Source: an archaeon
Lineage (GTDB): Archaea; Nanobdellota; Nanobdellia; Pacearchaeales; GW2011-AR1
Direction of reading: 5' to 3'
Length of the DNA: 55,201 bases
Assembly (NCBI GenBank): GCA_030620045.1
Contig: JAUXAD010000002.1
Span: 1-55,201 of the forward strand
Made by a program: the position numbers and the translations under genes
In this document: piece by piece, positions 1 through 55,201 of the stretch
How the letters are laid out: every line of letters starts with the position of its first letter
Position numbering within the stretch: position 1 is the stretch's first letter
The notes under the pieces: model-generated
Told to the model about the DNA's origin: nothing
Seen by the model: only the letters and a program-made list of their open reading frames with translations
The model's database searches: none

Positions 1-567
1 CTTCATGAAACTGATAAGATATTTTTAGCCAGATTAAATGAATTAATTAAAAAATCTACAGAAAGTTTCAAAGAATATGAATATTCAAAAGTTAAGTCAG
101 GTGTTGATAATTTTTTCTGGAAGATTTTTTGCGACAATTATCTTGAGATTGTTAAACATAGAGTTTATAATGGAACTAAAAAAGAAAAAGAATCTGCTTT
201 TTTTACTTTGTATCATTCTTTACTTGCTATTTTGAAGATGATAGCTCCAATTACCCCTTTTATTACAGAAGAAATTTATCAAAATTACTATAGAAAATAT
301 GAAAAAGAAAAAAGTATTCATATTTCTGAATGGCCTAAAATATTTAAATTAGAGCAAGATAAAAAGAAAATTTTTGATTTGATGATTAAAATTATTTCAA
401 AAGTTAGACAAGAAAAATCAAAGGTTAATAAATCAGTTAAAGCCGAGATTGTTTTAACAATTACTAAAGAAGATAGAACAAAATTAAAAGGAGTTTTAGA
501 TGATTTGAAATCTGTTGTAAATGCTAAAGAAATTAAACAAGGAAAGTTTAAAGTAGGATTTGTTTAG
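1..567 (+). CDS. valS: valyl-tRNA synthetase, C-terminal fragment (5' end outside window)
   Basis: Frame 1 is open from nt 1 (LHETDKIFLARLNELI...). It carries the class Ia anticodon-binding-domain pattern FFWKIFCDNYLEIVKHR and APITPFITEEIY, typical of ValRS. Stop at 565-567. Confidence 0.7.
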   Translation, partial: LHETDKIFLARLNELIKKSTESFKEYEYSKVKSGVDNFFWKIFCDNYLEIVKHRVYNGTKKEKESAFFTLYHSLLAILKMIAPITPFITEEIYQNYYRKYEKEKSIHISEWPKIFKLEQDKKKIFDLMIKIISKVRQEKSKVNKSVKAEIVLTITKEDRTKLKGVLDDLKSVVNAKEIKQGKFKVGFV

Positions 568-608
568 ACTATACAAATATTTTTAAAGTAATTTCTTATT
601 TTTTTAGG

Positions 609-869
609 ATGATTTCAAAGAGTAAACTTCTTGAGCTTATGAAAAGATTTGAAGAGATTCCTTTAGACAAAAAAAGGTTGACAGTAATGAGAAATCATGA
701 TCATCTTGTTATTGTTAAAGATTCTGTTAAAGACTATCTTTTTGGAAAAATAGAATACAGAGGGAAAGGCCGTATTTATGGTCTAGAAGTTGAAGGTGAA
801 CAAATGAAACTGTCTTATTCTAATTTAGAAAGAATTTTTGCAAATAACAAAAAAATTAATACTACTTAA
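609..869 (+). CDS. hypothetical protein (86 aa)
   Basis: ATG-initiated ORF in a tight same-strand series between valS and aRF1. No recognisable motif. Confidence 0.4.
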   Translation: MISKSKLLELMKRFEEIPLDKKRLTVMRNHDHLVIVKDSVKDYLFGKIEYRGKGRIYGLEVEGEQMKLSYSNLERIFANNKKINTT

Positions 870-899
870 TTTTATAAATATGTTCTGATTCTATAAACT

Positions 900-1985
900 A
901 TGGTTTTAACTAAAGAAGAACTTGAAGAGATTGTTGAAGAACTTGAAACTTATAAGGGGAAGCATACAGAACTTATTACAGTTTATATTCCTGCAGGGTA
1001 TGATGTTAATTCTGTTCAGAGGCAGCTTGAAGGAGAAAAAGCTACTGCAAAGAATATTAAATCAACTACGACGAGAAAGAATGTTGTTGATGCTCTTGAT
1101 AAAATTGTGAGGCATTTGAAGACTCTTAAAAAAACACCTGAAAATGGTCTTGCTTTATTTTGTGGGAATATTTCTCAAGTTGAAGGGCAATTGGATTTAG
1201 GGTTCTGGGATATTGAACCTACTATGCCTTTGAAAATTAGGTTGTATAGATGTGATAAAGAATTTGTTTTAGATCCCTTAAAAGCAATGCTTGAAGTTTC
1301 TGAAGTTTTTGGTCTGCTTGTAATGGACAGAAAGGAAGCAACTATTGGATTATTGGAAGGGAAAAGAATAGAAACTTTACAAAAAATGACTTCAGGTATT
1401 CCAAGTAAGATTCGGGCTGGTGGTCAATCGAGCCAAAGGTTTCATAGGATTACAGAGGGTTTGACAAAAGAATTCTATAAAAGAATTGCAGAACAAATGA
1501 AAAAGATTTTTTTTGCCATGCCTAAGCTTAAAGGAATTTTGATTGGAGGTCCTATGCCTACGAAAGATGAATTTCTTGATAGCGAATATATGGTGACAAA
1601 GTTAAGGGATAAGGTTATCGGTAAAGTAGATATTGGTGGTTCTGATGAATCTGGATTAAAAGAACTTGTTATAAAGTCACAAGATATTTTAGCAGACCAG
1701 GAGATAATTCATGAAAAAAAGATTTTAGAAAAGTTTTTTAAAACTTTAGGCGAGAGGCCGGATATGGCAACACTGCGTGAGGAGGACACTAAACAAGCTT
1801 TGAAATATGGTGCTGTTGATTTACTTATTTTGTCTAAAGACACAGATAAAAAGATTTCAAAGGAATTTAAAAAATTGGCAGAAGATATGAGCTCAAGTAT
1901 TGAAATTGTTTCTACAGAGACAGAAGAAGGATTGCAATTTAAAAATTTAGGTGGGATTGGTTCTATATTGAGGTTTAGGGTTTGA
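900..1985 (+). CDS. prf1: peptide chain release factor aRF1
   Basis: NIKS motif (TAKNIKSTTTRKN) and GGQ motif (RAGGQSSQRF) at the expected spacing. At 361 aa it is somewhat short for aRF1. Confidence 0.93.
   Translation: MVLTKEELEEIVEELETYKGKHTELITVYIPAGYDVNSVQRQLEGEKATAKNIKSTTTRKNVVDALDKIVRHLKTLKKTPENGLALFCGNISQVEGQLDLGFWDIEPTMPLKIRLYRCDKEFVLDPLKAMLEVSEVFGLLVMDRKEATIGLLEGKRIETLQKMTSGIPSKIRAGGQSSQRFHRITEGLTKEFYKRIAEQMKKIFFAMPKLKGILIGGPMPTKDEFLDSEYMVTKLRDKVIGKVDIGGSDESGLKELVIKSQDILADQEIIHEKKILEKFFKTLGERPDMATLREEDTKQALKYGAVDLLILSKDTDKKISKEFKKLAEDMSSSIEIVSTETEEGLQFKNLGGIGSILRFRV
1938..1985 (+). repeat. copy 1 of a 48-nt direct repeat (last 15 codons plus stop of aRF1, FKNLGGIGSILRFRV*)
   Basis: 41/48 nt identical to 3078-3125 by hand count. 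Confidence 0.85.
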
Positions 1986-2034
1986 TAAATTAATTAGAAA
2001 AATTGATAATGAAAATTATTTTCACAGAACATAT

Positions 2035-2145
2035 GCGATTAACAGAAGTTTGCGAAGCAAATTTGGGTCGAGGCTCTGCAAGAGCCGAGCCTGTTAATCG
2101 CGGTTATGTGGGGAGCCTGCAAGGCGACCGACCGAAGGGACAGTT
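2035..2145 (+). ncRNA. candidate structured RNA of unknown family (GC-rich island)
   Basis: A perfect 11-bp helix (2035-2045 GCGATTAACAG with 2091-2101 CTGTTAATCGC) encloses two hairpins, at 2046-2064 and 2072-2086. A further hairpin lies at 2115-2125 and a T-run follows at 2144-2147. GC is clearly above the local background. Confidence 0.3.
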
Positions 2146-2162
2146 TTCAAAACCACTTTCTT

Positions 2163-2597
2163 TTATAAATTCATTAAGAAAATAAAATAAAATTCCCCCA
2201 TAATTCCGTATAGATACCAAATTGGCGCATGTTCTAAACAAATTAAGCCATAAAGATTTGATTTGTATTTTTTGCCAAATATTTTTATGGAATAATCTTC
2301 ATAATTCCAAGGAGAGACTCCAACAGCCTTTTTTATTAAAAACCCCGAAACAAATTCAAGCAAATAAAAGGCAAACATATAGATTATTCCTTTAATAAAA
2401 ATATTTGTTCCTTGAAAATGCGCCAATACAAATATATAGATGAATGGCACGATAGCATAAATGAGAAACATCCACAAGTATGTTTCTCCAGTTAATCTAG
2501 GATTTTTTGTTTTAATTGAATTTAAAATTGATGCCCAAAAAACCTCCATAGTTATTCCAATTAAAACAAATCCGATAATCGTTTGAATGAGTGCCAT
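2163..2597 (-). CDS. small polytopic membrane protein (resembles the PF06541 CmpB-like family)
   Basis: 144 aa with about 4 hydrophobic helices. The SPWNYEDYS...LICLEHAPIW pattern recalls the PWDYS motif of that family. The family call is tentative. Confidence 0.5.
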   Translation of the reverse strand: MALIQTIIGFVLIGITMEVFWASILNSIKTKNPRLTGETYLWMFLIYAIVPFIYIFVLAHFQGTNIFIKGIIYMFAFYLLEFVSGFLIKKAVGVSPWNYEDYSIKIFGKKYKSNLYGLICLEHAPIWYLYGIMGEFYFIFLMNL

Positions 2598-2660
2598 GTA
2601 ATAATTTTATTTAACTTAAAATATAAATGTTTTGTAAGTGGTTTTGGAAATTGCACATAA

Positions 2661-2849
2661 CATGCAAAAGACAGAATAAAAAAAAGGAAAATAACAGAGG
2701 ATGAAATTATTAATATAATAAAATATTCCAATAAAACTTATAAAAGAGAAGGAAAATATTATGTTCAAGGAAATATTGGAAGAGCTAACATAGAAGTTGT
2801 CTATGAAAAAGATAAATATATAAATGTTATAACTGTTTATTACATATGA
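2661..2849 (+). pseudogene. DUF4258-like toxin remnant (no start codon, in-frame TAA just upstream)
   Basis: The frame reads HAKDRIKKKRKITEDEIINII...NIEVVYEKDKYINVITVYYI*. This matches the DUF4258 HA..R...R.I pattern. TAA at 2658-2660 directly precedes the HA. The stop overlaps the ATG of the next gene (ATGA). Confidence 0.5.
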
Positions 2850-3058
2850 AAATTACCTTTGATAAAGAAGCAGATGCAGTTTACATAGAGTTTAGTAATG
2901 GAGAATTTGCTTCAAATAAAAAAATAGATGATTTTACTATTATAGATTTGGATGAAAAAGGAAATATTTTAGGGATAGAACTATTAAATGTAAGCAAAAG
3001 AATCTCAAAAGATTTTCTTTCTGATATAAGTGTAAAAAATCTTGTTTCCGCTGAATGA
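2846..3058 (+). CDS. DUF2283-family small protein (usual partner of DUF4258)
   Basis: MKITFDKEADAVYIEF...GNILGIELLNVSKR is the typical DUF2283 sequence pattern. Confidence 0.7.
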   Translation: MKITFDKEADAVYIEFSNGEFASNKKIDDFTIIDLDEKGNILGIELLNVSKRISKDFLSDISVKNLVSAE

Positions 3059-3077
3059 TTTTTTGATAAATTGAGTG

Positions 3078-3125
3078 TTTAAAAATTTAAGTGGGATTGG
3101 GAGTATTTTGAGGTTTAAGGTTTAA
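3078..3125 (+). repeat. copy 2 of the aRF1 3'-end repeat (reads FKNLSGIGSILRFKV*)
   Basis: It lies 1140 nt downstream of copy 1. The 7 nt differences give 2 conservative changes (G->S, R->K). The rest are synonymous, including TCT->AGT, both Ser. Confidence 0.85.
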
Positions 3126-3143
3126 AAGATTTAGTTCTTTGTT

Positions 3144-5012
3144 TTATTGCAAATTTTCAATATAACTTAATGAATCTCCAGATGTTACTGAAGGTAAGAC
3201 TTCACTGACAAAATGATTTGAACTTTGTTTGAAAGTCTGATTCTGTTTTAAAGCCCAGTAAGGTTTATACCAACCCTTTATCTTAAACAAATAATTATCA
3301 TATGAATTTCCTTTAAGGTGAATTATCTTTTCTTCTCCGCTTTCAATACTAAAAGGAGAGAAGTCAGTTTTTATTTCCTTTATATTATATTCAACATCTT
3401 CTGAGAAATCAATTGTAACACTATTAATGACATACCATCCCCCCACATAATCAAGAGTGATATTTAATTCATCTTCCTTTACTGGTACATAAATTAAGAA
3501 GTCTTCCCCTTGCTTGTTAATTACATCTGATTTTGCCCTTATACTCCCTACATCCTCTCCATTTACTAATATGTTCATTCCAAATTGATTAACAGCATCC
3601 CTCCAAATCTTATTTATGATAGGTAAAGAGAATTTATTGTCATAAAATTCAAACCAGTTTGCTCCCAAGTTATTCCATAAATATATTATTACTTGATTTT
3701 GTAAACCAGTATGTCTTGCATTAATAATTATTTTTGCATTATCTCCTTGTTTCCTGAAATAATATGAATCGCCTTCAATTTTATCTGGCTGTCTAGGGTT
3801 AATTACAGAGTGCAAGATGCCAGTATCTTCTTCTGGAAGAAACAAATTATCTGAGTCAATTCCATATATTTTAAAATCAGTAATGTAGGATGTTTCGTCT
3901 TTAAATGGTTCTGTAATTTTAACATAATCTAAATTACCCTTATATGTTTGATAACTGTAATCTTCTAAAGATTTCATAAAACTATGCGCATATGCATCAT
4001 GAACATAAGTGCATTCTTCCCCTGAACAAGCGTATATGTAAGGGCAACCTACTGGATTTGTATCTGGATCTCCAGGATAAAGACACGCTCCATTTATGCA
4101 TGCCCTTCCACCAGTGCATTCTTCTTCTTCTTCTGTACTAGTAGATGTGCTATAACATTCTCCTCCAGAGCATCCTTGATTCCAACATGTAAGGGTATAT
4201 GTTCTCCATGTTCTCCACCCCAACTCCCCATACTTAGACTCACACCCTTCATTAGACACCTGACAATAATCCCCTCCACAGTCTCTTTTTATTTCTTCTC
4301 TGTTCCCGCAACTATCATACCAATATTCATCATTATTAGAACAGCTAACTGAAGCATGGGCACAGCATGTTCCCCCCTTGCAAGTGTTTCCTCCAGGGCA
4401 ACTTCCACAATTTACTGTTCCTTCACAATCATCATCCCATGTTCCACATATATAACCACCTAAACTTGCACAAGTTTTGGGTACACAACAAAACTCATTA
4501 TTATCAATGGCATCTTGAAAACTCCTTCCTGCAGAAATTTCAATTTCATCTGCATAATGATGCACTTTACTTTTATCAACAGGACCTTTATATAAATCTT
4601 TCAAGGGAGATGCAGGACAAAGTTTATTTGGTTTTCCCATCGCATCAAACAAATACATTTCACCGTCTTTTACAGAAACCCAAATTTCATTTGCACTATG
4701 ACTTGGGTTTGAAATTTCTGAGATTGGAGGGTCAGAATAATTATAACTCCCATCAAACCTAAATTCATTCATAATTATTACTTGTTGCAATGTTTTTGTA
4801 TCTCCATCAACCCTAAGAAAAATATTTTCTCCATAATGATGTGAAGGAGTTTGTCCACTTATAGCAAAACCACCTATACCAATTTTTTCCCCGACTATTA
4901 AATCAACACTTGCTATAATTAGAATCAAAACACTTATCGCTGTCAGCACATATACTAATCTGTTAGAAACTTTTTTTCTTTTTCCTCTCTTTTTCATCTT
5001 ATTCCTAAGCAC
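3144..5012 (-). CDS. membrane-anchored or secreted Cys-rich surface protein
   Basis: 622 aa. Basic N-terminus plus one TM helix (LVYVLTAISVLILIIA). Central block very rich in Cys and Gly (CGSCPGGNTCKGGTCC...). Confidence 0.6.
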   Translation of the reverse strand: MLRNKMKKRGKRKKVSNRLVYVLTAISVLILIIASVDLIVGEKIGIGGFAISGQTPSHHYGENIFLRVDGDTKTLQQVIIMNEFRFDGSYNYSDPPISEISNPSHSANEIWVSVKDGEMYLFDAMGKPNKLCPASPLKDLYKGPVDKSKVHHYADEIEISAGRSFQDAIDNNEFCCVPKTCASLGGYICGTWDDDCEGTVNCGSCPGGNTCKGGTCCAHASVSCSNNDEYWYDSCGNREEIKRDCGGDYCQVSNEGCESKYGELGWRTWRTYTLTCWNQGCSGGECYSTSTSTEEEEECTGGRACINGACLYPGDPDTNPVGCPYIYACSGEECTYVHDAYAHSFMKSLEDYSYQTYKGNLDYVKITEPFKDETSYITDFKIYGIDSDNLFLPEEDTGILHSVINPRQPDKIEGDSYYFRKQGDNAKIIINARHTGLQNQVIIYLWNNLGANWFEFYDNKFSLPIINKIWRDAVNQFGMNILVNGEDVGSIRAKSDVINKQGEDFLIYVPVKEDELNITLDYVGGWYVINSVTIDFSEDVEYNIKEIKTDFSPFSIESGEEKIIHLKGNSYDNYLFKIKGWYKPYWALKQNQTFKQSSNHFVSEVLPSVTSGDSLSYIENLQ

Positions 5013-5047
5013 AATAATCTTTTAAACATTGCCATTTTATATGTCTA

Positions 5048-5599
5048 ATGGACATTTCATCTAAAACAATAAATGAAATTGACGAAGCAAAACAAATCGA
5101 AGATTTAAAAAAAATTGAGGCGGTTTTTTTTGTTTCTGGAAGATTTTTATCAATGCAGGAATTAATTTCCTTGACTGATTTGAATCCTATTATAATTCAA
5201 GAATTAATAGAGAATCTTAAAAAGAAATATGACAGGAGTGATTCAGCGATTGAGATTGTAGAAAAGAATGGCTTATGGAAAATGGATGTAAAGCAAGAGT
5301 ATTCTGGAATAATAAATAAATTAGCTACTGGAAACTCAGAATTTTCCAAAGCAGAGCAGGAGACACTTGCAATCATAGCATATAAACAACCAATGAAACA
5401 GTCAGTTGTAGTTAAAATCCGTGGGAACAAAGCTTATGAGCACATAAAAAAGTTCTTTGATTTAGGATTAATTAGAAAGAAAAAAATGGGGCATACTAAT
5501 GAATTAAGTTTAAGCAATGAATTCTATGATTATTTTAATTTAACTGATTCTGATACTGGATTACAAGAATCTTTAAAAGAGAAATCAACTGAAGAGTGA
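5048..5599 (+). CDS. scpB: segregation and condensation protein B
   Basis: IEAVFFVSGRFLS...ELI, KAEQETLAIIAYKQPMKQSVVVKIRG and the FYDYFNL end match the ScpB double winged-helix pattern. Confidence 0.85.
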   Translation: MDISSKTINEIDEAKQIEDLKKIEAVFFVSGRFLSMQELISLTDLNPIIIQELIENLKKKYDRSDSAIEIVEKNGLWKMDVKQEYSGIINKLATGNSEFSKAEQETLAIIAYKQPMKQSVVVKIRGNKAYEHIKKFFDLGLIRKKKMGHTNELSLSNEFYDYFNLTDSDTGLQESLKEKSTEE

Positions 5600-5600
5600 T

Positions 5601-6833
5601 ATGGAAATCCTTCCAATAATTTATTTGATGTATATGTTTATTGCTATTTATTTTCTTTTTTTATTTTTATTATTATATTTTAGGAACAAAAAGGAATTGT
5701 TTGATTATCCAAAAGCAACGAGGAAATATTCTTTGAGTATTGTTGTTCCTTGTTATAATGAAGAGAACGATATAGGAGGAACAATTGAAGCACTTTTAAA
5801 AATAGAATATGATAATCTAAAGAAAATAATTGTTGTTGATGATTGTAGTACAGATAATTCTTATGAGATAATAAAAAAATTTGCAGAAAAATATCCAAAA
5901 GTTTTGGCTGTTCAAACACCTGAAAATTCAGGTAATGCTGCTGGCGCTAAAAATTATGGTGCTGAATTTGTTGATACAGAATTAATTGGTTTTACAGATG
6001 CTGATAGTTATCCTGCTGAAGATTCTGTTGAGAAAATGGTGGGTTTTTTTGACGATGAAAAAGTTGGAGCTGCTACTTGTATCTGTATCCCTAGAAATGA
6101 AAATAAATTTCTTGAGAAATTACAGGTAATGGAGTATAACATTATTGCTTTTACAAGGAAACTTCTAGGTTATATTGATGCGATTTATGTGACTCCTGGA
6201 CCCTTGGGAATCTACAGAAATTCTGCATTTAAAGAAATTGGTGGTTTTGATTCAAAAAATATGACAGAAGATATTGAAATCACATGGCATTTGGTCTATG
6301 CAGGTTATAAAATAAAAATGTGTTTATCTACTTATGCAACAACAACTGTTCCAAATAAATTTAGACAATGGTATAAACAGAGAAGACGGTGGAATCTTGG
6401 AGGATTGCAATGTATTGCGAAATATAAAAAATATTTTTTGAGAAAAGGTATGCTTGGTTTTTTTATACTGCCTTTTTTTGTACTACAGCTTTTTTTAGGT
6501 TTATTAGGTATTAGTGTATTTGTTTATTTGGTTACAACCAGAATTCTTAGCAATTATATTTTTGCTACATATTCTATTCAGATGGGAACACCATTAATAA
6601 CTATGAATGATTTACATATTACTACAAGTTTTCTTAATTATTTGGGGATTATCCTATTTATTGTGGGGGGAATATTTATTCTTTTGGTTTTGTCTATCAT
6701 GAAAAAAGAGATATTGAAGAAGCATAATATTTTTAATATGCTATTTTATTCACTTGTTTATGTTTCAATGGCTCCTTTTATTATGATAACTACAATATAT
6801 CACTTTATTAAAGGAAATTATAAATGGAGATAA
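5601..6833 (+). CDS. membrane glycosyltransferase family 2 (processive type)
   Basis: SIVVPCYNEE, VVDDCSTDNS, the DAD motif (FTDADSY) and the Q-R-R-R-W motif (KQRRRWNLGG). TM helices flank the catalytic domain. Confidence 0.85.
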   Translation: MEILPIIYLMYMFIAIYFLFLFLLLYFRNKKELFDYPKATRKYSLSIVVPCYNEENDIGGTIEALLKIEYDNLKKIIVVDDCSTDNSYEIIKKFAEKYPKVLAVQTPENSGNAAGAKNYGAEFVDTELIGFTDADSYPAEDSVEKMVGFFDDEKVGAATCICIPRNENKFLEKLQVMEYNIIAFTRKLLGYIDAIYVTPGPLGIYRNSAFKEIGGFDSKNMTEDIEITWHLVYAGYKIKMCLSTYATTTVPNKFRQWYKQRRRWNLGGLQCIAKYKKYFLRKGMLGFFILPFFVLQLFLGLLGISVFVYLVTTRILSNYIFATYSIQMGTPLITMNDLHITTSFLNYLGIILFIVGGIFILLVLSIMKKEILKKHNIFNMLFYSLVYVSMAPFIMITTIYHFIKGNYKWR

Positions 6834-6834
6834 A

Positions 6835-7488
6835 ATGGTCAATCAAAAATATATTCTTTTGTATGCGTTGATTTTAACTTTTGTTGTTTTTAATATTGGG
6901 ATATTTATGGGTTATATGCTTGAATCCTCGAGAATTGGCGAGATAAATAAATTGTATTTAGAAGCTGAAATGGAGCTTCTTGACCAGAGAATACAAAAAG
7001 ATGCATTAGAGATTATTGATTTTGATTGTGATGCAATGGTTGAGGAGAATATAAAATTTGCAGATAAAATCTATGAAGAAGCTTTACTCATACAGAGATA
7101 TGAAGATGCGAATAAAATTAATAAAGATGTAATTTTTCAGCATAAGAGATATGATCTTTTGAGAACTTTATTCTGGATTAATAGCATGAGAATAAAAGAA
7201 AAATGCAATTCTAATTATCATAATATTGTTTATTTTTACAAATATAATAATCCTTCAATTGAACAAGAATCTAAGCAGAGATTTTTTTCAAATTTATTAT
7301 CTCAAATAAAGGAAAAATTTGGGAATGAAATTATGTTGATTCCTATAGCAGGAGATAATGATATTTCTTCAATTAACTTGCTATTGGGTAAATATGATAT
7401 AAAAGAATTACCTGTTATTTTAATTGATGAAGAATTTTTAATATATGATTTAGAAAAGAGAGAGGATATTGAAAAGTATCTTGTTTGA
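6835..7488 (+). CDS. hypothetical N-terminally anchored membrane protein
   Basis: 217 aa with one N-terminal TM helix. Starts 2 nt after the GT2 gene stop. Confidence 0.5.
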   Translation: MVNQKYILLYALILTFVVFNIGIFMGYMLESSRIGEINKLYLEAEMELLDQRIQKDALEIIDFDCDAMVEENIKFADKIYEEALLIQRYEDANKINKDVIFQHKRYDLLRTLFWINSMRIKEKCNSNYHNIVYFYKYNNPSIEQESKQRFFSNLLSQIKEKFGNEIMLIPIAGDNDISSINLLLGKYDIKELPVILIDEEFLIYDLEKREDIEKYLV

Positions 7489-7542
7489 TTTATTGTTTTA
7501 TATTATACAAATATTAAAAAATAGATTTAAGTAAGTTATTCT

Positions 7543-8271
7543 ATGGATGAATGTTTCAAATGCGGTGTTTCTGGGAAGAGAATAAGATTGTTTGACGCAA
7601 TTTCTGGGAAAGGAATTGTTAAGATTTGTAAGGAATGTGTTTCTGGGGAAAAGATTCCCCTTATTAAAAAGCCATCTGAAATTTTTACTCGTCCAGTTTT
7701 AAATAGTGGTTTGAAAAAAATGGGAGAAACTGTTTATGAAAAAGTTTCTCGTATGTCTGGATTTGATTCAAAAAATAAGAAATCTGAAGGAGAAAAAGAA
7801 TTTTCGCAGAAACAGGAAACTACTTTGAAGGATATTATAGATAAGAATTTTAAAACTCAAATTAAAGAGGAATTAAAACCAAGGGCTGATTTAGTTGATA
7901 ATTTTCATTGGGTTATTATGAGGGCAAGAAGGTCAAAACACATAACACAGGAGCAACTTGCAGAAGCAATTGTTGAACCAGAAGCAGCGATTAAAATGGT
8001 TGAGAGAGGCATTCTTTCTGAGGAGGGTTATAAGTTCATCAGTAAACTTGAAAATTATTTGGGAATAAAACTTGTGAAAAAGGAATTTGCAGAAAAGATT
8101 GAGGAAAAACCCAAGGAAATTAGCTTTGACTCTGCAACAACTAAGAGTTTAACAATTTCTGATTTGCAAGAAATGAAACGCAGGAAAGAAGAAGAAATAT
8201 TTGAGGAAAAAGAAGACGTATCTCAAGATGAAAATGATTTAATTTTTGGAAAGAGCAATCATAATCTTTAA
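7543..8271 (+). CDS. zinc-ribbon plus HTH protein, MBF1-like
   Basis: N-terminal CxxC...CxxC (CFKCG...CKEC). Central XRE-type HTH (RARRSKHITQEQLAEAIVEPEAAIKMVERG). Longer than a typical aMBF1. Confidence 0.5.
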   Translation: MDECFKCGVSGKRIRLFDAISGKGIVKICKECVSGEKIPLIKKPSEIFTRPVLNSGLKKMGETVYEKVSRMSGFDSKNKKSEGEKEFSQKQETTLKDIIDKNFKTQIKEELKPRADLVDNFHWVIMRARRSKHITQEQLAEAIVEPEAAIKMVERGILSEEGYKFISKLENYLGIKLVKKEFAEKIEEKPKEISFDSATTKSLTISDLQEMKRRKEEEIFEEKEDVSQDENDLIFGKSNHNL

Positions 8272-8295
8272 AAACTAAAAATTGGTAAGTTCATT

Positions 8296-8559
8296 ATGGA
8301 AATTAATGTTCTTGAAAGTTCAAAAGATGAAATTAAATTAGAACTCGGCAGTGTGACAATAGTAGAAATTCTCAGGGTTTACTTAAACAAGGATTCTTCA
8401 GTTACATTTTCAGCATGGAAAAGAGAACACCCGACAGAAAAACCAATGCTTTTAGTTAAAACAAAAGGCAAAACAGCAAAAAAAGCAATAAGTGATGCAG
8501 TTAATTCTATAACAAAAGATTTGGATAAATTGGAAAGTGACTTTAAAAAACTAAAATAG
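8296..8559 (+). CDS. rpoL: DNA-directed RNA polymerase subunit L (Rpo11)
   Basis: 87 aa. MEINVLESSKDEIKLEL...FSAWKREHPTEKPMLLVKTKG fits the Rpo11/RpoL pattern. Confidence 0.7.
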   Translation: MEINVLESSKDEIKLELGSVTIVEILRVYLNKDSSVTFSAWKREHPTEKPMLLVKTKGKTAKKAISDAVNSITKDLDKLESDFKKLK

Positions 8560-8689
8560 ATAAGAAAAATTATTTTAGTTTTTTCAGATTAATGGCTAAA
8601 ATTTGGTTGGTACAAACGTTGCTCCGCAAGTTTGCATGAAGAAGTTGAAGTAAAGTAATGTTTTTATATGTCCTTTCAATAATTATATT

Positions 8690-10936
8690 ATGATTAAAAA
8701 GAGGTTTAACCAAGTTTTATTATTACTAGTATTTATTTTTATAATTGTATTAACTGGAACAGTAAGTGCAGTAACTTACAATTGTACAGATTGCACAAAT
8801 TGTACAAATACAATTGGAAATGCAAGTGCAGGAGATATAGTTCGATTAAACGAATCTATTGCTGATGCTAGTGCAACTTGTATACAGTTTGATGGAAAAG
8901 ATGATATAACTTTTGATTGTTTAGGAAATACAATAGGAGGTGATGTTGCATTTCATATGGATTATGGAATTCGTTTACTTAATACTAATGGCGGTTCTAA
9001 TGCAAACAACATAACGAATTGCAATGTAACTGGATTTTTCTATGGTATTCAGTTATATAGTTCAGATAATAATATTATTACTAACAGTACTTTCAGTGGA
9101 AATAGTTATGGAATTCACCTTAATATGGGGACTGATAATAGTATATTTGCTAATATAACTTCCAATAATAATGCACTTAATGGCTTGTATCTTATACAGT
9201 CGAAGAACAATTCTTTCACAAATATTACAATTAAGGAAAATATACAATATGATTTATATCTCTCTGGCATAGATGTTTGCCAAAATAATTTTAGTAATAT
9301 TCAAGGTTCTGGAGATAGAGATATAGAATTCTATAACTATACTACAACAATTGAACACAAGACGGTTTCTCAACTTGTACTTTGTGAGGCAGACGGTTCT
9401 ACTATTAATAACGTTACCATAGTTGGTTCGGATACACTGGGGAATAATGCGTTATATTCATATAAAACAGACAATTTGATTATTTCAAATATCAACTCTT
9501 CTGACAATTATGATGGTATTAGGCTGAGTGACGGCGATAACAATACATTAATCAATATTACTCTAAATAACAATGCCTATATTGGACTATATCTTGAACG
9601 GACACATAACAATAGTATAACAAATCTAACAGCAAATGATAATACTCAACAAGGAATTTATGTGTATAGTTCAATTAACAATACTTTCATTAATGGCACA
9701 GCAAATAGGAACAAAGATGGTATTAAGTTTGATTTTGATTCACAAAACAACACAGTAAGTAACTTTTATTTGGAAGGCAACAGTGTTTATGGCATATATT
9801 TCTTAGATTCTGGAGAAAACAAACCAGAGTATAATCTTCTTTACAACAATGTCTTTAACAATACAGATAATTATCATAATTCTACAGTTTTAACAAATTA
9901 TTTCAACACAACTGAAACAGTAGGAACAAATATTATAGGTGGTCCTACTATCGGAGGGAATTATTGGACTAATAGTTCAGGAACAGGATTTTCAGATACA
10001 TGTACAGAAACAAATGGTGATGGTATTTGTGATTCTACTTATAGTTTAGATGGCTTGAATTATGATTATCTTCCTCTCACTAATCCTGTATGTGTAGAAT
10101 CTTGGACTTATTCTGCATGGTCTACTTGCACAACAAGCACACAAACAAGGACAGCTACAGATGCCAATTCCTGTGGAACAACAACAGATAGATTAGCTTT
10201 GTCTCAAACATGTACTGTAGAACCTGGGGGAGGTGGAGGAGTAACTTCTGGGCAGCCAACAGAATCACATTCATGGACAGAGATAATACCCGATGAACCA
10301 GCAGAAATGATTATAACTGATCCAGAGATAGATTTAACAACAATAACAATCACAACAACTGAAATTGTTTTAGATGCATCATTGACAGTAACTGCAATTG
10401 ATGTTCTTCCACAGGCAGATATAGAAATAGGTCTTGTTTCAGGAAGTTCATATCAATCATTTAAGATAGAAACAACGGGAATAACTGATGAAAATATAGA
10501 AGAAGCAGTAATAGAATTTAAAGTGGAAAAGTCCTGGGTTGAGGGAGAAGAAGGAATTGCTGAGGATATTTCTCTTTATAGGAAACAGGATAAAGGTAAT
10601 CAATGGGATGTTTTAAGCACAACTTTTGTAAGTGAAGATGAAAATTATTATTACTTTTCTGCAACTTCTCCTGGTTTTTCAATATTTGTGGTGGTAATAG
10701 ATTTATCAGTTTGCAACAATAATGATGTTTGTGAAACTGAAAATGGTGAAGATGAATCAAATTGTCCGAATGATTGTGTATCTGAGAAAAAGGGATTTTT
10801 TGAAATGATTAAATCTTATTTATGGACTGGGATAATATTTGTTTTAGTTATAGCCATTGGTTTAGTAATCATGGTTCTTAGAGGGAAAGAAAGTAAAAGA
10901 TTGAAGCAGATGATGGAATACAAAAGAAAGAAGTGA
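8690..10936 (+). CDS. secreted parallel beta-helix (PbH1/NosD-like) surface protein with C-terminal anchor
   Basis: Signal/TM at the N-terminus. Many N-x-[IL]-x-N-[ST] beta-helix repeats. A PGF-like motif (SPGFSIFVV), a Cys-rich CNNNDVCETENGEDESNCPNDC block and a C-terminal TM helix. Confidence 0.7.
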   Translation: MIKKRFNQVLLLLVFIFIIVLTGTVSAVTYNCTDCTNCTNTIGNASAGDIVRLNESIADASATCIQFDGKDDITFDCLGNTIGGDVAFHMDYGIRLLNTNGGSNANNITNCNVTGFFYGIQLYSSDNNIITNSTFSGNSYGIHLNMGTDNSIFANITSNNNALNGLYLIQSKNNSFTNITIKENIQYDLYLSGIDVCQNNFSNIQGSGDRDIEFYNYTTTIEHKTVSQLVLCEADGSTINNVTIVGSDTLGNNALYSYKTDNLIISNINSSDNYDGIRLSDGDNNTLINITLNNNAYIGLYLERTHNNSITNLTANDNTQQGIYVYSSINNTFINGTANRNKDGIKFDFDSQNNTVSNFYLEGNSVYGIYFLDSGENKPEYNLLYNNVFNNTDNYHNSTVLTNYFNTTETVGTNIIGGPTIGGNYWTNSSGTGFSDTCTETNGDGICDSTYSLDGLNYDYLPLTNPVCVESWTYSAWSTCTTSTQTRTATDANSCGTTTDRLALSQTCTVEPGGGGGVTSGQPTESHSWTEIIPDEPAEMIITDPEIDLTTITITTTEIVLDASLTVTAIDVLPQADIEIGLVSGSSYQSFKIETTGITDENIEEAVIEFKVEKSWVEGEEGIAEDISLYRKQDKGNQWDVLSTTFVSEDENYYYFSATSPGFSIFVVVIDLSVCNNNDVCETENGEDESNCPNDCVSEKKGFFEMIKSYLWTGIIFVLVIAIGLVIMVLRGKESKRLKQMMEYKRKK

Positions 10937-10956
10937 TTTTAAGAAGTTGAAATAAA

Positions 10957-11292
10957 CTATCTTTTTTTATGTTGAAAATAAGAAATAAGTGCAATTATAA
11001 TCGCTATCGGCAGAGAAAATATTAGGGCAAAAATTATTAATAAAAAAATTCTTGTAATATCTATTTTCCCACCAAATAATGTTAGCATAAAACTCCCTAA
11101 AAGACCTAATATAAACCATACTACCCAGGAGATAGTTAATACTTTTAATCCAAGTTTTAGCCAAACAGGTCTTTTTTCCCACCACTTTTTCTTATCAAGT
11201 TTCTTAAAAACTAAACAAATAATAATTATTGGGGCTGCAAAGCTTAAGCAAATGATTAATCCTAAAGATAATTTAACTAGAATGTCTTCCAT
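10957..11292 (-). CDS. small membrane protein
   Basis: 111 aa, three hydrophobic helices. Confidence 0.45.
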   Translation of the reverse strand: MEDILVKLSLGLIICLSFAAPIIIICLVFKKLDKKKWWEKRPVWLKLGLKVLTISWVVWFILGLLGSFMLTLFGGKIDITRIFLLIIFALIFSLPIAIIIALISYFQHKKR

Positions 11293-11380
11293 AACTTATA
11301 TAGCAAAATATACTTTAAAAGTATTTCTCAAAATTATTTACTATAATAATCCTTATTAATTCTTTATTACTGTATAAAAG

Positions 11381-12112
11381 ATGACTCAGAATAAAATATC
11401 TACAGGAAGTTATGATTTTAATAAATGGCTCTTTGGAGGTTATGAAAAAGAGATTATAACAATGATTGCAGGGCCTCCTGGAAGCGGGAAGACGAATTTT
11501 TGCATTTTAGCTTCTTGCAGTCAGGCAAAAAAAGGAAACAAAATTATTTTTGTTGATACAGAGGGAGGATTTTCTGTTGATAGAGTTAAGCAGATTGTTG
11601 GAGAAACCTATGAAGATATTTTAAAAAATATTTTATTATTAAAACCAACAAATTTTGAAGAGCAGAAAAAGGATTTTGATAAATTATTGAAAACTTTAAA
11701 AAAAGAGCAAGTTGGGTTAGTTATTATTGATGGAATGGCTATGCTTTATAGATTAGAATTAGGAGAAGCGAATGAATCAAAAGATGATAGTAGAATTAGG
11801 GAAGTAAATCGTGAAGGTGCTAAACAGATGAGGGCTCTTGCAGAGATATCCCGGAAGCAGAAAATTCCTATTATTATTACTAATCAAGTTTATGGGGGAT
11901 TTGTTTCTGAGGAAGATTGGAGGAAAGGTGTAAAAGGTGAAGTGAATATTGTTGGAGGGGATTTATTTCAGTATTGGAGCAAATGTATAATTGAATTGAA
12001 AAATGAGGGAGGCAAGAAAAGAGCTGTTTTGCTGAAGCATAGAAGTCTTCCACGAAAGGAAATGAGTTTTGTTATAAAAGAAAAAGGAATATTTCAAAAA
12101 GGATGGTTGTAA
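11381..12112 (+). CDS. radB: DNA repair and recombination protein RadB
   Basis: Walker A GPPGSGKTNF, Walker B LVIIDG. The size (243 aa) and RadA-paralog layout without an N-terminal domain fit RadB. Confidence 0.85.
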   Translation: MTQNKISTGSYDFNKWLFGGYEKEIITMIAGPPGSGKTNFCILASCSQAKKGNKIIFVDTEGGFSVDRVKQIVGETYEDILKNILLLKPTNFEEQKKDFDKLLKTLKKEQVGLVIIDGMAMLYRLELGEANESKDDSRIREVNREGAKQMRALAEISRKQKIPIIITNQVYGGFVSEEDWRKGVKGEVNIVGGDLFQYWSKCIIELKNEGGKKRAVLLKHRSLPRKEMSFVIKEKGIFQKGWL

Positions 12113-12231
12113 TGAAATATTCCTTGCGAAGAATCTACACAGTAATTCTTCGGAAGAACTTTTTAAGAGGAGTTGGATTTAGTTTTTTGCATCACAATAA
12201 TATTTATATATATTTTTAAAATTTAGATTTT

Positions 12232-12927
12232 ATGGTAAAAAAAGGTAAATCGCAAACTTTGGAAGAGATAGCATCTAAATATCAAATTGTTTTAATGGAT
12301 AGTTCTGTTTTAATTCATTATCTTGGAGGTGAGCAATACAAATCCTTTTTTTCTTTTGAAAAAAAGGGAATTGCGCTTGAAGAAGAGCATCAGTGTAGAA
12401 TTATGTTGATGGATTACCTTAATAAAAAAGGACTTCCTTGTTTTATTACCTCTTCTGTTTTAGAAGAATTTCAAGCAGGAGATAATTATCCTTATAAAAA
12501 AATGATTAAAAGAGACAGTTCTTATAAAAATGCGAGATTAATTCCAAAAGCTGGTTCTGATAAAGCTAGGAAATTATTAAAATTACGTAGAAAAATAAAA
12601 GATGCACAAAAAGGAAGGAGAAAGTTAATTAATACATTTCAGGAGAATAATAGGGTTCTTGAGTTAAATGAGAGTGAACATAATCTGTATAATATTTTTG
12701 ATAAAACATATTCTGGGCTTTTATCTTATTATGGTTTAAGCAAAGTTGATTTTGATTTTTTACTTTCTGGAGCAGTTACATCAAAAATACGAGAATCTTC
12801 TGCTTTGATTTCTAATGATTTTGGACTTGTTCGTGCATGGAATTATATTCGGAAAAAAGAAAAAATTAGTTCTGAACAGTTTGGATTTGTTATTAGAACA
12901 GGATTAGATGATTTTGAGATATTGTAA
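12232..12927 (+). CDS. hypothetical protein, possibly PIN-like nuclease fold
   Basis: Spaced acidic positions (LMDSSVL, SSVLEEF, DFDFL, SND) resemble a PIN domain. The call is tentative. Confidence 0.4.
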   Translation: MVKKGKSQTLEEIASKYQIVLMDSSVLIHYLGGEQYKSFFSFEKKGIALEEEHQCRIMLMDYLNKKGLPCFITSSVLEEFQAGDNYPYKKMIKRDSSYKNARLIPKAGSDKARKLLKLRRKIKDAQKGRRKLINTFQENNRVLELNESEHNLYNIFDKTYSGLLSYYGLSKVDFDFLLSGAVTSKIRESSALISNDFGLVRAWNYIRKKEKISSEQFGFVIRTGLDDFEIL

Positions 12928-12974
12928 TAATTTTTTTCATAAAAAAATATAAACTTCCCCTCCTTTTATTTTTC

Positions 12975-14177
12975 ATGGAAAATATAAAATTTGAAGTTAT
13001 AAAAAAAATAGCCGAGACTAATTTTAAATTCAGAGAATTAAAAAATATTTCAAAGCTGGATAGTAATTCTCCTCCGAGTGTATTTATCGGAAGCAAATTA
13101 AGATACCCTTTAGTTAATGTTGGAATTTTAAGTCCATTAGAGAGAGATGAAGATGCATGGGTTTATGATGATGAAAAATATTGGGCAGATAATAATTTTG
13201 AGATAAATGATGTTATTAGACTTAGGGATAGTTTATTGAATTCAAGGTTTCAATCTAAGGTTCAAGATTCAAGATTAAATAAAAAGTTTATACAAATTGC
13301 CCAGGAAATTGCTGTGGCTTCCAAGCCTGTTGATATTGAAATTGAATTAAAAAGAAGATTAAATTTGGGAAGAAAAAAAGATAGAGTGGTCACTCCTCAT
13401 GGGATGAGAGCACCTTTAGACAAGGCAAAAATCACAAGTAATGTAAAAATTCACAGAAAAGTTGATAAGGTTATGAATGATGAGATAAAGGCTTCTGAAG
13501 GGATTGAATATTTGTATAAAAATGATTTTAATGAATATACTTTAAATAAAATCTTAAGTGTTGGGGTTTTGGGTTTAAAGAAAAATAAAAGGCTTGTCCC
13601 AACTCGTTGGTCTATAACAGCAACAGATGACACAATCGGAAAGAATTTATTAAAGCAGATTAGAGATTATAAATGGATTGAAGATTATGAATTATTTTTT
13701 GGAGAATTTATGGGAAATCAATATATTATTTTCTTGTTTCCAAATGTTTGGAGTTATGAGCTTTTTGAAATTTATTTTCCTGGTTCTTCTTGGAATCCTT
13801 CTCAGGAAATAAAAGCATCAACAGATTTTGAAAGTTATGAAGGGAGAAAAAACTATGCTTCTAATACTGTTGGAGGATATTATGCTGCGCGTCTGCCAAT
13901 TTTAGAATATTTAAATAATGTAAAAAGGCAGGCATCTGTTTTAGCAATAAGACTTGAAACTCCGAGTTATTGGGCTGCTCTTGGTGTTTGGGTTGTTAGA
14001 GAAAGTGTTAGAAAGGCTTTAAAGAAGAAGATGGAATTTGCAAGTAAAGAAGAATTAATTGATGGTGCTAAGAAAATCTCAAAGATAAAATATGGTTTTG
14101 ATTGTTCACAGATTTTGCAGAAGAGTAGATTGTTGGAGATGATTAGGACTCAGAAAAATTTGGTAGAGTGGTTTTAG
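12975..14177 (+). CDS. nreA: Nre-family (DUF650/DUF651) DNA repair protein
   Basis: PPSVFIGSKLRYPLVNVGILSP N-terminal pattern, size about 400 aa, and a C-terminal PIP box QKNLVEWF directly before the stop. Confidence 0.6.
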   Translation: MENIKFEVIKKIAETNFKFRELKNISKLDSNSPPSVFIGSKLRYPLVNVGILSPLERDEDAWVYDDEKYWADNNFEINDVIRLRDSLLNSRFQSKVQDSRLNKKFIQIAQEIAVASKPVDIEIELKRRLNLGRKKDRVVTPHGMRAPLDKAKITSNVKIHRKVDKVMNDEIKASEGIEYLYKNDFNEYTLNKILSVGVLGLKKNKRLVPTRWSITATDDTIGKNLLKQIRDYKWIEDYELFFGEFMGNQYIIFLFPNVWSYELFEIYFPGSSWNPSQEIKASTDFESYEGRKNYASNTVGGYYAARLPILEYLNNVKRQASVLAIRLETPSYWAALGVWVVRESVRKALKKKMEFASKEELIDGAKKISKIKYGFDCSQILQKSRLLEMIRTQKNLVEWF

Positions 14178-14183
14178 GCATTA

Positions 14184-14426
14184 TTATGCTTCAGAGAGAA
14201 TTTTAATAACTTCTTCAATTCCTCCCTTGTATTTTAATAAAACTTCTTTTGAAGCATATTTATATTTCCAAGGTTCTCCATAAATAAGGCGAGCATCTCC
14301 GATTAATGAGCGTGGGTCAAGTGCACCTCTTTGAACTAATACATCTACAGTCATTGCAAGAATATCTGCATATTGTAGTCTTAACGAAAGTTCTTGCACT
14401 TCATTTCTTAATTCTTTTTCACCCAT
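14184..14426 (-). CDS. hypothetical protein (80 aa)
   Basis: ORF packed between nreA and topA. No motif recognised. Confidence 0.4.
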   Translation of the reverse strand: MGEKELRNEVQELSLRLQYADILAMTVDVLVQRGALDPRSLIGDARLIYGEPWKYKYASKEVLLKYKGGIEEVIKILSEA

Positions 14427-14450
14427 TTTTTTAGTATGGATAATTAGTTT

Positions 14451-16802
14451 TTAAGAATTATTATCCTTCATCTCCTGTTTCTTCTGATACTCCTCAATTC
14501 TCTTCTTGTTTGTTTCACATTCTCTATTAAAACAAAAGAACCAAGGTTTTCTTCGTGCTTTTAAGCACATTAACATCGGGAAACCACATGCTTCACAAAC
14601 TTTGTCTGTTTTTTTGATTGTGCCGTTTGGAGGCAGAGAATATGTTGTTTTACAATCAGGATAAGCATTGCATGCAATAAAGTGTCTTTTAGTTTTTCTG
14701 GAATAAGTAATCGCAAGGTTGCCTTTTTCACAAACAGGGCATTTGTTCAAAGTGTTTTCTCTTTTTTGCTCTTCTCTTAAATCAAGATTTGCCTGTAAAA
14801 GTTCTTTTCCTATTTCTTTTTCATTTTTCTCAAAGTCCTTGGAGATTTTAGTTATAGCTTTTTTTGCTGAATTAATAATTTTTTTCTTTTTATCTTCAAA
14901 TCCTTTTTTTGATTTTATTATCCCCTCCATTTTTTCCTCTAAATTTCTTGTAAGTTTTTCATCAATTATTATCTGAGAATATTTCTCTAAAGTATTAATT
15001 AAAGAAATCCCCAAGGGTGTTGCTTCTATGCTTTTATTTTTGATATATCCTCGGTCATAAAGTGTTTCAAGAATTGTGGCTCTTGTAGCTTTTGTTCCTA
15101 AATTTCTTTTTTCAAGTTGAGAAAGGATTGAAGCAGGAGAAAATCTTTTTGGCGGTTGAGTTGTTTTTTGTTCGGTTTTCAAATCTATTATTTTTACTTC
15201 TCCTTCTAAATCTGGAATTTCATTTTCTTTTAATTTAGATGGATAAATTTCCATCCATGCTTTTTTTCTTATTTGCAAGCCTTTTACAGAGAAGGTAAGG
15301 ACACCAAGGTTTCCTTGACCATCAACTTTCCTATTAGATGCTACTGTTGCTGAAATTTTTTTGTTGTCAATTATTGCATTATCACAGAAAAGAGAAAGGA
15401 ATCTTTTTACAATTAAATTATAAATTCGTTCGTCGTTTCCGGATAATATCTGAAAATTTCCTGTCGGATAAATTGACGGATGAGCAGGGTCAGACTTTTT
15501 TCCTTCAACTGGATTTTTTCTTGCAATTAATTTTTCTACATTATATTTTTTTGCAAGTTTTTTTAAAATTGTTTGATAATTTATTGAAGCAGGAAGTTTC
15601 TGGCTGGATGTTCTTGGATAAGAAATTAGTCCTGATAAATATAGGGACTGGGCTGTTCTTAATGTATTTGATGGAGTTATTCCATAGAATTTATACGCTT
15701 CTATTTGCAAATTAGTTAAATTAAATGGAAGGGGAGGAGACAAAATTTGTTCTGTTTTTTCTGTTTGTGCTTGTGCTGTTTTTCCGATTAATCCTTCAAA
15801 TTTTTTTAAGTCTGATTTATTAAAAATATTTTTGCTGTGCTGTAATTCAAGTTTGTGAGAATTTTTGACTGTAATGAAAACTTGCCAATAGGGTTTTGAT
15901 TGAAATGACTGGATTTTTCTTTCTTTATTAACTATTAAATTTAATGCTGGACCTTGGACTCTCCCAATTGACATTATTCTAAATTTTCCAGTTGTTTTTA
16001 TTGAATTCATTAACGCCCTTGATAAATTTATTCCATAAAACCAATCTAAATAATGCCGTGTTTCTCCTGCAATTGCTTGCCCCCAACTAATGTGGGAGGA
16101 TTTTTTATCATATGCGTTGTTTAGTTCTGATGTTGTTAAAGTAGAGAATTTCATTCTATTTGCATCTTTTTGCCCACAAATAAATCTAACAACATTTAAT
16201 CCAATGACTTCTCCTTCAATATCAAAATCTGTTGCTACTGTCAAACTTCCTGCATTTTTTGCAAGTTTTAATAATGTGTCATAATATCTTTTTGTAAAAT
16301 CTTTTTTTCTTGCAAGATAATTTGGAATCCAGCTTATATCAAAAATAGGAACCTTTGAACCAGAAACATTTTGCTTTAAGGTGAATAAATGTCCAACAGC
16401 ACAGGCAACAATTATTTTTTCTCCTTGCTTGTCAACTTCATAATAAGGAATTCTGTTTATGTCTTTCTGAACGGCTTTGCCAAGGGCATTAGCAATTTTT
16501 AATGCAGCTTGTGGTTTTTCTGTTATGATTAATTCATAACCATTATCTTTTAAATTAATTTTTGGAGGAGAGTATGATACTTTTTTTGTAGTTTTTATCT
16601 TTTTCTTGGTTTTTTCCACCACTTCTAAAGATTTTCTATTAGGTTTGCTGTATTCTTTTTCAATTGACTTTTTTGTAATATCTTGTTTTGGAGCAAAGTC
16701 TTTTACCTTTTTTTCAGTTGTGTATTTCAAATCGCTTTTATCAACAGGAAAATAACTTTCAGCTATTTTTTCTTCCTTGGACTTTTTAGATTTTTGAGGC
16801 AT
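14451..16802 (-). CDS. topA: DNA topoisomerase IA
   Basis: TOPRIM (LIITEKPQAA, DFDIEGEVIG), active-site region ISYPRTSS, C-terminal CxxC zinc ribbons. Lys-rich N-terminal extension of about 85 aa. Confidence 0.92.
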   Translation of the reverse strand: MPQKSKKSKEEKIAESYFPVDKSDLKYTTEKKVKDFAPKQDITKKSIEKEYSKPNRKSLEVVEKTKKKIKTTKKVSYSPPKINLKDNGYELIITEKPQAALKIANALGKAVQKDINRIPYYEVDKQGEKIIVACAVGHLFTLKQNVSGSKVPIFDISWIPNYLARKKDFTKRYYDTLLKLAKNAGSLTVATDFDIEGEVIGLNVVRFICGQKDANRMKFSTLTTSELNNAYDKKSSHISWGQAIAGETRHYLDWFYGINLSRALMNSIKTTGKFRIMSIGRVQGPALNLIVNKERKIQSFQSKPYWQVFITVKNSHKLELQHSKNIFNKSDLKKFEGLIGKTAQAQTEKTEQILSPPLPFNLTNLQIEAYKFYGITPSNTLRTAQSLYLSGLISYPRTSSQKLPASINYQTILKKLAKKYNVEKLIARKNPVEGKKSDPAHPSIYPTGNFQILSGNDERIYNLIVKRFLSLFCDNAIIDNKKISATVASNRKVDGQGNLGVLTFSVKGLQIRKKAWMEIYPSKLKENEIPDLEGEVKIIDLKTEQKTTQPPKRFSPASILSQLEKRNLGTKATRATILETLYDRGYIKNKSIEATPLGISLINTLEKYSQIIIDEKLTRNLEEKMEGIIKSKKGFEDKKKKIINSAKKAITKISKDFEKNEKEIGKELLQANLDLREEQKRENTLNKCPVCEKGNLAITYSRKTKRHFIACNAYPDCKTTYSLPPNGTIKKTDKVCEACGFPMLMCLKARRKPWFFCFNRECETNKKRIEEYQKKQEMKDNNS

Positions 16803-16840
16803 ATTTATTAAGAAGTGTGTGGGTTTTTATAGGTTTTTGA

Positions 16841-17461
16841 TTAAATCTCAAAAATCTTTTCTTTTCTGCTGACATTGATTACTTTTGTTTTTCCAATTTT
16901 TTCTTCTATTCCTGCAGCTTCATGGATATGAGAACAAATAGCAATATCTGGATGAAATTCTTTTATTGCTTTCTCTACTGCCTTTGAACCTTTAAATCCT
17001 GAAAATTCTGCTTTACTTCCTTTAGGATGCATGTGTGTAACCATAATTTTCTTCTTTAAATCTTTGACTCTTTCATTTCCTTTTTTTAATAAATTAAAAA
17101 CTTCTGAGTCTTTTATTTGATTAAGTCCAACATCTCCGGCTCCTGCTCCAAATATTCCTAAATCATTTTTTATAAAAGAGTATCCGTGGATGTTTTTTGT
17201 TTTAGGATACATTTCTGCTAAAAAGTCCACTGTTGCAATAGATTCATGATTTCCCGGGATCAATAAAACTTGTTTTTTAGCTTTTACAAAAGGTCCTATA
17301 ATGTTTTTGATTGATTGTTCAGCAAAAGTTAAATCTCCTGCTAAAATTACTAAATCAACATCTTCTTCTTTTGCTTTTTTAGCCAATCTTTTTACTAACC
17401 CTGTATCTCCATGAATATCTCCTACTGCTAGTATTTTTGATTTTTTATTTGATTTCTGCAT
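16841..17461 (-). CDS. calcineurin-like metallophosphoesterase
   Basis: GDIHGD, AGDL, GNHE and HMHP/SHIH motifs in order. Confidence 0.8.
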   Translation of the reverse strand: MQKSNKKSKILAVGDIHGDTGLVKRLAKKAKEEDVDLVILAGDLTFAEQSIKNIIGPFVKAKKQVLLIPGNHESIATVDFLAEMYPKTKNIHGYSFIKNDLGIFGAGAGDVGLNQIKDSEVFNLLKKGNERVKDLKKKIMVTHMHPKGSKAEFSGFKGSKAVEKAIKEFHPDIAICSHIHEAAGIEEKIGKTKVINVSRKEKIFEI

Positions 17462-17492
17462 AGAATTAGATATTATGAAAGGTTAATAAGTT

Positions 17493-17711
17493 TTACTTAG
17501 GCAATAGTTTATCATTAACTCTTTCTACTTTACTTGTAATATCTATTAATTTTCCATCTTCATCGCGATGTTCTGTATAAATAATTCTAGCTATAAGTTT
17601 ACATCCTGATTTGTCTTGAGAAGGCATTCTTTGCTGTGGATGCATTAATTCTTCATAAGTCTTTCCAATAAATCTTTCAAATTGTCTTGTTGCCCTATAT
17701 GGATCAATCAT
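17493..17711 (-). CDS. hypothetical protein (72 aa)
   Basis: ATG ORF with normal composition. No motif. Confidence 0.4.
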   Translation of the reverse strand: MIDPYRATRQFERFIGKTYEELMHPQQRMPSQDKSGCKLIARIIYTEHRDEDGKLIDITSKVERVNDKLLPK

Positions 17712-17860
17712 AATCTTTTTACATTAATAGAATATTTATACTTTTTTATTTCCATAAAAATCTTAGAATTCACTCATGTATGGGGATGAATATATATTTC
17801 CCAAAAGATTTATAAGGAACATACTATCTGGGATATATAGATTAAAATACATACATCAAG

Positions 17861-18127
17861 ATGAAAGATAATTTTGACATCTTTTTTAGAAGAAAGCCGG
17901 CTCTTATGTTGGTCTCTTTGAAGAAGAATACAAGGATGAGGTATGGTAGTCTTTTGGCTAAAGAAGTAGATTGTACATATAGCCACGCAGTAAAGATTCT
18001 GCAAACTTTAGAAGCATTGAAGTTAGTTGTATTTGAGAAAAAGGGGCGAATAAAAATTATACAATTGACCAAGAAAGGTAGAGAAATTGCAGAGGCTATT
18101 GACAATATACAAACTTTAATTAGATGA
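17861..18127 (+). CDS. winged-helix transcriptional regulator
   Basis: RYGSLLAKEVDCTYSHAVKILQTLEALKLVVFEKKGRIKIIQLTKKG is a typical wHTH (ArsR/TrmB-like). The overlapping antisense ORFs are rejected. Confidence 0.55.
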   Translation: MKDNFDIFFRRKPALMLVSLKKNTRMRYGSLLAKEVDCTYSHAVKILQTLEALKLVVFEKKGRIKIIQLTKKGREIAEAIDNIQTLIR

Positions 18128-18205
18128 TTTGATTTGTAAAATACTATCGCCCCAGAATAAGTTTTAGTAATTGGAATTGTTTAAACTAGTTTAGGGGTTT
18201 TTGAA

Positions 18206-18403
18206 ATGGTCTTACAATATAAATCAAAAAAAGGAGGCAGATGGAAAAAATATCCTGGAAAGGATAAGATTAAAGGTTCTGTTAAGAATTATTATTTTAG
18301 ATTATTAAATGAGAATAAAACTAAAGTTTTAGCAGAAAAAGGAAGTTACAGTAAAGTTATGAAAAGATTTAGGCAGATTGAGTTTTTTAAGAGGAGGAAA
18401 TAA
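18206..18403 (+). CDS. small basic hypothetical protein (65 aa)
   Basis: ORF only, Lys/Arg-rich. Confidence 0.3.
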   Translation: MVLQYKSKKGGRWKKYPGKDKIKGSVKNYYFRLLNENKTKVLAEKGSYSKVMKRFRQIEFFKRRK

Positions 18404-18430
18404 AAAATGCCAACTAAAACTAAAAATATT

Positions 18431-19786
18431 TTACTCAAGAAACCTTTCGACATCTCTCCAACCAATATCAATTTTATGTTGTAAATTATTTCCTTTAATA
18501 TGTACATGAGCCATAGCAAAACATGCTTTCTGTCTTGCATCCATTATATTATCTCCCTCCCCCACAATACTAAATAATCTTCCACCATTTGCATAAAATT
18601 TTCCATCAATTATCTTAATTCCTGCTCCATATACCTCAACACCATCAATTTTCATAGCGTCTTCTAACCCATAAATACGTTTACCTATTACATTTTCATA
18701 ATTATTTGGATACCCGCGTGAAGCCCCAACAATACAAAATCTGGACTTTTTATCTTCTTGTATTTCTATCCTATCTAATCTTCCCTCTAAACAAGCTTCA
18801 ATAATATCAACATAATCTGTTTTAACAGAAGGTAAAACCACTTGACATTCAGGGTCTCCCCATCTTGCATTATACTCAATATTAAAAGGTTTGCCATCAA
18901 CCTTAATCCCACTAAGGTAAAGAACACCTTTGTAAGGACGTCCTTCTTTTCTCATCCCATCTATTGGTTTTTTTATCAAATTCTTTTCAATATCTTCAGA
19001 AATAGGGGCTGTTACCATAGCAGGAGAAATAGCACCCATTCCACCAGTTTGGTCCCCTTCATCAAAATTAAAAACTGTTTTACTGTCTTGTGCAGACTTG
19101 AAAGCATGATAATTTTCACCATCAACAACAACATGATAAGAAAATTCTTCTCCAATTAAACCCTCCTCAACTAAGAAAACTTTCCCAGCATCTCCAAACT
19201 TTTTCATCTTTTGAATATTTGCAATTGCTTCATCCAAGTTTGTTGATTTAAGTGCTCCTTTACCAGCACAAAGTCCAGTTGCTTTAATATAAGTGAGTTT
19301 ATCTGGTTCTTTTTTATATAATTTTTTTACATAATTTTTAGCAGATTTATTTGGATCAAACAATCTGAAAATTGGAGATTTATTTGAATCAAACCATCTA
19401 AAATCTGGAGAAGGAATTTTATGTCTTTGCATAAATTCCCTAGACTCTTTTTTATCCCATTCAATTCTAGCAGGAATTTTTGTAGGTCCAAACACCTGAA
19501 AACCATTTTTTTGAAGCAGATCCACAGTTCCTCCTGCCAGTGCATCATCTTGAGCAACCTCAATTCTATCAGGATTATATTTACATGCTATTCTAAGAAG
19601 AGACTCTGGATCTTTTAAAGAACAATTTTTATCCACAATAACTTCTTTTTTTCTTTCATAACCAATAAAATCATTTCCTGGAGCAGCAATAAGCCTTTTA
19701 ACTTTAGAACTTTTCTCCCAAGCTCTTGAAATTGTATCTTCTCTTGCTCCAGCACCAATAATTAAAACAGTTAAATTCTCTTTCAT
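18431..19786 (-). CDS. purD: phosphoribosylamine--glycine ligase
   Basis: N-terminal VLIIGAGAREDT, ATP-grasp core (GLCAGKG, GGMGA), C-terminal GWRD. Contains an in-frame 33-nt tandem duplication. Confidence 0.9.
   Translation of the reverse strand: MKENLTVLIIGAGAREDTISRAWEKSSKVKRLIAAPGNDFIGYERKKEVIVDKNCSLKDPESLLRIACKYNPDRIEVAQDDALAGGTVDLLQKNGFQVFGPTKIPARIEWDKKESREFMQRHKIPSPDFRWFDSNKSPIFRLFDPNKSAKNYVKKLYKKEPDKLTYIKATGLCAGKGALKSTNLDEAIANIQKMKKFGDAGKVFLVEEGLIGEEFSYHVVVDGENYHAFKSAQDSKTVFNFDEGDQTGGMGAISPAMVTAPISEDIEKNLIKKPIDGMRKEGRPYKGVLYLSGIKVDGKPFNIEYNARWGDPECQVVLPSVKTDYVDIIEACLEGRLDRIEIQEDKKSRFCIVGASRGYPNNYENVIGKRIYGLEDAMKIDGVEVYGAGIKIIDGKFYANGGRLFSIVGEGDNIMDARQKACFAMAHVHIKGNNLQHKIDIGWRDVERFLE
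19343..19408 (-). repeat. 2 x 33-nt in-frame tandem repeat inside purD
   Basis: 19343-19375 against 19376-19408 is 29/33 identical. The units encode SPDFRWFDSNK and SPIFRLFDPNK. Confidence 0.85.
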
Positions 19787-19893
19787 ATCCTTCTAGTTAA
19801 ATAAAAGGTTTATAATAATTCTGATAATTTAAAATATATAAAAAACTTTAAATAAAATCAAATCTTTGTAAATAAAATGTAAAAAGAGTAATA

Positions 19894-20079
19894 ATGCCAA
19901 CTAAAAAACAATACAAGAGACATCGACAAAAAGATCCAAAATTATTTATAAAAAATAGTTTTAGGACTGTTCCTTTGTCTCATACTAAATATAAAGGAAA
20001 GAAAAAAGGAAAAGCTGTTGTTGGAAAATTAAAAAAGACTAAAAAGTGGGCAACACAATCTATTTTAGAAGAAAAATAA
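19894..20079 (+). CDS. small basic hypothetical protein (61 aa)
   Basis: ORF only, very Lys-rich. Confidence 0.3.
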   Translation: MPTKKQYKRHRQKDPKLFIKNSFRTVPLSHTKYKGKKKGKAVVGKLKKTKKWATQSILEEK

Positions 20080-20080
20080 A

Positions 20081-20356
20081 TTATTTCTTTTTTTTCTTTT
20101 CAGATTTTTTCCAAACAGAGGCAACAGATTTTGCTCTCCTGGTAAGTCTTCCTAAAATTGATTTTCTTAAGTCTATAGTCTTCACAAACTTTTTTCTTTT
20201 ATATAAATCAATTACAGACTCACCTACATCTTTTACCAACTCTCTTGTTTTTGCAGGAGAAATTCTTGCTCCTGCTGCAGCCTTCTTTATAGAGTTTTTT
20301 ATTTTCGCAGGAATAAACTTTTGTCTTCTTCCGCCTCTTTTTATTACTTGTGTCAT
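20081..20356 (-). CDS. stand-alone ATP-cone domain protein
   Basis: VIKRGGRRQKFIPAKIKNSIKKA matches the ATP-cone start (V.KRDG..E.F...KI). Poly-Lys tail. Confidence 0.6.
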   Translation of the reverse strand: MTQVIKRGGRRQKFIPAKIKNSIKKAAAGARISPAKTRELVKDVGESVIDLYKRKKFVKTIDLRKSILGRLTRRAKSVASVWKKSEKKKKK

Positions 20357-20481
20357 TTTTGATTAATGTAATTACAATATATAAATGTATTGTAGGATTA
20401 GAATATAAAATGGCCCTGGAGATATTAGGGAATGAAAATCACGAGTTTGAATAATAATTTAAGGAGTAAATAATTGGTTGA

Positions 20482-20709
20482 TTATTCTACTTTTTTCCCA
20501 TAAGCATTAATATCCATCATCCCATACTCTCCCCCAGATTCTGTCGTGATTGTTGAATCCCAACCGCTTGGGTTTTTTGAAATACTGGTAATTTTTTCTA
20601 ATCTTCCACTACCTAATTTAACAACATCTCCTCCACCTACTTCCGAAAGACTAGCTCCCATTTCAAAAGTTTCTCCTTCATCATTTTGCATTGTATATCT
20701 TCTATCCAT
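20482..20709 (-). CDS. hypothetical protein (75 aa)
   Basis: ORF only. It lies between degenerate tRNA-Lys 3'-end copies. Confidence 0.3.
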   Translation of the reverse strand: MDRRYTMQNDEGETFEMGASLSEVGGGDVVKLGSGRLEKITSISKNPSGWDSTITTESGGEYGMMDINAYGKKVE

Positions 20710-20807
20710 ATTTCATCGTTAGTCATAATATATTTAAACATTATTGTGATAAAAACTATAAGTAATTATTCATTTAGCCACACATATTATACTTCTTTTA
20801 CGAATTA

Positions 20808-20890
20808 TGGCCCCAGAGGGATTTCTTGCTCCCGACCTCACTCAGAATCAAGGGCGATAAAGAGTTTCGTGAAATCGCTCGACCCACGAT
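20808..20890 (-). pseudogene. tRNA-Lys 3' fragment (about positions 48-73) with a 56-nt insertion in the T-loop
   Basis: 20808-20824 is identical to the last 17 nt of tRNA-Lys (20962-20978). ACCCACGA at 20882-20889 matches 20981-20988. The two pieces are separated by the GC-rich module. Confidence 0.6.
20829..20880 (-). repeat. GC-rich dispersed module, Lys-locus copy
   Basis: 37/52 ungapped identity to 33413-33464 (hand count). Shares the terminal AGGTCGGGAG with 46539-46548. Confidence 0.7.
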
Positions 20891-20919
20891 ATGAAACCCT
20901 TTTGAATTTACCTGCCTTC

Positions 20920-20958
20920 AAATTTCTTTCAGAAATTTAATGATGCTTTCAGCATCAT
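20920..20958 (-). other. two adjacent perfect 8-bp hairpins with GAA triloops, just downstream of tRNA-Lys
   Basis: In tRNA sense: ATGATGCT-GAA-AGCATCAT (20958->20940) and AAATTTCT-GAA-AGAAATTT (20938->20920). Confidence 0.7.
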
Positions 20959-20961
20959 AAA

Positions 20962-21067
20962 TGGCCCCAGAGGGATTTGAACCCACGACACCCAGATATC
21001 TCCATCACCTCGAAATAACCTTTCAGTTTAAGAGTCTGGTGCTCTGACCAAGCTGAGCTATGGAGCC
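20962..21067 (-). tRNA. tRNA-Lys(CUU) with an intron of about 31 nt after position 37
   Basis: Hand fold: acceptor GGCTCCA/TGGGGCC, D arm GCTC-AGCTTGGTCA-GAGC, anticodon stem CCAGA/TCTGG, loop CTCTTA[intron about 20998-21028]A. T arm GTGGG-TTCAAAT-CCCTC has one U-U mismatch. Discriminator A. Confidence 0.85.
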
Positions 21068-21100
21068 ATAATTATATATTAAAGAAATAGTTTAAAAAAG

Positions 21101-21409
21101 TTATCTATATTCTCTCCAGGTATATTCGCACTTTGTGCATTTGAAGAATTTTGTTTCTGCTTCATCTCCAGAGCGTGTCTGCACTGTCCAAAAAAATGCT
21201 TTATCATTTCCACATTTTATGCATTTTTCTGTGACAATTGGCAAAACCTGCATATCTTTATCTGATAATATTGCAATTTCTTTTTTTTCTTCTATTTTCT
21301 CAGATGATGTTATCTTTATTTTTCCTTTTGCAGAATAATTACATCTAGGGCAACCTTCTTTTTTTCTTTTCTGGACAAGAACTGCACCACACTTTGGACA
21401 AAACTCCAT
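21101..21409 (-). CDS. tfs: transcription factor S (TFS / RpoM-like)
   Basis: N-terminal zinc ribbon MEFCPKCG...CPRCN and C-terminal TFIIS ribbon CIKCG...QTRSGDEAETKFFKCTKCEYTW. The start is taken at the internal ATG 21409, because the longer ORF would overlap the upstream gene. Confidence 0.85.
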   Translation of the reverse strand: MEFCPKCGAVLVQKRKKEGCPRCNYSAKGKIKITSSEKIEEKKEIAILSDKDMQVLPIVTEKCIKCGNDKAFFWTVQTRSGDEAETKFFKCTKCEYTWREYR

Positions 21410-21474
21410 TTTACCTCCACAGGAAAATTTATCTTTTAATTCTATCTTATTTTTGTTTAAAAACTTTTCTTTTA

Positions 21475-22128
21475 TTAATTTTCTTTGCAAAAACCTTCAA
21501 ACTTTGTTCTAGGATCTTTATCATATTCTTTTGCTAATTCAAACCATAAAAGTTTTCCCCAACCAAGATAAGGTGCTATTTTGAAAATAGATTTTCCAAT
21601 TAATTGTTCTTCTTTTATATTTTTTTCAAAACTTAATTGTGCGTTGTTGTTATCACCTATTGTTGAAAAAATATACTCTCCATTTTGATTTTCAATTTCT
21701 ATTATCCTGTGAATTATTGGATTTTTTTGCTCTGCATTAAATATTATTACATCACCTATTTTTAGTTTTTCTGGCTTTGCCTCGATTATAAATAAAATAT
21801 CTCCTTTGTTAAAACCATTTTTGAATTTAAAATTTTCAAATTCCTCTTTTTCCATATCATATTTTAAATATTTTGTTTCATGCTCCTGCCACCAATTATC
21901 ATAATCAGATAAAATATTTCCTTCATGGTACATACTGCAAGATTCAACAATTGCTAAAGGTAAAGATGTTCCTGTCACCAAACCTAACACTGGAAAAAAT
22001 ATAAATTTTATAAAAATAAACAGAAAGATAATTGAAAAAATCCAACCCTTTAAACTGTCATCTTTCCATACTATAAACCAGAATTTTTTCCAGAATTTTT
22101 TTATCCCCTCAATTTTTTTATCCATCAA
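21475..22128 (-). CDS. signal peptidase I (archaeal/Sec11-type S26)
   Basis: N-terminal TM, then VESCSMYHEG (SxSM catalytic-Ser box), GDIIIF and HRII boxes. Confidence 0.6.
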   Translation of the reverse strand: MMDKKIEGIKKFWKKFWFIVWKDDSLKGWIFSIIFLFIFIKFIFFPVLGLVTGTSLPLAIVESCSMYHEGNILSDYDNWWQEHETKYLKYDMEKEEFENFKFKNGFNKGDILFIIEAKPEKLKIGDVIIFNAEQKNPIIHRIIEIENQNGEYIFSTIGDNNNAQLSFEKNIKEEQLIGKSIFKIAPYLGWGKLLWFELAKEYDKDPRTKFEGFCKEN

Positions 22129-22209
22129 AATAATTAATCAATAGTGTTTTTAAAATGTTTTATATCTGTGAAATAGATAAACATAAAGTTTTTATATCTT
22201 CATTATTAG

Positions 22210-24519
22210 TTGAAAATAATGGTAAAAGGACAAATTCAGTTAAAAGTTGTTGAAGCATTGCAAGACGATGCATATAAGGGAATAGCGAGGCTGGACTCTG
22301 AGATAATGAGGGGTTTGGATATTAGAAGAGGAGATGTTATTTTGATTAAAGGAAATAGGGAAACCGTTGCAATTGCTGATAGGGCTTATCCTGCAGATGT
22401 TGGAGAGGGGATTATAAGAATTGATGGTATTCTCAGAAGAAATGCAAGAGCAGGTATTGGGGATGTGGTTGTAATTTCTAAAGCAGATGTTAAAGAAGCA
22501 AAAAAAATAATGATTGCTCCTGCACAAAAAGGAATTATGGTTCAAGGAGATTCTGAAAGTTTAAGAAGAGGCCTTTTAGGGAGAACAGTTGTAAAAGGAG
22601 ATATTGTTGTTTTAGGAGGAGTTCAGAGAAGGAGAGATGTAATGTCAGAAGAATTTGGAGATATGAATGATATTTTTGGGAATTTAAATGATATGTTTGG
22701 GGGAATGGGTTTTGGAAATTTAGGTGGAGGAGTTACTCAGCTTAAGTTTTTAGTTATTAACACAAATCCTAATCAACCGATTATTATAACAGAAAATACT
22801 GAAGTTTCATTGAATCCTAAGGCAGTTGAAATAAGTGATGAGAAAATTCCAGAGATTAATTATGAAGATATTGGTGGACTTTCTGAAGAAATTAAAAAGA
22901 TAAGAGAAATGGTCGAGATTCCTATGAAACATCCAGAAATTTTTCAGAGGTTAGGGATAGATGCTCCTAAAGGTGTTTTATTGCACGGCCCCCCTGGAGC
23001 AGGTAAAACTCTTTTAGCCAAAGCAGTTGCAAATGAGTCAGAAGCTAATTTTATTTTGTTAAATGGACCAGAAGTCATGTCTAAGTTTTATGGGGAAAGT
23101 GAAAAGAAAATTAGAGATATTTTTGACGAAGCTGAAAAAGCAGCTCCAACTATTATTTTTATTGATGAGATAGATGCTATAGCTCCAAAAAGAGAAGAGG
23201 TAATGGGAGAGGTAGAGAGGAGAGTTGTTAGTCAGTTGCTAACAATGATGGACGGTCTTAAATCAAGAGGAAAGGTGGTTGTCATTGGTGCTACTAATAG
23301 AGTTAATGCTCTTGATCCTGCTTTGAGAAGACCTGGAAGATTTGATAGAGAAATAAAAATTAATGTTCCTGATAAAGAAGGAAGACTCGCAATTTTAAAG
23401 ATTCATACAAGGGGCATGCCTTTAACTAAAAATGTTAATTTAGATGAACTTGCTTCTGTGACTCATGGTTTTGTTGGCGCTGATTTAGAGGCTTTATCAA
23501 AAGAAGCTGCTATGAGTGTTTTGAGAAAGTTGCTTCCTAAAATGAAATTAGATGCAGAAGAACCAATTCCTCCAGAGGTTTTAGAAAAGTTAATTGTTAA
23601 ACAAGATGATTTCATGGATGCCTTGAAAAATGTTAGACCTTCAGCTATGAGGGAAGTTTTAGTTGAAACACCGAATGTTAGTTGGGATTCTATAGGAGGA
23701 TTAGACAAAGTTAAGCAGGAATTAATAGAATCAGTAGAGTGGCCGATTAAATATCCTGGGAATTTTGAGAGAATGGGTATTCGTCCGTCAAGAGGTATTT
23801 TACTTTATGGACCGCCTGGAACAGGTAAAACTCTTTTAGCCAAGGCAGTTGCAAAAGAATCAGAGGCGAATTTCATACAGGTTAAAGGACCTTCATTATT
23901 AAGTATGTGGGTTGGTAAATCTGAAGAGGGAATGAGAAAGATTTTTGAGAGAGCGCGGCAAGTAGCTCCGTGTATTGTGTTCTTTGATGAGCTGGATTCT
24001 TTGGCAGGAAAAAGAGGGATAGAGGTAGGAACAAAAGTTACTGAAAGAGTTTTAAATCAGTTGCTTGCAGAGATGGATGGACTTGAGGATTTGAATGATG
24101 TTCTTGTTATTGCTGCAACAAATAGGCCAGATATGTTAGACCCTGCATTGTTAAGACCTGGAAGATTTGATAGAATTTTACTTGTAAATGTTCCTGAAGA
24201 AGAAGGCAGATTAAAAATTTTGGAGATTCATACCAAAAACATGCCTTTAGCAAAAGATGTTAATATTAAGGAAATTGCTAAGAAAACAGAAGGATACACT
24301 GGAGCTGATTTAGAGGCTTTGGTTAGAGAAGCTGCAATGCTTTCTTTGAGAGAATCTATAGATTCCAAGCAAGTAAAGAAAAAACATTTTGATGAAGCCT
24401 TAAATAAAATTAAGCCAAGTGTGAATAAACCAAGTATTGAATTTTATAAGAGAATTGAAGATAATTTTTTAAAATCTGCAAAGGCAGCTGTGCCTATTGC
24501 AGGTAGTTATTTGGGATAA
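22210..24519 (+). CDS. cdc48: CDC48/VCP-type AAA+ ATPase
   Basis: N-domain (GIARLD..., GDVILIKG) plus two AAA modules with Walker A GPPGAGKT and GPPGTGKT, and Walker B IIFIDEID and [11 protein letters not shown] at 22219 is an alternative start. Confidence 0.95.
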
Positions 24520-24560
24520 TTTTTTATTACATAAATCTTTAAAAATAGAATTTTTCTAAA

Positions 24561-24947
24561 GTGAACATGCCAAGAAACACAATTTTATATGCAGAAGATG
24601 AGGAAGGTATAAGAAACGTGTTTGAAAGGGTTATTAAGCGAGAATTTCCAGATTATGGAGTTCAAGCCTTTTCAGATGGAACTTCATTAGATGAAAGATT
24701 AGGGGGAGATGCAAGTGATGTTAAACTAGTTTTTACTGATCATAATATGCCTGGGATAGATGGTGGAGAAATAATTGAAAAATATGCTAAAAGACCTGAA
24801 TTTGAAGATGTTATTTTTATTTTATGTTCTGGAGGATATGGAGGAATTGAAGAGAAAGCTCGTGAAAATGGTGCTTATGATTTTATTGGAAAACCGTTTG
24901 ATTCTTCAGAACTTGTTGGAGTTTTGAAAAGAGCGTTAAATCAATGA
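24561..24947 (+). CDS. stand-alone response-regulator receiver (REC) domain
   Basis: Acidic pocket AEDEE, phospho-acceptor context LVFTDHNMPGIDG, conserved K region (IGKPF). Confidence 0.8.
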   Translation: MNMPRNTILYAEDEEGIRNVFERVIKREFPDYGVQAFSDGTSLDERLGGDASDVKLVFTDHNMPGIDGGEIIEKYAKRPEFEDVIFILCSGGYGGIEEKARENGAYDFIGKPFDSSELVGVLKRALNQ

Positions 24948-24960
24948 AATTAATTTTAAA

Positions 24961-25440
24961 ATGTTTAGAGGATTATTCGGAAAACAGGTTCAGAAAGTAA
25001 ATAGTCTTGAGGATTTGCAAGATGAAAGAGCAGTTAGAATAGTTCGTAATAGGGAATTAGATATTATAGAAATTCTTCCGAGATATTTAGATTTAGCTAA
25101 GGAATTGGAGGATAATAGAGGAAAATTAAAAATAGATATGGGTGATTCCAATACCCCTTTGAATGTTCATAATAGATATATAAAAAATCTTGCTTGTGGA
25201 GCTGTGATTAGTTATGAGTTTACTAAAAGAGCTGCATTAAAATTTCCGGTTAGTGAAGAGGCTGTGGTAATTGGGGTTGATGAAGAGTTTATCTTAGCTG
25301 CTTTGAAAATAAATGGAGATGTTTATAGAACTGCTCCAGTTCAGTTATATGAACAATTGGGTGCTTATTATGAGGAAGTTATAAGTCTATTGGAGCAGCA
25401 TCAAGAAAGAAGTGTTAGGAAAATTATTGATACTGATTAA
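24961..25440 (+). CDS. hypothetical protein (159 aa)
   Basis: ORF starts 13 nt after the REC gene stop. No motif recognised. Confidence 0.45.
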   Translation: MFRGLFGKQVQKVNSLEDLQDERAVRIVRNRELDIIEILPRYLDLAKELEDNRGKLKIDMGDSNTPLNVHNRYIKNLACGAVISYEFTKRAALKFPVSEEAVVIGVDEEFILAALKINGDVYRTAPVQLYEQLGAYYEEVISLLEQHQERSVRKIIDTD

Positions 25441-26321
25441 TTTTCTCTTGTCGTCACAATCACCTTATCTTCATCAACAAAAATTGTATGTTCTGCTTGG
25501 CTGACTTTTTCTTTTCCAGATTCAACAAGCTGAGCAAATTGATGTAAATTTCCATTATCTTCTAATTGCTTTAAACCAAATAATCCTCTTGTTCCAAATT
25601 TTTTTACAATCCATCTTGAACAAAAAGGCAGTGTTTGGTATTCTTCTTCTATAAATTTTAAGACTTCTCTTGCAATAGGACTTCTCACATTTTTTTCATT
25701 AATTAACATATAGATCCCAGAAGGTTTTCCATCATGAACTTTTCCACTTCCAGAAGTTGCAAATGGTTCTATTGCATAAAGTCCTTTTTCCATTTTTATA
25801 CCTCTGTCATCATCGACATTTGGGACAGTTATGCCTGAATGCAAATCATATTCTTCCATAGAATGTCCTGATAAATTAATTACAGGAGAAAATCCACAAG
25901 ATTCAATTGTTTCTTGTATTGTTTTCCCTAACTCATTTAATGGGGTTCCTTTTTTACTAATTTTTATTGCGTTTTCTAAAGCTTTTTCAGAAGCTTCAAT
26001 TAATTTTTTATTTTCTTCAGAATTTTCTAAGTCAATTGAGAAAGCAATATCTGCAATCCATCCATCAACATGAACTCCAAAATCAATTTTTAATAATCCA
26101 TAAGTAAGAGTTTCATCATCATGAGATGGGGTATAATGTGCAGCAATTTCATTTATACTTAAATTTGTGGGGAAAGCAAGCTTTCCTCCTAACTCTATTA
26201 TTTTTGATTCAATTTTTTCAGCTATCTCTAAAAGAGGAATGCCCTTTTTTATCTGTGGTTTAATCCATTCTCTAACTTCTTTAGCTGTTTTTCCTGCTTT
26301 GATTATTTTTTCTTTGTTCAT
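25437..26321 (-). CDS. map: methionine aminopeptidase, type 2
   Basis: Pita-bread fold pattern: AHYTP, DFGVHVDGWIAD, SGHSM, EPF, HTI. Typical archaeal size (294 aa). Confidence 0.9.
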   Translation of the reverse strand: MNKEKIIKAGKTAKEVREWIKPQIKKGIPLLEIAEKIESKIIELGGKLAFPTNLSINEIAAHYTPSHDDETLTYGLLKIDFGVHVDGWIADIAFSIDLENSEENKKLIEASEKALENAIKISKKGTPLNELGKTIQETIESCGFSPVINLSGHSMEEYDLHSGITVPNVDDDRGIKMEKGLYAIEPFATSGSGKVHDGKPSGIYMLINEKNVRSPIAREVLKFIEEEYQTLPFCSRWIVKKFGTRGLFGLKQLEDNGNLHQFAQLVESGKEKVSQAEHTIFVDEDKVIVTTREN

Positions 26322-26369
26322 GAATTATCATGTAAAAACTTATTTAAATGATTTATTGTTCTTGTATAA

Positions 26370-26681
26370 ATGAAAAGGATGAAAAGATTTTTTAATAATT
26401 TAAATAAAAAAGATTTATTAATCTATACTTTTATTAGCACTATTTTAATGCTCTCGCTTTCAATTTTTTTTAGGCTTTTTTTTAATCTCCGACATTTTCC
26501 AATTTATTTTGAACATTTGTATTGGGGGATTATTCTAATTCTTTTTGCATCTGTTATGTTATATCTGCAAGATAAATTTGAAAAAAAGATAGGAAGTAAA
26601 CTTATCGGAATTGGTTTAGGTTTAGTTTTAAGTGATTTAATTCATCATGCAATTTTTAAAATTCCTTTTACCTTGGGGTGA
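26370..26681 (+). CDS. small membrane protein
   Basis: 103 aa, three hydrophobic helices. Confidence 0.4.
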   Translation: MKRMKRFFNNLNKKDLLIYTFISTILMLSLSIFFRLFFNLRHFPIYFEHLYWGIILILFASVMLYLQDKFEKKIGSKLIGIGLGLVLSDLIHHAIFKIPFTLG

Positions 26682-26685
26682 TAAG

Positions 26686-27000
26686 ATGAAAAAAAAGGAG
26701 ATGACAAATTATACTAAGACAAAAATTTTTACAATAATTTTATGCTTAATTGTGATAATTCTTACTTTATTTGTTCAATTAAGAGGACAAAATACCATCC
26801 AAGAGAGATGTAGTTATCTAGACCCAATAATAGTTGATTTATTTGCTTTTGGATTTGCAATATTTTTAGTAATAGAAGGAACTTATAGGATAAGTGAACA
26901 TAAAAACATGGGATTAAAAAAACAACTTACAAGAAGCATAAGAATTTCTGTGGGTTTTGCAATAATAACTATTCATCTTTTACAAGTTCTTGCTAAATAA
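26686..27000 (+). CDS. small membrane protein
   Basis: Start taken at ATG 26686 (MKKKEM...), after the upstream stop. Three TM helices. Confidence 0.4.
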   Translation: MKKKEMTNYTKTKIFTIILCLIVIILTLFVQLRGQNTIQERCSYLDPIIVDLFAFGFAIFLVIEGTYRISEHKNMGLKKQLTRSIRISVGFAIITIHLLQVLAK

Positions 27001-29493
27001 TTAAAAATCCCCCAAGGTCATCTGTTTTTTCCCTGCAATAAGTTCTTTTATATTAATATTAAATACTTGAAAAATGTTTTCAACTGCTGAGAGGATTTGT
27101 TTTTCAAGATAATACTGGATGTTATATTCTCCTTTTTCATCAGGAAGTTTTACTTTATCTCTTACAAGTTTCTTTTTACCTCTTGTTTCTGCAATATAAT
27201 ATGATATTAAGTTTCCTTGGGTTATTGGAATTTCTTTTTCCAGCATTTTTTTTGCAGCAACGACATGTGGGGAAATTGATTTATACTCAGAAAGAGGTTT
27301 TTTAAGTTGTGTTCTTATGATTAAATCCTCTTTATTTATTTTTCTTTGTTTTACTTTTTTAATTATCTCTTTTAAATATTCAAGAGCTTTTTTTTCATTT
27401 CCATCTTGAAGAATTTGTTTTATAATTTTATTTTGCATTTCTCTTGCAAGATTACACCAGTCCCTTCTCACTGTTTCAAAACCTCTTATCTTTAATTTAT
27501 TGTCTTCACCAAGAAGAGCATATTTCTTTTTTGCTCCAATATCTCCTGCTCTTTTTGTAACCCAAATTCCTCTTTTAAAAAATCCTTCTAACTCAAGCTC
27601 CATTATTCCTGGAAGTTCTGAATTTAATTTCTTCAAAAGATTTTTGATTTCGTCTTTTTTTCCTTTTGTTAAAAATGCAATAGAATCTGTATCCCCATAA
27701 ATTACTTTATAACCCTTATTTTTTATTTTTTCAATTGTTTCCTTATTGAACTTTCTTACAAAAGACAATATTGCAGAAGAAGATTCCACTGAATAATATC
27801 GTGCTCCAAAAAATCCAATGTACCCATGAACAGAGGCAGATAATAATTTGAATGCATTACTTCTCGCTTTAGTTATAAAACTTGGATTTTTCTTATATTC
27901 TGATTTAAATTTTTTTCTTTTTTCAAATATCTCTTTTAATAATTCAGGAAAAAATCCTGGTTTTTTAGAAAAATAAAAACCATCAGGAGACTCATAAGAA
28001 TTTTTTTCTTTTTTCTCAAGCAAGGTTGACTTTGAAATGTTAAATGAAATAATTATACTTGTATGCATGGATGTAAAATCAAAAACAGCAAGATTTTCAT
28101 AAAGTCCTGGAGTTGGTTCAAACACAAAAGCTCCTTTTACTTTTCCTCTTTGTCTTCTTTCTCTAATCTCATCATATGTTGGTCTTTTTTCTGGTATTTC
28201 ATTAAACTTTTCTAAATTATGAAGAATATAAGATTCAACATATTTTGATAATCCTGCTCGTGAAACATCAAATACAGGTTCTTGAATGGTTCTTGTAAAT
28301 TCTAAAATATCTGGCCAGAATTTCTCAAGTAAATTATAAGTCAAAACAGAATCATGAAGATTATACTCAAAATATTTTTTCCAACCATCATCAGCAATTT
28401 TTGAAGAATGCTGAAATTTAAACTCTTTTTTCTTGTCTCCTAAAAATTCTTGCGCAACTTCATTCAAAGAAAGGGTTTCAGATTGCATATATTGTGCATA
28501 AGCTGTCCTAATAAACTTTATCAAATCAATATGAACAATTCCATTTATTTTTCCTGTCAAAACCCTTCCTCTAGAAAATTTTGGTTGGCTGTCATCTAAA
28601 CCTAAAGAAAGCCTTACATTATTTTTTTCTGCTCTTGCTTTTATGTATGGCAAATCAAATCCATCTGAAAAATATCCTACAAGAAAATCAGGAGAAATTT
28701 TTTTAACATATTCAACAAATTTTTCTAAAAGTTCTGCTTCATCTTTTACATATTCTACATAGTTTGATTTTGAATGTTTTACATGTGCTCCTTTCCAGGT
28801 TATAACTTTTTTGAAATTCTCTCCAACTAGAGAAATCATGATAATTTCTCCTTCTCCTATTTTAAATTCATCGCATTCTATATCATAAGCGAGAACCTTT
28901 GGAGAGAATTTCTTTTTTCCCACCGCATCTCCCCGACCACCCACCCCTTTTGGTGAAGCATTTTCTAATTTTATACACAAATCAACATCAAGTTTCATGT
29001 CAATTCCCCCAAACTCTAAGGAATTATTCAAAACTTCTCCTGAAATTTCATACCAGCGCAAAGGATTGATTTTCTTTTCTATAATGTAATGAGTTATAAA
29101 ACCCAAATCATATCCTCTTCTTTTTTCTATTTCAGGCATTCCTAATTCGCCAGCAATGTCATGCAAATCCTTGTAATTTGTCGCGAATATTTTTATTGCT
29201 TTAACTTTTTTCCCTGAAAAATTTTTCTCATGTAACTCCACTTTTTCAACTTTTGTTTGTCTTCCTTTCACATCAAGTTTTATCTTTTTGATTTTGTCAA
29301 GCAATTTATTTATTTTTTCCTGTTTCAGATTATCTTTCAAAATTGCCCAGAAATAAACAGGACAAGAATCAATTATACAAATTCTTTTTCCCTTGTCATC
29401 TCTACCAATTATTTTTGCGTAGTTCCTTCCTTGGAAATCAAAGTAATCATAATCCACTGGAATAAAGTCTGTTTTCATGAAAATATTGGGCAA
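27001..29493 (-). CDS. polB: family B DNA polymerase
   Basis: Exo motif YDIECD, Pol motifs SLYPSI-like (DFTSMHTSII), KxxxNSxYG-like (KLLSASVHGY) and YGDTDS. C-terminal PIP-like QMTLGDF. Confidence 0.95.
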   Translation of the reverse strand: MPNIFMKTDFIPVDYDYFDFQGRNYAKIIGRDDKGKRICIIDSCPVYFWAILKDNLKQEKINKLLDKIKKIKLDVKGRQTKVEKVELHEKNFSGKKVKAIKIFATNYKDLHDIAGELGMPEIEKRRGYDLGFITHYIIEKKINPLRWYEISGEVLNNSLEFGGIDMKLDVDLCIKLENASPKGVGGRGDAVGKKKFSPKVLAYDIECDEFKIGEGEIIMISLVGENFKKVITWKGAHVKHSKSNYVEYVKDEAELLEKFVEYVKKISPDFLVGYFSDGFDLPYIKARAEKNNVRLSLGLDDSQPKFSRGRVLTGKINGIVHIDLIKFIRTAYAQYMQSETLSLNEVAQEFLGDKKKEFKFQHSSKIADDGWKKYFEYNLHDSVLTYNLLEKFWPDILEFTRTIQEPVFDVSRAGLSKYVESYILHNLEKFNEIPEKRPTYDEIRERRQRGKVKGAFVFEPTPGLYENLAVFDFTSMHTSIIISFNISKSTLLEKKEKNSYESPDGFYFSKKPGFFPELLKEIFEKRKKFKSEYKKNPSFITKARSNAFKLLSASVHGYIGFFGARYYSVESSSAILSFVRKFNKETIEKIKNKGYKVIYGDTDSIAFLTKGKKDEIKNLLKKLNSELPGIMELELEGFFKRGIWVTKRAGDIGAKKKYALLGEDNKLKIRGFETVRRDWCNLAREMQNKIIKQILQDGNEKKALEYLKEIIKKVKQRKINKEDLIIRTQLKKPLSEYKSISPHVVAAKKMLEKEIPITQGNLISYYIAETRGKKKLVRDKVKLPDEKGEYNIQYYLEKQILSAVENIFQVFNINIKELIAGKKQMTLGDF

Positions 29494-29552
29494 TTTAGAT
29501 ATATAAAGCTAAGGTTAGTAATGTTTAAATATTGTTTTTTATCAGTTATTTT

Positions 29553-30125
29553 ATGGTTTCAAACAGTGATAATCCTTATATTGAATATTCTGATGAGAGT
29601 TTGAGAAAAGCTTATTGGGGACATGTTGATGAATCTGAGTCACTTATACAAGAAGGAAAAGAACCTGGAGAGGAGCATGATAAATCTGGAACTCAAATTC
29701 TAGATGCTATTTCTGCGATAATTGGACCGGGGGGAAGCATAATTGAATTTATTAGGGCTGGAAGAGGAGATTTAGCAAAGAAGGTAGATGAAATCCCTCA
29801 AGAGGAGAATGAAATAATTAGGGAATTGTCTCCTTTAGAGAGATTTTTTGAAGGAGTTAAGAAAGTTGTGCATAATACAGGGGAAGCAAAGATCGAATCT
29901 TCTTATGATACAAGATATGATGGGGGAAGTGGATATACTGTAATAGGGACTTTTAGATTGAAAGTAGCTGGGAAGATAACAGATAGTATAGATGATTGGC
30001 GTCATTATGATGATAGGAAAGAATTACAGGAACTCCAAGGAGATATAAGAGAGGCAGTTGTAGGAGGAGTTAAACCCTATTTGGTGGAGCAACGTGGAGA
30101 AAATTTTATAATTCATGAAAAGTGA
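29553..30125 (+). CDS. hypothetical acidic protein
   Basis: 190 aa from ATG 29553 (the track ORF begins at an upstream TTG). No motif recognised. Confidence 0.45.
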   Translation: MVSNSDNPYIEYSDESLRKAYWGHVDESESLIQEGKEPGEEHDKSGTQILDAISAIIGPGGSIIEFIRAGRGDLAKKVDEIPQEENEIIRELSPLERFFEGVKKVVHNTGEAKIESSYDTRYDGGSGYTVIGTFRLKVAGKITDSIDDWRHYDDRKELQELQGDIREAVVGGVKPYLVEQRGENFIIHEK

Positions 30126-30183
30126 AACTCATACTTTCACTTAAATTAGATAATTATTTATATTTCTTACTCTATTAATATAC

Positions 30184-31224
30184 ATGGGTTTAAACATTAG
30201 AGAAATTATTCCACGAAAAGAATTGAATATCTCAGAATTAAAAGGGAAACTTGTTTGTGTTGATGCTTTTAATGTTTTATATCAATTCTTATCTACAATT
30301 CGGCAAGTAGATGGAACTCCCTTGATGGATAATAAAAAAAGGATTACAAGTCATCTTTCTGGAATTTTTTACAGAAATGTTGCTTTGCTTTCTGACGGGA
30401 TAAGATTGGTTTATGTTTTTGATGGGGAACCTCCAGAACTTAAAGCAAAAACACATGAAAAAAGAGGACAAGGGAGAGAGATTGCAAAAGGAAAATATGA
30501 AGAAGCAAAGCAAAAAGAAGATTTAAGTGCAATGAAAAGATATGGAAGTCAATTAGTGAGACTTGATGATGAAATGATTAAAGAAAGTAAAGAACTTTTG
30601 AAAGCCATGGGAATTGCTGTTGTCCAAGCCCCAAGTGAAGGAGAAGCAGAAGTTGCTCATCTTTGTAAAGTAGAAGAAAGTGTTTATGCCGGGGTAAGCC
30701 AGGATTATGATACTTTACTTTTTGGAACTCCCAGATTAATTCAGAATTTGACTTTGGCAAGAAGAAGAAAAACTTTTTCTGGATGGGTAGAAATAAAACC
30801 AGAGATGATTGAATTGGAAAAAGTTTTGAATTCTTTAGAGATAAATTTAGACCAATTAATTTGTTTAGGGATACTTGTAGGAACAGATTATAATCCAAAA
30901 GGAATTCCTGGAATTGGGCAAAAAAGGGCGTTGCAAATTGTCCAAAAATACAAGCAACCTGTTTTAATTTTTAAAAATGTTGAAGAACAAATGATGAGTT
31001 TGAATGAAGAAGATAGATTTGACTGGCAAGAAATTTTTGAATTGTTTCATAAGCCTAAAATAGTTGATGCGGATTTTAAATTTGAAAAGATTAATGAAAA
31101 AAAAATTAAAAATATTTTAGTTGAGGAACATGATTTTTCTGAAGACAGAGTTGAAAAGCAATTTGATAGATTAAGAAAAATTAAAGAGAAGAATAAACAA
31201 AAGGGATTAGGAGACTGGATTTAA
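30184..31224 (+). CDS. fen: flap endonuclease 1
   Basis: XPG-N (VCVDAFNVLYQF), XPG-I (APSEGEAEVAHL, SQDYDTLLFG), H3TH (GTDYNPKGIPGIG). C-terminal PIP box QKGLGDWI. Confidence 0.93.
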   Translation: MGLNIREIIPRKELNISELKGKLVCVDAFNVLYQFLSTIRQVDGTPLMDNKKRITSHLSGIFYRNVALLSDGIRLVYVFDGEPPELKAKTHEKRGQGREIAKGKYEEAKQKEDLSAMKRYGSQLVRLDDEMIKESKELLKAMGIAVVQAPSEGEAEVAHLCKVEESVYAGVSQDYDTLLFGTPRLIQNLTLARRRKTFSGWVEIKPEMIELEKVLNSLEINLDQLICLGILVGTDYNPKGIPGIGQKRALQIVQKYKQPVLIFKNVEEQMMSLNEEDRFDWQEIFELFHKPKIVDADFKFEKINEKKIKNILVEEHDFSEDRVEKQFDRLRKIKEKNKQKGLGDWI

Positions 31225-31278
31225 AAACGTTTTTGAGATAATAACAATATTTATAAATTAAAAAGATGTCATGTAATT

Positions 31279-32217
31279 ATGAAAAGAGGAAAAGTCAGGA
31301 AGAGTAAGAAAAACCTTAAGATTTCTGGCATTAAAGACTTTGTTAATAATAAAAGATTATTAGCTGTTGCAATTGCAGCATTTTTTATCGTTGTAATTGT
31401 TTTGAGTTTTGTAAGTTTTGGAGAGAGTAATATTACAGGACAAGCCTCTTTTGGTGATAGACTTACAGCAGGAGATGCTGGAGGTGGAGGAGGAGAAGAA
31501 GTTGGGGATTTTATTATTGGTATAAATGCTGTTGGAGAGAGTGTTATTAAAATTTTAAGACCTATTGCAGAGTTTTTATTAGGGGATTTAGGGGGAGAGA
31601 TTACTGAGAAGTTATTATTTGCAAAAGTTTTATTTTTTGTTATTATTCTTGGAATTGTTTGGTTATCTTTGAAGAAGATACCCCTTTTTGATGAGAAGCC
31701 TGTTATTTTAAATATTGTTGCTTTTGCCGTATCTGTTTTAGCTGTAAGAGGGATTGCTACTGAGGGATTAATTAAGACGATTATGTTTCCCTCTGAAGTA
31801 TTGGGTTTAGCATTGGTTGCAGGTATACCTTTTATAATATATTTCACGATTGTTAATGTGGGGTTTAAAGGTAAGGAGTATTCTATTGTAAGGAGAATTG
31901 CTTGGATATTTTTTGCAGTTATTTTTATTGGATTATGGTTCTATAGAAAAATAGAGTTGGGAGATCTTCATTCTATTTATTTAATAACTGCTATTGGTGC
32001 AGGTATTATGGCAGTGATTGATGGAACTCTACAAAAATTCTTTTTAAAAATTGAGGAGCAAAAACTTAAAAATTTGAATAAACAGAAGAATGTTATGCAT
32101 TTGAAGAAAGAACTTGCAGAAATTGATGAGGCGGTTCGCGAAAAGAGAGTGACACTATCTGAAGCTAGGAAAATGAGAAAGAACTTAAATAAAGAGATGA
32201 AATATTTTACAAAATAA
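31279..32217 (+). CDS. polytopic membrane protein with C-terminal coiled, basic tail
   Basis: 312 aa with several TM helices. Preferred over the antisense ORF 31269-31847, which has low-complexity composition. Confidence 0.55.
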   Translation: MKRGKVRKSKKNLKISGIKDFVNNKRLLAVAIAAFFIVVIVLSFVSFGESNITGQASFGDRLTAGDAGGGGGEEVGDFIIGINAVGESVIKILRPIAEFLLGDLGGEITEKLLFAKVLFFVIILGIVWLSLKKIPLFDEKPVILNIVAFAVSVLAVRGIATEGLIKTIMFPSEVLGLALVAGIPFIIYFTIVNVGFKGKEYSIVRRIAWIFFAVIFIGLWFYRKIELGDLHSIYLITAIGAGIMAVIDGTLQKFFLKIEEQKLKNLNKQKNVMHLKKELAEIDEAVREKRVTLSEARKMRKNLNKEMKYFTK

Positions 32218-32261
32218 TCTTTTTCCACAACCTTTAATAATTCTTTTTTACTTTATCCTTT

Positions 32262-33038
32262 ATGAAGATCAGAGCATTTGATATTTTAGGGAATGCTGCT
32301 ATTGTTAAATTTCCTAAGGGGTTTAAACAAAAAGAGAAAAAGAAATTTGCTGAAAAGATTCTGAAAGATAATTGTTCTGTGAGAACTGTTTTGGAAAAAC
32401 TTGGAAGAGTTAAAGGCAGGCTTAGAAAAATTTCTACAAAGCATTTAATTGGAGAAAAGACTAAAGAAATTTTGTATAAAGAGAATGGATGTGTTTTTAG
32501 GTTTAACATTGATAAGACTTATTTTTCTTCAAGATTAAGTAATGAAAGAAAAGAAATTGCATCAAAAATAAAAAAAGATGATGAAGTTTTAGTTATGTTT
32601 GCTGGTGTTGCTCCTTTTTCAATTGTTATAGCAAAAAATTCTAAGGCAAAAAGAGTTTATTCTAATGAAATTAACAGAGAAGCAAATAAATATGCGAAGT
32701 TAAATATTGAATTGAATAAGGTAAAAGATAAAGTGGAAGTTATTCAGGGAGATATTAAAATGGTTGTTAAGAAGATTAGAAAGAAATTTGATGTGATTGT
32801 TATGCCTCGTCCAAGGTTGAAAGATAGTTTTTTAGAACAGGCATTTATGTTGAGTAAGAAAGGAACGAGAATTTATTATTATGATTTTTGCGAGGAGGAT
32901 AAAACAGATTTAATTTTAGAGAAAATAAAGCAAGAAGCAAAGAAGTTTAGGAAAAAAATAAAAATTTTGAAAGTAAAATCTGCAGGAGAAATTGCTCCTT
33001 ATAAGATTAGGGTTAGGGTTGATTTTGAGATTTTATAA
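32262..33038 (+). CDS. trm5: tRNA (guanine37-N1)-methyltransferase Trm5-like (Met-10+ family)
   Basis: FDILGNAAIVKFP start, SAM-binding VLVMFAGVAPFSI, DVIVMPRP catalytic-loop region. The short form lacks the D1 domain. Confidence 0.65.
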   Translation: MKIRAFDILGNAAIVKFPKGFKQKEKKKFAEKILKDNCSVRTVLEKLGRVKGRLRKISTKHLIGEKTKEILYKENGCVFRFNIDKTYFSSRLSNERKEIASKIKKDDEVLVMFAGVAPFSIVIAKNSKAKRVYSNEINREANKYAKLNIELNKVKDKVEVIQGDIKMVVKKIRKKFDVIVMPRPRLKDSFLEQAFMLSKKGTRIYYYDFCEEDKTDLILEKIKQEAKKFRKKIKILKVKSAGEIAPYKIRVRVDFEIL

Positions 33039-33088
33039 TATATGTTTAATAATATATAAAATATTATAAACTATTTACTTTTTGGTAT

Positions 33089-33364
33089 GTGATGGAAACT
33101 TTAGAAAATAAAAATTTGAAAGTTAACTTTATTGGAGATATTGTTGAAATTATATCAGAGAGAGTTAAAGACGTGGGAATAAGGATTGAACTTGTTAATC
33201 CTGCACTTACTCCTGATTCTCCAGAAAGAGCAATATATCGTGTTAATTTAATAAATTCGAGAGAAGAGATTCGTTCTGGTGGTGCATATGTTATGAGAGA
33301 TGGAACAATTATTAAATTTGGCAAGGAATTGAGTGAATATAAACGATCTCATCCTTGTCCTTAA
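33089..33364 (+). CDS. hypothetical protein (91 aa)
   Basis: ORF only. Confidence 0.4.
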   Translation: MMETLENKNLKVNFIGDIVEIISERVKDVGIRIELVNPALTPDSPERAIYRVNLINSREEIRSGGAYVMRDGTIIKFGKELSEYKRSHPCP

Positions 33365-33368
33365 GATT

Positions 33369-33410
33369 TTATAACCTCTTCTCAACCTTAATGGCAGTTG
33401 GGGCTTCTCC
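33369..33410 (-). repeat. displaced second copy of the herA-like gene 3' end (reads GEAPTAIKVEKRL*)
   Basis: 34/42 nt identical to 33492-33533. All 8 differences are synonymous or stop-to-stop. Confidence 0.9.
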
Positions 33411-33412
33411 AA

Positions 33413-33464
33413 CTCGAGCCCACACTCGTAATTAAGGGTGATAGAAAGACTCGTGTAAACTCTC
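33413..33464 (-). repeat. GC-rich dispersed module, herA-locus copy (within the 81-nt insert 33411-33491)
   Basis: Aligns with 20829-20880 (37/52) and shares TTAATTAC with the Glu-locus copy. Same orientation relative to the adjacent gene. Confidence 0.7.
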
Positions 33465-33491
33465 GCCATGCCAATGGCACTTCGTCTCGGC

Positions 33492-34805
33492 TCAAAGCCG
33501 TTTTTCAACCTTAATAGCAGTTGGGGCTTCCCCACCATGCCAAGTAAATCTTGGGCGTATTCTCATTGGATAAATTCTTTCTGAATTATCATCAAGAATT
33601 ATTGCAGAACCTTTTAAGCTTGGCAAATCATCCATATATTTTTTTATACTCTCAAGAAGATAACTTTGCATAATATGATTAAGGGCTTCTAAATCTGGCT
33701 GGCTAGTAACCCTATGTGAAATAACAATATCAGATTGAGTCATGACATCTGTATGAATTTTCCCTGGCTGTTGTGTCGCCAAAACCACAGAAATCCCAGG
33801 TTGTCGTCCCTCTCTTAATAATTGAATTAATGCGTCTGTTGCAGCTGTTTTTTTGTTTAAGGGTAAGAATTCATGTGCTTCATCTATGAATATCCAAACT
33901 AAAGGGGTTTCTTTTTTTTCTGAAGTTGATGAAAAATCGAGACCTTTTGAGACAGATTCTATTTCTTCTTTTTTTCTTGCGTCCATTCTCTGGTTGAAAA
34001 TCTTTCTTGAAATTAAACTGATGACTAAAGCTCTTACATTAAAAGCTCCGATTGAGCTATAAACACTTAAGTCTAAAACAGAAGTTGTTCCAGCAGAAAT
34101 TAAATCTTTTACTTGTGTTGCTTGCTTTGATTTTTTTGCAAATACCCCCCATGTATCTGCCGCTTCAAACAATCCTATGGCAGCATTTTTAGTTTCTCCC
34201 AAGGTTTTTTCATCCTTCTCTAAATTTGAAATTATTTCTTTAATATTAAATTCTTTTTGCTCTTCTTTTAATCTGGTTATAGTTCTTTCAATTAAAACTG
34301 ATATAGGGTTTGTTATATCTAAACCAAAAGTTATAATCCAATCTTCAGAATTTAGTTCTGTAACATCTAAAGCGAATTTTTCGTCAATAGGAATGCCTTT
34401 TTCTAAGTAATCATCATAATGTCCAAATGGAACAAAAACTTTTGTTGGAAGATTCTTTGATTTCAAATCCCAATCTTGTAATAATTTTTTATCCTTTTCA
34501 TTTGGAAATTTCATAGTCCAATAAATTCCCATTGTATCAAAAATTAAAGATGCAATATTTTGGCTTATTTCTGGGGGGAGGTTGGAAAGTTCTTCTGTTA
34601 TGACTCCTAATGTATATGACTTCCCGCTTCCTCTCTTTCCCGCCACGAGGACAACATGACTTCTTGCTACATCCATGAAAATTTTATTGCTTAGAGAAGT
34701 ATACTGACCCATTTTTACAAAACCTTTTCCAATAAAAATTAATCCTTTTTTACCAAAAACTTCTTTGTCACTTGCGCCTCTTCCAACTATAATATCATAT
34801 GCCAT
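33492..34805 (-). CDS. HerA-like / DUF87 P-loop ATPase
   Basis: Walker A GKRGSGKSYT, Walker B WIFIDEAHEF, downstream ATQQPG motif. 437 aa. Confidence 0.75.
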   Translation of the reverse strand: MAYDIIVGRGASDKEVFGKKGLIFIGKGFVKMGQYTSLSNKIFMDVARSHVVLVAGKRGSGKSYTLGVITEELSNLPPEISQNIASLIFDTMGIYWTMKFPNEKDKKLLQDWDLKSKNLPTKVFVPFGHYDDYLEKGIPIDEKFALDVTELNSEDWIITFGLDITNPISVLIERTITRLKEEQKEFNIKEIISNLEKDEKTLGETKNAAIGLFEAADTWGVFAKKSKQATQVKDLISAGTTSVLDLSVYSSIGAFNVRALVISLISRKIFNQRMDARKKEEIESVSKGLDFSSTSEKKETPLVWIFIDEAHEFLPLNKKTAATDALIQLLREGRQPGISVVLATQQPGKIHTDVMTQSDIVISHRVTSQPDLEALNHIMQSYLLESIKKYMDDLPSLKGSAIILDDNSERIYPMRIRPRFTWHGGEAPTAIKVEKRL

Positions 34806-34883
34806 AGTTGAAAAGAGTTGGGAAGATTTTTAATTGTTTTGTTTCACCAAAACATTTTTAAAAGATTTTTTCATACTTTTAAG

Positions 34884-35648
34884 ATGGAAGAAGAAAATAA
34901 AGAAGAGAAAGAAATTGAGGAGGTTGTAGAAAAAAAAGAAGAGGTTCCAGATAAGAAGGGAAAGCTTACTGAAAAAATGAGAGAAAATCCTTGGATTCTT
35001 TCAACACTTGTTTTAGGAATTGTAACTTTAATACTATTGGTTGGTAATTTTTCTGGAGGGATGACTGGAAATGTTATTTCTGCGGGGCAAGCAGGTGATG
35101 CTCTTCTTGATTTTGCAAATCAACAAGGAGCAGATGCAGAATTAGTTGGTGTTGAAGATGTGGGAAATTTTTATGAAGTTACTTTAACAATGGATGGAAG
35201 GGATGTTCCTTTAATGATTACTAAAGATGGAGAATATTTTTTATCAGGTGGTTTGGTTCCTTTAAATGATATTGGGCAGGAAGATCAACAACAAACTTCA
35301 GAAGAATACTCTGAAGAGGATTTGGAGAAGCTTCGTGAGTTTTCAAGTTGTTTGGCGCAAAATGGAATAAAGATTTATGGTGCTAATTGGTGTGGTTATA
35401 CAAAAAAGCTAGTTGAAATACTTGGTGGCTTTGATGTTGCAGGAGATGCTTATATTGAATGTACTGACCCTGAAAATGAAGAGATATGTTCTCAGATGGT
35501 GGATACAGGATATCCTACAATAAAACTTAATGGTGAGCCTTATACTGGTGCCAGAACTTTGGAAGATTTAGGTGAAGCGACAGGATGCCCTATCCCACAA
35601 GTTAGTAATGTTCAATCAACTTCAACTGAAGAAGCAAGTTGCAGTTAA
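34884..35648 (+). CDS. membrane-anchored protein with C-terminal thioredoxin/glutaredoxin-like fold
   Basis: Start taken at ATG 34884 (MEEENKEE...). One TM helix. IKIYGANWCGYTKK and YPTIKLNG resemble a Trx-fold, but only the first Cys of the CxxC is present. Confidence 0.45.
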   Translation: MEEENKEEKEIEEVVEKKEEVPDKKGKLTEKMRENPWILSTLVLGIVTLILLVGNFSGGMTGNVISAGQAGDALLDFANQQGADAELVGVEDVGNFYEVTLTMDGRDVPLMITKDGEYFLSGGLVPLNDIGQEDQQQTSEEYSEEDLEKLREFSSCLAQNGIKIYGANWCGYTKKLVEILGGFDVAGDAYIECTDPENEEICSQMVDTGYPTIKLNGEPYTGARTLEDLGEATGCPIPQVSNVQSTSTEEASCS

Positions 35649-35653
35649 ACTAA

Positions 35654-36850
35654 TTATTTCTCTAAATAATCAATTTCCTCTTCTGTTAACTTAAGTTCTT
35701 TTCTTGCTTCTGGATTTTTTAGAATCTGTTTCATTATTGGAAATTCATTCATTGCACGCTTTTGTCCAACATGAACATATTGAGCATATTTTTTAGCGAT
35801 TGATTTCTTTTTCGCTGTTCTTTGATTATTAAGCCAAATTTTCAAAATTCTTGTAGATCTTTTATAACTTGTAAACCCTGTTTTAATATTTTGTTTTGAA
35901 GCTGAGATGCCATAACTTAAAAGAATGTTTTCATAAACCAGAAATCTCCAATATTGTTGTTTGTAAATTCTTCCTTTGAAAATATCTACTTTACTTAATG
36001 CATCAAAAGCTTTTGCAAGTTCTTCTCCTTGATATTCTGCAGGGATATTTTCTTCCATCCATAAGATTATTTCATCTATTGGCATTTTTACAGAATCAAA
36101 AAGTTTTAAGATACTATTTGTTGGCTTTCCCTTAAAAATCATTCTTAATGCGTTGAAAATATCTATTTCTTTGTTTCTTTCATCAAAAGTTATTAAAGAA
36201 GGATCTCTCATCCGTGATGTTGCATGCAAATCATTTATTGCTGCTCTTATGTCTCCTTTTGCTCTTATCGCAATACTTGTTAAAATGTTCAGGTTCATGA
36301 AGAGATTTTCTTTTCTTAAAATGTTAAGCATGATATCTTTAATTGTTTTGTAATCAATTTCTTTTAATTGAACAAGTTCTGATTTTTTTCTTAATGAACT
36401 TAATTTTTTGTTCCATACATCATTAGCAGTTATGATTATAGGGTAAGATGCAGATCCAATTAAATATAATAGTTCTAGAATTCCTCCTTTATCATAATAT
36501 CCGCTAATACCATCTACTTCATCCACCAAGATTATTTTTCCCTTTTTTGTTAATGATTTTTGTTCAATTGCTGGTTTAAGAATTTCTTGTAATTTGATTT
36601 TGTTTCTTACATCTGAAGCATTTAGTTCAAATATTTCTGAATCTATTTCATTGGCTATAACATGAGCTAAGGTTGTTTTACCTGTTCCAGGAGGTCCGTA
36701 GAGGAGCAGAGCTTTTTTTAATGGCTTTCCCACCCGCCCACCCGACAGTTTGAAGCTATTAGTAAAAGATTTTATTTTAGCAACAGCTTCATCTTGTCCT
36801 TTTACATCTTCAAAAATTTTAGGGCGGTATTTTTCAGTCCATGATTGCAT
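35654..36850 (-). CDS. rfcL: replication factor C large subunit
   Basis: WTEKYRP start, Walker [13 protein letters not shown] box, archaeal RFC-L size. Confidence 0.85.
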   Translation of the reverse strand: MQSWTEKYRPKIFEDVKGQDEAVAKIKSFTNSFKLSGGRVGKPLKKALLLYGPPGTGKTTLAHVIANEIDSEIFELNASDVRNKIKLQEILKPAIEQKSLTKKGKIILVDEVDGISGYYDKGGILELLYLIGSASYPIIITANDVWNKKLSSLRKKSELVQLKEIDYKTIKDIMLNILRKENLFMNLNILTSIAIRAKGDIRAAINDLHATSRMRDPSLITFDERNKEIDIFNALRMIFKGKPTNSILKLFDSVKMPIDEIILWMEENIPAEYQGEELAKAFDALSKVDIFKGRIYKQQYWRFLVYENILLSYGISASKQNIKTGFTSYKRSTRILKIWLNNQRTAKKKSIAKKYAQYVHVGQKRAMNEFPIMKQILKNPEARKELKLTEEEIDYLEK

Positions 36851-37256
36851 TTTCTTGTAAGTATTTTTTTAATACAGGGATTAATTGCATACCCTGATAA
36901 ACTTTGTTTATATCAAACCACCCTCCCTCTAAACATTCTTCTTTATCCACAAAATAGTCTTGCGATCTTGCTTTACAGAGAAAAATATAAAGATTTGCAG
37001 TTCTATTATTATCGCCCCTTCCAACAAAATTATCCAACATTCTTATTATTTCTATGTCCAAATCTGTTTCTTCTTTCGCCTCTCTTACAGCAGCTATTTC
37101 GATAGACTCATTTGATTCTCTTCTTCCTCCTGGAAAAGACCAATAATTTTCAAATGGTTTAAATCTCCTTTTAACTAAAAATATTTCATTATCATTTTTT
37201 ATTAAAGTTAATGCAATATCATTCATTTCATCCCTTCCCCAACCCTGCCAATACAA
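36834..37256 (-). CDS. NUDIX hydrolase
   Basis: Nudix box GGRRESNESIEIAAVREAKEETDL. Confidence 0.8.
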   Translation of the reverse strand: MYWQGWGRDEMNDIALTLIKNDNEIFLVKRRFKPFENYWSFPGGRRESNESIEIAAVREAKEETDLDIEIIRMLDNFVGRGDNNRTANLYIFLCKARSQDYFVDKEECLEGGWFDINKVYQGMQLIPVLKKYLQENAIMD

Positions 37257-38211
37257 AGCTTGCTAAAAGAGATTGTAGTTGAATAAATGGGTCGCTTCCT
37301 TCCACAATTCTAAATTCAGCTTCACCTGTTTTTTCAGTTAGTTTGACTTTTATCTCTGGTTCTACTGGTAAGTTCCAAATTTCTTTTTGGATGGCTTTAA
37401 TTACATCTTGCCCAGCGATGCTTTCTTTGAGCATGACATCAAGAAGTTTTTCTCTTGATTTCTGAAAATCTCCTGATAATGCATAATCCAGAACAATTTT
37501 GATGTCTTTTGGTTTTGCATTTGAAATCATTGTAGATACTAATTCAGCAGTTATGTTCGGACTTATAGATGCAGTTGACTGAAGTAAATTTGTTGCTCTT
37601 CTGCAATCTCCTTCACTTCCTTCATATATGATTTCTATTGCTTCGGGTGTTACTGAAATACTTTCTATTTCTATTATGCTTCTTAAATATTTTTCAATAT
37701 CTTTTTTTTCTAAAAGTTTGAATCTGAAAAGTGCACATCTTGATTGGATTGGATCTATAATTTTGCTTGAGTAATTGCAGGAAAGAATGAATCTGCATGT
37801 TGCTGAATAATTTTCCATAGTTCTTCGTAAGGCTTGTTGTGCTTCAGGCGTCAAGGCATCAGCCTCGTCTAGAAAGATTACTTTGAAAGTCACATCTCCT
37901 AATGATTTTGTTCTCGCAAAATTTTTCACTTTTTCTCTCACGACATTAATTCCTCTTTCATCAGAAGCATTTAACTCAAGATAATTTTCTTTCCAGTCTT
38001 TTTTGAAAAGTTCTTTTACGACTATTAATGCTAAAGTGGATTTTCCTGTTCCTGCTGGTCCTGCGAATAATAAATGGGGGATGTTTAAGGAATTTGTTAA
38101 TGATTGAACTCTTTTTACAATATCATCCTGACCAACTAGTTCAGAAAATTGAGAGGGCCTGAATTTTTCTGTCCAAATACTACTTATCATAATTAATTTA
38201 TTGGGAATCAA
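37228..38211 (-). CDS. rfcS: replication factor C small subunit
   Basis: WTEKFRP, GPAGTGKS, LDEADALT, SRC motif (IQSRCALFRF). Confidence 0.93.
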   Translation of the reverse strand: MIPNKLIMISSIWTEKFRPSQFSELVGQDDIVKRVQSLTNSLNIPHLLFAGPAGTGKSTLALIVVKELFKKDWKENYLELNASDERGINVVREKVKNFARTKSLGDVTFKVIFLDEADALTPEAQQALRRTMENYSATCRFILSCNYSSKIIDPIQSRCALFRFKLLEKKDIEKYLRSIIEIESISVTPEAIEIIYEGSEGDCRRATNLLQSTASISPNITAELVSTMISNAKPKDIKIVLDYALSGDFQKSREKLLDVMLKESIAGQDVIKAIQKEIWNLPVEPEIKVKLTEKTGEAEFRIVEGSDPFIQLQSLLASFVLAGLGKG

Positions 38212-38243
38212 TTAATAAAGATTGTTATGATTTAGAAGAAGAA

Positions 38244-38789
38244 TTATATCTTAAATCTGTATATCTTTCCTTGTTGAGGTACAAAATCTTCTTCCACTTG
38301 TAAGCCTCTTGCATATCTCTTAATTATTTGGACAGTATCAAAATGAGCAGATATTAATATATGTTTATAATCTCGCATTCTTGTTTCATCAAGAAAATCA
38401 TATATTCTTTGTAGTTCATTCTCAAGAGATTCTCCATCATTAAGTCTAACTTTTTCAGGATGTATTTCTTGTTCTTTTACAGCCATCCTTTGTTGTTCTT
38501 TATAGAAAGAATAAGTTTGACTTTCAACTCCAGAAACAAGATCATTAAGCCTTTTATCTCTTATTATGGGAATTTGATGATATTTGTTAATTATCTCTGC
38601 TGTCTCTATTGCTCTTGGAAATTCAGAAGTAAAAATAATTTCTAAGGGTATGTCTTTTACTGTTAAGGCTGCTTCTTCTATCTGCTGCCTTCCTAATTTT
38701 GTTAAATGAAATTGTTTAGAAGGATCTCCATTCATTATTTGATTCAAATTATGTTCTGCTTCGCCATGTCTTAAACAATATGTAATCAT
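38244..38789 (-). CDS. histidine phosphatase (phosphoglycerate mutase-like) family protein
   Basis: RHGEAEHN catalytic motif at the N-terminus, and a later SAH motif. Confidence 0.8.
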   Translation of the reverse strand: MITYCLRHGEAEHNLNQIMNGDPSKQFHLTKLGRQQIEEAALTVKDIPLEIIFTSEFPRAIETAEIINKYHQIPIIRDKRLNDLVSGVESQTYSFYKEQQRMAVKEQEIHPEKVRLNDGESLENELQRIYDFLDETRMRDYKHILISAHFDTVQIIKRYARGLQVEEDFVPQQGKIYRFKI

Positions 38790-38799
38790 CTTAAAAACC

Positions 38800-38877
38800 T
38801 TATTTGCTCCTAGCTTTTCTCAATTTCCTCTTGCGCTTTTCCTTTCTAAGTCTTTTACGCTGCCACTTCCAACGCAT
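38800..38877 (-). CDS. rpl41e: ribosomal protein eL41 (25 aa; not in the ORF track)
   Basis: Hand translation gives MRWKWQRKRLRKEKRKRKLRKARSK*. This closely parallels eukaryotic eL41 ([25 protein letters not shown]). An upstream in-frame ATG at 38916 would give 38 aa. Confidence 0.8.
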   Translation of the reverse strand: MRWKWQRKRLRKEKRKRKLRKARSK

Positions 38878-39034
38878 TTGCCTTTTTTTCTTCCATCTTC
38901 TTGATGAGCGTTTCATACTAATTCTTGATAATTTCAGTTTAAATATTTTTTCTTAATCTAGAGAATCCAGAAAACTTAAATATCATAAAAGTTAGTATAT
39001 TATACTTATTAATTTCAAAAATTAGTAAAAAAAG

Positions 39035-39505
39035 ATGGTGCGTATTCATAATTCAAGAAAAGTATATGTGTTTATTTATTTAATGATGATTCTTGTGGCT
39101 GGTCTTATAATCTACATAAAAGTTATGGAGTTGCCCTTGAATAAGTTTGCTTTGATGGGAGCAGTTTTGTTTATAGTACTAGGAATTCTTATCACAGAAA
39201 TTTGTAGAAAAAGGATTGGTTATGAGATTACGCCTCTTTATTTAGTACATCTTAAAGGAATTGTTTCAAGAAAATCTAAGAAAATCTTGCTTGAATCTAT
39301 AGTTGATATTGATTTGAATCAAAATTTATGGCAGAGATTGCTTGGTTATGGGAATATTGAGGTTCATGCTGCTTCTGGTGCTAACATTATTAAACTTAAA
39401 AATATTAATAAACCTGAGAAGTTTGTGGATCTTTTAGAAGCACAGGTGAATGAAATAATGAATAAAGGTCAGAAAAAAGCATTAAAGAAGAGGATTAAAG
39501 CATGA
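39035..39505 (+). CDS. bacterial-PH (DUF304/YdbT-like) membrane protein
   Basis: Two TM helices followed by a bPH-like region ending LLGYGNIEVHAASG. Confidence 0.55.
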   Translation: MVRIHNSRKVYVFIYLMMILVAGLIIYIKVMELPLNKFALMGAVLFIVLGILITEICRKRIGYEITPLYLVHLKGIVSRKSKKILLESIVDIDLNQNLWQRLLGYGNIEVHAASGANIIKLKNINKPEKFVDLLEAQVNEIMNKGQKKALKKRIKA

Positions 39506-40209
39506 CATTAAAAAGTCTTATAGGAAAAGAAGTTGATGTGTATAGTAAACACAAAAAAGCAATTATATTTGTGGTGTTCCTATTAGTAGTGTCCTCTCTT
39601 ACTTATTTTGCATTTTTTGAAGGCAAAATAACATCTAGGGTAATTGATTCAATTGGTTTTAGTAGTGAAATTAATCTGGAGAATTCGATAAATATTAGTG
39701 CAAATTTAATACAACCAGATGATTTGATTATCAAAGGTAAGATAGATAAAATAGAAATGAGAATAAATAAAATAGATGATTTTTTCTATGTGGGAAGGGA
39801 AAAATTTGACTTAGGCCAATTAAGTGAAACCTATATAGTTATATTTGATTATAATGGGGAATTGTCTTTTGATAAAGAAAATATTTTAAAATTAAAAGGG
39901 AAGTCATCTGAAGTTTTAATTAATGGTATTTCTGCTACTCCTACATCTGGTGATGACATGAAGATATATTTTGATGAGGATATTGGATATAAATTTTTGA
40001 AAGTAGATAATATTTTTCTTAATCCATTATCTTATACTACTTCTGGCTCAATAAATTTAAATGATGGGAAAATTAATATTAATATTAATGAAGAAGAAGT
40101 TAGGCTAGGAAAGTTTAGAGGAGATGTTGAAGTATATGGGGGAGAATTTAAGATTGAAGGGGGAACTGAAAAATTAGAAGTAGTTGGGATTTTAGATATA
40201 AAAATTTGA
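39502..40209 (+). CDS. hypothetical N-terminally anchored protein
   Basis: ATGA overlap with the upstream gene. One TM helix. Confidence 0.45.
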   Translation: MTLKSLIGKEVDVYSKHKKAIIFVVFLLVVSSLTYFAFFEGKITSRVIDSIGFSSEINLENSINISANLIQPDDLIIKGKIDKIEMRINKIDDFFYVGREKFDLGQLSETYIVIFDYNGELSFDKENILKLKGKSSEVLINGISATPTSGDDMKIYFDEDIGYKFLKVDNIFLNPLSYTTSGSINLNDGKINININEEEVRLGKFRGDVEVYGGEFKIEGGTEKLEVVGILDIKI

Positions 40210-40219
40210 TTTTGTTAAA

Positions 40220-41437
40220 TTAAATTCTTGTAAAACAAGGAATATTATTTTTTTCTAAAATTTGTTTGGCTTTTTTTATTGATTTTTCTCCGAGGAAAAA
40301 TGCGGTGATGTATTTTTTGTTTTGTTTTTTGAAATCAACAATGACTCGCGCTGTTTTTTCTGGCTCTGACATAGTTTGGGGAGTTAAAATAACAATGATT
40401 GAATTATCTTTTTTTATTTTTGAGTTATTCAATGCATCTTTATAATCTTCTGCTGAAGCTGTTCCTATTAAATCTATTGGTTTGTCGACGATATATCCTT
40501 GTTCTATAAGTAAATCTGTCATTAAAGCTCCTGCTCCTCCTGCATTTGTTATAATTATTATCTTTTTCTTTTTTTCTTTTATTTTGATTTTTTCTTTTTT
40601 GATATTAAATGCTTCGGATAAGGAATTTACTAATTTGACATGTGCTTGTTTAAATGCTCCTTTGTAAATTTCAAAATCTGTTGCTAAACTCCCTGTATGA
40701 CTTATTGTTGCCTTAGAACCTTTTTCTGTTTTTCCTGCTTTTATTGCAATTATTTCTTTTTTTGAATTTTTGCAAGCTTTAATAAATTCTTTTCCGTATT
40801 TTAGTTTCTCAATGTAGAGGATTATCTTCTTTGTTTTTTTGTCTTTGTTAAAATGATTGATGAAATCTGTGAAACTTAAGTCAGCCATGTTGCCTAAACT
40901 TACAAAGCCTGAAATTCCTTTTGAGAAATCTGCAATGTAGCTCCATAATGCTCCACTCTGGCTGATGAATGCTATGTCACCCTTTTTTACATGGCTTTTT
41001 GCAAAAGTCGTGTCTAAGTTTAAATAAGGGTTTGCTATTCCAAAACAATTTGGTCCAAGCAAGTTTATTTTATATTTTTTTGCAAGCTTAATTATTTCTT
41101 GCTCTAATTTTTTATTTCCTTTTTCTGAAAATCCTGCACTTATTACAATCACATTTTTTATTTGTTTATTTCCACAATCTTTTAAAATTTTTTTTACTAT
41201 TTTAGCAGGAATTGCAATTACAGCCAAATCTATTTTTTCAGGATATTTTGTTACAGATGGGTAAGTTTCTTTTCCAAGAATTTTTTTGTGTTTTATATTG
41301 ATTGGAATAATCTTTCCTTTAAAATTTGAGAGTTTTTTCATTAATACATTTCCTACTTTTTTTGAATTATTTGATGCTCCAACTACTGCAATTGTTTTTG
41401 GATTAAAGAAATTTTTTAATGATCCCTCTTTTTTCAT
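40220..41437 (-). CDS. acdA: acetate--CoA ligase (ADP-forming) alpha-type subunit (CoA-binding plus ligase-CoA domains)
   Basis: FNPKTIAVVGASNNSKKVGN CoA-binding start, GPNCFG, ISQSGA, phospho-His region SHTGSLA. Confidence 0.8.
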   Translation of the reverse strand: MKKEGSLKNFFNPKTIAVVGASNNSKKVGNVLMKKLSNFKGKIIPINIKHKKILGKETYPSVTKYPEKIDLAVIAIPAKIVKKILKDCGNKQIKNVIVISAGFSEKGNKKLEQEIIKLAKKYKINLLGPNCFGIANPYLNLDTTFAKSHVKKGDIAFISQSGALWSYIADFSKGISGFVSLGNMADLSFTDFINHFNKDKKTKKIILYIEKLKYGKEFIKACKNSKKEIIAIKAGKTEKGSKATISHTGSLATDFEIYKGAFKQAHVKLVNSLSEAFNIKKEKIKIKEKKKKIIIITNAGGAGALMTDLLIEQGYIVDKPIDLIGTASAEDYKDALNNSKIKKDNSIIVILTPQTMSEPEKTARVIVDFKKQNKKYITAFFLGEKSIKKAKQILEKNNIPCFTRI

Positions 41438-41483
41438 CTTGTTAATTCGAAAACTATATATAAATAGATTTCTTTTTTGACTT

Positions 41484-42092
41484 ATGAAAGTGTATACTGA
41501 AAAAGAGGCTGAGAAGTTTTTAGAGAAAAGAGGATTTGAAATTGTTAAAAGAGTTTATATTAAAAAAAAATTTAAGATTGAAAATGCAATAAAAAAAATT
41601 GATTTCCCTATTGTTATGAAGGTTTCTGGGAAAAAGATTATTCATAAAAATAAGGTTGGAGGGATTAAGTTAGGAATTAAGAGTTGTGAGGAGGCTATGA
41701 AAGCATTTAGGCAACTTGAGAAGATTAAGGGTTTTGAAGGAGTTATGATTCAAAAACAGATTAAAGGAAAAGAATTTTTATTAGGCATTAAGAAAACTCC
41801 TGAGTTTGAGCATGTTGTTGCTTTTGGTGCTGGGGGAATTTATACTGAAAAACTTAAAGATGTAAGTTTTAGAATTTGTGCCTTTGATAAAACAGAAGCA
41901 AGAGAAATGATTAAAGAAGTTAAAAAAGCTAAAGGATTAAATAAAGAAAATATTGATGTTATAGAAAAAAATTTAATCGCATTATGCCAGTTAATTAAAA
42001 AATATCCTGAAATAAAAGAGCTTGATATTAATCCATTAATTGTTGATAAAAAAGGAGCAATAATTGTTGATGCGCGGATTGTTTGGGAATAA
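41484..42092 (+). CDS. acdB: acetate--CoA ligase (ADP-forming) beta-type subunit (ATP-grasp)
   Basis: ATP-grasp_5-like (FPIVMKVSG...HKNKVGGIKLGI). ELDINPLIV at the C-terminus. Divergent from acdA. Confidence 0.75.
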   Translation: MKVYTEKEAEKFLEKRGFEIVKRVYIKKKFKIENAIKKIDFPIVMKVSGKKIIHKNKVGGIKLGIKSCEEAMKAFRQLEKIKGFEGVMIQKQIKGKEFLLGIKKTPEFEHVVAFGAGGIYTEKLKDVSFRICAFDKTEAREMIKEVKKAKGLNKENIDVIEKNLIALCQLIKKYPEIKELDINPLIVDKKGAIIVDARIVWE

Positions 42093-42093
42093 T

Positions 42094-42549
42094 TTATTTT
42101 TTCTTTAGGTAATATGTAAGAAGAATAACAGCAATAAGAAGGGCATTAATTATTGTAAATATTATCAGAGGATATATTGGAGGGATATTCAAGATTTTTA
42201 TTAATGGCCTGTAAAAAATTAGTAATCCAATTACTACAGCTAAAAAATCTGCTGTTAAAACAATTCCTGCTAAAATATCTTTTACTTTTCCTAATTCTTT
42301 ATTATGATTAGGAGATATGGCATTTATTACTCTTTCTATACAATTGTTAAATAATTCTAAAACTATTGCTAAAAAACATACAATGGAAATTATTATAAAA
42401 TCAATTTTTGATATTTTTAACAGAAAAGCACTTATGAGAACTATGAATCCAATCGCAAGATGAATCTTTGTATTTCTATCTTTAGAAATTCCAAGATAAA
42501 TTCCCTTTGTTGCAGCTACAAAACTTTCACCAAGGCTTGTCCGTGTCAT
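42094..42549 (-). CDS. diacylglycerol/undecaprenol kinase (DgkA-family) membrane protein
   Basis: Three TM helices. ELFNNCIERVINAISPNHNKELGKVKDILAGIVL resembles the DAGK_prokar signature. Confidence 0.55.
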   Translation of the reverse strand: MTRTSLGESFVAATKGIYLGISKDRNTKIHLAIGFIVLISAFLLKISKIDFIIISIVCFLAIVLELFNNCIERVINAISPNHNKELGKVKDILAGIVLTADFLAVVIGLLIFYRPLIKILNIPPIYPLIIFTIINALLIAVILLTYYLKKK

Positions 42550-42652
42550 TTTTATTTTTCAGAAATAAGGCTTCTGAGGAACCAGCACCTCTAAAATTGT
42601 TTTGTGTAATTAGTTTATAAAATTATTTGTTTTTAAAAATTTCCACTAATAC

Positions 42653-43351
42653 TTATCCCCTTAACTTTTTATCACTAACAATCAAACCATCTTTTAATTG
42701 TATTAATCGCGAAACATATCTGGTATGCCATGGTTCATGTGTCACCATTACAATAGTCTGCCCATATTTTTGATTCAGTTCCTTAAGAACTTCTAAAATT
42801 TGTTCAGATGTATGGGTGTCGAGATTTGCGCAAGGTTCATCTGCAAAAAGAATTTTTGGTTTTTTGGCAATGGCTCTAGCAACAGCAACTCTTTGTTTTT
42901 CTCCTCCAGAAAGTTCGTCAGGAACTCTTTTATCTTTATCCCCTAATCCTACTTTTGTTAATGCTTCATGAGCTTCCCCAATAGACTCTTTCTTATTTTT
43001 TCCTTCCATTAAAGAGAGAATGCTAATATTTTCAACTGCTGACATTTCCTTGATTAATGCATAATCTTGGAAAACATATCCTAATTGTGTTAATCTATAA
43101 TATGTTCTTTCTTCTTCTGGTAAATCAACTACATTAAGATTATTAATTATATATTCCCCCTTAGTTGGTTTGTCAATTAAACCAAGAATTCTTAACATTG
43201 TAGTTTTTCCACTACCGCTTGCACCCATAATAGCAATAAATTCTCCCTTTTGTATTTCAAATGAAACACCATTTAAGGCTTTCACTATAATTGAATCAGT
43301 TTTATAGTATCTTTCCAGATTTTTTATCTTGATTAATGTTTTTTCATCCAT
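42653..43351 (-). CDS. ABC transporter ATP-binding protein (MacB/LolD/FtsE-like)
   Basis: Walker A GASGSGKTT, Q-loop, signature LSGGEKQR, Walker B ILFADEP, H-loop VTHE. Confidence 0.92.
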   Translation of the reverse strand: MDEKTLIKIKNLERYYKTDSIIVKALNGVSFEIQKGEFIAIMGASGSGKTTMLRILGLIDKPTKGEYIINNLNVVDLPEEERTYYRLTQLGYVFQDYALIKEMSAVENISILSLMEGKNKKESIGEAHEALTKVGLGDKDKRVPDELSGGEKQRVAVARAIAKKPKILFADEPCANLDTHTSEQILEVLKELNQKYGQTIVMVTHEPWHTRYVSRLIQLKDGLIVSDKKLRG

Positions 43352-43380
43352 TTAGTTTAATCTCCTGAAGGAATTGTCGG

Positions 43381-43464
43381 CGCCCTGGCTGGGAATCGAA
43401 CCCAGAGGGTCTGGGGAGACCGGCTGTTTATTAGACAGCTGCCATACCATTAGGCGACCAGGGC
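43381..43464 (-). tRNA. class II (long variable arm) tRNA with discriminator G and apparent anticodon AAT
   Basis: Hand fold: acceptor GCCCTGG/CCAGGGC, D arm GCC-TAATGGTAT-GGC, anticodon stem GCTGT/ACAGC with loop CTAATAA. Variable arm GGTCT-CCCC-AGACC, T arm CTGGG-TTCGATT-CCCAG. Confidence 0.65.
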
Positions 43465-43569
43465 GCTTTCGACTTCCATTTACCAAAACCTTTAAATAGT
43501 TCTGACTATTAAAATCAATAAGATCTGGGGAGATTTTATACCATACTTTTAGGTGACTTTTTTTATTAA

Positions 43570-44202
43570 TCATTTTAATTTTTCCAAAAACTCTCTGATT
43601 AACTTCTTTTTTTCTATATTATTAACTTTTATTGAAGAAGCTTCATAGATTTTGCCAAATTTATTTAATTTCTTTTTAGTTTTCCAAAAAGGACCAACTT
43701 TTTTTAACCATTTAGGAATTTTATTTTTATTCAAATAAAAATAATCTAAAAATAAATCTGGTTTTTTAATTCCAAGTTTTTTTCTTAGATTATCTCTAAC
43801 AATTATTGGAGTATTTCCTGTAGGAGAATTATTTTCAATTATTAATATTTTATTCCCTTTAATTTGCTTTAAAGATTTGTCAACACTCATATTAAATCTC
43901 TTTTTTTTAAAAATTTCTTCATTTCTTCTTCCACACATAATATAGTGAATCTTCCAACCATCAGCTTCAAATAAGATAGTATAAGGTAAAGCTCCTCTTA
44001 ACACACATACAGCAGAATCATACTTTTTTTTATCAATTCTTTTTATCTGTTTCAAAACATGAACTGGAAACATTCCTGCTTTTTCATAATCCCTAGAAAT
44101 TCTATTAATAAATTTTTTAGAATCTTTCAGATAATATTTACTAAATTTCTTCCATCTTTCTTTTGTCTTTTTATCTAGTAGTTTAAATAATTTTTCATCC
44201 AT
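43570..44202 (-). CDS. hypothetical protein with phosphoribosyltransferase-like motif
   Basis: KILIIENNSPTGNT resembles the PRPP-binding loop (hydrophobic-DD..TGGT) but lacks the acidic pair. Starts 1 nt after the permease stop. Confidence 0.4.
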   Translation of the reverse strand: MDEKLFKLLDKKTKERWKKFSKYYLKDSKKFINRISRDYEKAGMFPVHVLKQIKRIDKKKYDSAVCVLRGALPYTILFEADGWKIHYIMCGRRNEEIFKKKRFNMSVDKSLKQIKGNKILIIENNSPTGNTPIIVRDNLRKKLGIKKPDLFLDYFYLNKNKIPKWLKKVGPFWKTKKKLNKFGKIYEASSIKVNNIEKKKLIREFLEKLK

Positions 44203-44203
44203 T

Positions 44204-45409
44204 TCATCTCCCCCAAATTGCGTTTAATATACTCTCTTTTGAAACTCTCCAAGCAGGAAGAACTCCTGCAATAATTGACATGGTAAGCATGGTAAAAATA
44301 CTTTGTATTATTAATTCTCCCTGAATCTCTGGAATAATTTCAATAGACTCATAAAAAACTACAGGACTTATAGTAAAATAATACATAAGTATAAAGTATA
44401 AAACCAATCCTGCAAGTATCCCCATTGATACATAGAACATGCTAATAAATGCATATGATATTACTATTGAACGAGGAGATATGCCGACTGCTTTTAAAAT
44501 TCCTATTTCTTTTTTTCTATTCAGAACATTAATATAAACAATAATTAAGATTAATGTAGCTCCCACAATTAAACTAACATATTTTGAAATAACATTTACC
44601 AAATCTAAGCTTTCCATGGCTTGTCTTAAGATAGCATCAGATTTTTCATTATTTGTAAAAACCTGCTCTTTAACTCCAGCTGCAATTATTTTCTCTTTTA
44701 CTTTTGCCGAATTATCAGCGTCCTTTACTCTTATAACAACACTTGTCGCTTTACCTTCATCAAGACCATATACATTTTTAATCTCTTCATAATGAACTAA
44801 AGCATTTAAGTCAGTAAGCTCAAATGTGCCTTCCATTATCCCTTTTACCTTGTATGTTCTTTGCACACCATTATTGTATGTTACATTAACAAATGATCCT
44901 GGTTTTACCTCACCTAAATTATCATATATTTCAGAACCGAAATAACCTTCTGCAAGCATTGCACCAATTATAATCTCATCTTGTGCAAGGTCTCCTAAAA
45001 ATTCTCCCTCACTTATAATATAAGGATATTGCGAGATATCATATTCTTCTGTAGGGAATAATCCTGTTATTGAGGCGCCTACAACTTTATGCTTATGTTT
45101 TATGGACACTCCTGCATCTAACCTTTTTGTTGCGGCACTTACATCTGGAATTGCTCTAACTTTTTGCAATACATTGTCTGCATTGTTTATGTAAATATTA
45201 TCGCCACTTGGCTCAACAACAATGTCTCCATAAGGATATATCATAAAATTATTGAACATGCCAGTCATTCCCCCCATCATTGAAGGTAAAAACACTAAAT
45301 TCATAAAAATAAGAGCTAGAACAAATACTATGAATGCTAGGGTTTTTTTATTTCCCCTCTTTATAGAACTTTTTGCGCTAAGAAATCCAACTTTAAGGTC
45401 ATTAAGCAT
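44204..45409 (-). CDS. ABC transporter permease, FtsX/MacB type
   Basis: N-terminal TM, large extracytoplasmic domain, C-terminal FtsX module (EIGILKAVG and three TM helices). Confidence 0.85.
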   Translation of the reverse strand: MLNDLKVGFLSAKSSIKRGNKKTLAFIVFVLALIFMNLVFLPSMMGGMTGMFNNFMIYPYGDIVVEPSGDNIYINNADNVLQKVRAIPDVSAATKRLDAGVSIKHKHKVVGASITGLFPTEEYDISQYPYIISEGEFLGDLAQDEIIIGAMLAEGYFGSEIYDNLGEVKPGSFVNVTYNNGVQRTYKVKGIMEGTFELTDLNALVHYEEIKNVYGLDEGKATSVVIRVKDADNSAKVKEKIIAAGVKEQVFTNNEKSDAILRQAMESLDLVNVISKYVSLIVGATLILIIVYINVLNRKKEIGILKAVGISPRSIVISYAFISMFYVSMGILAGLVLYFILMYYFTISPVVFYESIEIIPEIQGELIIQSIFTMLTMSIIAGVLPAWRVSKESILNAIWGR

Positions 45410-45416
45410 TTTCCCC

Positions 45417-46418
45417 TCATTTTTTATATTTTCTTAATATTTCTCTTTTGAATTCTTTTTTTCTTCTTTCTTTTTTCTCTCTTTCCTTTTTTTCTGTATG
45501 AGTTTTTTCTGTTATTTTAGGAGTTTTAATTTCTTCATTTTTTTCTCCACCCAGAAGTTGGTGAATTATTTTTTCTTTTGCTTTTTTTGTTTTAATAAAA
45601 TAATATATTCCTCCCCCAAAAATAGCGATTATTAATATGGTAAGAATAATTACCCCAATATTTGATTTTTTCTTTAAGATAGTAAGACTTATACTTGTTT
45701 TTATTTCATTATCCCCAAAATCATCTTTATATGAAATAGTAACTGGAAATTCAAACTCTCCTGCTTTATCCACAATAAAAGTTAAGACAGCTGGACCATC
45801 TTCATCTGAATCAAGTGCACCAATAAATGACTGTTTTAATCCTTGAAATGAATGATTTGCATATACGCTTACTGATTTTGCAGTTGCATCCCCTGTATTT
45901 TCTATTCTTATGGTTAATTCAACTATCTCTCCTTTTCTTGGAAGTACTGGGTCAGTTTTAAGAGAAGCTATGCTTAATTCTGCCTCGTCTCCTATGACAT
46001 TAAAAGTGATATTATAATTTTTTATTCTTAGATTTTTTTCTAATCCATAAGACAATCTTGTTTTGATTATATGGGTTCCAGGTTGAGCATCATTAGTTGT
46101 CTTCATATGATAAGTAATAAATCTCTCACTGTTTCCATAATATAATTTAGAAATATTAATGACTAAAGGTTCTTTAATTGTAATATCTGTTGGGGGGTTG
46201 AGCAATTCAAAAGAAACATATTCTGGTATTTCATCTCCGCAATTTTCAATTTGTATTCCCACAGTAAATTCCTCATTGACTCCAATTGAACTTGGACTAA
46301 TATCTGAAACTTCTGCTGTTACACAATAACCTTTGTCCAATGCATTTACACTTGTCACTGTTAAGAAAATCATTGCAGTTATAATTACAAAATTAATGAA
46401 AAACTTTTTGATGTTCAT
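45417..46418 (-). CDS. secreted COG1361/CARDB-like S-layer-domain protein with C-terminal TM and Lys/Glu-rich tail
   Basis: Signal peptide. Two Ig-like repeats (FTVGIQIENCGD..., VELTIRIENTGDATAK...). TM helix near the C-terminus. Confidence 0.6.
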   Translation of the reverse strand: MNIKKFFINFVIITAMIFLTVTSVNALDKGYCVTAEVSDISPSSIGVNEEFTVGIQIENCGDEIPEYVSFELLNPPTDITIKEPLVINISKLYYGNSERFITYHMKTTNDAQPGTHIIKTRLSYGLEKNLRIKNYNITFNVIGDEAELSIASLKTDPVLPRKGEIVELTIRIENTGDATAKSVSVYANHSFQGLKQSFIGALDSDEDGPAVLTFIVDKAGEFEFPVTISYKDDFGDNEIKTSISLTILKKKSNIGVIILTILIIAIFGGGIYYFIKTKKAKEKIIHQLLGGEKNEEIKTPKITEKTHTEKKEREKKERRKKEFKREILRKYKK

Positions 46419-46525
46419 TCTACCTCTTTTATTATTTTAATTTGATGGGATAATAATTTATAAAAGTATTGTAACATCCCTGCCTAACTTTCAATCACAA
46501 CATCTAATATTTTCAATATCATAAA

Positions 46526-46620
46526 CGCCCCTGCCGAACTCCCGACCTTGCACGAGTAATTAATATTAGAAGTTTCTCTCTACCACAAAGTCACTCGGAT
46601 TCGAATCTCGGGTTCCCCGA
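46526..46620 (-). pseudogene. tRNA-Glu 3' fragment (T-arm copy plus 3' end) interrupted by the GC-rich module
   Basis: CGCCCCTGCCGA at 46526-46537 is identical to 46654-46665. A T-arm-like TTCGAATCTCGGGT lies at 46600-46613. The module sits between them. Confidence 0.55.
46539..46596 (-). repeat. GC-rich dispersed module, Glu-locus copy
   Basis: Ends with AGGTCGGGAG as in the Lys copy. Shares TTAATTAC with the herA copy, plus the GAG-GA-TT start and GAAACT. Confidence 0.55.
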
Positions 46621-46653
46621 GTTTAATCGAGAGGGGATTTACAATCCCCTAAA

Positions 46654-46803
46654 CGCCCCTGCCGAGATTCGAACTCGGGTCACCACCGTTCTCCAACAAG
46701 ACAGGTTGCATTAAGATGCATAGACCTTGTCTCTCATCGAGATTTAATCACCTCTCTGTCTAATGTGAGAGGGTGGCATCCTTGGCCTCTAGACTACAGG
46801 GGC
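46654..46803 (-). tRNA. tRNA-Glu(CUC) with an intron of about 77 nt after position 37
   Basis: Hand fold: acceptor GCCCCTG/CAGGGGC, D arm GTCT-AGAGGCCAA-GGAT, anticodon stem CCACC/GGTGG, loop CTCTCA[intron]C. T arm CCGAG-TTCGAAT-CTCGG, discriminator G. Confidence 0.8.
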
Positions 46804-46848
46804 ATCTGATTTATAGAATTAGTAAAAATTCTTTATAAATTTTATAGT

Positions 46849-47100
46849 TTATTCAATTAGGAAAACTTTGTCATTAGGTCTCACTTTTTCAGACACTTTT
46901 ATTCCAATGTGGTCACCTTTTTTTGCTTTTGATACATCCTTTTTCTCTATCTGTATGCTATCTACTTCTTGTTCAAAATCTGTTGTGTTGCCTTTTATAT
47001 GGATTTTACTTCCAATTTTCAATTTGCCTGAAAGTTTTATGGCAGCTACACTTACATGACTAAAGTAACTAGAAACTTTTCCAATTTCTTTCTCTTCCAT
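46849..47100 (-). CDS. small EF-Tu domain-2-like beta-barrel protein
   Basis: 83 aa. GKLKIGSKIHIKG...KGDHIGIKV resembles translation-factor domain II. Confidence 0.4.
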   Translation of the reverse strand: MEEKEIGKVSSYFSHVSVAAIKLSGKLKIGSKIHIKGNTTDFEQEVDSIQIEKKDVSKAKKGDHIGIKVSEKVRPNDKVFLIE

Positions 47101-47178
47101 GATTTATTAAAGAATTAAGTATATTTAAAGTTAGTGATTTAAGAAGTTTTTAATACTCATATTTGCATTTTAATCCAC

Positions 47179-47251
47179 AGCCCTATAGTACAGTGGTCAA
47201 GTATGCAAGGTTCTGAACCTTGTGACCCAGGTTCGAATCCTGGTAGGGCTA
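47179..47251 (+). tRNA. tRNA-Gln(CUG)
   Basis: Acceptor AGCCCTA/TAGGGCT (A1-U72), D arm GTAC-AGTGGTCAA-GTAT, anticodon stem CAAGG/CCTTG with loop TTCTGAA. T arm CCAGG-TTCGAAT-CCTGG, discriminator A. Confidence 0.9.
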
Positions 47252-47304
47252 TTCTTAAAAAAAGTTTACGAAATCTTTTTATACTAACTGTTCCTTAATT
47301 TGTT

Positions 47305-47607
47305 ATGGAGGTCGGACTTATTATTTTTATTATAGTAGCATTGATTATAGCAGTTTGGATAGTAGTTCAGGTAAAGCATATGAGGCATAAAATATTTGCT
47401 ATACTTTTAATAGCATTAGTGTTATTTTTATATATTAGTTCTACTTTTGTTTTTAAAGACCAGGATATAGATTTTAAAACTATTTCAGGAGTGACGACTG
47501 CGTCCAGACTTTACTTTTCTTGGCTCGGCTCTATTTTTGTGAATATAAAATCAATAACAACTAGTGCGATTAAAATGGACTGGGAAGGAAATTCAACTAG
47601 TGGATAG
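47305..47607 (+). CDS. small membrane protein
   Basis: 100 aa, two TM helices. Confidence 0.4.
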   Translation: MEVGLIIFIIVALIIAVWIVVQVKHMRHKIFAILLIALVLFLYISSTFVFKDQDIDFKTISGVTTASRLYFSWLGSIFVNIKSITTSAIKMDWEGNSTSG

Positions 47608-47668
47608 TAAATGATAATAATTTTAATGTATAGGTAAAATTTAAAAAGTATGTTTTATATATTATAAA

Positions 47669-47947
47669 ATGGTGAAGAAAAAGAGGGTGAAAAAAGTTTC
47701 TAAAAAAAGGGTGGCGAAGAAGTCTTCAAGATTTGTTCGTGCTAGTAAAAGAAAAATTAATTTAGTTTTGAGAAATTTGATTTTGTTTGTAGTTATGGCT
47801 TTAATATCTTTTGTTTTGTATAGTTTTTTAACTAATGAGTTGTTTAAGAATTTGTTTTCAATTTTAGCAATGATTTTTGGATTCATAGCTGTAGCATTTT
47901 TGATAGTTCTTTTGGTTTTTCTTATTCTGAAGGCGATGAAGAAGTAA
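47669..47947 (+). CDS. small membrane protein with basic N-terminus
   Basis: 92 aa, two TM helices. The antisense ORF is rejected. Confidence 0.4.
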   Translation: MVKKKRVKKVSKKRVAKKSSRFVRASKRKINLVLRNLILFVVMALISFVLYSFLTNELFKNLFSILAMIFGFIAVAFLIVLLVFLILKAMKK

Positions 47948-47995
47948 TTAATTTTGTAGATAATTTTTTATATTTTAATTCTTAGAATTTTATAT

Positions 47996-48069
47996 GTCTC
48001 AGTAGCTCAGTTGGTTAGAGCACTTCATTGGTAATGAAGAGGTCCTGAGTTCGACTCTCAGCTGAGGCT
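47996..48069 (+). tRNA. tRNA-Thr(GGU)
   Basis: Acceptor GTCTCAG/CTGAGGC, D arm GCTC-AGTTGGTTA-GAGC, anticodon stem CTTCA/TGAAG with loop TTGGTAA. T arm CTGAG-TTCGACT-CTCAG, discriminator T. Confidence 0.9.
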
Positions 48070-48081
48070 TTTGAATGATGC

Positions 48082-49824
48082 TTAGCCAAGTTTTTCAAAT
48101 ATTTCTTCTAAATTAATCTCAAAAATTGCAACAGGCATTTTTATTTTCCAGTTCTTTAAAATTTTGGGATGAATTTCCCCTACGAATCCTATTCTTTTAT
48201 TTAATGTCTCAGAATTTGGTTTTTCCTTCCGCCTTCCATCCCCACCAACCACCTTCATTTGCTTCGACATTAAATCACTTTCTCCTAAGATTATTTCAGC
48301 AACTCTTCCATCAATAAAATGTAATGGAAATTCTTCTGGTTCTTTAATTTTTATTTTTACATTAATCATTTTTAAAAAATATTCTAATCTTTGTTTTATT
48401 TCTGTGAAGTTCCCAGGAGTGATTGCTACTGCAAGATTTTCTCTTTCATTTATTTCTTCTTTTTGCAATTTGAAAACTTTCCCTATTTCAAAAATTGATT
48501 GTGGATATTCTGAGTCTATGTTTTCTGAAAGATTTTTTAATAGATAAGGTGTTAGATATTTTCTTAAGAGAGTATAATCTGTTTTTGATTCTTCTACTTC
48601 AATGAAATCTTTTTCTTGTTTTTTTGAAATTCCCATTTTTGTGAATTCATCTTTTTTATTTGTCAAATGATAATTTGAAACTTCTAGCATTTTTAATCCT
48701 GAAAGAATTTCTGCAATTTTTCTTTTGATTGTTTCTTTTGAGTTTTCTTGACCTATAGTTGATATATCTGGAATTTCTGGAATGAAATTTTCATAACCAT
48801 ATGCAATTGCAACATCTTCAATTAAATCAACTTCATGTAAAATGTCTATTCTCCAAGCAGGAATTTTAACACCACCTTTGTTATAATCATATCCCATTTT
48901 TTCGATTAATTGTTTTAGTTGCTTTTCGTCAAGATTTAATCCTAAAAGTTTATTTGTATTTTCCAGGGATATTTTTGCTTTTTCAGGGGTTAAATCAGGA
49001 GTTATTTTTATATTTTTATATTTTAGTTCCATTTGGTAAATTTTTCCTCCCATGTCTGCTAAACTTGTTATAATTATATTAAGACATTTTTTTAATATTT
49101 CAAAATCAAAACCAGAACATTCTATAAAAACATCTTTTGTTTTTTCTGTTATTTTCCCTGTCAATTGAGAGTTGATTATTGGAGGCATACTTAGTATGTT
49201 TTTGTTTGCGTCAATGAAGATTGGGAATTTTGCCTTCCCTGCTAAGAGATGAGCATAATCTCTTCCTGCGGGGTGTCTTTGAAGAATTTGAAGTCCAGAC
49301 ATTTCCCTGTCCATTTCTAATAGAATGAATTTTATTTTATCAGGTTCTAATGCTTTGAAGATTATCGGCAACTTAATTTTTTCCAAAGGGTAAATTCCTA
49401 TTGCAATCTTTTTTCTTTTTCTTCCAATAGTAATATGTAGTTTTTCCTGAATTTCAATTAATTCTTTAATTTTTTCATCATTTAATTTTAAACTTTTAAC
49501 AATTGCGCAAGCAGTATATGGACGAACATTTTTTACTGACGAATCTATGATAACTTTGTAATCTTTTTTTGGCTTATTTATTTTATATTTTTTTAATCCA
49601 GTTTTTTTCCCTAAAAAAGTTAGAAAGGATCTTTTAAATCCTTGATAAGAAAGTAAATCTGGGCGGTTTGGAAAGATTTCAACTTGAATCTCTTCATTAT
49701 TAATTTTTTCAATAGGTGTTCCAAACATGGCAATTCTGTCTTGCATTTTTTCATCTAATTTTCCTATTTCTTTTTCAAATTGTTTTTTGTTGAGGTTTAT
49801 TATTGCCATTTTATATTTCATCAA
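48082..49824 (-). CDS. pheT: phenylalanyl-tRNA synthetase beta subunit
   Basis: Archaeal PheT layout (B3/4 domain, B5 domain, C-terminal catalytic-like domain ending IGFVGEIHPKIL...VAIFEINL). Carries a 27-aa insertion near the C-terminus. Confidence 0.9.
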   Translation of the reverse strand: MMKYKMAIINLNKKQFEKEIGKLDEKMQDRIAMFGTPIEKINNEEIQVEIFPNRPDLLSYQGFKRSFLTFLGKKTGLKKYKINKPKKDYKVIIDSSVKNVRPYTACAIVKSLKLNDEKIKELIEIQEKLHITIGRKRKKIAIGIYPLEKIKLPIIFKALEPDKIKFILLEMDREMSGLQILQRHPAGRDYAHLLAGKAKFPIFIDANKNILSMPPIINSQLTGKITEKTKDVFIECSGFDFEILKKCLNIIITSLADMGGKIYQMELKYKNIKITPDLTPEKAKISLENTNKLLGLNLDEKQLKQLIEKMGYDYNKGGVKIPAWRIDILHEVDLIEDVAIAYGYENFIPEIPDISTIGQENSKETIKRKIAEILSGLKMLEVSNYHLTNKKDEFTKMGISKKQEKDFIEVEESKTDYTLLRKYLTPYLLKNLSENIDSEYPQSIFEIGKVFKLQKEEINERENLAVAITPGNFTEIKQRLEYFLKMINVKIKIKEPEEFPLHFIDGRVAEIILGESDLMSKQMKVVGGDGRRKEKPNSETLNKRIGFVGEIHPKILKNWKIKMPVAIFEINLEEIFEKLG

Positions 49825-50320
49825 CCTCTACTAATTCTAAATTAAGCATATTATTTGATTTTTCATTATCAAAAAGGAGTGTTCCTTTGAATTTTTTCCC
49901 TTCTAAAAATAATGGCACCCAGTGTTTGTCATCTGACCACATTTCTTCAAAAGGTATTTCATCAACATTGAACCATTGCGGTTTCATCTCTTCGGATTCA
50001 GTTGGTTCTCCTTTAAATTCAGATATATGAAATATATGGACTTCAAGAGTTTCTTGGCTGTCTTGAAATTCAAAAGTTATGATTCCTTTTTTTTCCATTT
50101 CTTTTACACTAACTCTTATCTCTTCTTCTACTTCTCTTTTTGCAGCATCCTCAATTGTTTCTCCATCATTAAGTTTGCCTCCAAACCCATTCCATCTTCC
50201 TTCCCCAAATCCTCTTTTTTTAAGTCCAAGGAGAATCTTGGGGTGTTGGTATATCAAACATAAAGTAAGTTGTATAACCATTTTATTTATTATCAATTCC
50301 CCCTGCTTTTGTATTAGCAT
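49811..50320 (-). CDS. NUDIX hydrolase (MutT-like)
   Basis: Nudix box GGKLNDGETIEDAAKREVEEEIRV. Confidence 0.8.
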   Translation of the reverse strand: MLIQKQGELIINKMVIQLTLCLIYQHPKILLGLKKRGFGEGRWNGFGGKLNDGETIEDAAKREVEEEIRVSVKEMEKKGIITFEFQDSQETLEVHIFHISEFKGEPTESEEMKPQWFNVDEIPFEEMWSDDKHWVPLFLEGKKFKGTLLFDNEKSNNMLNLELVEVDEI

Positions 50321-50657
50321 GTTTAACTTGTTTCATTTTTTCTGCTGGCATTCTTCTTTCATATTCTTCTAATGTATTTTGCAAAGCTTGACTTGCGTCA
50401 ACTTTGGTTTGATTTGCAATTTTTAATAATAAGAATAAAGTATCTCCTATGTAATCAGAGACTTTTTCTTTGTTATTATTAATAACTTCTTTTTGCTTTT
50501 CATCATTAACCCATTTAATTAAGTCCCATAGTTCTCCACCCTCTTCAGTTATATTTAATAGTAAATCCTTTATGTTCCAATCATTTCTCCATCCTCTCGC
50601 TATATCAAATCCTTTTATCTTATCTTGTGCTTCTTTGATTTCCATTATTTCATCCAA
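50283..50657 (-). CDS. MazG-like nucleotide pyrophosphohydrolase
   Basis: All-alpha. EEGGELWD ... IGDTLFLLLKIAN matches the E..E...E..D metal-binding helices of the MazG family. Confidence 0.6.
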   Translation of the reverse strand: MDEIMEIKEAQDKIKGFDIARGWRNDWNIKDLLLNITEEGGELWDLIKWVNDEKQKEVINNNKEKVSDYIGDTLFLLLKIANQTKVDASQALQNTLEEYERRMPAEKMKQVKHANTKAGGIDNK

Positions 50658-52153
50658 AATTTTATTTTTCTTAATTGAGTTATATTGTTTTTGTATAATT
50701 CACGAAGGTCTTTTATTCCATAATAATCCGTTATTATTCTATCAGGACCCATCCCCCATGCAAGAATAGGTATATGTTTTCCTAAAAGAGGTATTGTTAC
50801 TTCTGGTCTGAACATTCCTGCTCCCCCTAATTCTAACCAAACTTTTTTTTCAGGATGCCAAACATCTACCTCGACACTAGGTTCTGTATAAGAGAAGAAT
50901 CCAGGCCTGAATCTTATTTTTTCAAAACCCATTTTTTTGAAGAATTGTTTTAAATATCCAAGTAAATGCCTAAAATCAGCATTCTCATCTACAACAATTC
51001 CTTCTGATTGATGAAACTCAAAGCCATGACTCCAGTCAACTGTCTCATTTCTAAAATTTTTCCCAATAGCAAAAAATTTCGCAGGTAAGTTTTCTTCTTT
51101 TAATTTGGCCAATGTTTGAGAAGACAAGCAAGTTGTATGAGTTCGCATGACAAGTCTTTTGGCTTCTTCATCATCCCATTCATATTGCCAACCTTTGCTT
51201 CCTGTTGTTCCTTTTTCATGAGCATCTTTTACAGCTTTTACAATTTTTTTGTCAGGAAGAGTTGCTTTTTTATCAAGGAAGAATGTGTCCTGCATTTCTC
51301 TTACAGGATGGTCTTGCGCAGTAAACAAAGCATCAAAATTCCAGAAAGAACTTACAATCATATTTCCAGTCATTTCTTTAAAACCCATATCTGTCCATAT
51401 TTTTCTTGCATAATCCATTGATTGATTTACAAAATGTCTTTTCCCTCCATTAATTGCAGGTACTGAAGAGACAATATCATATCTTCTGAATTTTTTGCTC
51501 TTCCATTGTGATTCTTTTTTTAAGATTTCTGGGGTTATTTGCTCAATTGAGTCTTTTTCTTTTATTCTGTAATTAATTGCTTTTTTCCCTAATTCAGTAA
51601 CTTCAATATTGATTATTTTTTCTTCTTTTGTTCTAACTATATCTTTTCTGTTTTGGAGAGATTTTAATGCGTGAAGTTGTTCGGGGGATAAGGAGTCATG
51701 CTCTATTGGAAGAACTTCAATGAAGGATTCTTCAAGGATTTTTTTTGAAATTTCTTCTTTGTTTGCATTTAAAATTATTCTTTGGTTTTTTAATTCAATC
51801 ATTGCTTTTTTCTTTAATGCTCCAATAGCTGCTTTAAATTCATCGTTTGATAATCGGCTCTCTTTTTGTGCTTCTTGTAATTTAAGAATTCTTTTTTCAT
51901 TTAGAAGATGCAAGAGCCTTCTTTCTGGCAAACCCTTTTTTTTGTATAATGCTCCATTAACTCCTATTTCTATTATTTTCTTTTTTTTAAAAGAAAGATT
52001 CACTATTTTTTTGTTTTGCAAATATTCTAAAGCTCTTAATACAGAAGTCTGGTCTAAGTTAGACTTTTTACAAATTTCGCTTATTTTTTTTTCTTCAAGA
52101 TGTGGAAGAATCTTTCTTTCATTAGGACTTAGAGATTCTATTATCTTTTCCAT
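50645..52153 (-). CDS. pheS: phenylalanyl-tRNA synthetase alpha subunit
   Basis: N-terminal winged-helix repeats, class II motifs (HPVREMQDTFF, FRNE, GAGMFRPEV...GMGPDR). Confidence 0.92.
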   Translation of the reverse strand: MEKIIESLSPNERKILPHLEEKKISEICKKSNLDQTSVLRALEYLQNKKIVNLSFKKKKIIEIGVNGALYKKKGLPERRLLHLLNEKRILKLQEAQKESRLSNDEFKAAIGALKKKAMIELKNQRIILNANKEEISKKILEESFIEVLPIEHDSLSPEQLHALKSLQNRKDIVRTKEEKIINIEVTELGKKAINYRIKEKDSIEQITPEILKKESQWKSKKFRRYDIVSSVPAINGGKRHFVNQSMDYARKIWTDMGFKEMTGNMIVSSFWNFDALFTAQDHPVREMQDTFFLDKKATLPDKKIVKAVKDAHEKGTTGSKGWQYEWDDEEAKRLVMRTHTTCLSSQTLAKLKEENLPAKFFAIGKNFRNETVDWSHGFEFHQSEGIVVDENADFRHLLGYLKQFFKKMGFEKIRFRPGFFSYTEPSVEVDVWHPEKKVWLELGGAGMFRPEVTIPLLGKHIPILAWGMGPDRIITDYYGIKDLRELYKNNITQLRKIKFWMK

Positions 52154-52220
52154 AACAATTTAGAGAAGGATTAATTTATAATTGTTTCTTCTCGGCTATT
52201 GGAAAGCTGTTATGGATTGT

Positions 52221-52685
52221 TTAAAATTTGTCACTGTCCAATAACCTCGTCATAGACGTCGGCATGCCTAAAACCAAGCCAAGTGCTTTTAAATCATAAA
52301 TATTTCTTTTTTGTTTGAAAGAAATAAATTTCATTTTTAGTTTGTTTTTGTTACAAAGTTTTATGTTTTGGGAAATACGGGCAAGGATTTTTGCTTTGTT
52401 TTTACCCTTTGAATTAATTATTTCATCTAAATTTATCCCGATTGTTATATTTTTCTTTTTCGCTATTTTTGCAAGAACATGATTGAATCCAGAATTTCTT
52501 TGTTTTGGTTTATCTTTTCTATTTGCAAGATTTATCAAAAGAATTTGAATTGGAAGTTTTTCAAGAACTTTTCTATTTAATTCATCATTGTTACTTGAGA
52601 AGATAATTGTTTTATCAGAATTTGTTTTTATCTTTTCACGTATCTTATTGAAATTACTTTCTTGGAGGAGGATTGTGTTTTTCAT
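52221..52685 (-). CDS. rnp3: RNase P protein component 3 (Rpp30/p30-like), short form
   Basis: NSGFNHVLAKIAKKKNITIGINLDEI and NIYDLKALGLVLGM resemble the Rpp30 TIM-barrel C-terminal half. At 154 aa it is short, so the call is tentative. Confidence 0.5.
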   Translation of the reverse strand: MKNTILLQESNFNKIREKIKTNSDKTIIFSSNNDELNRKVLEKLPIQILLINLANRKDKPKQRNSGFNHVLAKIAKKKNITIGINLDEIINSKGKNKAKILARISQNIKLCNKNKLKMKFISFKQKRNIYDLKALGLVLGMPTSMTRLLDSDKF

Positions 52686-52745
52686 ATTATATTATAGATA
52701 TTTAGTTATATAAATATTTATAAATTCGAAATTTTTGAGGGAGTT

Positions 52746-53045
52746 ATGGAAAAATACTTTTATCCTTATGTCGATTTTCCTAAAGGGGATTGTGACTGTT
52801 ATGATGTATGTGTTCTTTCGAATGAATCGATAAGAGATTCTAGGATTCTTTTAAAGTTTCAAGAGGGTATTTTAGTATGTGAAGAACCTTTATCACGTGA
52901 TGCCTATCTTGATAGACATGAGATGGAGGGATTTGCAAGGGAAAAGCGAGGGGAATTTATTCCTTTTGGGAGAACTTTGAATTTAGAAGGGGATGTTCGA
53001 GGAATTTCTTTAAAAAAAGAGCAACTTGTTCCGAACGAGGATTAA
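52746..53045 (+). CDS. hypothetical protein (99 aa)
   Basis: ORF only. Confidence 0.4.
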   Translation: MEKYFYPYVDFPKGDCDCYDVCVLSNESIRDSRILLKFQEGILVCEEPLSRDAYLDRHEMEGFAREKRGEFIPFGRTLNLEGDVRGISLKKEQLVPNED

Positions 53046-53187
53046 TCCTAATTGTTGTTCCTTTAAATTTTTCATGAAGTTAGTAAGAGAAAAGGGTTTT
53101 TATTTTTGGTGGTTTGATGTTTGGGTTAAGGGAAGTTTTGTTTAGGTCTTTAGAAAGTCTTAAAAAGTTATTGCAGATGTTTTTTGT

Positions 53188-53739
53188 ATGGTTTTAACAA
53201 AAAATGTGTATGAATTTCCTTTTGAAAAGAAGTATTTTACTAAGGCTGTTTCTGACCCTAGAGCTCATTTTGGTCCTGCAGAACATGCAATAGATTTTCC
53301 TTTGAAAGAGAATACACCTATTCTTGCTCCTTTGGATGGGGTTGTTGTGGATGTGAAAATGGATTCAAAAGAAGGAGGTCCTGATCCAAAATATAATGAT
53401 TTGAAATATATTAATTATATAACTTTAGAACATTCTAAGGGTGAATTTTCTCAGTATGCTCATTTGAAATATAATAATGCTTATGTTGTTGTTGGAGATA
53501 CGGTAAGGACAGGACAAAAAATTGCTTTGAGCGGAAATACAGGACCTTCTTCAGGGCCACATTTACATTTTCAAGTTTTTAAACTAAATAATTTGGGTAC
53601 AAAAGTTGAAGCTTTAGAGATAAACTTTAAAGAATCCCTTGAAGTTGATAGGAGTGTAGGACCTCCTGATAAAGGAAATGAAAAGCTTTTAGAGGAAATA
53701 GAAAGAACAAGAAAGGAATTTGAATCTAGTTCTAAATAA
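53188..53739 (+). CDS. M23-family (LytM-like) metallopeptidase, no signal peptide
   Basis: EHAIDF (H..D), APLDGVV, SGNTG, and the HxH motif GPHLHFQV. Confidence 0.7.
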   Translation: MVLTKNVYEFPFEKKYFTKAVSDPRAHFGPAEHAIDFPLKENTPILAPLDGVVVDVKMDSKEGGPDPKYNDLKYINYITLEHSKGEFSQYAHLKYNNAYVVVGDTVRTGQKIALSGNTGPSSGPHLHFQVFKLNNLGTKVEALEINFKESLEVDRSVGPPDKGNEKLLEEIERTRKEFESSSK

Positions 53740-53760
53740 AACCTAAACAAAATTTTTATC

Positions 53761-54450
53761 TTATCTAGAGATAATTGTTCCTTTAAACTTTTTATTATTT
53801 AGAAGTTTGTCAAGTTGTGCTGGATTTTTTCCGATTATATATGTTTTAATTTTATTTTTAAGAATTATCGCGGCTGCTTTTTGGTCAAGAACAAAATGCT
53901 GTCCTGGTTTAAATTTCATTTTATTTGATAATTTTAAGAAATTCTTCCATGAAATTTCAGATATGAATTTTGCGTTCTTGAATTTTTTTGGATTTTTATT
54001 ATATAATCCTGAAACATTTGTTAAATTTATAAAAATTGTTTTAAACTTTTTTGCAATACTAGCAGCTGTTGAATCAGATGTTTGTTTTGGTTTGTATTCT
54101 AATGCTCCACAAAAAACCACATCTTGTTTTCTTGTGTATTTTTTCAGAGATTTCATTGTGTGGGGAATTCCCTCTTCAAGATTAACGCCAAAGATATAAT
54201 TCATGAATCTTGCATTCATTCTTGTTGCTGAAATTCCTGAAAAACTCTGAAATTTTTCATTAATTCCCAAATCCTTTAAAGCATTGATATATTTTCTTGC
54301 GACACTTCCCCCACCACAAACAATTATGAAAAGATATTTTCTTGTGTTTTTTTGAATTACTTTTTTGAATTGTTTGAGAAAGGTTGTATCTACATTGTCA
54401 GGAATTATCAGACTTCCTCCAAGACTTAGAACTATTAGCCTCTTTTTCAT
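53761..54450 (-). CDS. pyrH: uridylate kinase (archaeal type)
   Basis: Amino-acid-kinase fold: LSLGGSLI start, VCGGGSVAR. 229 aa. Confidence 0.85.
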   Translation of the reverse strand: MKKRLIVLSLGGSLIIPDNVDTTFLKQFKKVIQKNTRKYLFIIVCGGGSVARKYINALKDLGINEKFQSFSGISATRMNARFMNYIFGVNLEEGIPHTMKSLKKYTRKQDVVFCGALEYKPKQTSDSTAASIAKKFKTIFINLTNVSGLYNKNPKKFKNAKFISEISWKNFLKLSNKMKFKPGQHFVLDQKAAAIILKNKIKTYIIGKNPAQLDKLLNNKKFKGTIISR

Positions 54451-54474
54451 ATGGGGAAAAAGGGAGGAGTGTTT

Positions 54475-55035
54475 TTATATTTTGGGATTCGGATTTTTAT
54501 TAATTAGTTCTTGCATTAAATCTCCGTATTTTTTATTTTCAATTTTGCTATTTGGAGAAATTAGAGCCAATAAATTAATGCATTCTTCTCTTGCCTTTTC
54601 TTTTTCTTCCGGCAAATTTACTATCTTTTCAATTTCTATAAAATTTCCCAATTTATTAACATTATCCAAATCAATAATAAAATTTTTGTATTTGTAAGAT
54701 TCTCTTCTCTTATCTATAGTAAATGCTTCATTAAAGCCGAGTTTGTTCAGAAATGCAAGTCCTAAATTAATATCGCTTAATTCTGATTTTAATTCTATGC
54801 CCCCGCTGATTCTGCAAATTTCTTTAAATTCAAGTGAGCATTTATTATTTACGGATCTGATTCTAGGAACAATACCTCCTTCAATTATCATATTTTTTGA
54901 ATCCAAAAACATAGGATGTCCAAAAATTTTGTCAATTTGATGAACTGATTTCTGATGGTTTGCTTTAATTTCTTCAAGCTTCTTTTTAATATCATCAAAT
55001 TTATCTATTTTGGCTCTAATTTCTACTTCTATCAT
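54475..55035 (-). CDS. CYTH-domain protein (class IV adenylyl cyclase / triphosphatase-like)
   Basis: N-terminal ExExK motif (MIEVEIRAK). About 180 aa with beta-barrel pattern. Confidence 0.75.
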   Translation of the reverse strand: MIEVEIRAKIDKFDDIKKKLEEIKANHQKSVHQIDKIFGHPMFLDSKNMIIEGGIVPRIRSVNNKCSLEFKEICRISGGIELKSELSDINLGLAFLNKLGFNEAFTIDKRRESYKYKNFIIDLDNVNKLGNFIEIEKIVNLPEEKEKAREECINLLALISPNSKIENKKYGDLMQELINKNPNPKI

Positions 55036-55072
55036 AAAGATAAATAAAAAATATTTATATAAAAATCTTTGT

Positions 55073-55201
55073 CTATTTTATTGTAAACAACTTATCATCT
55101 TTCACATTAAAAACATCAAGCCTTACTCCAGCATCTAACCAACCATGGGCGTAATTTAATGCAGCGAAAGCATTTACAAAATCTTGTTTTTTTTCAAAAT
55201 G
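55073..55201 (-). CDS. DUF357-like protein, C-terminal fragment (5' end outside window)
   Basis: Open frame to the window edge: ...[27 protein letters not shown]...*. The A..Y..GWLDAG pattern is typical of DUF357. Confidence 0.5.

What the first reader, a model, noticed from the sequence alone, without database searches (positions are those of the whole stretch)
1938..3125. The aRF1 3' end is duplicated 1140 nt downstream with protein-level conservation, bracketing a 1.09-kb insert
Copy 1 (1938-1985) encodes FKNLGGIGSILRFRV-stop and is the real end of aRF1. Copy 2 (3078-3125) encodes FKNLSGIGSILRFKV-stop.

The copies are 41/48 nt identical. The differences are GGT/AGT (G->S), GGT/GGG, TCT/AGT (Ser to Ser through two substitutions), ATA/ATT, AGG/AAG (R->K) and TGA/TAA. 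The Ser TCT/AGT switch and the retained stop argue that copy 2 was once a working aRF1 terminus.

The intervening 1986-3077 carries accessory-looking cargo:
- a GC-rich structured element (2035-2145);
- a small membrane protein on the opposite strand;
- a DUF4258 remnant and its DUF2283 partner.

The architecture matches the herA and tRNA loci, but here with cargo. This suggests an integrated element that targets and regenerates the 3' end of an essential gene, with no recombinase left.
Basis: partly seen in the sequence, partly recalled or inferred. Interest (0 to 1): 0.75.

Follow-up and report, generated by a model that had tools for sequence, protein, structure and literature searches.

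The report
Toxin–antitoxin insertion that rebuilt the aRF1 end
A small toxin–antitoxin gene pair was inserted into the last 16 codons of an essential archaeal translation-termination gene; it brought a spare copy of the gene's end, so the gene survived, and a second mobile gene cassette later landed inside the toxin gene.

Summary
The repeat is real: 41/48 nt (45/54), against at most 30/48 in shuffles. The organism is a Pacearchaeota (DPANN) archaeon.

Copy 2 (3078-3131) is the native aRF1 end. It matches the working end of the closest relative at 46/48. Copy 1 matches a more distant relative at 47/48, so the gene has a foreign-type tip.

The cargo is absent from all 164 related aRF1 loci and results from two nested events:
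- **Outer event:** a DUF4258/DUF2283 toxin–antitoxin operon of about 0.5 kb.
- **Inner event:** a 631-nt integron-type gene cassette (2030-2660), made of a membrane-protein gene plus an attC-like site. The cassette sits at a G|TT site in toxin codon 8, and removing it restores an intact operon (91% gap-free to an uninterrupted copy).

The same operon family is bracketed by duplicated target sequence at two other loci. Four other relatives carry aRF1-end duplications with different boundaries and cargo. I found no recombinase.

This fits "insertion with long target duplication", described for bacterial restriction–modification genes, better than an aRF1-specific integrative element. It is a new member of a known kind and moderately interesting.

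The parts
900..1985 (+). aRF1 (peptide chain release factor), 361 aa. The body is closest to L001; the last ~48-60 nt are of the L003 type.
   Evidence: Pfam eRF1_1/2/3. Homologs named aRF-1 of Pacearchaeota. The last 8 informative sites (1925-1984) are all L003-like, against 82 L001-like and 38 L003-like over the whole gene.
1938..1991 (+). Repeat copy 1: the aRF1 end now in use (FKNLGGIGSILRFRV-stop plus 6 nt).
   Evidence: 47/48 identical to the aRF1 end of L003/L085, including TGATAAA after the gene; only 41/48 to L001.
1992..2008 (.). Left flank of the inserted segment, between the aRF1 stop region and the toxin start codon.
   Evidence: Not homologous to the flank of other copies of the operon.
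2009..2029 (+). Toxin (DUF4258) codons 1-7, MKIIFTE, cut off from the rest of the gene by the cassette.
   Evidence: Joined to 2661 onward it gives an intact 70-aa ORF that aligns gap-free with the intact operon of L179.
2030..2660 (-). Integron-type gene cassette (631 nt), inserted at G|TT on its own strand. On that strand it starts TTATGTGCAATTT and ends GCATATG.
   Evidence: Empty site ACAGAA|CATGC in L179. Homology to the same cassette in L176, L177 and L178 begins exactly at TT and ends at G.
It consists of outer AAC/GTT boxes, an 11-bp inner stem and two variable hairpins.
   Evidence: The covariance model places it in one family with 6 same-strand copies in L178. 8 of 11 inner pairs show compensatory changes and AAC/GTT is invariant. 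DNA fold z -5.6. No Rfam family.
2163..2597 (-). Cassette ORF: a 144-aa membrane protein (PF06541).
   Evidence: Pfam. Homologs at 65-89% identity sit in unrelated contexts.
2661..2849 (+). Toxin (DUF4258) codons 8-70 plus stop. The apparent TAA at 2658-2660 belongs to the cassette end, not to a point mutation.
   Evidence: Pfam DUF4258; alignment with L179.
2846..3058 (+). Antitoxin (DUF2283), 70 aa, intact, overlapping the toxin stop by ATGA.
   Evidence: Pfam. 670 homologous clusters, many named Pacearchaeota, at 79-94% identity.
3059..3077 (.). Right flank of the inserted segment (TTTTTTGATAAATTGAGTG).
   Evidence: A T-run after the antitoxin stop is also seen in L179 and L190.
3078..3131 (+). 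Repeat copy 2: the displaced native aRF1 end (FKNLSGIGSILRFKV-stop plus 6 nt), now non-coding.
   Evidence: 46/48 identical to the working aRF1 end of L001/L002, the closest relatives. Preceded by an in-frame stop.
3144..5012 (-). Neighbouring 622-aa Cys-rich protein, itself accessory. Context only.
   Evidence: No Pfam hit. Homolog at 81% identity in L001 only, with weak partial matches (27-50% over 40-235 aa) in five other loci.
5048..5599 (+). ScpB, the conserved downstream neighbour of aRF1. Context only.
   Evidence: aRF1 is followed by ScpB on the same strand in 130 loci, with gaps of 5 to 4038 nt; L003 is tight (gene calls 3790/3795).

Best explanation
A segment of about 0.5 kb was inserted 48 nt before the aRF1 stop codon. 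It consisted of an aRF1 3' end followed by a DUF4258/DUF2283 toxin–antitoxin operon.

Because the segment begins with a complete gene end, aRF1 stays intact. It now finishes in copy 1, and the native end (copy 2) is stranded downstream as non-coding DNA. This belongs to the class called 'insertion with long target duplication': an addiction module flanked by 30-150-nt direct repeats of the target that span a stop or start codon, with no mobility gene.

The two copies are two natural alleles. Copy 1 is the allele of a more distant relative and copy 2 that of the closest relative. I therefore infer that the segment came from a related strain that already carried the operon behind aRF1. It probably arrived as a small circle, released by recombination between that strain's flanking repeats, and entered by a single exchange in the 12 identical bases at the 5' edge of the repeat (TTTAAAAATTTA).

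Later a 631-nt integron-type gene cassette (membrane-protein gene plus attC-like site) was inserted at a G|TT site in codon 8 of the toxin. That split and inactivated the toxin.

Shown: the insertion, its nesting, both empty sites, the allelic identity of the two copies, and the recurrence elsewhere. Inferred: the circular intermediate, the single exchange, and the absence of a dedicated recombinase.
For: - **Repeat is real:** it is far beyond chance.
- **Two alleles:** copy 2 is 46/48 to the L001/L002 end and copy 1 is 47/48 to the L003 end. The aRF1 body is 91.8% nt identical to L001 against 87.7% to L003, and the last 8 informative sites are all L003-type.
- **Cargo is accessory:** cargo genes are absent from 164 related loci. 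In L003, aRF1 is followed directly by ScpB.
- **Nested cassette:** deleting 2030-2660 gives 372/409 gap-free identity to the intact operon in L179.
- **Same operon, other targets:** in L180-L189 the operon is flanked by a 37-nt duplicate of the 3' end and stop of a Laminin_G_3 gene (33/37). In L190-L199 it is flanked by 44-nt repeats at 93-98%, with a third copy of the repeat behind a HEPN gene stop.
- **Other aRF1-end duplications:** L156, L059 and L053 have them with other boundaries and cargo. herA and tRNA-Glu are duplicated in this window.
- **Local repeats are common:** 75 local direct-repeat hits in 2.0 Mb of related DNA (about 18 independent pairs by my count), against 0 in shuffled sequence.
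- **No recombinase:** no integrase or transposase domain in 37 window ORFs or in 20 integrase-sized ORFs beside aRF1 in relatives.
- **Cassette family:** the attC-like site groups with a 6-copy array in L178, its pairs covary, and the cassette boundaries fall exactly at G|TT.
- **Literature:** PMC2853133 describes the class, including 46-bp repeats that overlap gene 3' ends. PMC9668308 reports integrons in Nanoarchaeota, mostly without an integrase on the contig, with toxin–antitoxin cassettes common.
Against: - In the published cases both repeat copies are near-identical to the target. Here they differ at 7 of 48 positions, so an extra step (import from, or exchange with, another strain) has to be assumed.
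- No strain with an L003-type aRF1 followed by the operon was found.
- Repeats of 37-54 nt are also the normal size of archaeal integrase attachment sites, and toxin–antitoxin genes are typical last survivors of decayed elements.
- One further copy of the operon (L179) has no flanking repeat.
- Only four genomic contexts of the operon could be read.
- The aRF1 3' half is mosaic relative to L001 and L003 anyway. A run of 8 L003-type sites is therefore less decisive than it looks (about 0.004 at the local frequency).
- Eight window ORFs have no Pfam hit and were not examined further.
Confidence: 0.55

Rival explanations
1. Decayed integrative element. A plasmid- or virus-like element encoding a tyrosine or serine integrase carried an attP that included the aRF1 3' end. 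It integrated site-specifically and was then trimmed by deletion until only the toxin–antitoxin operon, whose loss is penalised, remained between attL and attR.
For: The direct repeats are att-sized, and the exchange lies at the 5' edge of the repeat, with homology running to the gene end as in tRNA-targeting elements. A tRNA-Glu 3' end is duplicated in the same window, the classic integrase signature. L190 shows three copies of one repeat separating two inserts, like tandem integration. These genomes are small and probably lose DNA quickly.
Against: No integrase was found in the window or beside aRF1 in the relatives sampled. No aRF1 end was found on viral contigs. The same operon lies between three different repeats at three loci, each time with only 12-92 nt of margin. 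aRF1 duplications in other relatives begin at different positions.
Confidence: 0.22
2. In-situ duplication followed by allele shuffling. The operon was inserted in an ancestor by a process that copies 30-150 nt of target on both sides, such as fill-in of a widely staggered break or template switching during repair. The two copies were identical at first. The present difference arose by later exchange with other strains, or relatives that lost the insert by repeat-to-repeat recombination kept one or the other copy.
For: Other repeat pairs of this kind are 96-100% identical (L128, L045, L041, L063, L131, L190), as expected for fresh duplication. Repeat alleles differ between strains of one population in L190-L199. 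The TCT/AGT serine switch is easier in a copy free of selection.
Against: Copy 2 has barely drifted from a working allele (46/48), and copy 1 equals another working allele (47/48). That is simpler if two existing alleles were joined. A conversion tract confined to the 48-nt repeat would be needed. No relative with the insert was found.
Confidence: 0.15
3. One-sided homologous recombination of linear DNA from a relative (homology-facilitated illegitimate recombination). aRF1 served as the anchor, and the far end of the fragment joined by microhomology inside the recipient's own aRF1 end, which duplicated it.
For: This explains why the repeats always run to the point just past the stop codon where gene order between strains ceases to match, and why their 5' boundaries vary. 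It also explains the foreign-type copy 1.
Against: The left exchange (between 1919 and 1950) coincides with the start of copy 2, which is not expected if the anchor exchange can fall anywhere in 1 kb of homology. It does not explain how the operon reaches unrelated targets.
Confidence: 0.05
4. Artefact: chance similarity, or a chimeric metagenome assembly that joined two strains.
For: The contig comes from a metagenome, and both alleles circulate in related populations.
Against: 41/48 against at most 30/48 in shuffles. The longest exact stretch shared by the copies is 12 nt, too short to mislead an assembler. Comparable structures occur in independent assemblies.
Confidence: 0.02

Closest known systems
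Insertion with long target duplication of restriction–modification genes (Nobusato et al. 2000, Gene 259:99; Furuta et al. 2010, PMC2853133)
   Same: An addiction-type gene pair lies between direct repeats longer than 30 bp that correspond to a single-copy target in empty-site genomes. The repeats span a stop or start codon, so the target gene stays whole. There is no mobility gene, and repeat length varies between events (for the literature; here).
   Different: The cargo is a toxin–antitoxin operon, not restriction–modification genes. The host is a DPANN archaeon, and no archaeal case survived their systematic flanking-repeat screen. The two repeat copies are different natural alleles rather than near-identical. 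The target is an essential translation factor.
Prophage-like elements e14 and phage 21 in the icd gene of E. coli (own knowledge, not tested here)
   Same: Integration inside the 3' end of a protein-coding gene. The element supplies a diverged but functional replacement end, and the original end is left as a pseudo-end downstream.
   Different: Those elements encode their own integrase and always use icd. Here there is no integrase, and the same cargo sits at other targets.
Archaeal integrative elements with att sites in tRNA 3' ends (SSV-type and pNOB8-type integrases; own knowledge)
   Same: Direct repeats of about 40-65 nt run from the exchange point to the 3' end of the target gene. Serial integration gives several repeat copies.
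   Different: The defining integrase and a constant attP are missing. The target is a protein gene.
Integron gene cassettes and attC sites in Archaea (Ghaly et al. 2022, PMC9668308)
   Same: For the inner 631-nt insert: one ORF followed by an imperfect palindrome with outer AAC/GTT boxes, boundaries at G|TT, the same site family in a same-strand array with toxin–antitoxin cassettes (L178), and no integrase on the contig.
   Different: It is a single cassette outside any array, inserted in a coding sequence (a secondary site). The spacers between the boxes are 1 and 4 nt rather than the canonical pattern. No dedicated attC detector was run.

Membership tests
Insertion with long target duplication | Direct repeats longer than 30 bp flank the insert | tested here: met
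   54 nt at 83%; 41/48 over the coding part.
Insertion with long target duplication | The repeat corresponds to a single-copy target in related genomes that lack the insert | tested here: met
   Of 161 related loci tested by each locus's own last 48 nt, all but L156 and L059 have one aRF1 end; the self-BLAST scan adds a partial duplicate in L053. L003 has aRF1 directly followed by ScpB.
Insertion with long target duplication | No transposase or integrase in or next to the insert | tested here: met
   No such Pfam domain in the insert or in 37 other window ORFs. Eight ORFs have no hit at all.
Insertion with long target duplication | Both repeat copies are near-identical to the target | tested here: inconclusive
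   Copy 2 is 46/48 to the closest relative. Copy 1 is only 41/48 to it but 47/48 to another relative.
Insertion with long target duplication | The same cargo occurs at other loci with other, variable-length repeats | tested here: met
   L180: 37 nt from a Laminin_G_3 gene end. L190: 44-65 nt. L179: none found.
Integrase-mediated integrative element | An integrase gene in the element or a related copy | tested here: not met
   The Pfam overview of gap ORFs showed only the top 25 families, so this is not exhaustive.
Integrase-mediated integrative element | A constant attachment site and exchange point for the element family | tested here: not met
   There are three different repeats for the same operon. 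aRF1 duplications start about 48, 60-68, 90 and 141 nt before the gene end.
Integrase-mediated integrative element | Direct repeats that regenerate the target gene's 3' end | tested here: met
Integron gene cassette / attC site | Imperfect inverted repeat with outer boxes RYYYAAC and GTTRRRY | tested here: met
   CACATAAC and, in the circular form, GTTATGTG are perfect complements and each fits the consensus at 6/7. AAC/GTT is invariant in 9 of 9 copies.
Integron gene cassette / attC site | Inner paired boxes kept by compensatory change, with a variable centre | tested here: met
   8 of 11 inner pairs changed on both sides. 90% of cells are paired against 33-47% when slid. The alignment was fitted to the model, which favours this result.
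Integron gene cassette / attC site | Cassette boundaries at G|TT, shown by an empty site | tested here: met
   L179 empty site. Homology among four cassette copies starts at TT and ends at G.
Integron gene cassette / attC site | Same-strand arrays of sites separated by one or two ORFs | tested here: met
   L178 has six hits on one strand, 700-1000 nt apart, with ParE-type pairs between them. The window itself has a single site.
Integron gene cassette / attC site | Integron integrase (IntI) and attI nearby | tested here: not met
   None in the window. The ORF at the L178 array edge looks like an ArsR-type regulator by eye.
Integron gene cassette / attC site | Recombination by IntI on the folded bottom strand | not testable with these tools
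   The only support is that the strand complementary to the cassette ORF folds better as DNA (-22.2 against -16.3 kcal/mol).
Type II toxin–antitoxin pair DUF4258/DUF2283 | Two small adjacent ORFs with the two Pfam domains | tested here: met
   Intact 69-71-aa plus 68-70-aa pairs occur in L179, L180 and L190.
Type II toxin–antitoxin pair DUF4258/DUF2283 | An intact toxin gene | tested here: not met
   The toxin is split after codon 7 by the cassette.
Type II toxin–antitoxin pair DUF4258/DUF2283 | Toxicity, and neutralisation by the partner | not testable with these tools
   No paper in the library names both domains.

The most novel reading that the evidence does not exclude
Pacearchaeota (DPANN archaea) may gain single genes routinely by a recombinase-independent route. 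In it, a small DNA carrying a short piece of target enters by one exchange, leaves 30-150-nt direct repeats that keep the neighbouring gene ends or starts intact, can be released again through those repeats, and moves on to other strains. The aRF1 locus, with two different natural alleles as its repeats, would then be the first sequence evidence for the 'release and re-invasion' step that was only hypothesised for restriction–modification genes.
Probability: 0.25. Interest if true: 0.7.

Novelty: new member of a known kind. Interest (0 to 1): 0.5.

Why it matters
- **Gene gain in a tiny genome:** the locus shows how an essential translation gene can tolerate foreign DNA inside its coding end, and how a very small archaeal genome gains accessory genes without any visible mobility enzyme.
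- **Extension of a known class:** insertion with long target duplication was described in bacteria for restriction–modification genes and has had no mechanism since 2000. This case extends it to toxin–antitoxin genes and to Archaea.
- **A clue to mechanism:** because the two repeat copies are different natural alleles, the locus constrains where the exchange took place.
- **A clean cassette example:** the nested cassette is an empty-site-verified case of an archaeal integron-type cassette landing outside an array and disarming a toxin.
- **Annotation:** the DUF4258 'pseudogene' is a split gene, and the 'structured RNA' is a DNA recombination site.

Tried and rejected
- **Rfam on the GC-rich element:** scans at gathering and E-value thresholds found no family for it. 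I first treated it as a possible non-coding RNA. I dropped that once it proved to be the 3' part of a cassette found in other contexts and in arrays.
- **10-nt repeat as target-site duplication:** my first reading of CACAGAACAT/CACATAACAT as a transposon-type duplication was replaced by the G|TT cassette boundary, because the L179 empty site shows no duplication.
- **Viral contigs:** scans for aRF1 and for a degenerate aRF1-end pattern found nothing.
- **Integrase search:** window ORFs and ORFs beside aRF1 in relatives gave none.
- **Simple tandem duplication:** rejected for the window, herA and L059, because the sequence after copy 2 does not repeat the spacer.
- **Shared mini-element in the short spacers:** the herA, tRNA-Glu and L059 spacers show no convincing similarity or structure.
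- **The 11-mer TTTGATAAATT (1981-1991 and 3062-3072):** it may be a remnant of a third tail copy. A T-rich run also follows the antitoxin in L179 and L190, so this is left open.
- **MKQITFS after the attC-like site in L176:** it resembles the toxin start in the window, but no toxin remainder is present there. Left unexplained.
- **Other copies in the window:** none of the cargo and none of the attC-like site.
Full report
**The observation**

The window comes from a low-GC Pacearchaeota (DPANN) archaeon, according to the names given to the aRF1 and DUF2283 homologs. The ORF 900-1985 is aRF1, with Pfam eRF1 domains 1-3.

Its last 48 nt plus 6 nt of flank (1938-1991) recur at 3078-3131. The match is 45/54, or 41/48 over the coding part. 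Copy 2 is preceded by an in-frame stop and lies in no ORF of 30 aa or more on either strand.

Chance is excluded:
- The best match of copy 1 in 100 shuffles of the 8 kb downstream is 30/48.
- In related loci, apart from two that carry their own duplication, the best own-tail match downstream is 29/48.

An assembly artefact is unlikely, because the copies share no exact stretch longer than 12 nt.

**Which copy is native**

I retrieved 164 related aRF1 loci. The closest relatives are L001/L002, with 95% protein identity. Next is L003/L085 at 90%.

| | identity to L001/L002 aRF1 end | identity to L003 aRF1 end |
|---|---|---|
| Copy 1 (1938-1985) | 41/48 | 47/48 |
| Copy 2 (3078-3125) | 46/48 | 42/48 |

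- Copy 2 shares AGT, GGG-AGT and the TAA stop with the working end of L001/L002.
- Copy 1's match to L003 continues into TGATAAA after the gene.
- The gene body is 91.8% nt identical to L001 and 87.7% to L003.
- Of 128 sites that tell L001 and L003 apart, 82 follow L001 and 38 follow L003, but the last eight (1925-1984) all follow L003.

So copy 2 is the displaced native end, and the end now in use is of a foreign allele type. The switch lies between 1919 and 1950, at the 5' edge of the repeat. One caveat applies: the 3' half of the gene is mosaic in any case.

**The cargo is accessory and made of two nested events**

None of the three cargo genes occurs in the 164 related loci or elsewhere in the window. 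aRF1 is followed by ScpB on the same strand in 130 loci. In L003 ScpB follows directly, with only 4 nt between the called genes.

Codons 1-7 of a DUF4258 toxin (MKIIFTE, 2009-2029) lie 631 nt upstream of the 'remnant' (2661-2849). Deleting 2030-2660 gives a sequence that aligns without gaps, 372/409, to an intact DUF4258/DUF2283 operon in L179. The uninterrupted target there reads ACAGAA|CATGC. The original cargo was therefore only the toxin–antitoxin operon. The GC-rich element and the membrane gene came later, as one unit.

**The inner unit is an integron-type gene cassette**

- Homologs of the membrane protein at 85-89% identity occur in unrelated contexts (L176, L177, L178), followed by the same element with compensatory stem changes.
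- Homology among the copies starts exactly at TT and ends at G. These are the classic cassette boundaries G|TT.
- A covariance model built from four copies finds five more copies on one strand of L178. With the seed copy at 4419, that makes six sites 700-1000 nt apart, each after one or two small ORFs that include two ParE-type pairs.
- The outer AAC/GTT pairs are invariant in nine copies, and eight of eleven inner pairs changed on both sides.
- The strand complementary to the ORF folds best as DNA, with z -5.6.
- No integron integrase is present on these contigs.

All of this matches the archaeal integrons reported by Ghaly et al. 2022. They include Nanoarchaeota, are mostly arrays without an integrase on the contig, and have many toxin–antitoxin cassettes. 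The window has a single such site, so this cassette landed at a secondary site and split the toxin gene.

**Is this an aRF1-targeting element?**

The evidence points away from that reading.

1. The same operon family is bracketed by other duplicated targets:
   - In L180-L189 the repeat is a 37-nt copy of the 3' end and stop of a Laminin_G_3 gene, 33/37.
   - In L190-L199 the repeats are 44 nt at 93-98%. A third copy sits behind a HEPN gene stop, and another single gene lies between the first two copies.
   - In L179 I found no repeat.
2. aRF1-end duplications exist in L156, L059 and L053. Their repeats begin about 141, 60-68 and 90 nt before the end of the gene, against 48 nt here. Their inserts are a 98-aa ORF, 52-62 nt and 8 nt.
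3. In this window herA (33379-33411 and 33502-33534) and an intron-containing tRNA-Glu (46654-46803) also have duplicated 3' ends, around inserts of roughly 75-120 nt.
4. A self-comparison of all 200 sequences (2.0 Mb) gave 75 local direct-repeat hits of 28-400 nt. That is about 18 independent pairs by my count, about ten of which hold the stop codon of a flanking ORF. Shuffled sequence gave none.
5. I found no integrase or transposase domain in 37 window ORFs or in 20 integrase-sized ORFs beside aRF1 in relatives. Viral contigs carry no aRF1 end.

**Comparison with what is known**

The pattern matches 'insertion with long target duplication', described for restriction–modification genes in bacteria (Nobusato 2000; Furuta 2010). 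Its features are direct repeats longer than 30 bp that are single-copy in empty-site genomes, that often span a stop or start codon so the target gene stays whole, and that come with no mobility gene. The mechanism is unknown, and no archaeal case survived their systematic flanking-repeat screen.

The differences here are the toxin–antitoxin cargo, the archaeal host and the essential target. In addition, the two repeat copies are different natural alleles. The library holds no paper that names both DUF4258 and DUF2283. The seven papers that mention both toxin–antitoxin systems and long target duplication use the latter phrase only once each, and I did not open them.

**Mechanism**

Each copy equals a working allele of a different lineage, and the left switch coincides with the start of copy 2. 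The simplest reading is therefore that a small circular DNA [aRF1 end + operon] entered by a single exchange in the 12 identical bases at the 5' edge of the repeat. The circle would have been released from a related strain by recombination between its own flanking repeats. This is inference.

An integrase-mediated integration followed by deletion of everything except the operon is the main rival. The remaining alternatives are an in-situ duplication with later allele exchange, and one-sided homologous recombination of linear DNA.

**Verdict**

The locus is a new member of a known kind and is of moderate interest.

Noticed in passing
window 33379-33411 and 33502-33534 (herA is 33492-34805, minus strand): The herA 3' end, including its stop (GEAPTAIKVEKRL-stop), is duplicated 123 nt downstream around a 76-nt GC-rich spacer with no ORF. 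This is the same architecture as at aRF1 but without cargo.
   Followed up: partly
window 46654-46803 (minus strand); repeats 46509-46537 and 46637-46665: A tRNA-Glu(CTC) with a 77-nt intron was missed by the default tRNA scan and by the Rfam gathering run. Its 3' acceptor end plus flank is duplicated 128 nt downstream (86%) around a GC-rich spacer that contains a T-arm-like piece.
   Followed up: partly
window 20962-21067 (minus strand): A tRNA-Lys(CTT) with a 31-nt intron was found by Rfam, and by ARAGORN only when introns were allowed.
   Followed up: partly
window 609-869: An 86-aa ORF with no Pfam hit lies between the aminoacyl-tRNA synthetase gene and aRF1. It is present in only two of 164 related loci, and in L003 the two flanking genes overlap. 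It is probably another small accessory insertion.
   Followed up: no
L178 265-4522: Six same-strand attC-like sites separate cassettes that encode two ParE-type toxin–antitoxin pairs, an ASCH protein and others. The membrane-protein cassette at the end is frameshifted and its site is partly deleted. This is an integrase-less cassette array.
   Followed up: partly
L176 1-2089: The same membrane-protein cassette (89% protein identity) lies in a visibly more GC-rich contig (GC not measured), next to a 324-aa ORF that I read as an amidohydrolase-type gene (not scanned). This suggests cassette sharing across distant hosts. The DNA just beyond its attC-like site encodes MKQITFS, which resembles the toxin start in the window; this is unexplained.
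   Followed up: partly
L190-L199: 728-792, 2154-2197 and 2749-2813: Three copies of one 44-65-nt repeat separate an AAA_14/DUF4143 ATPase gene and the toxin–antitoxin operon. Repeat alleles differ between samples of the same population.
   Followed up: partly
L036 2174-2888; L164 12146-12511; L141 10135-10519; L131 9711-10216; L117 5353-5883; L063 2562-3367: Single small ORFs (91-194 aa) are bracketed by 29-49-nt direct repeats that often hold a neighbouring stop or start codon. Only the L036 ORF was scanned against Pfam, and it gave no hit.
   Followed up: partly
Proteins P0022, P0023, P0093, P0100, P0107, P0110, P0115: Some Pacearchaeota aRF1 homologs are 495-541 aa long and match the query in two pieces, and five of them carry an intein domain (PF14890). 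aRF1 is therefore also an intein host in this group.
   Followed up: no
window 50645-54450: The PheRS – RNase P p30 – AA_kinase neighbourhood is syntenic with the L180 locus that holds the toxin–antitoxin operon. Here it carries a Peptidase_M23 gene instead of Laminin_G_3 plus the operon.
   Followed up: no
window 1981-1991 and 3062-3072: The 11-mer TTTGATAAATT occurs at the end of copy 1 and 6 nt before copy 2. It could be a junction microhomology, part of the operon's T-rich terminator, or a trace of a third tail copy.
   Followed up: partly

Follow-up and report, generated by a model that had tools for sequence, protein, structure and literature searches.

A partial second copy of the tRNA-Lys 3' end, at positions 20808-20961 of the window (the whole 55,201-nt stretch of archaeal DNA that was analysed), is interrupted by an element, here called X, which belongs to a large and conserved family with many copies in Pacearchaeota/Woesearchaeota-type DPANN archaea. 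X occurs in hairpin loops, beside gene ends with a fixed polarity, and in frame inside open reading frames (ORFs). X is probably a non-autonomous mobile hairpin element, the Lys fragment a pseudo-tRNA remnant, and the region 20808-20961 a selfish-element footprint rather than part of a tRNA. An earlier reading of the same DNA, made from the sequence only, had described the insert as a module; the module is real, but its membership in a large conserved repeat family could not be seen from that sequence.

The window has a GC content of about 30%, and its genes include those for TFS, Cdc48, PheT, and signal peptidase; together with the relatives found by way of TFS, these genes assign it to Pacearchaeota/Woesearchaeota-type DPANN archaea. 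Exact-protein look-ups with the neighbouring TFS gene gave no match. The tRNA-Lys(CUU) at 21067-20962 is a working gene; it scored 54.6 bits with the Rfam tRNA model and carries a 32-nt insert after position 37, which is the canonical anticodon-loop intron position. ARAGORN missed it under default settings. It was recovered by ARAGORN when introns were allowed. The locus was organised as follows (other loci are referred to by L numbers).

21067-20962, minus strand: intact tRNA-Lys(CUU), with exon 1 at 21067-21029, the intron at about 21028-20997, and exon 2 at 20996-20962.
20940-20961, minus strand: Lys trailer, TTT followed by hairpin 1 (ATGATGCT GAA AGCATCAT), as read from the sequence.
20890-20939, minus strand: rest of the spacer, with hairpin 2 (20920-20938), ATTTGAAGG, AGGCAGG (20911-20917), and an AT-rich linker, likewise read from the sequence.
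20882-20889, minus strand: copy "a", the T-stem 5' strand TCGTGGGT, which borders the insertion point on the left; its 8 nt are identical to 20981-20988.
20825-20881, minus strand: element X plus CAAG, with the X core CGAGCGATTTCACGA...GAGTGAGGTCGGGAG at 20881-20829 and then CAAG at 20828-20825.
20808-20824, minus strand: copy "B", the T-loop 3' part, T-stem 3' strand, acceptor 3' strand, and discriminator, AAATCCCTCTGGGGCCA; exact 17-nt repeat of 20962-20978.

A string search of the window confirmed both repeats claimed for the second copy. TGGCCCCAGAGGGATTT occurred exactly twice, at 20808-20824 and 20962-20978, with an expectation of about 1e-5 for the chance repeat of a 17-mer in 55 kb, and the T-stem 5' strand ACCCACGA also occurred exactly twice, at 20882-20889 and 20981-20988. 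From the start of one Lys repeat to the start of the other is 154 nt, and the 137 nt between them are noncoding. Within the second copy, the two pieces are separated by 57 nt (20825-20881) and not by the 56 nt first counted. The second copy reads GTGGGT, then X, then CAAGAAATCCC, and the module placed earlier in its T-loop proved to be the discrete element X, an imperfect hairpin element, which fits the strict family pattern and scored 58.5 bits with the covariance model R1 (E of about 1e-16). Similarity of the fragment to tRNA-Lys begins only at TCGTGGGT, in the T-stem, with nothing 5' of the T-stem; the anticodon-stem 3' strand and the variable loop are both missing. Because U55 and C56 are missing, the T-loop TTCAAAT could not be restored by any single excision from the Lys copy, and the same was found in L003, L010, and L102. 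Starting at the T-stem and having no restorable T-loop, the fragment is unable to be a tRNA alone, in agreement with the sequence-only reading. In L010 and L102, moreover, the duplicates have drifted by 1 to 3 mismatches from their own tRNA. The best explanation is that tRNA-Lys uses the uninterrupted end beside the gene body as its working 3' end, the downstream X-bearing copy being a non-functional remnant.

The spacer between the two copies begins with TTTATGAT and holds, as described earlier, two 8-bp GAA-triloop hairpins (20940-20958 and 20920-20938) and AGGCAGG at 20911-20917. Hairpin 1 looks like a terminator or a 3'-processing hairpin, and its pairing is kept through compensatory changes at the orthologous loci L003, L010, and L102. 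The ATTTGAAGG piece is the antisense of the T-loop TTCAAAT. The rest of the spacer (20890-20939) was present only at orthologous tRNA-Lys loci; at the one in L003, the trailer, partial copy, and insert are all as in the window. The AGGCAGG motif resembles the tRNA-Glu 3' end rather than that of tRNA-Lys.

The family was defined by a strict pattern of 29 positions, CGAGCRAKTTCACG-N(10-40)-GAGTGRGSTYGSGAG, which was found in at least 120 metagenome stretches and, among the matches listed, in at least 135 copies with 113 distinct sequences of 44 to 66 nt. At the Lys locus, X is an imperfect hairpin of 53 to 57 nt. R1 detected X in 7 of 80 related genome loci (560 kb around TFS) and two to three copies in this window. 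Related inserts were found in L005, L010, L030, and L032. Among close relatives the distribution was patchy: X was absent from L001 and L002 and had different arrangements in L004-L008. Its variable core can be sorted into at least six conserved families. One core family is found at the orthologous Lys site of both the window and L003, and another at that of L010 and L102, which shows exchange between X copies. No X was found in viral contigs; five matches to a looser pattern were chance matches in unrelated high-GC DNA, and a viral origin was rejected. Rfam (15), searched with the whole window at the gathering score and with both tRNA loci at E values up to 10, reported only tRNAs, all non-tRNA matches having E values of at least 0.18, far under the gathering threshold. 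The X family is new relative to Rfam 15, and no description of X was found in the literature searched, the partial coverage of which makes this weak evidence of novelty. Small gene-invading palindromic repeats and tRNA fragments beside tRNA genes are already known kinds; in X, three traits are unusual, namely its tandem-G.A hairpin, its polarity with respect to gene ends, and the gene-end duplication linked to it.

The first and last 16 nt of X pair antiparallel, in the order of a C-G pair, a tandem G.A/A.G, a 10-bp helix, a second tandem G.A/A.G, and a closing pair. The strict pattern left four helix positions free, and covariation was read at those four. Among the matches listed, position 6 with 11' was A-U 61 times, G-C 49 times, G-U twice, and an A.C mismatch once, and position 8 with 9' was U.G 66 times, G-C 43 times, and unpaired 4 times. 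In the arms of 75 aligned sequences, 94.1% of cells paired, compared with 86.8% in shuffles, and there were 77 double-change cells, compared with 28; none of 500 shuffles reached the observed values, and slid registers paired only 20 to 52%. Three arm haplotypes were each combined with several core families, and the arms always matched each other. Several U.G pairs are invariant, and therefore only one strand can form the X helix. The two tandem G.A/A.G steps are invariant as well, and a third is frequent in the flanks. The Lys X folded with z-scores of +0.8 as RNA and +0.6 as DNA, its minimum-free-energy fold being a different structure; the 33410 copy folds as proposed, but with a z-score of -0.3. 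Because energy-based folding gives the hairpin no support, the structural case is one of covariation alone. In kink-turns, the motifs bound by L7Ae, two helices are joined by a 3-nt bulge and, after it, tandem sheared G.A pairs; no 3-nt bulge lies beside the tandem G.A in the covarying register of X. Inspection also led us to reject C/D-box sRNA and hammerhead readings of the GA/CUGA motifs, owing to the misfit of box spacing and core.

A second interrupted gene end in the window lies behind tRNA-Glu.

46803-46654, minus strand: intact tRNA-Glu(CUC), its intron 79 nt long (45.7 bits with Rfam in a scan of the region; also found by ARAGORN with introns allowed).
46526-46653, minus strand: Glu duplicate with the same architecture as the Lys duplicate (spacer, "a", putative divergent X, "B").
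46653-46614, minus strand: spacer with a hairpin and an antisense T-arm piece.
46613-46598, minus strand: copy "a", ACCCGAGaTTCGAATC.
46597-46538, minus strand: insert of 60 nt, a putative divergent 59-nt X core at 46597-46539 and one T at 46538.
46537-46526, minus strand: copy "B", TCGGCAGGGGCG.
46468-46525, minus strand: trailer after the duplicate, with TTTATGAT, a hairpin, GATTGAAAG, and AGGCAGGG; a homologue of the Lys spacer.

The Lys and Glu inserts share the start CGAG(C/T)GA and the end AGGTCGGGAG, of which these are the only two exact copies in the window. Since R1 gave the Glu insert only 10.5 bits (E = 0.37), its membership in the family rests on the architecture that it shares, on its CGAG..GA start, and on an exact match to the AGGTCGGGAG end, by which it appears to be a divergent relative of X. 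The Glu trailer aligned with the Lys spacer at a score of 59, compared with 20.5 ± 5.7 in 2000 shuffles, none of which reached 59. Two earlier observations were thereby upheld, namely the similarity of the roughly 55-nt stretch after the Glu copy to the Lys spacer and the link between the two loci, which share both the insert ends and this homologous stretch. At the Glu locus, the spacer-like stretch occupies the other side of the duplicate.

The third X locus in the window is at the end of a protein gene.

33372-33543, minus strand: third X locus, where a 437-aa ATPase ORF has a second copy of its last 14 codons.
33492-33533, minus strand: intact ATPase ORF end.
33466-33474, minus strand: left flank of X, TTGGCATGG.
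33413-33465, minus strand: X in the second copy of the ATPase end (R1 36.6 bits, E of about 1e-9; match 33410-33468).
33382-33407, minus strand: right flank of X, GAAGCCCC...GTTGA.

X also enters coding sequence. Among the matches listed, five ORF-internal copies were read through in frame (twice in PheT of L202, and in L132/L162, L139, and L205), those of L139 and L205 in antisense orientation, and deleting X restored an ORF in at most two weak cases. Comparison of PheT with X (L202) and without X (this window) showed a clean 54-nt, 18-codon insertion, GAGCG...GGGAGCAG. X does not appear to be spliced out of mRNA.

The arrangement at the Lys locus proved to be recurrent. Among the non-redundant copies in the matches listed, 38 tRNA-X pairings (37 X copies) were found within 350 nt of a tRNA gene, 29 with X downstream on the same strand, 7 with X upstream on the opposite strand, and one each in two other combinations. 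The 5' end of X faced the tRNA in 36 of the 38, on either side of the gene. This polarity is symmetric on both strands and independent of the direction of tRNA transcription, and therefore argues for a process at the DNA level and not one tied to the tRNA transcript. The downstream cases among the matches listed covered 13 tRNA isotypes and had a single layout: the intact tRNA 3' end, a T-run and hairpin, often a T-loop-antisense piece, "a", X, and "B". Here "a" is a short sense copy of the T-arm 5' part with a consistent length of about 6 to 13 nt, and "B" is a copy of the remaining T-arm, the acceptor 3' strand, and the discriminator, which at times includes 4 to 20 nt or more of the native trailer (L104, L058, L069, and L189). 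The upstream cases mirror the downstream ones on the opposite strand; there, a copy of the tRNA 5' end carries X in its D-loop. The same arrangement was thus seen at many tRNA isotypes in relatives and at the protein gene 3' end in the window.

The 3' flank of X was repeated 39 to 148 nt upstream in 32 of 106 copies, compared with 8 in a downstream control, and the intact 3' end was always upstream of the X-bearing duplicate in the tRNA cases (both among the matches listed). Gene-end repeats with X varied from 12 to about 40 nt or more. In L141, two successive rounds were seen, each with its own X, and the outer duplicate was more diverged. X copies with no duplication were located at the tips of unrelated hairpins, in the loop of a repeat called W, in tandem with other X copies, and inside ORFs. 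The W context, in which X lies between TTCTTAGCGGAGA and CAGTGACGAAG, was first read as the 5' domain of 23S rRNA; this was rejected, as Rfam finds no rRNA there, and the context is another intergenic hairpin repeat with X nested in its loop. The W-repeat site occurs with and without X in different genomes.

X is regarded here as a probable mobile element. It would move at the DNA level, probably as a single-stranded hairpin, by means of an enzyme encoded elsewhere in the genome and acting in trans. An insertion into an essential gene end would persist only if the intact end was kept or regenerated upstream, which would account for the recurrent order of intact end, spacer, short flank copy, X, and end copy. 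The short and consistent "a" piece, the frequent adjacent inverted copy, and the presence of one X per duplicate suggest that duplication was coupled to insertion and did not precede it. Three candidate routes may be considered for the duplication. One is a junction-coupled tandem duplication; in L104, at least 18 nt of the spacer are identical to the native flank. The others are integration of a small a-X-B circle through a single crossover, and break repair involving snap-back synthesis. A further and tentative proposal, which may well be wrong, is that X represents a previously unrecognised class of archaeal mobile element, which targets hairpin loops with a fixed polarity, among them the T-loop of tRNA genes and, on the opposite strand, their D-loop, and couples its insertion to regeneration of the gene end. 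Such a "self-healing" insertion would yield an X-bearing duplicate beside an intact gene, and repeated rounds would give tRNA-end fragments and arrays across Pacearchaeota.

Several observations count against X as a mobile element. At the X loci, no transposase, integrase, or other candidate enzyme was found beside X or between X-like ends, and clustering of 800 ORFs from 120 X loci, among the matches listed, returned only housekeeping families and no recurrent recombinase. An autonomous form was rejected, since X-like 5' and 3' ends lying 0.4 to 2.3 kb apart were separate divergent X copies with ordinary genes between them. No target-site duplication of fixed length could be defined, the boundaries varying by 1 to 3 nt between sites. 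The comparisons of sites with and without X were all between species, no insertion polymorphism being seen within a population, and folding did not favour the hairpin. The very strong conservation of the arms across diverged genomes would also fit a host function. Finally, the Lys duplicate of the window shares three lineage-specific bases with its own tRNA, and that of L003 likewise matches its tRNA. In L003, L010, and L102, piece "a" reads TCGGGGGT, matching their own tRNA. As the duplicates of the window and L003 carry the lineage-specific bases of their own tRNA though the window has its trailer in common with L003, L010, and L102, gene conversion or independent formation is needed.

It is unlikely that the locus is instead the remnant of an integrase-bearing plasmid or virus which integrated into the tRNA-Lys 3' end, duplicated its attachment core, and was mostly deleted down to 154 nt, with X as an arm-type recombinase site. 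Direct repeats of tRNA 3' parts are a known signature of archaeal integrative elements; such fragments are common, have been linked to mobile DNA, and have been proposed as a route to tRNA gene disruption (PMC9897764; PMC3293823). The X loci are like them in that a partial tRNA copy forms a direct repeat beside the intact tRNA, which predictors can miscall. The exact 17-nt Lys repeat is of the kind expected for an attachment core, comparable repeats exist in relatives, and 26 of 82 tRNAs in related loci carry partial copies of their own ends. However, neither an integrase nor a fragment of one, nor any other recombinase, was found between or beside the repeats in about 36 cases, where the intervening DNA is only 40 to 250 nt, and L060 has two tRNA-Lys genes 2.2 kb apart with no integrase between them. 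The repeat often extends 4 to 20 nt or more past the tRNA into the trailer, the piece left of X is also copied from the host tRNA, and the duplicate is itself interrupted in the T-loop or D-loop by a conserved hairpin. Moreover, the pattern recurs at a protein gene end, and X also occurs in ORFs and unrelated hairpins with no duplication.

An action of X at the RNA level seems improbable. X would then be a new intron or processing signal cut by a broad-specificity splicing endonuclease or another nuclease, and the second copy an alternative 3' exon or a scaffold for pre-tRNA processing. The strand-specific structure with invariant G.U pairs and the co-orientation of the downstream X copies with the tRNA would fit, as would the Glu insert, a clean insertion that leaves a nearly restored T-arm when taken out. 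Non-canonical tRNA introns and an endonuclease of broad specificity are known features of DPANN archaea (PMC3239211, PMC5829648). X resembles archaeal non-canonical bulge-helix-bulge (BHB) introns and split tRNAs (PMC3218864, PMC4090602) in that a tRNA loop is interrupted by about 50 to 60 nt with pairing ends, and the host lineage is intron-rich in its tRNAs, the resident tRNA-Lys and tRNA-Glu having canonical introns. Against this, the junction regions have no complementary segments for a BHB motif, and the flank positions adjoining X (-1 with +1) paired in 19 of 115 cases among the matches listed, below the chance expectation of about 36. At its exon-intron junctions, a BHB intron has a 4-bp helix with a 3-nt bulge on either side; inspection of the junctions showed no such geometry, the X arms forming a continuous helix with 2x2 G.A loops, and no BHB was found in minimum-free-energy folds of X. 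Removal of the Lys insert cannot restore U54-U55-C56, and the exons rebuild no valid T-loop. Nor does removal of X restore an otherwise broken RNA or frame, as the five read-through ORFs stand beside at most two weakly restored cases. The seven upstream copies are antisense to the tRNA, and the ORF copies are in frame and stop-free in both orientations, which splicing would make unnecessary. The interrupted copy is redundant with an intact one, and because the intact 3' end is always upstream, no splicing is needed.

Similarly improbable is X as a host-function RNA module, that is, a protein-binding hairpin, recognised by its tandem G.A, which stabilises 3' ends, stops read-through, or recruits a factor and has the tRNA-like flanks as part of the unit. 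In its favour are the very strong sequence conservation of the arms in many genomes, the location of X after gene ends beside terminator-like hairpins, and a Lys trailer that four genomes have kept, hairpin 1 showing compensatory changes. These points are set against the patchy presence among close relatives, the swapping of cores between orthologous sites, and the decay of the flanking tRNA copies. Copies of X are also known from ORFs, from both orientations, from tandem arrangements, and from within other repeats.

Least probable by far is the 3' half of a split tRNA, e.g., tRNA-Lys(UUU), with its 5' half elsewhere and trans-spliced as in Nanoarchaeum equitans; this reading is essentially refuted by the anatomy of the fragment, even though the genome must encode UUU and UUC isoacceptors outside the window and Randau et al. 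in 2005 reportedly placed Lys and Glu among the isoacceptor families split in N. equitans. In a split tRNA, the 3' half is expected to cover the positions between the split point, usually 38, and 73, and with them the anticodon-stem 3' strand. The Lys copy showed neither this span nor a canonical U54-U55-C56 T-loop, lacks a GC-rich leader for pairing, and has the same arrangement as copies at 13 isotypes and a protein gene. The direction suggested by the sequence-only reading, a split tRNA or BHB motif, is therefore not supported: the fragment comes only from the T-stem onward, its T-loop is not restorable, its junctions lack complementarity, and no matching 5' tRNA half was found within the 55-kb window.

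As a probable mobile hairpin element, X was compared with known short repeats. Ogata et al. in 2000 reportedly described the Rickettsia palindromic elements (RPE); these and similar bacterial miniature palindromic repeats are about 100 to 150 nt long. Like RPE, X is a short, multi-copy, hairpin-forming repeat in the reduced genomes of host-dependent microbes, located in intergenic DNA, RNA genes, and, in frame and translated, protein genes, with no transposase in cis. In contrast to RPE, X is archaeal, 44 to 66 nt long, and unrelated in sequence, has tandem G.A and invariant G.U pairs, has a strict gene-end polarity, and comes with a duplicate of the gene end that it interrupts. REP sequences are extragenic palindromes of 20 to 40 nt with a conserved 5' GTAG, and the RAYT gene is flanked by them. 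X shares with REP/BIME-RAYT systems and miniature IS200/IS605 derivatives the imperfect palindromes, mismatch-based strand specificity, and tandem or nested copies; in those systems, the palindromes are probably processed as single-stranded DNA hairpins by a trans-acting enzyme. X differs in starting with CGAGC, with neither a GTAG head nor paired subterminal hairpins, in its length of 44 to 66 nt, and in also entering ORFs and tRNA-like hairpin loops, whereas REPs are extragenic; among the matches listed, no Y1-type transposase ORF family recurred near X at the 120 X loci. X is comparable to MITEs in its shortness, its at least 135 copies, and its 16-nt pairing ends with covariation. Unlike MITEs, it has no fixed-length target-site duplication, the PheT and Glu insertions being clean and free of a short duplication, and neither a gene between X-like ends nor a related IS was found at the X loci.

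These results bear first on annotation, since X-bearing duplicates of tRNA ends, 5'-end arrays, and in-frame inserts of 18 to 19 codons will mislead tRNA and gene prediction in DPANN. An abundant and highly conserved hairpin repeat is maintained despite some of the smallest cellular genomes, which parallels the Rickettsia palindromic elements, and it enters pseudo-tRNA loops, other repeats, and proteins. The strict gene-end polarity and the linked duplication point to an undescribed mechanism of transposition or repair. If the "self-healing" insertion is true, it would provide a concrete route to fragmentation, duplication, and inversion of tRNA genes in DPANN archaea. If confirmed, the mechanism of transposition or repair would also offer a testable explanation for fragments, insertions, and rearrangements in archaeal tRNA genes, a question dating from the discovery of split and permuted tRNAs.

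The end of an ATPase gene in the window carries a third copy of X, the imperfect-hairpin repeat element of 44 to 66 nt that also lies in the T-loop of the tRNA-Lys 3'-end duplicate. The two features at this locus are as follows.

33492-34805, minus strand: ATPase ORF of 437 aa
33413-33465, minus strand: third copy of X in the window, between TTGGCATGG and a second GAAGCCCC...GTTGA

The final 14 codons of the ORF are present again downstream, and the arrangement of the whole locus (33372-33543, minus strand) matches that at the tRNAs, with the intact gene end followed by a spacer, a short left-flank copy, X and the gene-end copy. A 54-nt direct repeat beginning TTTAAAAATTTAGGTGGGATTGG... was also observed in the window (1938-1991 and 3078-3131; 83% identity, spacing of 1,140 nt).

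Two further tRNA genes in the window were recorded.

46654-46803, minus strand: tRNA-Glu(CUC), interrupted by an intron of 79 nt
43381-43464, minus strand: tRNA scored by Rfam at 54.4 bits; variable arm of 15 nt, anticodon loop CUAAUAA

Neither ARAGORN at default settings nor Rfam run on the whole window detected the tRNA-Glu(CUC) gene, which was recovered only by the regional scan or when introns were allowed. The second tRNA has the anticodon AAU and was called Ile by ARAGORN; this anticodon is odd for a class II-shaped tRNA, and a mechanical 73-aa ORF overlaps the gene.

In related DPANN genomes and metagenome stretches (loci designated L), X was found in other contexts. Two separate copies lie within the PheT gene of L202 (1222-1680), both without stop codons and in the same reading frame at the 5' arm (..SDF(T/A)R..). 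Contig L119 carries X copies and an RT-16 RNA (RF03019, 98.6 bits; 3932-4133), a motif associated with reverse-transcriptase genes; the closest X copy is roughly 2.8 kb away from this RNA. X is also nested in the loop of some copies of W, a distinct intergenic hairpin repeat (..TTCTTAGCGrAGAGCC-loop-GGCTCGwAGCCATTAAT..) with several copies per contig.

W repeat loci: L170 (7399-9160), L193, L137, L147, L032, L161 and L163

Rfam gave no rRNA match for W, which was thereby ruled out as rRNA.

Partial copies of a tRNA's own end were present at 26 of the 82 tRNAs in the related loci. Upstream of tRNA-Lys in L034 (about 7093-7407, minus strand), five identical 63-nt units stand in tandem, each joining tRNA nucleotides 1-23 to a tail whose sequence complements nucleotides 10-23; L026, L035 and L038 contain comparable arrays of 5'-end copies. 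In most relatives (L001-L080, TFS-side region), tRNA-Lys(CUU) adjoins the TFS gene, and its orientation relative to TFS has flipped repeatedly among them. In L003, the tRNA, its trailer and the duplicate are inverted together, as one cassette, relative to the window.

A tRNA-Lys 3'-end copy also follows each of two further small insert families. Family Y (L049, L051 and L052; ACTTAAAyTC...TTTTAGsA) sits at the T-loop position of a duplicate. In family Z (L016, L030 and L158; GAAGGAGTGAGTGGA..CGAATGA..TTCC.GTTTTGAC), a complete 3' end precedes the insert and a further copy of the same 3' end follows it. X is thus not alone in behaving like this.
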